DNA of 33,090 nucleotides from a virus (taxonomy: Duplodnaviria > Caudoviricetes), in the IMG/VR virus record IMGVR_UViG_3300012352_000596, positions 1 through 33,090 of that record; one strand, 5' to 3'. This document shows positions 1 to 33,090 of this stretch, in pieces. Each line of letters begins with the position of its first letter. Position 1 is the stretch's first letter. The position numbers and the translations under genes were made by a program. The notes under the pieces are model-generated. The model ran no database searches, was not told the origin of the DNA, and saw only the letters and a list, made by a program, of their open reading frames with translations.

Positions 1-76
1 CCTTTATTCATTATAATCATATGATATGTCTATATATACTAAATATAAAAAAAATGGAGTTGGAAGGGTATGGCAT

Positions 77-106
77 AAAAAAAAAGGGACCTAAGTCCCT
101 CTTTTT
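77..106 (-). terminator. Intrinsic terminator after the tail tube gene
   Basis: Minus strand AGGGAC-TTAG-GTCCCT followed by a T run. Confidence 0.8.
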
Positions 107-150
107 CAATTAGAGATATATAAAAAGTCGGTATAAAACCTACATTTCAA

Positions 151-690
151 TTATCCAACGATTGTAGCACCTGCAAATACAGATGACAATGCTCCTTCAA
201 TTACTCTAGCAGGAACTGGTTCGCTTCCGCTAAATGTAAGTTCAAATCCATTTCTGTCACCTAATGCAGTACCTGTACCAGCAACGCCAGCACTTAAGTA
301 CATACCATTAACTTGACCCAACATATATTGAGTATCGTTTTGGTCAACAGCAATGATTTGTAAATTATCGTTTTGACCTAAGATTAACAATTGGTTTCTC
401 TTATCTTGGTCGTATTTGTAGAACACCGCAACAAGCAATTGCTCCCAATACACAGTTCCATTTTCATAAGATTTTGTTGTGTTCTGTGTTAAAGAAGAAG
501 TGTTTCTCTTTAATTCGAAGCCAAAGATAGAAGTACCCGCAGCAGATGTAGCACCTGTAATTGCTCCGTCAGCGTCATATGTATAACCTGTAACTTCACC
601 AGTAGCACCACCTACAACATAAATCTTTTTCAATGAACCTAATGAATCTGAACAACCCAATGCGATTCCTGAAGATATATAACAACTCAT
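151..690 (-). CDS. Putative major tail (tube) protein
   Basis: 179 aa directly after the capsid gene. MSC-x9-C..G.LKKIY N-terminus and GTGTALGDRNGFELTF C-terminus resemble tail-tube-like proteins of Bacteroidota siphoviruses. Confidence 0.6.
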   Translation of the reverse strand: MSCYISSGIALGCSDSLGSLKKIYVVGGATGEVTGYTYDADGAITGATSAAGTSIFGFELKRNTSSLTQNTTKSYENGTVYWEQLLVAVFYKYDQDKRNQLLILGQNDNLQIIAVDQNDTQYMLGQVNGMYLSAGVAGTGTALGDRNGFELTFSGSEPVPARVIEGALSSVFAGATIVG

Positions 691-723
691 AGTTTGTATT
701 ATTTAATTTTTTCTTGTTTATTT

Positions 724-750
724 AAAATAAGAGGGACTTTCACCCTCTCT
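724..750 (-). terminator. Intrinsic terminator after the major capsid gene
   Basis: Minus strand AGAGGG-TGAAAGT-CCCTCT-TATTTT. Confidence 0.7.
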
Positions 751-761
751 GTTTTTTAAAA

Positions 762-1730
762 TTATGCTAATCCGTTTGTAGCGAAGTAGTTAGTTCCAGC
801 AAATGCTGCGATGTTTGCAGAATAAGAGTAGTTAGCTCTGATTTTCAATACATCAAAGTCACGAGACCAGAATGCATCCATCTTCTCATGGTCAGACATT
901 AAGTCAAAACCACAGAACATATATTGTGCTGGTCCGATAGTTACTTTGTTAGAACCTGCCAAACCTAATGTTGGTAATACTTTAACGTTAGTAGATGGGT
1001 GGATTGCACTCATGTTACCAGTTACGTTAGTTGTACCAATGTAGTTTTGGAAGAAGTTAGCCTTCACCAACGCTTGGTTGTAAAGACGGAAGTTAGAATA
1101 AGACATAAACACTACTAAATCGTCAAATGCTAAAGCATCATCAGATAATGCAGAGATTAATTTGTCTACCTCAGTGATTGGGTTACCGTTTGAACCGTAA
1201 GCCGCAGTTGCTGAGAAAGTTGTACCTGATGCAGATACTGCTACAGATGTTGCACCTGAAGTAATTAATGTTGCGAAACCATCGAATGAATCACCACCCG
1301 CTACTGTTGCAGTCCATAACTTAGATTCAATTCTTTGTTGGATTTGCTTAACTTTCAAATCAATGATTTGATTTAAGAAAGGTACAGTTTCAGGATCTTG
1401 ACCTGCTGGTAACAATAATGATTGGTATGTATCCCATAATTGTTGGAAACATAATTCTTCGTTAATTTTTTCGTGTTGAGATGCTAAAGATACTTGACTG
1501 AAAGTTGTTGTACCTGATTGGTTCCATCCACAAGCACCTGTTTGGAATGCTGGTGCACTGTTCAATAATTGAATTTGTTGTGTACCACGAACACCTAATT
1601 TAATAGTTGTGTTTGCTGGTGTAGTAGCTCCAATTAATGCTTTTGCTACAATTTCTTGAGAACTTTGGTCAGTAAATCCAGTGATTGAACTTACTACGTA
1701 GTTAAACTCGTCTTTTGAATAAATTTTCAT
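762..1730 (-). CDS. Major capsid protein (HK97 fold expected)
   Basis: 322 aa, follows protease and scaffold, has its own terminator; CGW..SGTTTF and NEELC motifs are typical of Bacteroidota phage capsid proteins. Confidence 0.8.
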   Translation of the reverse strand: MKIYSKDEFNYVVSSITGFTDQSSQEIVAKALIGATTPANTTIKLGVRGTQQIQLLNSAPAFQTGACGWNQSGTTTFSQVSLASQHEKINEELCFQQLWDTYQSLLLPAGQDPETVPFLNQIIDLKVKQIQQRIESKLWTATVAGGDSFDGFATLITSGATSVAVSASGTTFSATAAYGSNGNPITEVDKLISALSDDALAFDDLVVFMSYSNFRLYNQALVKANFFQNYIGTTNVTGNMSAIHPSTNVKVLPTLGLAGSNKVTIGPAQYMFCGFDLMSDHEKMDAFWSRDFDVLKIRANYSYSANIAAFAGTNYFATNGLA

Positions 1731-1754
1731 AATTCGTTTTTTATTTTTTTTTAA

Positions 1755-2510
1755 TTATTTTTTATTAGATTCTCTAAATGCCATAATTGCTGCAACTTTA
1801 TCGTCAGCAGAATCATAACCAGATACTTCCTTATTAAACTCAGTTTTACCATCAGCAATTTTTTTACCTGCTGGTTCTGATTTGAATGCGCTAAACTCAG
1901 CGTTCATTGCGTTCATTTTTACTTCCATGTCGGACATTTTCTCAGAGATTTTCTTTACAAACTCTTTTAACATATCCATTAATTCTACTTCAACTGCAGG
2001 ACCGTCACCACCATCTGCACCTTCAGGCATTGAATCTTCAACAGCATCTTCTTCAGCGTCTACCGCTTCTTTTACTGCTGCAATGATACCGTCTTTGGTT
2101 TCAATTTCAGTTCCGTCTTCCAATTTGTGTACACCATCTGGAGCAGGTATTTCAGCGTCAGGAGTTACAACAACAACTTTAGCACCTTCCGCTAAAGCGT
2201 CACCTTCTACCTTTACTTCTGTACCGTCCACTAATTTCGCCATAACGAATATTTCTTTAACCGTACTAATTTCACCGTTGGAAACTTCTATTTCAAAATT
2301 CTCAACTAATCTGTAAGAACCATCTTCTAACGCTACTTGCTCAAATTCTTCGTTGATTTTTACAATTTTCTCACCAACCTCTAACTTAGATGCTTGTAAT
2401 ATTGTATTATCTTCCAACTTGAAAGACGCCATAACTGGTTCGTCAGATATGAAACCAAATTGTACCATTAACTTCTTTATCTCGTTAATTGCTGTTTTTG
2501 GATTTGACAT
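1755..2510 (-). CDS. Capsid scaffolding protein
   Basis: 251 aa, highly acidic; repeated (A)PDG.H/Y.LEDG beta units plus a C-terminal coiled coil; lies between protease and capsid. Confidence 0.7.
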   Translation of the reverse strand: MSNPKTAINEIKKLMVQFGFISDEPVMASFKLEDNTILQASKLEVGEKIVKINEEFEQVALEDGSYRLVENFEIEVSNGEISTVKEIFVMAKLVDGTEVKVEGDALAEGAKVVVVTPDAEIPAPDGVHKLEDGTEIETKDGIIAAVKEAVDAEEDAVEDSMPEGADGGDGPAVEVELMDMLKEFVKKISEKMSDMEVKMNAMNAEFSAFKSEPAGKKIADGKTEFNKEVSGYDSADDKVAAIMAFRESNKK

Positions 2511-2577
2511 AATCTAATTTTATTTATTTTATTTTTATTGTTCTATTACTAAATATGGGTTTATATATATATTCCCA

Positions 2578-4581
2578 CTATTCCTTAATATTTTTTAATA
2601 TTTCAGCAACTTTCTTCAAAAACATCTCCTCACGACAGAATTGTGCAACTTCTTCAAACCATCCTGATACACTAAATCCATTCAATTCACCCTGTTTTAC
2701 TTTATTCCACACATCGTCATTTTTGACTTTCATTGATACGAACCAAGTTCCTATTGGTAAATCCTCATAACCGTACTTATTAGACTTATCCTGACTATCT
2801 TCTTTAATCCAAGACTCAATCACATATACGTCTTTTACAGCGGTACCATCATGATTTTCGTCATTATTATCAAGATATTTGTTTCTCATATACTTCTCAG
2901 CAATCATCTTGATGGTTTCAGCACTGAAAAATACGTGATAAGGGTTTCCTTGTTTGTCTCTACGATAGATGTGTAAGTCAGGAACCATTGCAGGTCCAAT
3001 CACCACTCTTTTTTCTTCTGAGTCAATTGCAAACTTTTGAAGGGACATATCATTCTTTTCAAATGAATTAACTTTAGATTCAGCCCAACTTAGTGCCGAT
3101 AATCCACCCCAAGAATCATACATAAGTTTCCCACAATTTTCACTATAAGATTTTGAACTTTCCAAATCTACCTTGTGTCTTGATAGGTAACTGTACATAC
3201 GTTGGATTGTCTCCTCAGAAATAGGTTCACCGTTTGCAAGTTGGTTTGCTCTAATTTTTCCAACCTCAGTTCCACAGTCTCCCCAACCATTCTCCTCAAC
3301 CCATTTAAGAACCGCCTTAGCATTATTCTTAACAGAATCAGGATAGTCAGAATAACTTTCCATTTGTTCCTTCTTCTTTTTCTTTTTAATACCTTGGTCA
3401 ACATATGGTGGTAAGTTATTTTCATAACCTAATTCACCTTCGTGATATAGATACTCACTATCTTCTGTATGAACCGCACCTGTCATTAATCTTCCATCTG
3501 CGTCTTTATGTGTAGGACCTTCATATAATTTACCATCTTTGGTATAATGTGGTACACCTACTTCAAACTTATCCGCTCTGATTAATGGTGCATTCTCTTT
3601 AATTGCTTTAATCTCATCAGGATTATTATCTATGTGTCTTTGGATTCCTAATTCTTTTAACTTCTGCCACTTCAATCTTCCTTCAGTAAAGAACACTCTA
3701 TCTCTTGGAATCCCAACCATTTGAGCATCTCTGTACACATCATTACTTTCTGTTCTACGTCTTCTTGTAACGATATATAAGTCATTACCTTCGTTGATTA
3801 GTCGTCTTGCTAAGTCCTTACCTCTTTGAGTAGATAATGTATCATCATAATCAATTGATATTTTAGCAAACTCATCCTTTGACATACCTAAATTGGTCTG
3901 TGTAGATGGTGCTGCTGTACCTTTTGATACTGCTCTTTTAACTACATCTGTAACCGTATCAGGTTGTCCTGATAATGGGTCAGGTAGAATATCATTAGGG
4001 AATCCACCAACCTCTGTTTTACCTCTATTAACTGACGCCTTATTGATGATAGTTGCGTCATTACGATACTTAATTCTACTCCAAATATGACGACAGTTCC
4101 AAGATCCTCTATAAGTTCTTGGTGACTGACCAAAATCATTTACCGCAGCATCAATATCTTCTATACGAAATACTTTATTCTCTCTGATTAATTCTTTACA
4201 GAATGGTCTTGAGGTTTCAATAATTGCTGGTTCACCACTAATCTTTGGATTAAGGATATATTTGTATCTAACCTTATATTCCTTTTCATCACCTGATGAT
4301 GGTGCATTTGGGTCTGTATTAACAAATTCTTCTTTACCATCCAAATAATCAACTGAGTCTACAACCCAACCTTCAGCAAGTAAATCTTCTTCTGATTCAC
4401 CAACTGACATTAGATGTTGAGTATATACTGCATCTTCATCAAAATTGTGTTCTTTAGTTTTGTTAAAAAACATCCAATTAACTTCAATTGCTGGTTCGTC
4501 AACAAGGGAAATACTGTCAATACCAGATATTTCATCATCTTCTTCTATTTTCAGTTCGTAAACTTTGTCTTTTTTAATCAT
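2578..4581 (-). CDS. Multi-domain prohead protease (XkdF/S78-like C-terminal domain) with inserted CRH-motif, HAD-like and other modules
   Basis: C-terminal EKRVVIGPAMVPD...NDENH...VIESW...GTWFVSMKV...VW..VK.GEL.GFSV.G; internal DYDDTL HAD motif; YRGSWNCRHIW motif. Confidence 0.8.
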   Translation of the reverse strand: MIKKDKVYELKIEEDDEISGIDSISLVDEPAIEVNWMFFNKTKEHNFDEDAVYTQHLMSVGESEEDLLAEGWVVDSVDYLDGKEEFVNTDPNAPSSGDEKEYKVRYKYILNPKISGEPAIIETSRPFCKELIRENKVFRIEDIDAAVNDFGQSPRTYRGSWNCRHIWSRIKYRNDATIINKASVNRGKTEVGGFPNDILPDPLSGQPDTVTDVVKRAVSKGTAAPSTQTNLGMSKDEFAKISIDYDDTLSTQRGKDLARRLINEGNDLYIVTRRRRTESNDVYRDAQMVGIPRDRVFFTEGRLKWQKLKELGIQRHIDNNPDEIKAIKENAPLIRADKFEVGVPHYTKDGKLYEGPTHKDADGRLMTGAVHTEDSEYLYHEGELGYENNLPPYVDQGIKKKKKKEQMESYSDYPDSVKNNAKAVLKWVEENGWGDCGTEVGKIRANQLANGEPISEETIQRMYSYLSRHKVDLESSKSYSENCGKLMYDSWGGLSALSWAESKVNSFEKNDMSLQKFAIDSEEKRVVIGPAMVPDLHIYRRDKQGNPYHVFFSAETIKMIAEKYMRNKYLDNNDENHDGTAVKDVYVIESWIKEDSQDKSNKYGYEDLPIGTWFVSMKVKNDDVWNKVKQGELNGFSVSGWFEEVAQFCREEMFLKKVAEILKNIKE

Positions 4582-4585
4582 ATCT

Positions 4586-4597
4586 TTAAATATAAAT
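4586..4597 (-). promoter_or_regulatory. Conserved 12-mer ATTTATATTTAA, candidate late promoter
   Basis: Exact copies at 4586-4597, 8589-8600, 10722-10733 and 20285-20296, each 4-6 nt before an ATG. Confidence 0.65.
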
Positions 4598-4601
4598 TAT
4601 T

Positions 4602-7454
4602 TTATAATGTACTTAAATCCTTAAGTCTTGATTGTTTTTCTTGAGTACTTGTTAAATCTTTTTCAACAACATAACTCTTAACGATTATTGGTGCTTGGTC
4701 CTGTGCAGGATTTGATAGGATAGGATTGTCAGGTCTTACAACATTCATATTTGAGAATGAAGTACCACCACCCATTTGGTTCATTGCTGATAATAATGGT
4801 GCAAACATGGTTACTGCTCCTCTTGTCATTACCGCCTCACCATCTTCTGCCTCAATTAAGGTTCCACCTTGAGCGTGTCTCTTACCTCTAATCATACCAC
4901 CTTGTGCATAACCTCTACCCAATCCATTTCCTTGTTGACCACCGCCACCTTCTGTTCCACCACTATCACTATCATCAATTGATTTTAACTTACCGATACC
5001 TTGTGCGATGATGGTTGCAATTCCTAATGCTCCTGCAATTTTTGCTTTAACAGCGTAGGCTGCTGCGATAGGTACACCCGCTGGTCCAAGTGGTGCAACC
5101 GATGCTGAGAATGCAATGATTGCTCTTGATGTATCTGTTACGATACGTGCAATTGCAACACCTGCCTCAACAAGTGCTGCCGCCTTTTGTAATTTCTTAT
5201 TTTTACCAGCAATTGCGGATAATGCTCCAACAAGTTTTTCACCAACTTGAATGGTCATATCTGCGTTTGCTCTCTTACTGTCTATTTCTAATTTATCTAA
5301 GTCTAATTGTCTTTGAGTGTTTCTCTCTCTGTTTGCAATTATTCTATCGTTTATTTGAGTTATTTGTGCTTCATAAGACTCACGAGTTAATTTCTTCTCA
5401 TCAAAATCTTTTTGAAGTTGTTCCTTTTCAAGTATTAATCTCTCATCAGTTTTAACAAACTCATCCGCATAAACTTGTCTTAGGTCAACAAAGTACTTAG
5501 CCCATTGTGCTTTAAGACCTTTATTACCAAAGATATAATCACCGTAAAGTGTATTAAAATCGTTCGCTTGGTCAAGTCTTACTTGTCCATTTGCAAGTTC
5601 AAATTCTTTTACTCTTGTTTGAAGTTCCATTTCCTTCAAGAATGCTTCTTCATCCTTTTGGAATTTCTTCACATAATAACCATCTCTAATCTTAAGAAGG
5701 TCCATTGCTGCAGCTTCCTCCATTTGTTTAAGGATTGCAGTCTGTTCTTCTTTTGACCTTTTTTGAAACTCCAAATCATAGGTTAATGCAACCTTATCAT
5801 CGTATAGTTTCTTACTTCTTGCTTCTAATTGTCTTTGTTCTTCATCCTGAATTGCAGCAATTCTAATATCATCAACTTTTGATTGATACGCTTGGATACG
5901 TTTTGAATCCTCATCTAATGCGTCTTGAACCTTTTTAGCGTTTTGATTACGCATTAATTCTTGTTCAGCAAAAGTTAATTTATCATGGTCTGTAACCAAC
6001 TTTCTTCTCTTATCCAATAAATTTTGTAATACCTTTTGTCTTGTATTATCCTTGTCAATTTCTAATTGGATTAATGCATCTAATTCCTTTAACTTTCTAT
6101 TGTATGTATCTTCAACATCCTTATCCGCCTTACCTTTATTTTTTAATCTTAATGCTGCCAAATTATCATAATAACCAATTTCATTTTCAATGATTTGTTT
6201 GGTTATATCCTGACCATTCTTTAAGATTTTAGAATTAACTTCCTCAAGAAGTTTCATCTTATCTTCTTCGTTTAATTTGGTATTTTTTGTGATATTCTTT
6301 TGGTCTTCGTATAATTGTTTGTCATATTCACGAAGTAAATCCAATTTATCTTGACCACCTTTTTTGGTAATTTCAAATATTTCCTGTTCTGTCTTACCTG
6401 CCGCTTTTGCTCTGGCAACATTTAATCTTATTGATAGTTCAATTGCTTGTTGGTCATTTTCAAGAACCCTTTGTTGTTCTTTAAGAGTTTCAGTCAACGA
6501 TTGATTTGCTCTATCTGCATCTTCTGTACCATCAACCCATTTATAGATTAATGCAACCAATTCACCAATTGCAACAATTGCCAAACCAATACCTGTACCA
6601 ATTAAAACACCTTGAATTGTTTTACCTAAAGTACTGGTCCAAAATGTTGCTTGTTTTTCTGCAACAACTAAACCTTCTGTTGTTATTGTTAAAGCGGCAC
6701 CAGATTTTACTGCAGCAATTTCTTCAGCAGATAATTGACGCATTTTTTGTCCTGCAGTTTCAATGTAAGGTATCCCCTTTTTAATTTGGGTATTTACATT
6801 AGCATTTGACGCTTCTAATCTATCTAAACCACTTATTAAATCTAAAGTTTCTTTACCAAATCTATTAAAAACACTCGCATTTGCTGCCGCAGTTGCTGTT
6901 GTTTGTTGTAAATTATTATTTAAATTTTTACTTGAATTAGATAAAGTATCGGTAACATTGGTAGTTTCAGCAGCATTATTGTTTAACCCCAAGAATCCCT
7001 TACCAATATCTAATATATCGTTAGTAGTTTCCTTTAATTGGAACTGAATATCCTTTAAACTGAATGATGAAAATACCTTAAGTAAATCAATTGCTCCACT
7101 AACCTGACTTGCAAACTGTCCAACAGGACCAGGTAATAATGATAATGAACCAAATAAGTCTTTTGACTTAGCATTACTCTTGGCCAATTGGTCATTTGCA
7201 TCACCTAATGCAGTTGATAATAACTTAAATTCTGCGGTACCTTCTTTTGTCTTACGTAACTCAGCAGTTAAAACCCTAACTTGTTTTTGTAAGTTAAGGG
7301 ATTTGTTAATAACAACATCAAGAGGTTTACCATCTATGTCATATTGAATAGATAGATTATCACTCAATTTCTTTAACTCACCGACTTTCTGTGCCGCTTG
7401 GTCAAGTTCACTGGTATTAACACCTAAATCAATATCAATTCTTTTCTTAGCCAT
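4602..7454 (-). CDS. Tape measure protein
   Basis: 950 aa; long K/E/Q/L helical region, two Ala/Gly-rich hydrophobic segments, C-terminal YAQGG..G..HAQGG..IEAEDGE motif. Confidence 0.8.
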   Translation of the reverse strand: MAKKRIDIDLGVNTSELDQAAQKVGELKKLSDNLSIQYDIDGKPLDVVINKSLNLQKQVRVLTAELRKTKEGTAEFKLLSTALGDANDQLAKSNAKSKDLFGSLSLLPGPVGQFASQVSGAIDLLKVFSSFSLKDIQFQLKETTNDILDIGKGFLGLNNNAAETTNVTDTLSNSSKNLNNNLQQTTATAAANASVFNRFGKETLDLISGLDRLEASNANVNTQIKKGIPYIETAGQKMRQLSAEEIAAVKSGAALTITTEGLVVAEKQATFWTSTLGKTIQGVLIGTGIGLAIVAIGELVALIYKWVDGTEDADRANQSLTETLKEQQRVLENDQQAIELSIRLNVARAKAAGKTEQEIFEITKKGGQDKLDLLREYDKQLYEDQKNITKNTKLNEEDKMKLLEEVNSKILKNGQDITKQIIENEIGYYDNLAALRLKNKGKADKDVEDTYNRKLKELDALIQLEIDKDNTRQKVLQNLLDKRRKLVTDHDKLTFAEQELMRNQNAKKVQDALDEDSKRIQAYQSKVDDIRIAAIQDEEQRQLEARSKKLYDDKVALTYDLEFQKRSKEEQTAILKQMEEAAAMDLLKIRDGYYVKKFQKDEEAFLKEMELQTRVKEFELANGQVRLDQANDFNTLYGDYIFGNKGLKAQWAKYFVDLRQVYADEFVKTDERLILEKEQLQKDFDEKKLTRESYEAQITQINDRIIANRERNTQRQLDLDKLEIDSKRANADMTIQVGEKLVGALSAIAGKNKKLQKAAALVEAGVAIARIVTDTSRAIIAFSASVAPLGPAGVPIAAAYAVKAKIAGALGIATIIAQGIGKLKSIDDSDSGGTEGGGGQQGNGLGRGYAQGGMIRGKRHAQGGTLIEAEDGEAVMTRGAVTMFAPLLSAMNQMGGGTSFSNMNVVRPDNPILSNPAQDQAPIIVKSYVVEKDLTSTQEKQSRLKDLSTL

Positions 7455-7455
7455 A

Positions 7456-7659
7456 TTAAACTATGCTTTCTTTTTTAACGTCCTGAAACGCTTGTTCCAT
7501 TATTTTTTTCTCACCATGTAATGTATGAATTGAACTAAAATCAATTTTAATATCTTTACGATTTTCAATTTGACTAGTTAAAAATTCACCAAAATCTGTT
7601 ATAAGAATGTTTTCCATTACTATTTTAACACCGTATCTTTCTATCTCTATATTCTTCAT
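7456..7659 (-). CDS. Hypothetical protein
   Basis: 67 aa; fills the gap in a tightly packed operon. Confidence 0.7.
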   Translation of the reverse strand: MKNIEIERYGVKIVMENILITDFGEFLTSQIENRKDIKIDFSSIHTLHGEKKIMEQAFQDVKKESIV

Positions 7660-7669
7660 ATTCTATATT

Positions 7670-8584
7670 TTAAGGTATAATACCACTATCTATTGTTATT
7701 CCAACTGATTGAGTTGTTGGTGTATCCATAACATATGTATAAGTCGTATTAGTTGATATTGATGAAGGACAACCAGCTCCTTGTGCACCTGTCATAACAC
7801 AAGATATACTCGTTCCAAATACAACTGTATCGTTAAGACTTAAACCTGTTATTGTATAAATTTGTGTACAAGTGCCAGGTAATTGTGTTCCTGTTGCACC
7901 AGGTACGTTTATGTTACCACTTCCATTTACACTATAGAATAATACTATTGTTGATGGGGTAGTATCCACATCTCTTGCATATATTACTAAACTCTTACTA
8001 CCATTTGGTGTTGGAGTAGGGGTAATAGGTAATGGTGTAGGTGTTGGAGTAACAGGTGTAGGAGTCGGAGTTGGTGTTACAGGTGTAGGAGTTGGTGTAA
8101 CAACAGGGGTTGGACTTATTGACAATTGTGCACATATTGGATAAATTGCTCTATGACCAATAAATCTAAATTCAAAGTAATAAGTACCTGTTGTGAATAT
8201 ATTAACACCTAACATTTCAGGTGTAATAACTCCTGTATTTACCGTTCCTGATGCAGTTGTTATAGTTGTACCTGTTGATGATGCAACATTTATACATCTC
8301 CAAGGTTTGTAATAACTCTGTGATGGTGTCATAATGTGTAATGAAACCAAATTTATTACCCCAAAATTGGATATAAATGGTTCCGCACTATTCTTAGACC
8401 AAGTATAATCATATGAAAATGTTATACCTGTTGAAGTTGCAGTTACTGCACTAAAGTTAGTAACGGTCCCACTAACACTATTATCGTTTATATCGTGTAC
8501 AATTTCTAAATCATACTCAGGTACCTCATTGTTTGGGTAAACAAAGTTCTGATTTATTATCTGTCTTATATATTTTCTTCCCAT
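7670..8584 (-). CDS. Putative virion/tail accessory protein with Pro-Thr linker
   Basis: 304 aa; two beta-rich S/T/G-rich domains joined by (TP)n at ~8005-8115. Confidence 0.65.
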   Translation of the reverse strand: MGRKYIRQIINQNFVYPNNEVPEYDLEIVHDINDNSVSGTVTNFSAVTATSTGITFSYDYTWSKNSAEPFISNFGVINLVSLHIMTPSQSYYKPWRCINVASSTGTTITTASGTVNTGVITPEMLGVNIFTTGTYYFEFRFIGHRAIYPICAQLSISPTPVVTPTPTPVTPTPTPTPVTPTPTPLPITPTPTPNGSKSLVIYARDVDTTPSTIVLFYSVNGSGNINVPGATGTQLPGTCTQIYTITGLSLNDTVVFGTSISCVMTGAQGAGCPSSISTNTTYTYVMDTPTTQSVGITIDSGIIP

Positions 8585-8588
8585 ATTA

Positions 8589-8600
8589 TTAAATATAAAT
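8589..8600 (-). promoter_or_regulatory. Conserved 12-mer ATTTATATTTAA
   Basis: Exact motif copy 4 nt upstream of the ATG at 8584. Confidence 0.6.
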
Positions 8601-10717
8601 TATGTTAAAAGATCATCCCAAACCACCAATAAAGTATCACCAGGATTAACAGTAACATTAGGAGATGCTGATAATGATTGATTTAATGGTGCAGAACAAA
8701 ATGGTATTGAGACATTAGTTGTATTTGAATTTGTACTTACTTGTACTCCATTAACATAAACAGTTACTGTTCTTGTATCAACTTGTTGACTAGGAAAACC
8801 AGCAACTCTACATATAGCTCTTGTTGCGGTTATAGTATCAGTTCCAGATAAACTATAATATCCTAAATCATCAGTAATACTAACACTATTTGTATATGCG
8901 ACAAGACTATGAGTAAATGTATTACCTAAATAAGTAAATGTAATATTATTAACTCTTTTTTGTATCCCTGTTGTTACCGCATTACCACTATATCTAAACA
9001 ATACATTTACTTGTGCTGTCGTAGGTGTAGGAGTAGGGGTTGGAGTTGCAGTAGGGGTAGGAGTCGGTGTTACAGGTCCTACAGTTGGTGTTGGAGTCGG
9101 AGTAGGTGTAGCCGTTGGTGTCGGCGTTACTGGCGTCGGAGTTGGAGTCTGTGTTGGAGTTGCGGTAGGTGTAGGTGTGGCCGTAGGTGTTGCGGTCGGA
9201 GTAGGAGTTGGTGTGGTTGTCGGTGGTGGTGTCAGCACTGGTAATGAATAACCATTTGTTTTATTTTGTTTAACAAATTCAAAACCATTTGGCCAAGATC
9301 CTATAATATAATCAACTATAATATCACTAAATGTTGCACCATAGTCTGATGATTTTTTCAATTGATATTGTTCTGATTGATTTTGTATTGTTACAAAAAC
9401 ATATTGTCCTGTTGCTGATGCTGAAATATCTACAACTCTATTATTACCAATTGTACTACCTGTTGACCAAGTAGCACCATAATCTGTTGAACGTTTAAAC
9501 CATCCTGTTGGTGTTGGACTATTTGTTGTATTAGCACCAACAAACATATATTGTCCTGTTTGTGACATTGCAACTTTACCATTATTTAATAAATCTAAAT
9601 AAACAAAACTAAATGTAGAACCTGAATTTGATGATAATAAAACACTACCATCTTTAGGGTCAATTGTTGATAATGTATTGTAACTTGCTAATACGTATTG
9701 ATTGTTTTGAGATACAGCAACACTACTATAAGATGTTTGTCCTGTTAAACCAGTGTCTGCATCAATATATGTAGGTGCTTTAGAATTAGTACCTAAGTTA
9801 GTTAAACTTGATAATGAATTAATTTTATATATATAATCATTTTTAGTCTTAGTTATACCATACATTGGGTATGACACATTTGGAATAACTACTTGTTCCC
9901 AATCTTTAGTTGAACCAGATACAGGATTAAAATTCAAACCATAGTTTGACGAAACATATAAACTACCTGTACTGATTTTACCAATTGCTTGATATTCACC
10001 AGTGTAATTCATATCCATTTTAGACCAACTATAATCTGTTGTTCCACCCGAGAATGAACCTGTTGTAAAGTTTAAACCTGAGTTTAATGAGACATAATAT
10101 TTATCTGAAACAAATGAAACAACATTACCTAATGCTGAAACTCCACCTGTTGTTGCATATTGTGTTGGTTGATATATTGATGAATAAGTATTACTATCAC
10201 CACTTCCTGATGAGTACATAATTCTTTCATCATAACTAAATGAAGGTGGAATTAATTTTGGTATGTCAACTAATACAAACTTACCTTCAGGTAAAGGTGT
10301 AGGAGTTGGACTTGGAGTTGGTGTTGGGGTAGGAGTTACAGGTACTAAAGATATTGCAGTAACAATATAATGAAAATTGTAAGCATCATTTATAGTTGTT
10401 GCGGTAAATGTTACCGATATATCACTTGTACTACCTGAAACATTTGTAATAAATATTTCTCTTATTCCAAAATCACCACCTTGATCATCAGTTGTATAAT
10501 CTCGTCTAATTACATCAATTGTCTTTATTGTATCTGTTGGAATTGTACCTTGTAATGTAATGGTAACAGTATCACCTATATATATATATGTTGAATATAA
10601 ATTATTTATATCTGTATTTTGTATCTTTCTTGTAACACCATTTACAGAAACCGATATATAATCAATACCAATATCATTAATTAACTCATCAAAATTTACT
10701 AATAAACTTCCTCTCAT
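8600..10717 (-). CDS. Putative adhesin/receptor-binding protein with BNR/Asp-box propeller flanked by Pro-Thr linkers (705 aa)
   Basis: S-x-[DN]-x-G-x-x-[FW] Asp boxes ([32 protein letters not shown]). Start reassigned to ATG 10717, which follows the conserved 12-mer and removes the overlap with the upstream gene. Confidence 0.7.
9018..9236 (-). repeat. Coding low-complexity (Thr-Pro)n repeat
   Basis: About 70 residues of [10 protein letters not shown]... encoded with varied codons. Confidence 0.9.
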
Positions 10718-10721
10718 ATCT

Positions 10722-10733
10722 TTAAATATAAAT
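10722..10733 (-). promoter_or_regulatory. Conserved 12-mer ATTTATATTTAA
   Basis: ATTTATATTTAAAGATATG, identical to the context upstream of the protease gene. Confidence 0.6.
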
Positions 10734-10734
10734 T

Positions 10735-13700
10735 TTATGGACAAGCAGTCCCACAACTTATTAATGTCCAATCACCCAAATCTATAAATGGATATGCATA
10801 TCTTAGACTTTCACAATCTACACAACCTGGTATTACTGTTGAACCTAATGACCCAAAGTATGTAGTTACTCCATCAGGGTTTGCTGGTGTATTATATCTA
10901 ATATATCCTGTGTCTATTACGTTTATGGTTACACCAGTGTTATATGTTGAACCTGTTGGAGAACCAGCAAGTAGTACACCCAATGATGATGCTGTGGTTG
11001 ATAAATCCGTACAATCTGTAAAGACATTCAATGTCGCTTGAGTCTGACCTGAGTTAATTAACCATACAGGATTATTCTGATTATAAATTGTAGATAATGG
11101 TTCGTCTTCAATATTCAATAAGAAGAAATATCTATTTGGGTCACTCGTATATAAAGTAGCTCCACCTGTCTCGTATTGATTTTTACTTACTTCATGAATT
11201 GAATAACCTAAGTGAGTATTACCTGTATATGATATTGAACTTGTATATCCACTTACATTACCACCCAATGTTCCAACGAAATAATCGTAAAGAATAGAAT
11301 AGTAAAACAAACTCTCGTAGATACTATCTGTACCTACAAACTCTGTCTTGAATTTATAAATAGTTGCTTCATTACAATATTGATATTCAAAGTATCTTGT
11401 TGGATATGAACTTGGATTATAATTTATCTGTACCAACTCAACTCTTGTAAGTTCGTCATTGGTTAAGTTAAAGTTTTCAATCTTGTTCCATGTGAAATAC
11501 TGTTCCTTAATCTTAATAATATCTTTTGGATTAAGTGTTTCAATATCTGATAATTTAATATCAAAGAAACCTGATAATATTCTTGTGTTCTTGTCAAACG
11601 CATTGTCCACTCTATCTTGATAGAATAGTTTGTACATATCTTGATTGGTGTATGCGTTGAATAAACTTATACTTCCACCTGCAATGGTTGTTGGTTCCTC
11701 TGAATTAAATAAGATACAAATACTGTCGTTGTTAATCTTATTTGAATCAGGGTTTCCCATTGGCATCGTATTAGATACCACAGGTGAGATTAACGCACCT
11801 TGTGCATTGGTTGCATCACTCTTTGATACTCTAAAATACGCAGTTGTTACACCTGAAATGGTGAACACTTCATTAGGGTCATCAAGGAATGGTGAGAAAT
11901 TACCCATGTTATAGAATAATTTCGGTTTGGTTTTAACACCTTTATAAACCCAGTCAACCGTTGTTACGTTATTTGCTCCCGATATTTCCTGTGAACTTTC
12001 TGTGTAGTTAATTCCCAATGGGATTCCCACATCATTTGGTGCAAAGTTTGGATTGTTATTCGGGTTCCATTGTCTCATCATCTGTGGTGAGAAGGTTGTT
12101 TCAATCCTTTTACTTTGTGATTTAAACTCAGTTGGATTATAAACTTTATTCTCTCCGTATATTCTTGTGTTACTATTTTTAAAATCTATATTACCTTGGT
12201 CACCATCTTCCAAATCTGTAAGGATTATTTCCGATTCTAAGAGGTTTAATGCAGGTTGTACAGTGAATCCCTTATCCCAAGATAGTTTGTCTGTCCAGTC
12301 GTAAATTTCACCCGTTCCTACGTAATATTGATATGGTTCTATAATGATTTGGTTTGGAACATCAGGATCAGGAACAAATACCAAATTGAATTTCTTTGCA
12401 ATCGATGCAAGAATATCAATCTGTTTTATGTTTTGGTCAATGATTAAACTAAAATCAATATAAGTATTATCAACAACCTCAACGATTGTATTTGATGGTA
12501 ATGGTGCGTATGCTAATGTCTTTGAAGATAGACCAACATTTGATGCTGATGGTTCAAATCCATAGTTGTATATATATTCAGGTGAGAATGGACAACCATA
12601 TCCACAATCTACCCATTGTTCTTGTGTGAAACTAAATGTTGTACCTGTTGTGTTTGCGGGTATTGTTAATGATTGAATATATGGTGTTGCTCCTCCATAA
12701 CATGGGAACAATTCAAAGTTCCAACCTAAAGTAATTTCTTGGTTACAAAATACAGGGATACCGGTATCTTTTTTAACCACATATATAGTCCAATTGTGTA
12801 CAGTTCTTGGATATGTTGTAGAACACGCTGAATCACTTAGTACTTCTAAGTCATCTTGCCATATTACTTCCACACCATCTAAACCATATGTTTGTGTTTG
12901 TGGTGTTTTGTATGAGAATTTAGCGGTGTCATTTGAATAGAAACCATACATATATAATAGTTTCATCCAAGGACTCGTCATAAAATCAGACTTAATTGTA
13001 TATCCATAGGTTTTAAACATAAGTTTAATAATGGAATATAAATTTAATGCTGGTTTTAATTGATTGTCTCTTACACCATCTTCAGGTGAATTGATTCTAT
13101 ATCTGTCAACACCTGCAGCGTATGCCGCAGCATTGTTCGCCCAACTACCTAACTTGGTTGTTGTGTATAATGAAGTACCTGTTATACCTGTGAATAATAC
13201 CTGTGTGGTATTTCCTGAAGTTTCATAGTTATATCCATTGTGATTAATTGGATAGAAGTAATTTGATGGTACTTCACTTGTTGATTTTAATGTTTCATAT
13301 CTCCAATCAGCAATAACATTATCTCTTGTAAAGACGTGATTGAAGTGATAGTCAACATCTCTAAAATCTAAGTCTTTCAGTAAGTTATTTCCGATTGAAC
13401 CGTATAAATCACCAATATCACTATATAGTGTTACATCATATTCTACTTTTGAGTTTTGAACAGATGTTGAATTTAATTTTAAGTATCCTTTGAAATACGC
13501 TTGGTCGTCAATCAATACCTGACATTGAACTTTACTTGTTGCATCAAAGTATAATGACTGTACATCAACGTTAAAGAAGTTTTCAAAGAATCTATTGTTC
13601 TTTTTTGAGCCAGGAAGTTTTAATCCGATTGAATAATCAGAGTTTCTCTTGGCAATATCTTGTAATTCAGCAAAGGATTTGTTAATTGATAATGGAATAT

Positions 13701-14175
13701 CACTATATAAATCCAATACTTCATACTTATCCACTGTGTAATTAACCAATTGGTCTTCAGGTACGAAGTAAACTGTGAACACACCTGCTGTACTTGGGAT
13801 ACCACCTTGTTTAAATGCTATAATATCACCGTCTTGTACGGAGAAATATGAGTCATTTGTGATTGAAAATGTGGTAAAAATACGTCTAAAGAATGGTTCA
13901 CTTGGATGTTTTACGAATGCTTGAAGATAATTGTCTCCAATTTCTACATCTGCAAGTGAAATATTGTAATATAACACACCATTTCCCTGTACTCCAAATT
14001 CAAAAAACGTAGAACCTAATCCAAATGAACCAACATATGGACTAATTGTGGTACCACTACCTGAATATGTAAGACCACTTATTGATGGTGTTATAGATAA
14101 TGATGTATTTCCTGTTACAATTATGTCACTTGGGACACTTGTTTTAACTCTTAATACCGTTTGTTGTTGACTCAT
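10735..14175 (-). CDS. Large tail tip/baseplate-hub-like protein
   Basis: 1146 aa; LDLY.DIP.SIN....LQDI.KRNSDYS...KLPGSK.NN.FF motif seen in Bacteroidota siphovirus tail proteins; sits in the tail module. Confidence 0.65.
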
Positions 14176-14178
14176 ATA

Positions 14179-15759
14179 TTAGAAACCTTTATTTACAAAG
14201 TATGTGCTCGCACGTTTCAATGTAATTTTATACTTATTTAATTTCTTATGTTTCTTTGTTATTGTTTCCACCTCAGTTGATACGACTTGAACGGGTCTTA
14301 AATCTTTATATACCTTATCTTGTCTATCCAATGGTGAAACATAATCTTCTCTTACCTCATATACCTGTGGTGACATAAATAATTGTTGTAACCATTCACC
14401 ATATTGTACATTTAGAAAATCTGATTCCAAAACAATTTCTTCATCCACATCTGTTGCAAATGTTTTAATCGTTCTACCAAAGTTTCTATCAGGTGATTGT
14501 AAATTGGTTGCGTAATATCTATTGTCATATGTCTGTCTTGATATTTTCTTTGTGTCTTGTCTGTAAGATGTAAATGTGAAATAATCAAATCCACCTCTTG
14601 CATTTAAGAACGCCAATCTTGTGTTTTGTGGACCACAATTTGTATCCACATAAAAATAGAATGCTTCAGATGAAGGTCCAATCGGTCCTAATGAAACTCT
14701 ATTTGTACTGTTTGTTGGGAACGAATATGCCAACTGTACTCTGTAGTATGCTACTTGAGACCAATCAATGTTTGCAAAGATGTTGTCAATATCTTTTGGT
14801 CCACATGGTAATGACCATACACTTAAATTATTTCTATTTGATGTTGGTGATTGATATGTTGTTCCCGATATGTTTATTTGTTGGTCAAAGTAAGATATTT
14901 GTGTGTTGTTCTCATCATAAAATTCAAAAACCGCATAGTCAGATTCCATCACTTGTCTATCCCCTGTTTGTCCGTTTAAGAAATATAATACATAATTTTC
15001 TGATTCTTGTATAGTCTGAATCCTTGGTGCATCTGTTAAAAATCTTGCAGTCTCACTCATTTCAGGTACAGTTGGACCATCAATCATAAACTGAGACATA
15101 GGAGATAATCTTCTATTCACATCAAGTGTGTTGATAGTCATACCAGTACCTATTACAGTACCCAATTCTTGATCAAAATTCGGTAGGTAATACTTCTCAT
15201 CCATTTGGAATTGTCCTCCAACATAGTTAAAGTATTGACCTGTATTGATGAATGATGATGCAGTAAATCCTGTTGATGTTGCACAAGTTGGAATATCTGT
15301 ATAATGATTGAAATTGTTTACAGGTGAACCTGAATATTCTGTTACAACTGTTGAACCTGTTAGGTATCTATACCCATATTGGAAATTAGTCTTAATAATA
15401 TTTGGATATGGATTATTAATATTGATTGATTCGTTTGTTGAGTACCAGTCATTTAACCAATAGTATTGGTAATGTTCCGATTCAACAAAACTTTGTAGGT
15501 AGTCATATGGTCTAAGATTAAACTTATAAGTGTATGTTGCACCTGATTGTGTTACATCATACGGAACCAATGACATTCTTCCAACCTTTTCTTCGTTAGA
15601 ATATAAATCAACATCCATTTCCATTGATGATACATAAGTGTCACCTGTTAGAACTATCTCGTATGACCCACCTCTTTGGTAAATCATATCCGTTGAACGT
15701 CTAATCTGTGAGTTATTGTTTAATCCGTTTGCGTATAATTGTGTATATCCGAAACTCAT
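14179..15759 (-). CDS. Tail structural protein (distal-tail-like)
   Basis: 526 aa; FLNARGGFDYFTF and L..L.MSPQVY motifs; adjacent to the tail tip gene. Confidence 0.6.
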   Translation of the reverse strand: MSFGYTQLYANGLNNNSQIRRSTDMIYQRGGSYEIVLTGDTYVSSMEMDVDLYSNEEKVGRMSLVPYDVTQSGATYTYKFNLRPYDYLQSFVESEHYQYYWLNDWYSTNESININNPYPNIIKTNFQYGYRYLTGSTVVTEYSGSPVNNFNHYTDIPTCATSTGFTASSFINTGQYFNYVGGQFQMDEKYYLPNFDQELGTVIGTGMTINTLDVNRRLSPMSQFMIDGPTVPEMSETARFLTDAPRIQTIQESENYVLYFLNGQTGDRQVMESDYAVFEFYDENNTQISYFDQQINISGTTYQSPTSNRNNLSVWSLPCGPKDIDNIFANIDWSQVAYYRVQLAYSFPTNSTNRVSLGPIGPSSEAFYFYVDTNCGPQNTRLAFLNARGGFDYFTFTSYRQDTKKISRQTYDNRYYATNLQSPDRNFGRTIKTFATDVDEEIVLESDFLNVQYGEWLQQLFMSPQVYEVREDYVSPLDRQDKVYKDLRPVQVVSTEVETITKKHKKLNKYKITLKRASTYFVNKGF

Positions 15760-15760
15760 A

Positions 15761-16396
15761 TTATATAGTATTTGCTGTTAAATTATATTCTATCATATTG
15801 ACCAATTCTTCAAATGCAGCATTACCTAATAATTCTACAATTTGTTCGTTTTGTTCTAATTGTTCAAATAGTTTATCTTCAATATTTGCCGGTCTAATAC
15901 CGAATTTAATGATGTTCTTTTGGATACCGAACGCCATCCCTTCTTGAAGGTCAATATTGAATTTTATTTTTTTATCCTTAATCCATTTAAGTAATACATC
16001 CATGGGTAATGGATGAAGACCTTTTTTTATTCTTGCCTTATTGATAATATACGCAGTTGCAACTTGAGATTGTAGTGCATCGTATTTATCGTTATTTTTA
16101 TCTGTTGCTTGAATCCCTCTATTTCTCATCCATCCAAGGATGGCAGAAATTGGAACACCCTTCTTACCTGGTGCTCTACCTGATTGAACCCATTGAAAGT
16201 AATCGTTGGCAAATAATTCAATTGCAATATTTGAACCTCGTCTTACAACATTTACTGAAATACTATTCAACAAACTACCTGATGCAACCTTATTACCAAC
16301 CCCGAATTGAGGATGACCATAAGGATATATCTTTTCTTTGAGAAGGTCTTTCAACATCTCATCAATCATTTCTGCAATTTGTTGTGCGTTAATCAT
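15761..16396 (-). CDS. Putative neck/tail-completion protein
   Basis: 211 aa; ASG.L.NSI...Y..WV..GR.PG...P...I..W...GI motif resembling HK97 gp10-like morphogenesis proteins. Confidence 0.55.
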   Translation of the reverse strand: MINAQQIAEMIDEMLKDLLKEKIYPYGHPQFGVGNKVASGSLLNSISVNVVRRGSNIAIELFANDYFQWVQSGRAPGKKGVPISAILGWMRNRGIQATDKNNDKYDALQSQVATAYIINKARIKKGLHPLPMDVLLKWIKDKKIKFNIDLQEGMAFGIQKNIIKFGIRPANIEDKLFEQLEQNEQIVELLGNAAFEELVNMIEYNLTANTI

Positions 16397-16397
16397 A

Positions 16398-16544
16398 TTA
16401 TAATTCTTCGTATGATACTACTGTATCACCAAACATTAATTCCAATTGTTTTATTTTATCTTCAACTGATTCATATTCATAAACCAGTACTTCATCTAAT
16501 CTTTGTGGTTGGGGATTTTCCCAAATTACTTTTATATGTTTCAT
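16398..16544 (-). CDS. Small hypothetical protein (48 aa; not in ORF track)
   Basis: MKHIKVIWENPQPQRLDEVLVYEYESVEDKIKQLELMFGDTVVSYEEL; TAATG coupling with the upstream stop; fills the gap exactly. Confidence 0.75.
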   Translation of the reverse strand: MKHIKVIWENPQPQRLDEVLVYEYESVEDKIKQLELMFGDTVVSYEEL

Positions 16545-19249
16545 TATCTAACTTGATTTACTGTTAAGATTATCGCTGGTGAACGAGGTATATTTCCTGA
16601 CGCTGCTATTGTTGTGAATGTTGTATTATTACTATCTGATTGATAAGTAATTTCATAATAATCACCAGCGTTACAAGTATCCCATAAATTCAACGCCATT
16701 AATTGTTCGTGGTTTGATGGAACTGTTACAATAGTTGCGGTGTCCGCCACATTAGTACCATTCTTCTTTAACCATACCGCTATTTGTGCGTCACCCGCAC
16801 CTTGTGATATTTGAATTGAATATTGTAAGTTATATGTACCAGTTCTATCTACAACAATATGTGTTCCACTACCATTAATATAAACTGAGTTTACATTTAA
16901 TGATGTGTCAAATGTGAATGAACCACTTGTGTTTGCGGTTGTAGTATATGACCCTGTTGAATAGAACGCACCTACTCCCATCAACGCTGGTAGTGCATCT
17001 AATGGTGTTGCTTTAGTTAATGTACCCGTACTATCTGTGGTTACAAAAAATGAACCTGTTGAGTCTGATAAACTAGTTACTTTTAATGAACCTGTTACAG
17101 TTAAAGGTGAACTACCACTCTTAAACATAATAGGTACAGTATCAGATGGTAATTGTAAGTTGAAGTAGTTTTGTGCCTCATCAATACCTTGTAAAGAACC
17201 TAATATTAAGTTATTAGAACCAGTTGTATAACTTGTTCCCTTTGCGAGAATTACGTTATTAGAACCTGACTTAAGACCGACATTTAAGTTAGATAACATT
17301 AAGTTGTTTGAACCTGTTCTAAAGTTATTAAAGTTACCACCGAATGTATAGTTGTCAGTTGATGTAGATGTGATACCGAATTGAGTATCTGTTTGGTCCA
17401 TATTACCTTGACCTAAGAAGAAACCTACTTTTCTTGTTGGGTTAAAGAATAATTGTGCTTGGTTTGTACCATCTGCAATTCTTAATGAACCTGATTCATT
17501 ATACAATCTCATTGAACCTGAGTGAATAACAAATGTTCTATCAGATGTTGCAACTGAACCACTTATTACGCCAGGTCCTATTGATGTTAATGAACCTGAG
17601 AACACAGCGTTTGAACCTGTATCAATTGATAAACCTGTTCTTCTATTACCTGTACCTGTTCCTGTACCTACACCAAATATAATATTGTTTGAGTTATTTA
17701 ATGATGTTATATCGTTAAATCTACCAACGAATGCTGAACCTCCTGTGTTGACTGCGTTTGATGCTGATACAATAAGACCCGAACCAAATACAATTGTTCC
17801 ATGTAAGTGTGCGTTGTTTGAACCGTTATGTGATGATGTTACGTTTGTATTAATACCACCAATAAAGTTGTCTGAGATATTTCTTGATTCTGCGGATGAT
17901 GGTGAACCTGTTACAAATAATTGTACAGTGTTACCCATTATAATATTTCTTTGAACGTTCACCAAGTTGGTTGCCGTTGAGAATGAACTACTAAAATCAT
18001 TTCTAATATTCACAGCGTTACCGTTAATATTATTTTGATTCAATACAATTGATGAACTTGAATGTCCTAAGTTTACCACACCATTAATAACGTTTTGTGA
18101 TATTGTTGGAAGGTTTGCGGATGCAGATAAGAATGATTGTGATGCAAATGAGTTTAATGTACCCAATAATAAATTTGCATTCATCAATACTGAACCACTA
18201 TTATGTCTTAATTGAGTTGTACCACCAAAAATAACATTTCCCGCTACTGTTGGTGCACTTTGTGAACCTGTGGTAAAAAACATATTAATTGAACCATTTC
18301 CATAATTAGCATTAACGGTAGGGTTTCTATATGCTCCTGTTTGATATGCGGGAATTGTTGATAATACGTTTAAACTACCAACCAAACCATAAGTTCCATT
18401 TGGAGTATTTTGTCTTGACGTATTTAATAAAATATTGTTTGAACCTGATATAACAATTGAACCTGTAAATAATGTGGTTGATGGTCCTACAATACCACCA
18501 AATACTAAATTTGATTGTGATATTGGTGCTGATGCCGATATTGGTGATATTGAACCTGATGTAAATCCTTGTGAATATAATTTGATTAAACCATCATTAT
18601 CAACATTACCGATAATTGCTCCGTCAATTAATGTATTACCTAATACATTAAGAGAACCTGTTATACCAATATTGTTTGTTGTATTATAGAATGAACCTGT
18701 TTGTGCAAAGATTGAATCACCACTTGTACCTGATGTTCCACTAGTTCCTGAAGAACCATCAATACCACTTGTACCTGAAGTACCACTTGAACCATTAACT
18801 CCTGATGTACCACTAGTTCCTGAAGAACCATCTATACCTGATGTACCTGACGAACCACTTATACCCGATGTTCCTGATGTACCTGAACTTCCATTCTGTC
18901 CTGACGTACCACTTGAACCACTTGTTCCTGAAGTACCACTTGAACCATTTGTTCCTGAAGTACCTGAGGTTCCATCACTTCCACTTACACCTGAGGTTCC
19001 ACTCGTTCCTGAAGAACCAGCAAGACCACTCGTACCTGAAGTACCTGAGGTTCCGTTTGTGATTGGAACATTATTTATAAAGAAAGAACCTGAGATGTTT
19101 ACCTCAGTTAAACTCATCTGTAATGGTGAATTATCCCCATCACCTGTCTGTACGGTTTGAAGTGTGTTAGTTAATCCATTAGTACTATCGGTCATCTTTA
19201 AAAGACCTTGATAGGACTGTGATACATATAAATTAGTTAATTGACCCAT
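16544..19249 (-). CDS. Fibre protein: collagen-like G-X-Y stalk, beta-solenoid-like body, C1q/BclA-like C-terminal domain
   Basis: 901 aa; 38 consecutive G-X-Y triplets; Asn/Gly/Ile-rich repeats; C-terminal GAFYS...TGTYNLQYSIQ...WLKKNG...AGDYYEI pattern. Confidence 0.7.
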   Translation of the reverse strand: MGQLTNLYVSQSYQGLLKMTDSTNGLTNTLQTVQTGDGDNSPLQMSLTEVNISGSFFINNVPITNGTSGTSGTSGLAGSSGTSGTSGVSGSDGTSGTSGTNGSSGTSGTSGSSGTSGQNGSSGTSGTSGISGSSGTSGIDGSSGTSGTSGVNGSSGTSGTSGIDGSSGTSGTSGTSGDSIFAQTGSFYNTTNNIGITGSLNVLGNTLIDGAIIGNVDNDGLIKLYSQGFTSGSISPISASAPISQSNLVFGGIVGPSTTLFTGSIVISGSNNILLNTSRQNTPNGTYGLVGSLNVLSTIPAYQTGAYRNPTVNANYGNGSINMFFTTGSQSAPTVAGNVIFGGTTQLRHNSGSVLMNANLLLGTLNSFASQSFLSASANLPTISQNVINGVVNLGHSSSSIVLNQNNINGNAVNIRNDFSSSFSTATNLVNVQRNIIMGNTVQLFVTGSPSSAESRNISDNFIGGINTNVTSSHNGSNNAHLHGTIVFGSGLIVSASNAVNTGGSAFVGRFNDITSLNNSNNIIFGVGTGTGTGNRRTGLSIDTGSNAVFSGSLTSIGPGVISGSVATSDRTFVIHSGSMRLYNESGSLRIADGTNQAQLFFNPTRKVGFFLGQGNMDQTDTQFGITSTSTDNYTFGGNFNNFRTGSNNLMLSNLNVGLKSGSNNVILAKGTSYTTGSNNLILGSLQGIDEAQNYFNLQLPSDTVPIMFKSGSSPLTVTGSLKVTSLSDSTGSFFVTTDSTGTLTKATPLDALPALMGVGAFYSTGSYTTTANTSGSFTFDTSLNVNSVYINGSGTHIVVDRTGTYNLQYSIQISQGAGDAQIAVWLKKNGTNVADTATIVTVPSNHEQLMALNLWDTCNAGDYYEITYQSDSNNTTFTTIAASGNIPRSPAIILTVNQVR
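18713..19054 (-). repeat. Coding (Gly-Thr/Ser-Ser)n repeat
   Basis: 38 G-X-Y triplets, mostly GTS/GSS, with no Pro. Confidence 0.9.
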
Positions 19250-19270
19250 TTTATATTAAATTTTTGTGTT

Positions 19271-20278
19271 TTAAGTATTTTTCCAACTGGTTGATATTGT
19301 GTTCCATAACTCTGCAAGTTCATACCATTTCTTATTTGGTGTAACAAACGGTCTTTCAGGTAAGTCACATCTATTATAATCAAATGGTTGTGTGATTTGT
19401 AAGTTCATTGTCCAACCACCTAATATTGTTTCATGTTCTTCTAAGAAAGGAACACAAGTTGCATTCCATTCTGATTCATATTCGGATAAATATAATATAG
19501 TAAATACGTCCTTACATACTTCAAGGGTATCATTCATCAAATCTCTTTGATTGGAATAATCACTATTAAGTTGGTCGGTTATTATTACTTGAAAATTATA
19601 CACCAATTCATTTTGATTAAATAGTGTTTGGCCAGGTACAAGGTACATTTTTAAATAGACCGGTTCTTGTTCCGTATCTATATCCATTGTCAACTGAGTT
19701 ATATCTCCATAACCATATGAATTGATTTGTTCGTGTGCTCGTGCAATTTCTTGAAAATCTTTAATGATTTGTTTGTAATTAACAAGATTTGTTGATTGTG
19801 GTAATGTTAATCCACTTACAGGAAGTACACAATTGTTATAATCAAACGGTTGTTCTATTGTTATATTCAATGTCCATCCACCAAGAACTGTTTCAAATCG
19901 TTCTAAGAATGGTAATACATTTGATCCCCATAATGGTTCGTAGTCAACAGAAAAATCCCCAAATGTTGCTGTATATGATTGATATAATATAGTGAAAACA
20001 TCCTTTGCAATTTCCAACGTATCAGACATTACATCTTGTTGATTGGAATAATCATCATTGATTTGGTCCAATATAATAATTGAAAAGTTATAATCTAATC
20101 TATTCTGTGCAAGAACAACCTCGCCAGGAACAACATACATCTTCGTGTAGACTGGTTCCTGTTTTGACTCTATGTCCATAGTGATTTGGGTAATGTCCCC
20201 ATAACCAAATGAATTGATTTGTGGATGATAGTATGCTATACCACTTAAATCTTGAATGAGTTGTTTATAATTGACCAT
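19271..20278 (-). CDS. Putative tail terminator/completion-like protein with a tandemly duplicated domain
   Basis: 335 aa comprising two homologous ~150-aa halves; function inferred from position and domain size. Confidence 0.5.
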   Translation of the reverse strand: MVNYKQLIQDLSGIAYYHPQINSFGYGDITQITMDIESKQEPVYTKMYVVPGEVVLAQNRLDYNFSIIILDQINDDYSNQQDVMSDTLEIAKDVFTILYQSYTATFGDFSVDYEPLWGSNVLPFLERFETVLGGWTLNITIEQPFDYNNCVLPVSGLTLPQSTNLVNYKQIIKDFQEIARAHEQINSYGYGDITQLTMDIDTEQEPVYLKMYLVPGQTLFNQNELVYNFQVIITDQLNSDYSNQRDLMNDTLEVCKDVFTILYLSEYESEWNATCVPFLEEHETILGGWTMNLQITQPFDYNRCDLPERPFVTPNKKWYELAELWNTISTSWKNT

Positions 20279-20284
20279 ACAGTA

Positions 20285-20296
20285 TTAAATATAAAT
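20285..20296 (-). promoter_or_regulatory. Conserved 12-mer ATTTATATTTAA
   Basis: Exact motif copy 6 nt upstream of the ATG at 20278. Confidence 0.6.
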
Positions 20297-20310
20297 TTAT
20301 GAATGATGTG

Positions 20311-21125
20311 TTATGAATTGTTCATCTTTTTCTGTAACCTCTGTTGTTCCTGTTCATAATTAATGATATATGACAACTGATTAAGAACTTCTACTAAGTT
20401 TTTTTGATATACTATTTCGTGTTTCGTAATATCGTTGTCAGTAAGTCTGTTGATGACAATGAACCATCCGTATGTTTTTTGAAAACTTGTGTCCAAATCA
20501 TTTTCCTCAAACTCCAAACGAGCTTTATCTTCGTCCAAGTCGATAAGGTCGGTATCAAAGACAGCCGGAAATAATCTGAATATCTCTTTGCGTAGTTGAT
20601 AAAAAAAAACTGTGCTCCGAGAACAATTGATATATCTAACTTAGTTTTGAACAGTTCTGCTCGTTCCTTCATACTTTTCATATCGTATTTCTCAATATCA
20701 AAGTCGTGTTCTGACCTTTCTTTTATGATTGGTCTGTACATAATGGAAGATAATATGTGTAATAAATCTAATAATTCATCCTGTTTCTTCGTTGAGATGG
20801 TGTCCATGTCCACAAATTCTGCAAAGGATAGGTCTTTCCAATTAGGGAAGAACCCATATTGTACACCATCCAATTCAAATCTATCCACAAACTTGGGTTG
20901 ACCAAGAGGAATTAATCCCATAATGTAGGATGCAATGTAGTTTACCTCCTGATAATCTGACTCTAATAGGTCTTCCATAGGACATTCACATACAATACTG
21001 ATTAGTTTTGCTGCAAAATACTCCTCTGTTAGTATATCTTTTATCTTATAAATCTTAACATACTTGTCAATTGTTATTTTATCTGGTACCAGATATTCCT
21101 TTTCATCTACTTTAAATTTTATCAT
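20311..21125 (-). CDS. Putative tail assembly chaperone, -1 frameshifted form (~271 aa)
   Basis: The -1 frame is open from the T9 run (…FFYQLRKEIFRLFPAVFDTDLIDLDEDKAR…YGWF…) to the stop at 20311 and contains the 75-aa track ORF. Confidence 0.7.
20412..21125 (-). CDS. Putative tail assembly chaperone, unshifted form (237 aa)
   Basis: YGFFPNW.DLSF.EFVDMD and LH.L..I.YRPI motifs; contains a T9 slippery site. Confidence 0.65.
   Translation of the reverse strand: MIKFKVDEKEYLVPDKITIDKYVKIYKIKDILTEEYFAAKLISIVCECPMEDLLESDYQEVNYIASYIMGLIPLGQPKFVDRFELDGVQYGFFPNWKDLSFAEFVDMDTISTKKQDELLDLLHILSSIMYRPIIKERSEHDFDIEKYDMKSMKERAELFKTKLDISIVLGAQFFFINYAKRYSDYFRLSLIPTLSTWTKIKLVWSLRKMIWTQVFKKHTDGSLSSTDLLTTILRNTK
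20601..20610 (-). promoter_or_regulatory. -1 ribosomal frameshift slippery site G-TTT-TTT-TTT
   Basis: CAG TTT TTT TTT ATC contains an in-frame X XXY YYZ heptamer (T TTT TTT). Confidence 0.7.
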
Positions 21126-22447
21126 ATAAAACTAATTGAATATTTTCCTGTTGTTTTTTGATTCTTAACCTCAAATAACATCCTCATCATTATTGCGTCA
21201 CTAATATCGGGTGACTTACCGAGTATCTTTTTCATTTCATCCTTACTATGGACCGATACTTTATTGTCCTTATCTGTATCTTTCAATCTAACACTTAATA
21301 ATTCCTGTGTCAAGTCGTCAATTACATTTGGGTCCATCACATTTAAACTAATCTTATTCTCCTTGAATAACTCTGCTAGTTTCACATAACATTGTGACTT
21401 AAGGTTGGAGTAGTTCTGTCCGTGTAATGGGGATGAGTTGTTGACAAAGTTCTGTCCCCTAATCTGATCCGCCACACCGCCTCCCACGCCATCTGAATCG
21501 ACGACAATATTGGATGGATGTATCCCGTATTTCTGTATTAACTCCCGAATTTGGGACGATAATTCTGTGGTTGATAGTTTGGTATAGATGAACACTTCCA
21601 AGACCACCAGTCCACTCCAAATAATCACCACACTACGGTCTGAACCAAAACGTGCAACGTCGACTGACATATATCTTTTATCTTCAGGTTTTGGTGTGTG
21701 TTTAAATACGGATGATGTTATTTCATCAAAGTCAAATAGACTATCCGATTCTGTCTCATAGTTCCAATCACCCAAGTACAAACGTTTCATTTGTTTTGGT
21801 GGTAGTGAACGTAGAATTTCAAGGTACTCTTTTGGTAGATATGGATTATCCGTTGGTAATGCTTGAATGAATATCTTATGTGGTTCTATTGTTTGTTGTA
21901 TGGATGGTATATAAAACTCCTGTTTTAACCATGATTGTGATGGGTTACAGGACATAAATAACTTGGGTGTTAGTTTGTGTTCATTAATCTTATAACGTAA
22001 CAAGGAACGGACTACATCATACGCCTGACGAGATACTTGCGCAACCTCATCAATGAATGCAATAGTAAGTTCCAAACCACCCAAACTATCGTAATTGGGA
22101 TCGCTAGGATTAAACTGAAGGTCCCTAAACACAATCTCACTACCGTTATAAAACTTAAGTTCATTGGATTGTTGATTGTAAGTGTAATGTTCGTCTTTGA
22201 TACCACAGGTTTTAAACAGGTCCAATAGGGTTTTGATTGTGGTAACTCTTAGTTGTGTCAATACGGTACGACCTATGAGAGCACGAATGCCAGGATAAGT
22301 AAGACACATATATAGGACCCAAACAGAACCCAAATAGGATTTTCCACTTCCCTTTGCACCACCGTATAAAACTTCTCTGTGTTCTTTGTCAAGAAGGATT
22401 TTAAATGTTTCACTTTGTTTCTTTGTAAGTTTTAAGTCTATATTCAT
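21122..22447 (-). CDS. terL: Terminase large subunit
   Basis: Walker A GGAKGSGKS, Walker B AFIDE, SCNP coupling motif, nuclease DVARFG.D and SPD.SDA motifs. Confidence 0.95.
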   Translation of the reverse strand: MNIDLKLTKKQSETFKILLDKEHREVLYGGAKGSGKSYLGSVWVLYMCLTYPGIRALIGRTVLTQLRVTTIKTLLDLFKTCGIKDEHYTYNQQSNELKFYNGSEIVFRDLQFNPSDPNYDSLGGLELTIAFIDEVAQVSRQAYDVVRSLLRYKINEHKLTPKLFMSCNPSQSWLKQEFYIPSIQQTIEPHKIFIQALPTDNPYLPKEYLEILRSLPPKQMKRLYLGDWNYETESDSLFDFDEITSSVFKHTPKPEDKRYMSVDVARFGSDRSVVIIWSGLVVLEVFIYTKLSTTELSSQIRELIQKYGIHPSNIVVDSDGVGGGVADQIRGQNFVNNSSPLHGQNYSNLKSQCYVKLAELFKENKISLNVMDPNVIDDLTQELLSVRLKDTDKDNKVSVHSKDEMKKILGKSPDISDAIMMRMLFEVKNQKTTGKYSISFI

Positions 22448-22498
22448 ATATATGGTTTCCCGAAAACGAAAATTTTCGTGTGGTCAAACACAAAAAAA

Positions 22499-22891
22499 TT
22501 AGTCCTCCATTTGGATGTTAATACTAATGGGTTGACCACCTGAAGTAATGTCTACTTTCTTCTGTTCCAATCCATAAAGTTTATTAATATCACTTAATGT
22601 TTCTCTTTCTACTCGTTTATTATTGTCCCTTCTTGCTCTGTCTAACAAGTCGTAATACCTTGACAGTTGTTCTGAGATAATCTCATCAGTATTTTCTGTG
22701 AATCTATCTTTAAGGATTTGTTTACACTTAGCCCAAATGTTGTCTGCGGTTCTTTCTGTAACCCCGTACATCTTTGAGAAGGTGACTCTAAACTCTTGTG
22801 TTGATAATTTCTTATACAACATAAGTTCCAAGGCTTCTTCAATTCTTTCAAACTGTTCTACCTCTGTGGTTTTTCTTCCTACTTTAGCCAT
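22499..22891 (-). CDS. terS: Terminase small subunit (putative)
   Basis: 130 aa upstream of terL; N-terminal HTH-like segment; C-terminal KLYGL...KVDITSGG.PI. Confidence 0.7.
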   Translation of the reverse strand: MAKVGRKTTEVEQFERIEEALELMLYKKLSTQEFRVTFSKMYGVTERTADNIWAKCKQILKDRFTENTDEIISEQLSRYYDLLDRARRDNNKRVERETLSDINKLYGLEQKKVDITSGGQPISINIQMED

Positions 22892-23130
22892 TATAATAAT
22901 TTTAATACGTTCCTAACGTAATAGTCTAATTTTATGAACCCTCGGTTCTTGCAACAACTATATACCAATTCTTCATTGAATAGTTGTTTATAAATACGTG
23001 AGACCTTATCTCTAATCTCATCAGTGAAACCTGTTGCTCTCAACATATTATGACACCAAAGAATTTCTTCGTTGGTTAAACCGTTATTCACTGGTTCCGT
23101 CGGTACTTGTTGTTTTAACGTCTTCGCCAT
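22891..23130 (-). CDS. Hypothetical protein
   Basis: 79 aa; its stop overlaps the terS start. Confidence 0.7.
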   Translation of the reverse strand: MAKTLKQQVPTEPVNNGLTNEEILWCHNMLRATGFTDEIRDKVSRIYKQLFNEELVYSCCKNRGFIKLDYYVRNVLKLL

Positions 23131-23227
23131 CTTCTTTTGGTTTTTCTTCTATTATTGGTTCTTCCACTATCGTTACGTTTGTTACACGTAAGTCTTCTAC
23201 TTTTGTTTTTTTACATCCGCATCCCAT
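23084..23227 (-). CDS. Small MGCGCKK-motif protein (47 aa; not in ORF track)
   Basis: MGCGCKKTKVEDLRVTNVTIVEEPIIEEKPKEDGEDVKTTSTDGTSE; ATG lies 2 nt after the upstream stop. Confidence 0.7.
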   Translation of the reverse strand: MGCGCKKTKVEDLRVTNVTIVEEPIIEEKPKEDGEDVKTTSTDGTSE

Positions 23228-23229
23228 AA

Positions 23230-23418
23230 CTAAATATCATTTTCTTCTGATTGTTGTTTATCGTAGTGATTCTTTAAGTTCTTAAGGTATATTTCTACTT
23301 GTTTCATATACTCCACAGGATTTTCATTCATCTTCTTCATTTCCTCATCGTGGATTTTCTTTCTTATCTTATCGGCATCCCTCTCTTGTTGTCTTCTGTA
23401 TCTTCTTTCTATACCCAT
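23230..23418 (-). CDS. Hypothetical protein
   Basis: 62 aa, charged and helical; tight operon spacing. Confidence 0.65.
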   Translation of the reverse strand: MGIERRYRRQQERDADKIRKKIHDEEMKKMNENPVEYMKQVEIYLKNLKNHYDKQQSEENDI

Positions 23419-23421
23419 TAC

Positions 23422-23949
23422 TTATATTTTTTTATATCCGTGAATAACCCCTTGATGTGTAATATCAATATGGTCAAACTTATAATAGTCCATTTCATAA
23501 CCGTTGTTTTCAAATATGTGTTCCATTGAGATAAGACATGCTAGGTTGTGATACTCACACGCTATTTCTTCTATCCCATCAAAGTGATGATACTCAATTG
23601 CATTCATCAATACTTCTGACCCCTCAATATCAATCTTCATTACCTGTGGTTTGTAATAGTCCATGTAGGTAATAAACTTCTCATACCTATCAATCATATC
23701 CATATGACAGATGAAGTGATGTACGTTGTAATTGTGTTTAAACCATTCGTATGATTGTGGGTTACCGTCAATACCAATTACCTTTGATGCCTTACGTTCT
23801 TGTAAGAAATATACAGGTGTTGGTGTAAACTCTGAATTGATTCCACAACCCATATCCAATACAACCTTATCTTTGATGTTTAAAAATCCCCAATGAATGT
23901 CTGGTGATTCTGATGTGATGATTCCTTTTGGTTCCCTAATCTTAGCCAT
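23422..23949 (-). CDS. SAM-dependent methyltransferase, FkbM-like
   Basis: VVLDMGCG motif I, VIGID, MKIDIEGSE and EYH motifs. Confidence 0.75.
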   Translation of the reverse strand: MAKIREPKGIITSESPDIHWGFLNIKDKVVLDMGCGINSEFTPTPVYFLQERKASKVIGIDGNPQSYEWFKHNYNVHHFICHMDMIDRYEKFITYMDYYKPQVMKIDIEGSEVLMNAIEYHHFDGIEEIACEYHNLACLISMEHIFENNGYEMDYYKFDHIDITHQGVIHGYKKI

Positions 23950-24463
23950 TTAAATTATCTAATATATTTGTTTTAACCTCTAATCTTATTTGTTTAATAT
24001 AACGAGAAATTGATGAAATTGGAATCCTTGTTTTTCTTGATACCGCTTTCATAGATGAATTGAGAGTTAGATACATATCCAATAAAGACTTTTTAAAAAA
24101 ATCTAATTCAGCGTAATTCATTTCCAATAGTTGATATATCTCCTCCCTTTCAAATTCTTCCTGTTCATAAGACATATCCCAACAGGAATTAATATCCACA
24201 GTCATTAAAACTCTTTCTCGTTTAATTCTATAATAAAAGGGGGATGTTTTGGAATAATAGTTGATACGCATTATTGCGGTGATGTAGTACTTGATTGAAT
24301 TGTCGTCGTAAGATTTAAGTACTATTTCGTTCTTATCGTATAATTGAAGTATTACTTCGTGTAGTAAGTCCTGTGATAATTGATCGTTCTTGGTTATTTT
24401 CTTTGCGATAGTTAATAATTGATAATAATTTCTCGTTAAAAAAGATTCAACTTCTTTATTCAT
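23942..24463 (-). CDS. ECF-like sigma-70 family factor
   Basis: 173 aa; region-2-like Y.QLL.IA.......SQDLLHEV; region-4 HTH SMKAVSRKTRIPISSISRYIK. Confidence 0.75.
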   Translation of the reverse strand: MNKEVESFLTRNYYQLLTIAKKITKNDQLSQDLLHEVILQLYDKNEIVLKSYDDNSIKYYITAIMRINYYSKTSPFYYRIKRERVLMTVDINSCWDMSYEQEEFEREEIYQLLEMNYAELDFFKKSLLDMYLTLNSSMKAVSRKTRIPISSISRYIKQIRLEVKTNILDNLNG

Positions 24464-24725
24464 TTTGAGTTAGTAAGTTTTTCACATCTGAAAGAACCTG
24501 TACCACTTCGTAATTCTCATCTTCCAAATTAGTTATGATAGAACTTTCAATAATTCCATCCAGTATTTCCATCCTATCTATCTCAGGTTCAATACTTCTA
24601 TCAATAATATGTAACATTGAATCAATTATTGTATTACATAACGATACCTTTTGTTTATCAGTAAACTTAAAATAGTCTATTGGTATCTTTAATTCACCTA
24701 TGTCAACCGATTCATTATTTTCCAT
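24456..24725 (-). CDS. Hypothetical acidic protein with a UVR-like C-terminal motif
   Basis: 89 aa; ends in EDENYEVVQVLSD; overlaps both neighbours. Confidence 0.6.
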   Translation of the reverse strand: MENNESVDIGELKIPIDYFKFTDKQKVSLCNTIIDSMLHIIDRSIEPEIDRMEILDGIIESSIITNLEDENYEVVQVLSDVKNLLTQNE

Positions 24726-25461
24726 TCCTAACTCTTTTTATATAATGACATATGGTTGTCGTACTAACTTTATACTTTTCACTTAATTCAACATAAGAAT
24801 GTCTACCTGAATTGTATAAGTTATATATCTCTTTCCACATTTCATGTGTATAATCTATTTTATTTGAGGCTATATACTTTCTCTTTTTTAGATTTTTAAA
24901 TACCAATTTACCATCAATCAACTCCTTTACACCAGGTTTTAACCATACACCACTATCATCATAAGTATAACCTAATAACTTCATTAATTCAAATGTTTGT
25001 TGTTGCTGGTATATATCCCTGTATGTATTTGGATTTAATGAAACTTTCTCTGAACCACCATTCTGTTCTAATTCTTCCTGTCTTCCTATTCGTTTCCTAT
25101 TGGTCTCTCTTTGATTGCAACATTTGATACAATCAAGGTAACTAGTTTTCTTACTTTTACCATGATGATAATATCCGTCAATTGAATGTTTGTGCTCACC
25201 ACAAGTTCTACATTGTTTGTAGTCAGGATTTGTTGCGAATGGATTCTGTTCCACAGGTTGAGGTTCTAATACCTCTAGTTCTAATTCCTGTTCCACTGGT
25301 TGAGTTATTTCTTTCATTCTGATACTTTCCTTGTATTTCTTTTTTTGTTCCTTAAAACAGGATTTACAATACTTTCTTATTCTATGTTTATTCTGTGGCC
25401 TATGGAAATAAGTTTCATATTGGTCCAGTGGTTTATCAATAGAACATTTGGTACATATCAT
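24715..25461 (-). CDS. Double Zn-finger plus C-terminal HTH DNA-binding protein
   Basis: CTKC..CKSC and CRTC..CIKC pairs; SYVELSEKYKVSTTTICHYIK HTH. Confidence 0.7.
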   Translation of the reverse strand: MICTKCSIDKPLDQYETYFHRPQNKHRIRKYCKSCFKEQKKKYKESIRMKEITQPVEQELELEVLEPQPVEQNPFATNPDYKQCRTCGEHKHSIDGYYHHGKSKKTSYLDCIKCCNQRETNRKRIGRQEELEQNGGSEKVSLNPNTYRDIYQQQQTFELMKLLGYTYDDSGVWLKPGVKELIDGKLVFKNLKKRKYIASNKIDYTHEMWKEIYNLYNSGRHSYVELSEKYKVSTTTICHYIKRVRNGK

Positions 25462-25480
25462 AAATATCTGCGTTTAAACG

Positions 25481-25557
25481 AAAAACCCTACCAAAACAAA
25501 ATTTCACAAAAGTTCTGGTAGGGAAAGAAATTCTCATGTTTGGGAACATACTAGAAT
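25481..25557 (-). ncRNA. Candidate two-hairpin small RNA / terminator
   Basis: TATTTA motif at 25562-25567; hairpin ATGTT-CCCA-AACAT; 12-bp stem CCCTACCAGAAC/GTTTTGGTAGGG followed by T5. Confidence 0.4.
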
Positions 25558-25594
25558 AATATAAATATACTAGTAATTTACATTGAAGTAAATA

Positions 25595-25813
25595 CTAATA
25601 CAATTCTTCTTCAAATGAAAAGAAATTACGTTGCTGCTTTAATTCAGGAGAATAGAAACGAAGAATAAAATTATCAACATCTCCTCTATCTTGTTCTGGC
25701 ACTAGTACTAGTCTTGCAATATGTACTTGTTTTTCTGTTGAGGTTAATTTATAAAATTCCTTCAACGATAGTGCACCAGTTCTAAACTTAGGTGCGTTGC
25801 TAGTAGTTTTCAT
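25595..25813 (-). CDS. Hypothetical protein
   Basis: 72-aa ORF with an AT-rich leader. Confidence 0.6.
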   Translation of the reverse strand: MKTTSNAPKFRTGALSLKEFYKLTSTEKQVHIARLVLVPEQDRGDVDNFILRFYSPELKQQRNFFSFEEELY

Positions 25814-25829
25814 ATATATTTATATAATA

Positions 25830-26126
25830 TTATTTTGATTTGGCGTTTCTGTATATTGCGCGTTGTTTACGCATTTTTCTAGTCATAATAGATTGGTGTT
25901 CTGTATTAGCATAACCCATAGGTAAATATATAATTCTTTCAATTACTATTCGTTCTTCTAGTTTATATTTTTTTTTAATATTATCAAATACTTCTATTTG
26001 TTTACTAGTCCAATCTTTTTCTCTTTTAAATAAAGAAGTAATAAATTCTTTTTCCCAAGTAGTTAATTTCTTTTTAATATCTGGTGTAATATACTTTTTT
26101 ACTTCAATTTGATTTTTAGTTGCCAT
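25830..26126 (-). CDS. Hypothetical basic protein
   Basis: 98 aa; LT.WE.EFI.SL......T.KQ motif; has its own promoter. Confidence 0.7.
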   Translation of the reverse strand: MATKNQIEVKKYITPDIKKKLTTWEKEFITSLFKREKDWTSKQIEVFDNIKKKYKLEERIVIERIIYLPMGYANTEHQSIMTRKMRKQRAIYRNAKSK

Positions 26127-26162
26127 ATGTTTTATATTTTAATGTTGCACAATACTGGTATA

Positions 26163-26194
26163 TAAAGGTAGTCAATTCATTTGAAAATTCCAAA
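26163..26194 (-). promoter_or_regulatory. Bacteroidota sigmaA-like promoter
   Basis: TTTG-N20-TACCTTTA upstream of the 98-aa gene. Confidence 0.6.
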
Positions 26195-26197
26195 TTA

Positions 26198-26365
26198 CTG
26201 TCCTGATGTTTAATCTAACTTACCCGCTTCGTGGCCAAAAAACTCCTACACACTCAAGACCAATTACCGACTGCTTCGTTCGGCTGTTGGGTAAGACTTA
26301 CTATTTCTTACTAGGACCCATCAGGTGGATTTTGTAGTGATATACCGCACTACGAGAAAATCGGT
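26198..26365 (-). ncRNA. Candidate structured ncRNA (~165 nt) with a multi-branch fold
   Basis: GC-richer non-coding island with nested helices GTAGTG/CACTAC, GATTTT/AAAATC, CCTGATG/CATCAGG, CTTACCC/GGGTAAG, CCGA/TCGG, TGGTC/GGCCA; TATTTA motif just upstream. Confidence 0.65.
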
Positions 26366-26433
26366 TATACAAATAAATACCAAATTTTTTTCGTAAATCC
26401 AAATTCCAAAGAAAAAAAGTTTTTTTAATAATA

Positions 26434-26465
26434 TTTGGAACTTCCAAGATTAATTCATATATTTA
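26434..26465 (+). promoter_or_regulatory. Bacteroidota sigmaA-like promoter
   Basis: TTTG-N20-TATATTTA upstream of the plus-strand operon. Confidence 0.6.
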
Positions 26466-26497
26466 TGATTATAAACAATTTTAAAAATTTATAAACT

Positions 26498-26953
26498 ATG
26501 CCGGTAATTAGAAGTTATTACAAGACAACCCCAATTGATGATGAGACATTGGGTAGAGCAATCACATCCGCTAAAGATCAAGAAAACAAAATCTTTCAAA
26601 TCTTTAAGAAATATGGATGTATGACAACGTGGGATGTGTATGATATGTACAACGAATTAGTTGCACCAATCATTCCTTCATCAGTTGGTAGAAGTATCAA
26701 CACATTATTGAAGTTAAAGGTTATTTCCTCAATAGGAACAATAACAGGTGAACAAGGTAGACCAGTTAATTTATACGAATTAAATGAAAACTTACCTGAT
26801 GTAATTGAAAGAAGACATAATCAACAAATTCCTAACTCAGTTAAATTAGATTTACTATTCACTGAAGATGGTGAGATTGATGTTGAACAAATGGTTTCTA
26901 ACTTAGATTTGTTATTATCAAGAATTTCTCGTAAATTTAACTTAAACTATTAA
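26498..26953 (+). CDS. Winged-helix DNA-binding protein
   Basis: IFQIFKKYG.MT..DV...PSSVGRSINTL...VI.......GEQGRP..LY wHTH pattern. Confidence 0.65.
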   Translation: MPVIRSYYKTTPIDDETLGRAITSAKDQENKIFQIFKKYGCMTTWDVYDMYNELVAPIIPSSVGRSINTLLKLKVISSIGTITGEQGRPVNLYELNENLPDVIERRHNQQIPNSVKLDLLFTEDGEIDVEQMVSNLDLLLSRISRKFNLNY

Positions 26954-26965
26954 ACAATAAACGAA

Positions 26966-27256
26966 ATGGCAAACCTTCCAACAAACACAATTGAATTAGA
27001 ATATTATCTACACGATTTATTCTTGAAAGCTAACTCAAACCTAACACATACTAATATCGGTGCAAGAGTTGGTAGATATTTATGTAATATGAGGAGTCAA
27101 GGTACAATCGTAGATTTTACCCATCAAAGAGACTCTGATAATAAACTAAAGACAACCATCACTGTGGGGTCAGAACCCGACCAAATTTCAACGTTCAAGG
27201 ATGTAATGAATAGATTGTACATCCAAGAAAGAAAGTGGTCTAAAATCAAAAAATAA
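26966..27256 (+). CDS. Hypothetical protein
   Basis: 96 aa; A-rich leader; in operon. Confidence 0.7.
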   Translation: MANLPTNTIELEYYLHDLFLKANSNLTHTNIGARVGRYLCNMRSQGTIVDFTHQRDSDNKLKTTITVGSEPDQISTFKDVMNRLYIQERKWSKIKK

Positions 27257-27393
27257 TGGAAGAATTTATGAAATATATGACCGACAACTATGAAGGTCTA
27301 TATGAAATATATGTTACAAAAGTTCACGATAGCACTATTACATTTGAAAACTTCTGTTTGAAGATGTATCATGAACATTTAAAAAATTCCTAA
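27256..27393 (+). CDS. Small hypothetical protein (45 aa; not in ORF track)
   Basis: MEEFMKYMTDNYEGLYEIYVTKVHDSTITFENFCLKMYHEHLKNS; TAATG coupling; followed by a terminator. Confidence 0.7.
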   Translation: MEEFMKYMTDNYEGLYEIYVTKVHDSTITFENFCLKMYHEHLKNS

Positions 27394-27400
27394 TCGGAAT

Positions 27401-27436
27401 AGGGGGATTTGGTTTGGTGTACCATTTCCCCTTTTT
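27401..27436 (+). terminator. Intrinsic terminator
   Basis: AGGGG(G)A..TGGT-loop-ACCA..TCCCCT followed by TTTT. Confidence 0.6.
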
Positions 27437-27448
27437 AATACATTCAAT

Positions 27449-27850
27449 ATGAGAAATTTTAGATTTTTTAAAAAGAACGACGGAACTGAATCGTTTCCAA
27501 ATAATATATGTGATGAGTACCATCAGATAATAACTGAATTAGAAGAACGTAATACTTTATTACATAATAGACTATCTGAACTTAACAGACAATTAGACCA
27601 ACATCAAGGTAGAATCTCTTATGGTGATTTTCAAAACATAAGAGATGAACAACGTATTGATAGAACTGTGGCAATAAATTTTACAAATAGAGATGATTTT
27701 TTTATGCATCTAAGAAGACAACAGGCAACAAGGATTGTAGAAAGATTACTTGAGAATAACTTAATTGATCATACATTTAGACCCGATGAACCTAATGGTG
27801 ATTATTTTTCAAGGATGGATTTAAAAGTTGTAATAAATAATTCCCAATAA
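27449..27850 (+). CDS. Hypothetical coiled-coil protein
   Basis: 133-aa ORF. Confidence 0.65.
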   Translation: MRNFRFFKKNDGTESFPNNICDEYHQIITELEERNTLLHNRLSELNRQLDQHQGRISYGDFQNIRDEQRIDRTVAINFTNRDDFFMHLRRQQATRIVERLLENNLIDHTFRPDEPNGDYFSRMDLKVVINNSQ

Positions 27851-27852
27851 AT

Positions 27853-27883
27853 TTTGTAATTTCGTAAAATTTTTATATATTTA
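27853..27883 (+). promoter_or_regulatory. Bacteroidota sigmaA-like promoter driving a non-coding unit
   Basis: TTTG-N19-TATATTTA. Confidence 0.55.
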
Positions 27884-27888
27884 TTATT

Positions 27889-28011
27889 GTAGGGACGGAT
27901 ACATTTTTATTCTAAATTTGATATTGCCATTTCATGTAGTCCAATTCGTCCCTACTTTATAATATATAGATAGTGATTTTACTTAAGACCCTGACTTTGT
28001 CGGGGTTTTTT
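27889..28011 (+). ncRNA. Candidate small RNA (~120 nt)
   Basis: Begins 5 nt after the promoter motif; stem GTAGGGACG/CGTCCCTAC with inner TACAT/ATGTA; ends in a terminator; no substantial ORF. Confidence 0.6.
27985..28011 (+). terminator. Intrinsic terminator
   Basis: AAGACCCTGAC-TTT-GTCGGGGTTTTTT. Confidence 0.8.
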
Positions 28012-28064
28012 GTTTATTGATAATCAATGAGTTATAACTTTTTTAAAAAATAATTAAAAAAATA

Positions 28065-28096
28065 TTTGGTATATAATTTAGAATGTACTAAATTTG
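28065..28096 (+). promoter_or_regulatory. Consensus Bacteroidota sigmaA promoter
   Basis: TTTG (28065-68), N20, TAAATTTG (28089-96): a perfect TTTG/TAnnTTTG match. Confidence 0.75.
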
Positions 28097-28140
28097 TCCT
28101 ATCAAATCAAAACGGGAACAGGTTACTGAACATAAATGTT

Positions 28141-28383
28141 ATGGTAAACGATAATTTTGGTAAGGGTTTAGTTAGAACCTGTATTATTCAAGGAAACAAG
28201 GTTTATTGTAAAAGAACTGATTATGATGTTTTTGCATTAGATTATATTGCAAAGTCTCATCATTGGATGATTAAGATTATTTTATTAAGACAACTTAAAT
28301 CTTTTGGTTGGATTTATAATGAAAATGATTTTAGCGTTGTTATTATGTCAGATGTTTCATTTAATAAAAAATTTAAAAAATAG
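28141..28383 (+). CDS. Hypothetical protein (80 aa)
   Basis: Start moved to ATG 28141 because the track start (TTG 28066) lies inside the promoter. Confidence 0.6.
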   Translation: MVNDNFGKGLVRTCIIQGNKVYCKRTDYDVFALDYIAKSHHWMIKIILLRQLKSFGWIYNENDFSVVIMSDVSFNKKFKK

Positions 28384-28385
28384 TT

Positions 28386-28874
28386 ATGAAATATTTCAAA
28401 TGGAATCACGACTTGGTTACGGAAATTGCTAAACAGTACCTCAATCAAAAAGAATTTAGAAAGGGTAACATCAGGGCGTTTGAATATTCTAAACGTAATG
28501 GTTTATTAGACGTTTTCTTCCCCGATAGAAAGAAGAATGAAACTGATTGGACAATTGATAAGGTTAAGGAGATTGCGTCCAAATATCGTAGACGTAAGGA
28601 CTTTTGTCAGAATGAGAAAGGTGCTGCTGGTATGGCGTACCGATTCGGTATCATGAATGAACTTTATCCACATAAAGAGTTTAAGGTTCACACACCAACT
28701 GAAGAAGAAATGAATGGACGTACAAAGAGATGTTGTCACTGTAAAAAAGAATTACCTTTAAAATATTTCCACAAGAATAAGGTATTTTGGGATGGTCTCG
28801 CACACAACTGTAAGAACTGTACCAACAACTTTAATAGAGAAAGAATGAGATTAGTTAAAAATAAAATTAAATAA
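28386..28874 (+). CDS. Homing-endonuclease-type repeat plus Zn-finger protein, no nuclease domain seen
   Basis: Two W..D.V.EIA..Y...K.F repeats followed by CCHC...CKNC. Confidence 0.6.
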   Translation: MKYFKWNHDLVTEIAKQYLNQKEFRKGNIRAFEYSKRNGLLDVFFPDRKKNETDWTIDKVKEIASKYRRRKDFCQNEKGAAGMAYRFGIMNELYPHKEFKVHTPTEEEMNGRTKRCCHCKKELPLKYFHKNKVFWDGLAHNCKNCTNNFNRERMRLVKNKIK

Positions 28875-28882
28875 TAAAAGAT

Positions 28883-29272
28883 ATGTCAAACAAACTTGTA
28901 AATTCATTAATTTGGGGATTAGGTAGAGGTATTGGTAATACCGCATCTAAACGTACTACGGAATATATTGGTAAAAAATTATACGACCCAAAGAGTAAGT
29001 TCCGTAAAAAAATTGAACGATTTGAATTAGGTGGTGACTTTAATATTGGTAAGAGAAAGATGTTTACATTAATTGATGGTTTTCATGAAGAATATATTAT
29101 GAACAGAGATTCGTTACCGGTATTTCAAGTTGGTAATTATCAATTAAGTGATATTAAAATGATTGAAACAAAATTACGTATGTTTGAATATCTTATTACA
29201 AATGAGGAATCACAACGACCGCAATATGAAACTGTAGTTAGTTATTGGAATATGGTAAAAAATGAATTATAA
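28883..29272 (+). CDS. Hypothetical protein
   Basis: 129 aa; GLGRGIG segment near the N-terminus; coupled to the next gene. Confidence 0.7.
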   Translation: MSNKLVNSLIWGLGRGIGNTASKRTTEYIGKKLYDPKSKFRKKIERFELGGDFNIGKRKMFTLIDGFHEEYIMNRDSLPVFQVGNYQLSDIKMIETKLRMFEYLITNEESQRPQYETVVSYWNMVKNEL

Positions 29273-30159
29273 TGGAGAGGAGAGATTTTCTTAAAAATAG
29301 TTTATTTAGTTTATTGGGTGTTGCATTAACATCAAACAAGGCATTAGCTTCGGTTGTTGAAACATTAACTCCACAATCACTAAAAGTGATGTTATATCTT
29401 GTACAAACAAATGATGGTCAATGGAAGGTTAAAGCAACAAAATGGATTGATTTTTATCAAAAAAGATTAAAACCTTGTTTAGTTAAACCAGAAACATTTA
29501 AGTTATTAGATATTGTTGATTATGATGTTGCAAATACTCGTAAGATTGAATTATGGAAACAATACAATTGTAGTGGTAGATTAACTAAAATAAAAATTAT
29601 TGAAAATACTATTAATGGTAATAAAGCTATTAATAGTGAAAATTATTTAAATTACATCAAGTCAGAAAAATTTAAATTAAATAATAAGAAACGTTCTATT
29701 GCTGCAGGTAAAGTTAGAGGTAAAACAATATTAGGTAAAAATAATCCTATTCACAAAATCAAAAATAATCCTTTTAAAGACCCTGATTTTATTAAAAGGA
29801 ATAGTAGTAAAAAGAAAGGAAAAAAACTATCTGAAGAAACAAAAAGTAAAATATCAAAATCTCATATAGGAATTATTTCCCCAAATAAAGGAAAAAAGGC
29901 ATCAGAAGAAACTCGTAAAAAATTATCAAAGGCATTAACAGGAAGGATTCCTTGGAATAAAGGAATAATATATGATGATAAAATTAGAAAAAAAATGAGC
30001 GAAATAAGAAGGGGTACACCCCAACCTAAAACTTCTGAAACCAATTCTAAGATGAATAGTTTAAAATTTATTTGTCCACATTGTAATCGTGAAATTGGTG
30101 GACGTGCTAATTTTGTTAGATTCCATAATAATAATTGTAGAAATAAAAATACTGTTTAA
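29272..30159 (+). CDS. Tat-signal-bearing protein with degenerate GIY-YIG-like domain, NUMOD3 repeats and C-terminal Zn finger
   Basis: MERRDFLK, hydrophobic stretch, ALA; GKKLSEETKSKIS / GKKASEETRKKLS repeats; CPHC...H...C. Confidence 0.75.
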   Translation: MERRDFLKNSLFSLLGVALTSNKALASVVETLTPQSLKVMLYLVQTNDGQWKVKATKWIDFYQKRLKPCLVKPETFKLLDIVDYDVANTRKIELWKQYNCSGRLTKIKIIENTINGNKAINSENYLNYIKSEKFKLNNKKRSIAAGKVRGKTILGKNNPIHKIKNNPFKDPDFIKRNSSKKKGKKLSEETKSKISKSHIGIISPNKGKKASEETRKKLSKALTGRIPWNKGIIYDDKIRKKMSEIRRGTPQPKTSETNSKMNSLKFICPHCNREIGGRANFVRFHNNNCRNKNTV

Positions 30160-30185
30160 GGGTTTCCATAACTTTTCCCCTAAAC

Positions 30186-30222
30186 ACAAAACCCCGACCA
30201 TTAATTTGGAAGGGGTTTTTGT
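30186..30222. terminator. Bidirectional terminator between the converging arms
   Basis: AAAACCCC..CCA-loop-TGG..GGGGTTTT. Confidence 0.75.
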
Positions 30223-30240
30223 TTTGTATTTGGAGAGAGG

Positions 30241-30360
30241 TTAAAACTCATCAAAGTGTTTGATAATCATATATATATCAAACCCCAACGCAAAAAATAC
30301 CCATGCTAAGCACAGGTATATATAGATTTGGAATAACCTATCACCAATATTATTTTTCAT
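30241..30360 (-). CDS. Small single-TM membrane protein (39 aa)
   Basis: MKNNIGDRLFQIYIYLCLAWVFFALGFDIYMIIKHFDEF; the internal ATG minimises overlap with the upstream gene. Confidence 0.55.
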   Translation of the reverse strand: MKNNIGDRLFQIYIYLCLAWVFFALGFDIYMIIKHFDEF

Positions 30361-30670
30361 CCCACTTGGATTTACAAACTGCATATGCTTGTCCATCTTC
30401 TGTATATTCTGCTCCAATTTCACTGATACATCTACCGATATATTTTTGTTCATCCTCATCACCTGATGGTGAAGGGATTGGGAAACCTTCTTTTACTTTA
30501 GCTTGTTCTTCTTTAATTGGAACACAATTAGGGACAGTTCTACCATCCAATTCTTTAGTTCCAATTGGTTCGTAACCTTCCCAACATGCGTCTTCTAAAT
30601 CCGCCATTTTCTTTGGTTTCTTAACATCACTTATTTTAAATCTAAGTTTTACAATTTGTTCTAAGTTCAT
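30350..30670 (-). CDS. Small two-module Cys-pair protein
   Basis: CWEGY..IGTK..DGR.VPNCVP module plus PIP.P...E....YI.RC.......Y....QAYAVC...W module. Confidence 0.7.
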   Translation of the reverse strand: MNLEQIVKLRFKISDVKKPKKMADLEDACWEGYEPIGTKELDGRTVPNCVPIKEEQAKVKEGFPIPSPSGDEDEQKYIGRCISEIGAEYTEDGQAYAVCKSKWDEK

Positions 30671-30927
30671 AGTCCGTTATGTTTTTTTAATTTACGATTT
30701 TCATCCATTAATGTTTCTACCTTCTTTTCCAAGTCTTGAACTTTAATATTCAACTCGTGAATTTCGGTTTTTAAATCTTCAATAATTTTAACGTATATAC
30801 CTATTGATAATTCAAGGTTACGAAGAACCTGATTATCTGTTTCAGCATCACTACGTCTTTTACCTACAAAGAATCCCGCAATTCCTGTAAGGGCATTAGA
30901 TATTAATAATAATATTTCTGTTGTCAT
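30667..30927 (-). CDS. Holin-like/membrane-anchored coiled-coil protein (86 aa)
   Basis: N-terminal TM ILLLISNALTGIAGFFVG, then KRR and a coiled coil. Confidence 0.55.
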   Translation of the reverse strand: MTTEILLLISNALTGIAGFFVGKRRSDAETDNQVLRNLELSIGIYVKIIEDLKTEIHELNIKVQDLEKKVETLMDENRKLKKHNGL

Positions 30928-30938
30928 AGTTGATTTGA

Positions 30939-31562
30939 TTAATATCCACAGTCCATGCAAGGCGGATCGTAGTGTGCCCTATCAGAATAAACTTCTAAGT
31001 TTCTCATAGTAGCAGCAATACTGTAACCGTATCTTGTTGTGTGATTAAGATATATTGGTGAATTGTACTTATCCGATTTATTTGGTAACATTCCATCGAT
31101 TGTAGAAGTGGAATTATATTGAGGAAATTTGTTCTGACCACGTCCTGTGATTAGATAATCTTGTAGACGCATCATGTAAAAATCAGCTCGTTGTTTCTGA
31201 ATAGTACGAAGATATTTCATCGTTTCAATATCAACACCTGTTGCAGACTCCATATCACCTTTTACGATACCTCTGTTCATCGTTCTAAAATGAAGATGAG
31301 GAATCATTTCATAATATGCGGTCTGTATCAAATAGTCGGCAATATAATCATTCACAAGGGTTAATTCATCAGCGTTGAATGTATTACCAGTTGCTGAGAT
31401 TTGATTCAACAAATGGTCATAGAATAAAGTACCCAATAAATTCTGAAGATGAATATCTTGTGCAATACCTATCTCCGCACGAATTGTGTCAATATCAACA
31501 TTTTTGTTAATATTTGTGAACGCCTTGATTTTATTTTCTGATATAAGTAACTTATTAGCCAT
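30939..31562 (-). CDS. Putative head-tail adaptor
   Basis: 207 aa directly after portal; NVD.D.I...I..AQDIH.Q.LLGT.FY motif. Confidence 0.6.
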   Translation of the reverse strand: MANKLLISENKIKAFTNINKNVDIDTIRAEIGIAQDIHLQNLLGTLFYDHLLNQISATGNTFNADELTLVNDYIADYLIQTAYYEMIPHLHFRTMNRGIVKGDMESATGVDIETMKYLRTIQKQRADFYMMRLQDYLITGRGQNKFPQYNSTSTIDGMLPNKSDKYNSPIYLNHTTRYGYSIAATMRNLEVYSDRAHYDPPCMDCGY

Positions 31563-31563
31563 A

Positions 31564-32727
31564 TTATACTTGTGTTGGGGTTTCTGGATTATCTACTACT
31601 AATGGTGCCTCATTAACGTCACCTGTTTCGTAAATTGATAATGGTTTAATTTCAAATGTTGTTGGTTGTTGGAACTTCATACTACATAACTTATCAAATA
31701 CACCCAATAGTTGTTTTTGATATGGCATAATCACAGTCTTACGTACATACTCAATGTGAGTTGTAATTTCGTCTTTTGATCCCAATTTGTTTGCTGTACT
31801 GATTCCAAATAACTCACCTGATGATATTCTATGTGCTGACAAGATTGAACGGATTATATCGTCATAAATTGCTTGATAGTAACCATCGTTTGCCGATGTT
31901 TGTATTTGTGTAATTTCAGGACTTAATTCCTTACTTTCATTGAATGAAATGATTGGTCTACCTGCGTTATTTACAGATGAGAATTGAGATTCCAATGCTC
32001 TTGTAATAACTCTTTGTTCTTCGTCACCTGGCAAACCATTGTTCATGTTAATCCAAAGACTCGGCATCATACCGTTCTTAAGATTGTTTGCGTGAAACTC
32101 CTTGATGTTCACATCAATTTCAATTGATGCAAGACCACCTGAATAATCAGGATGTGGATAATATGATTGAGATGGCGAATATTGTTTGTAATAATAAATT
32201 TGTGATGGTTCCGAATTTTGATTTGAGAAACAAGGATATGCGGTAACAGGGAATTTCTTAATGTTTGACCAATCTGCTGAGTAGTAATAAACTTCAATTT
32301 TATCCGTGTCAGGATTAATCTTACCACTTCTAATTCTACTAAAATCCAAGTGATAAATCTCAGCAATTGATTTTCTATCTTTTGACCAAATTACATTTAA
32401 TGCAAATCCCCCGAATAAAACCAAATCCAACGCACACTTTTCAAATACGTCCATAACTCTTTCATCTTCATTGATAAGATTTACAGTTGCCATAGGGTTA
32501 TTTAATGAAACCATTCCATCACCTAAAATCTGTTCTTTCTTTGAAGTTATAATTGCTTTATGAATTGCACTATTGTTATATCTTGATATTAGATATTGTG
32601 GCATCAAATTATTTGCACCATAAAATACAAAATCCTTGTTATTAAAAACCTCCGAAAAGACTGGTAATAATGGTTCTTGTGTAAACTGTGCTCTACTTAA
32701 TTGATATTTTTGTTTTTCTTCACTCAT
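31564..32727 (-). CDS. Portal protein
   Basis: 387 aa; YG.NN..PQYL...YN.S..H, D..LFGGF...V.W, YY..PDY.G, N..NG..PS, NAG.....F, I..AHR..S..LFGI motifs. Confidence 0.85.
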   Translation of the reverse strand: MSEEKQKYQLSRAQFTQEPLLPVFSEVFNNKDFVFYGANNLMPQYLISRYNNSAIHKAIITSKKEQILGDGMVSLNNPMATVNLINEDERVMDVFEKCALDLVLFGGFALNVIWSKDRKSIAEIYHLDFSRIRSGKINPDTDKIEVYYYSADWSNIKKFPVTAYPCFSNQNSEPSQIYYYKQYSPSQSYYPHPDYSGGLASIEIDVNIKEFHANNLKNGMMPSLWINMNNGLPGDEEQRVITRALESQFSSVNNAGRPIISFNESKELSPEITQIQTSANDGYYQAIYDDIIRSILSAHRISSGELFGISTANKLGSKDEITTHIEYVRKTVIMPYQKQLLGVFDKLCSMKFQQPTTFEIKPLSIYETGDVNEAPLVVDNPETPTQV

Positions 32728-32729
32728 AA

Positions 32730-33090
32730 TTATTGTTGTATATATATGTAATTGGAATTATCTTCATCAGGTGATACATAGGTAATAAACTCATTACCCT
32801 GTTCTGTGGTACCATTTAGACGCACCATTCCCGTATAAACCAAATTAGTACCATTACCATATATTTTTAATTGGTACTGTCCTTCGTAGTTTAAATCATC
32901 ATTCTGAAGGTTTAATATAATTTCACAATATCTATCATTCTCACCAAATAACTGTGGGTCATTAGTTGGAATAACGTATGATTTTTCTTCTTGAGAAAGA
33001 ATATGTGTAAAAGTAAGGGTATATCCCGAAAAGTCGGTTCTTGAGTTGTTATTGATGTTTAACACCAATTCATTCTGCTGACCTTTATTC
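32730..33090 (-). CDS. Hypothetical virion protein spanning the circular junction (123 aa, true start ATG at position 20)
   Basis: After merging the 9-nt overlap it reads MIIMNKGQQNELVLNINNNSRTDFSGY...; TATTTA motif at 40-45 upstream. Confidence 0.75.
   Translation of the reverse strand, partial: NKGQQNELVLNINNNSRTDFSGYTLTFTHILSQEEKSYVIPTNDPQLFGENDRYCEIILNLQNDDLNYEGQYQLKIYGNGTNLVYTGMVRLNGTTEQGNEFITYVSPDEDNSNYIYIQQ
33082..33090. repeat. Terminal direct overlap CCTTTATTC, identical to positions 1-9
   Basis: The sequence ends ...ctgacctttattc and begins cctttattcatt... Confidence 0.9.

Follow-up and report, generated by a model that had tools for sequence, protein, structure and literature searches.

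The expected target of homing-endonuclease proteins is DNA in the cytoplasm, and their tails of NUMOD3, zinc-finger or helix-turn-helix (HTH) type normally read specific double-stranded DNA sites in that compartment. According to the parts of the cited papers that were available, the GIY-YIG family is defined by the GIY and YIG motifs, an arginine and a glutamate (PMC1564403), and in the enzyme I-TevI the glutamate E75 is a metal site, the exchange E75A abolishing activity (PMC1952068). The available part of a further source describes SNIPE as an active GIY-YIG nuclease that carries an N-terminal transmembrane anchor and a DUF4041 domain, whose nuclease faces the cytoplasm (PMC13190303). Likewise, in the excerpts at hand, HxsA of the HXS system is a periplasmic, positively charged protein that binds DNA and keeps phage DNA from entering (PMC13128918), and the T4 antiholin RI is a periplasmic protein believed to sense superinfecting DNA (PMC8385771). 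As regards the twin-arginine (Tat) pathway, the consulted excerpts report signals predicted for three haloarchaeal pleomorphic virus VP4-like spikes (PMC3384331) and, for the phages of one Klebsiella study, a SignalP 6 screen with no Tat signals (PMC13412088). Among the literature matches listed (a coverage that leaves most subscription papers outside), these predicted archaeal virus spikes were the only phage-encoded Tat substrates, and no description was found of a phage Tat substrate of the type presented below.

In this study, an entire virus record of 33,090 bases (the window, i.e. the whole stretch of DNA that was analyzed; estimated completeness 96%) was examined. It encodes portal, terminase, protease and tail proteins as well as a sigma-factor-like protein. 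Its terminase is nearest to those of Flavobacterium phage 11b and Cellulophaga phage phi10:1 (43-44% identity), and these relatives, together with the promoter motif TTTG-N20-TAnnTTTG, given as the Bacteroidota promoter consensus in the available part of PMC6847099, make a Bacteroidota host likely. TatC was found in the genome of Bacteroides thetaiotaomicron, which served as a control; the accessible part of PMC2668756 contained nothing useful about Tat in Flavobacteria. Searches of the 31 larger window ORFs against Pfam and PHROG gave no integrase, DNA polymerase or clear endolysin match.

Several other genes of the window, all on the minus strand, were recorded separately. These are: (i) a third endonuclease-like protein of 248 aa (24715-25461), with two zinc-ribbon stretches resembling HNH/EndoVII proteins and a weak C-terminal HTH match, the PHROG matches shown spanning its first 50 residues only, (ii) the sigma-factor-like gene (23942-24463; phrog_1740, E 9.6e-08), located upstream of the terminase module, and (iii) a 667-aa protein (2578-4581) with a C-terminal XkdF-type protease domain (residues 517-641) and a long N-terminal part without Pfam annotation.

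The locus of interest lies near the end of the window and comprises the following elements:

27985..28009, + strand: terminator-like hairpin closing the previous operon (terminator scan)
28065..28096, + strand: Bacteroidota-type promoter motif TTTG-N20-TAnnTTTG (motif scan), homologous to the stretch before gene A in loci L001 and L006
28141..28383, + strand: 80-aa orphan ORF without a PHROG match; local insertion, absent here in L001 and L006
28386..28874, + strand: 162-aa repeat and zinc-finger protein resembling non-catalytic HNH/EndoVII parts (PHROG); local insertion
28883..29272, + strand: gene A, a 129-aa orphan whose stop overlaps the start of gene B (TAATG)
29272..30159, + strand: gene B, 295 aa, with a Tat-type signal, a GIY-YIG-like domain and a basic NUMOD3/zinc-finger tail
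30188..30226, no strand assigned: inverted repeat AAAACCCC...GGGGTTTT with a T tail, after gene B and facing a convergent structural operon

The conserved unit consists of two genes, A and B, which form a mobile cassette, often with its own promoter and terminator, in unrelated phage backbones. Each of the 10 loci compared, one of them being the window, has a homologue of gene A directly upstream of gene B, ending at most 2 nt from the start of B (in one locus gene A is cut by the contig end). This partner (28883-29272) had been missed by the preliminary description of the locus, which had pointed instead to the second, nuclease-less endonuclease-like gene of the operon (28386-28874). A role for the latter was not supported, as the two closest relatives, L001 and L006, lack this gene in the interval from the homologous promoter to the cassette, and no homologue was found directly before gene A in other loci. 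Since the sequence that immediately precedes gene A in these two loci is the homologue of the window promoter, the 80-aa and 162-aa ORFs represent a local insertion, and the 162-aa gene was rejected as the partner of gene B.

The promoter motif occurs 7 times on the two strands of the window, which, compared with 2.56 per strand in shuffled sequences, is not above chance taken alone. The call is supported by nine related loci, of which 6 carry the same motif within 120 nt upstream of gene A, where the background is 0.05 per 120 nt. As a separate observation, locus L033 (G001:C1:1-20000, + strand) carries 19 such motifs on one strand in 20 kb, compared with 0-5 in other stretches, and is possibly an early region with many short promoter-led genes. 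The inverted repeat at 30188..30226, which was read directly in the sequence and is not in the terminator scan output, is likely a terminator; similar hairpins were seen 3' of gene B in L001, L006, L008, L009 and L010.

Gene A is represented by 49 homologue clusters. Its model (pLDDT 82) is a helical bundle behind a low-confidence, Gly-rich N-terminal helix, predicted to be amphipathic (moment about 0.5). Pfam, PHROG and fold searches gave no known family or fold, the fold search returning generic helical bundles only. None of the 55 gene A members matched a TatA/B or known Tat signal chaperone Pfam family at E <= 1, and there was neither transmembrane-level hydrophobicity nor a hydrophobic segment long enough for a TatA-type anchor; the idea of a TatA-like gene A thus found no support.

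Gene B combines four recognizable parts:

29272..29349, + strand: twin-arginine signal, residues 1-26 (RRDFLK, h-region, Lys23 and A-L-A site; identified by TIGR01409, homologues and pLDDT)
29383..29586, + strand: GIY-YIG-like domain, residues 38-105, predicted nuclease-dead (fold comparison and family alignment)
29818..30000, + strand: NUMOD3 repeats at residues 183, 207 and, weakly, 231 (Pfam PF07460, E 1.3e-15 over 2 stretches; motif scan for residue 231)
30073..30138, + strand: CPHC...H...C finger, residues 268-289 (C268-P-H-C271...H285...C289; read in the sequence)

The N-terminus of gene B runs E-R-R-D-F-L-K; an uncharged run of 14 residues, Lys23 and A24-L-A26 come next, so that the RRxFLK motif, hydrophobic region and A-x-A site were found exactly as previously quoted for ORF 29272-30159. 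The family signal agrees with the definition of Tat signals by an N-terminal Z-R-R-x-hydrophobic-hydrophobic motif, as given in the part of PMC13673990 that was available, the Z position being polar in 56 of 64 family members and Leu in 8. Of the refuting outcomes named earlier, the lack of any Tat prediction did not occur for the N-terminus: the curated model TIGR01409 gave 18.1 bits for the first 40 aa and 17.8 for 43 aa (cut-off 16.7), with 13.1 bits, below the cut-off, for the whole protein. It was returned for 0 of 28 other N-termini of the window, and among the 11 cassette N-termini 3 pass the cut-off and 8 are below it, the model not being listed for 4 of the 11. A loose RR pattern was present in 3 of 358 ORFs from the window and nine stretches of three related phage contigs (two of these contigs having been picked because they bear the cassette), and all 3 are cassette genes.

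A search with residues 1-125 of gene B yielded 26 homologues, all beginning M-x-R-R-x-F-[LV]-K. As this query contained the signal, the search was repeated with the domain alone, using a profile built from 16 of 27 sequences, signal left out, over 1.84 billion representatives. This gave 43 proteins, of which 41 carry an N-terminal RRxF; the remaining two are a 104-aa fragment whose start lies within the h-region and a repetitive protein of 1,297 aa, a false match. A chance RR match or a search bias was therefore rejected, homologues without the RR motif, another refuting outcome named earlier, did not turn up apart from these two, and the earlier claim of a conserved Tat-type signal on a homing-endonuclease-derived protein was supported. 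In the merged family set (n = 64, after dropping the fragments P0094, P0105 and P0113 and the false match P0106), RRxF[LIVF]K is present in every member, with domain identity to the query down to 21%.

Behind the motif, the h-region varies in sequence and keeps its hydrophobic character. An uncharged run of at least 11 residues follows in 64/64 members (at least 13 in 44/64; median best 11-residue hydropathy 1.94), and two h-region types, both uncharged and hydrophobic, can be distinguished. The RR motif had the lowest pN/pS of the regions tested (0.26, vs 0.75 for the h-region; both values uncorrected and saturated), which is the pattern expected of a signal peptide. A small-x-Ala cleavage site is present in 56 of 64 members, a strict A-x-A in 34 and a lipobox Cys in none; RRxFLK is thus better conserved than the cleavage site. 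Given the 34/64 with strict A-x-A, and the lack of any Ala site in 4 of the 33 close sequences, cleavage may not take place in some of the signals.

Other origins of the motif were also considered. Translation from the internal Met40, named earlier as a potential refutation, was rejected, since Met is rare at this position, occurring in 2 of the 33 close sequences and in 6 of the 64 that make up the wide set, and an internal start cannot explain the family. Overlap with gene A was rejected as the cause of RR conservation, given that it amounts to at most 1 nt in 10 B loci and the RR codons vary synonymously. A fusion of the intron type, in frame with the first exon of some exported gene, was rejected too, as no common downstream gene or second exon was seen, gene B being followed across loci by a hairpin or by differing genes. 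The combination of an RR signal with a homing-endonuclease-derived protein is a real and conserved feature, unexplained by known families, and the leader is very probably read by Tat. Since the RR signal was never lost although the family numbers at least 41 clusters (at 50% identity), selection appears to keep a protein of DNA-binding type aimed at Tat.

The cassette occupies differing genome positions, in small phages as well as in contigs of much larger phages (one of 60 kb, 31% complete, and one of 83 kb, 25% complete), and its carriers, small and large, probably infect Bacteroidota. No relatives were found in GTDB genomes or cultured phages, and a single-protein viral scan gave no match; neither a prophage nor a host copy was found, and hence there is no sign of a lysogenic lifestyle. 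Locus L004 matched through the tail only (E 6e-4) and was left out, and L023 and L025 were dismissed as chance pattern matches. A separate 126-aa phage family with a twin-arginine N-terminus was encountered at L019:1501-1881 (+), L021:1501-1881 (+) and L024:1153-1533 (-), its position in L019 and L024 being two genes upstream of one that resembles thymidylate synthase; it has no preceding gene A and no PHROG match, and its TIGR01409 score (13.8 bits) is below the cut-off.

A search with gene A identified three viral loci, two with gene B and the third, L014, with a different cargo. Directly after gene A, L014:3389-4219 (+) encodes a 276-aa protein composed of a Tat-type signal and an unrelated, aromatic-rich 250-aa mature part, which is unmatched by the gene B domain profile and is an orphan except for one homologue (P0077, 87%). 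Its net charge is +4 and it has no DNA-binding match, which indicates that the cassette is not always a DNA trap. The gene A of L014 is a close homologue nested among the B-linked A proteins (clade support 99/98), and therefore the cargo was likely replaced while gene A and the leader stayed, in one event seen once; the arrangement could also result from simple linkage between gene A and B's first codons. At L014:544-2847 and L034, small genes that all start with a similar 'KPFKFF'-like N-terminal motif form a run just upstream of the cassette of the 83-kb contig.

An RR leader thus follows gene A in 11 of 11 loci, despite the change of cargo, and this constancy is what would be seen if RRxFLK were a leader bound by partner A or by another protein, with gene B remaining cytoplasmic. 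The sub-threshold TIGR01409 scores of 8 of the 11 N-termini are in line with such a scheme. It is nevertheless improbable, as all Tat features occur in the proper order, the h-region drifts freely yet remains hydrophobic, and TatC engagement would be expected anyway in a tat+ host.

Another possibility raised by these data is that the signal docks on TatBC without release, so that the translocon would be jammed or phage DNA tethered at the inner membrane. The stronger conservation of RRxFLK relative to the cleavage site fits this model, as does the amphipathic N-terminal helix of gene A, and a long, basic, low-confidence tail bound to DNA may be hard to translocate. Moreover, according to the available part of PMC13412088, tatC mutants resist some Klebsiella phages by an indirect route, which means that blocking Tat could alter receptors. 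Against this, a possible cleavage site is kept in 56/64 members, and jamming alone would need neither a conserved folded domain nor the swapped, folded-looking cargo of L014; docking without release is accordingly considered unlikely.

The domain that follows the signal was modelled with mostly high confidence (AlphaFold2, residues 41-140), residues 1-21 lying apart from it at pLDDT < 50. A VIA fold search over 48,161 solved chains placed I-TevI first (1ln0; Z 4.5, rmsd 3.5, 65 residues aligned), with the GIY-YIG proteins PD-T4-3, UvrC and EndoII at ranks 2, 6 and 34; all these matches have Z < 5, below the trust level of the tool. The viral-library matches of the domain are mostly homing endonucleases where named, and its Atlas neighbours also argue for GIY-YIG, with scores under the bar of that tool. 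The case for a GIY-YIG-like fold is consequently a weak one, resting on the convergence of these model-based comparisons. Foldseek against the PDB gave no match at E <= 0.001 for gene B, a PDB sequence search with the domain profile returned nothing credible, and hhalign comparisons of the 64-row family with I-TevI, SegG and EndoII reached no significance and did not exceed the controls. Pfam gave no GIY-YIG (PF01541) match for gene B, TIGR01453 scored 21.6 against a cut-off of 56, and an intact GIY-YIG was not found in five related phage contigs. Of the GIY-YIG-like part as first described, the loss of YIG was confirmed, and the likeness in fold was seen as a top but sub-threshold I-TevI match that Foldseek did not reproduce.

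The first Tyr, Y42, is kept in 61/64 members. At the YIG counterpart (positions 52-54) the family has K-V-K/R, with Tyr in 2/64 and Gly at position 54 in 0/64. Position 91, which matches E75 of I-TevI in a register taken from the helix pattern and a non-significant hhalign alignment, is R in 35, K in 27 and Q in 2 of the 64 members and thus never acidic. The simplest reading of these substitutions is a disarmed nuclease fold whose catalytic face has turned basic, and gene B has likely lost the ability to cleave. Cutting of incoming DNA, one of the functions first envisaged, is thereby weakened, given that YIG and the predicted metal-binding Glu (in that same register) are replaced across the family.

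The conserved positions also leave some room for a nuclease with a rearranged active site, acting either as a SNIPE-like envelope cutter or as a selfish homing element that spreads the cassette. Besides Y42, the residues T56, D60 (53/64, with Asn in 6), R/K65 and E93 (42/64) are conserved, the cassette sits at differing genome positions, and the register on which I-TevI is aligned is without statistical support. It is, all the same, a doubtful proposal: no member has Gly at position 54, E93 is not invariant, position 91 is never acidic although the corresponding glutamate is essential in I-TevI (PMC1952068, available in part), and an exported homing endonuclease could not home.

The tail of gene B is long and of low model confidence. 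Two clear NUMOD3 repeats and a third, weak one at residue 231 were recovered, in agreement with the initial count, and the terminal finger is likewise present. A similar tail finger occurs in an HNH-type Klebsiella phage homing endonuclease, and the CPHC...H...C pattern in 24 of 64 family members. HTH tails were seen in P0114. The tails differ widely among the family in sequence and module type, and they are always basic, the net charge of the mature proteins ranging from +12 to +47.

These tails are typical cytoplasmic DNA-binding modules and vary like specificity modules, which suggests a further explanation, in which Tat serves as sink and switch. Gene B would be exported and harmless as long as the membrane is energised, and upon a fall of the proton motive force or a block of Tat the precursor would bind cytoplasmic DNA. 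The trigger could be superinfection, the onset of lysis or host stress, and the precursor would then act as a regulator or a poison on phage or host DNA. Such a scheme would account for an export signal on a DNA binder without invoking DNA outside the cytoplasm, and it is compatible with Tat being driven by the ion motive force (PMC13673990, in its available part). No precedent was found in the literature searched, continuous synthesis for disposal would be costly, and the near-neutral cargo of L014, with no DNA-binding match, is left unexplained; the scheme has a low probability.

The explanation placed first, to which a probability of about 0.4 is assigned, is that gene B is a Tat-exported, nuclease-dead trap or sensor for superinfecting phage DNA. 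The protein would likely leave the cell interior folded, through the Tat system of the host, and would bind superinfecting phage DNA in the periplasm without cutting it, thereby blocking or reporting its entry. Genes A and B are adjacent and coupled, often between their own promoter and terminator and in unrelated backbones, and the signal is kept throughout the gene B family. Beyond these observations, Tat may be used because the domain and the zinc finger fold in the cytoplasm, and export would take a strongly basic DNA binder away from the phage's own replicating DNA. The only plausible DNA ligand outside the cytoplasm would then be incoming DNA. The least firm element concerns protein A, which might be a dedicated helper in the cytoplasm or at the membrane surface, i.e. 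a signal chaperone or a shield until export. Periplasmic capture or sensing was put first as incoming DNA is the obvious ligand in that compartment and HxsA and T4 RI are precedents for the role. Tat export, the loss of cleavage, DNA binding and the target of gene B are all deduced here. A PADLOC scan of six proteins gave one match only (E 0.042, on the NUMOD3 part) and no support for a defence role. More tentatively, phages may have converted homing endonucleases into DNA traps exported by Tat; A and the Tat leader would then form a reusable export module with swappable folded payloads, the commonest of which would be a disarmed GIY-YIG protein that bears interchangeable DNA-reading tails and catches or identifies rival genomes in the periplasm.

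Each of the surviving explanations would constitute a new mechanism, be it a domesticated selfish gene that captures rival DNA in the periplasm, the use of Tat as a switch governed by membrane potential or a phage protein directed against the Tat translocon. If the role of gene B is superinfection exclusion, the role itself is known and the machinery alone would be new.

Compared with the GIY-YIG homing endonucleases (I-TevI and the T4 Seg family), gene B shares a putative N-terminal GIY-YIG-like fold (a weak likeness, Z 4.5), exchangeable tails of NUMOD3, zinc-finger or HTH type and a free-standing position in phage genomes; unlike them, it has a Tat-type signal in front, replaced YIG and predicted catalytic Glu residues and an obligate upstream partner. 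With SNIPE, as far as its available description goes, it would share a GIY-YIG domain kept off the chromosome by envelope targeting and acting on phage DNA during injection, whereas in gene B the domain is N-terminal (the reverse order), predicted to be dead and placed behind a Tat signal, and there is no DUF4041 match. The haloarchaeal spikes are likewise predicted Tat substrates, but, according to the excerpt of their source, they are structural proteins of archaeal viruses, not DNA-binding and without a partner gene.

The closest functional parallels are of another kind. In the available account of HXS, a signal-bearing, basic periplasmic DNA binder stops phage DNA from entering and depends on co-encoded cytoplasmic helpers, which is the role proposed for gene B. 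HxsA differs in its HxS repeats and peptidoglycan-binding domain, in its maturation by two radical SAM enzymes and in belonging to a bacterial system; no Pfam or NCBIfam match to such parts was obtained on gene B or its neighbours, and the conserved unit is one of two genes. T4 RI, in the excerpt consulted, resembles the proposed gene B in being a phage-encoded periplasmic protein believed to sense superinfecting phage DNA, and differs in having a cleavable signal capable of exporting the Sec substrate PhoA and in binding the holin T. No search returned a similarity to RI, and among the loci seen there was no tie between the cassette and lysis genes. Judged by the features that define the active GIY-YIG nucleases, SNIPE and HXS, gene B belongs to none of them; its architecture is new, its function is presented here as a ranked hypothesis, and by analogy it may work like HxsA or RI.
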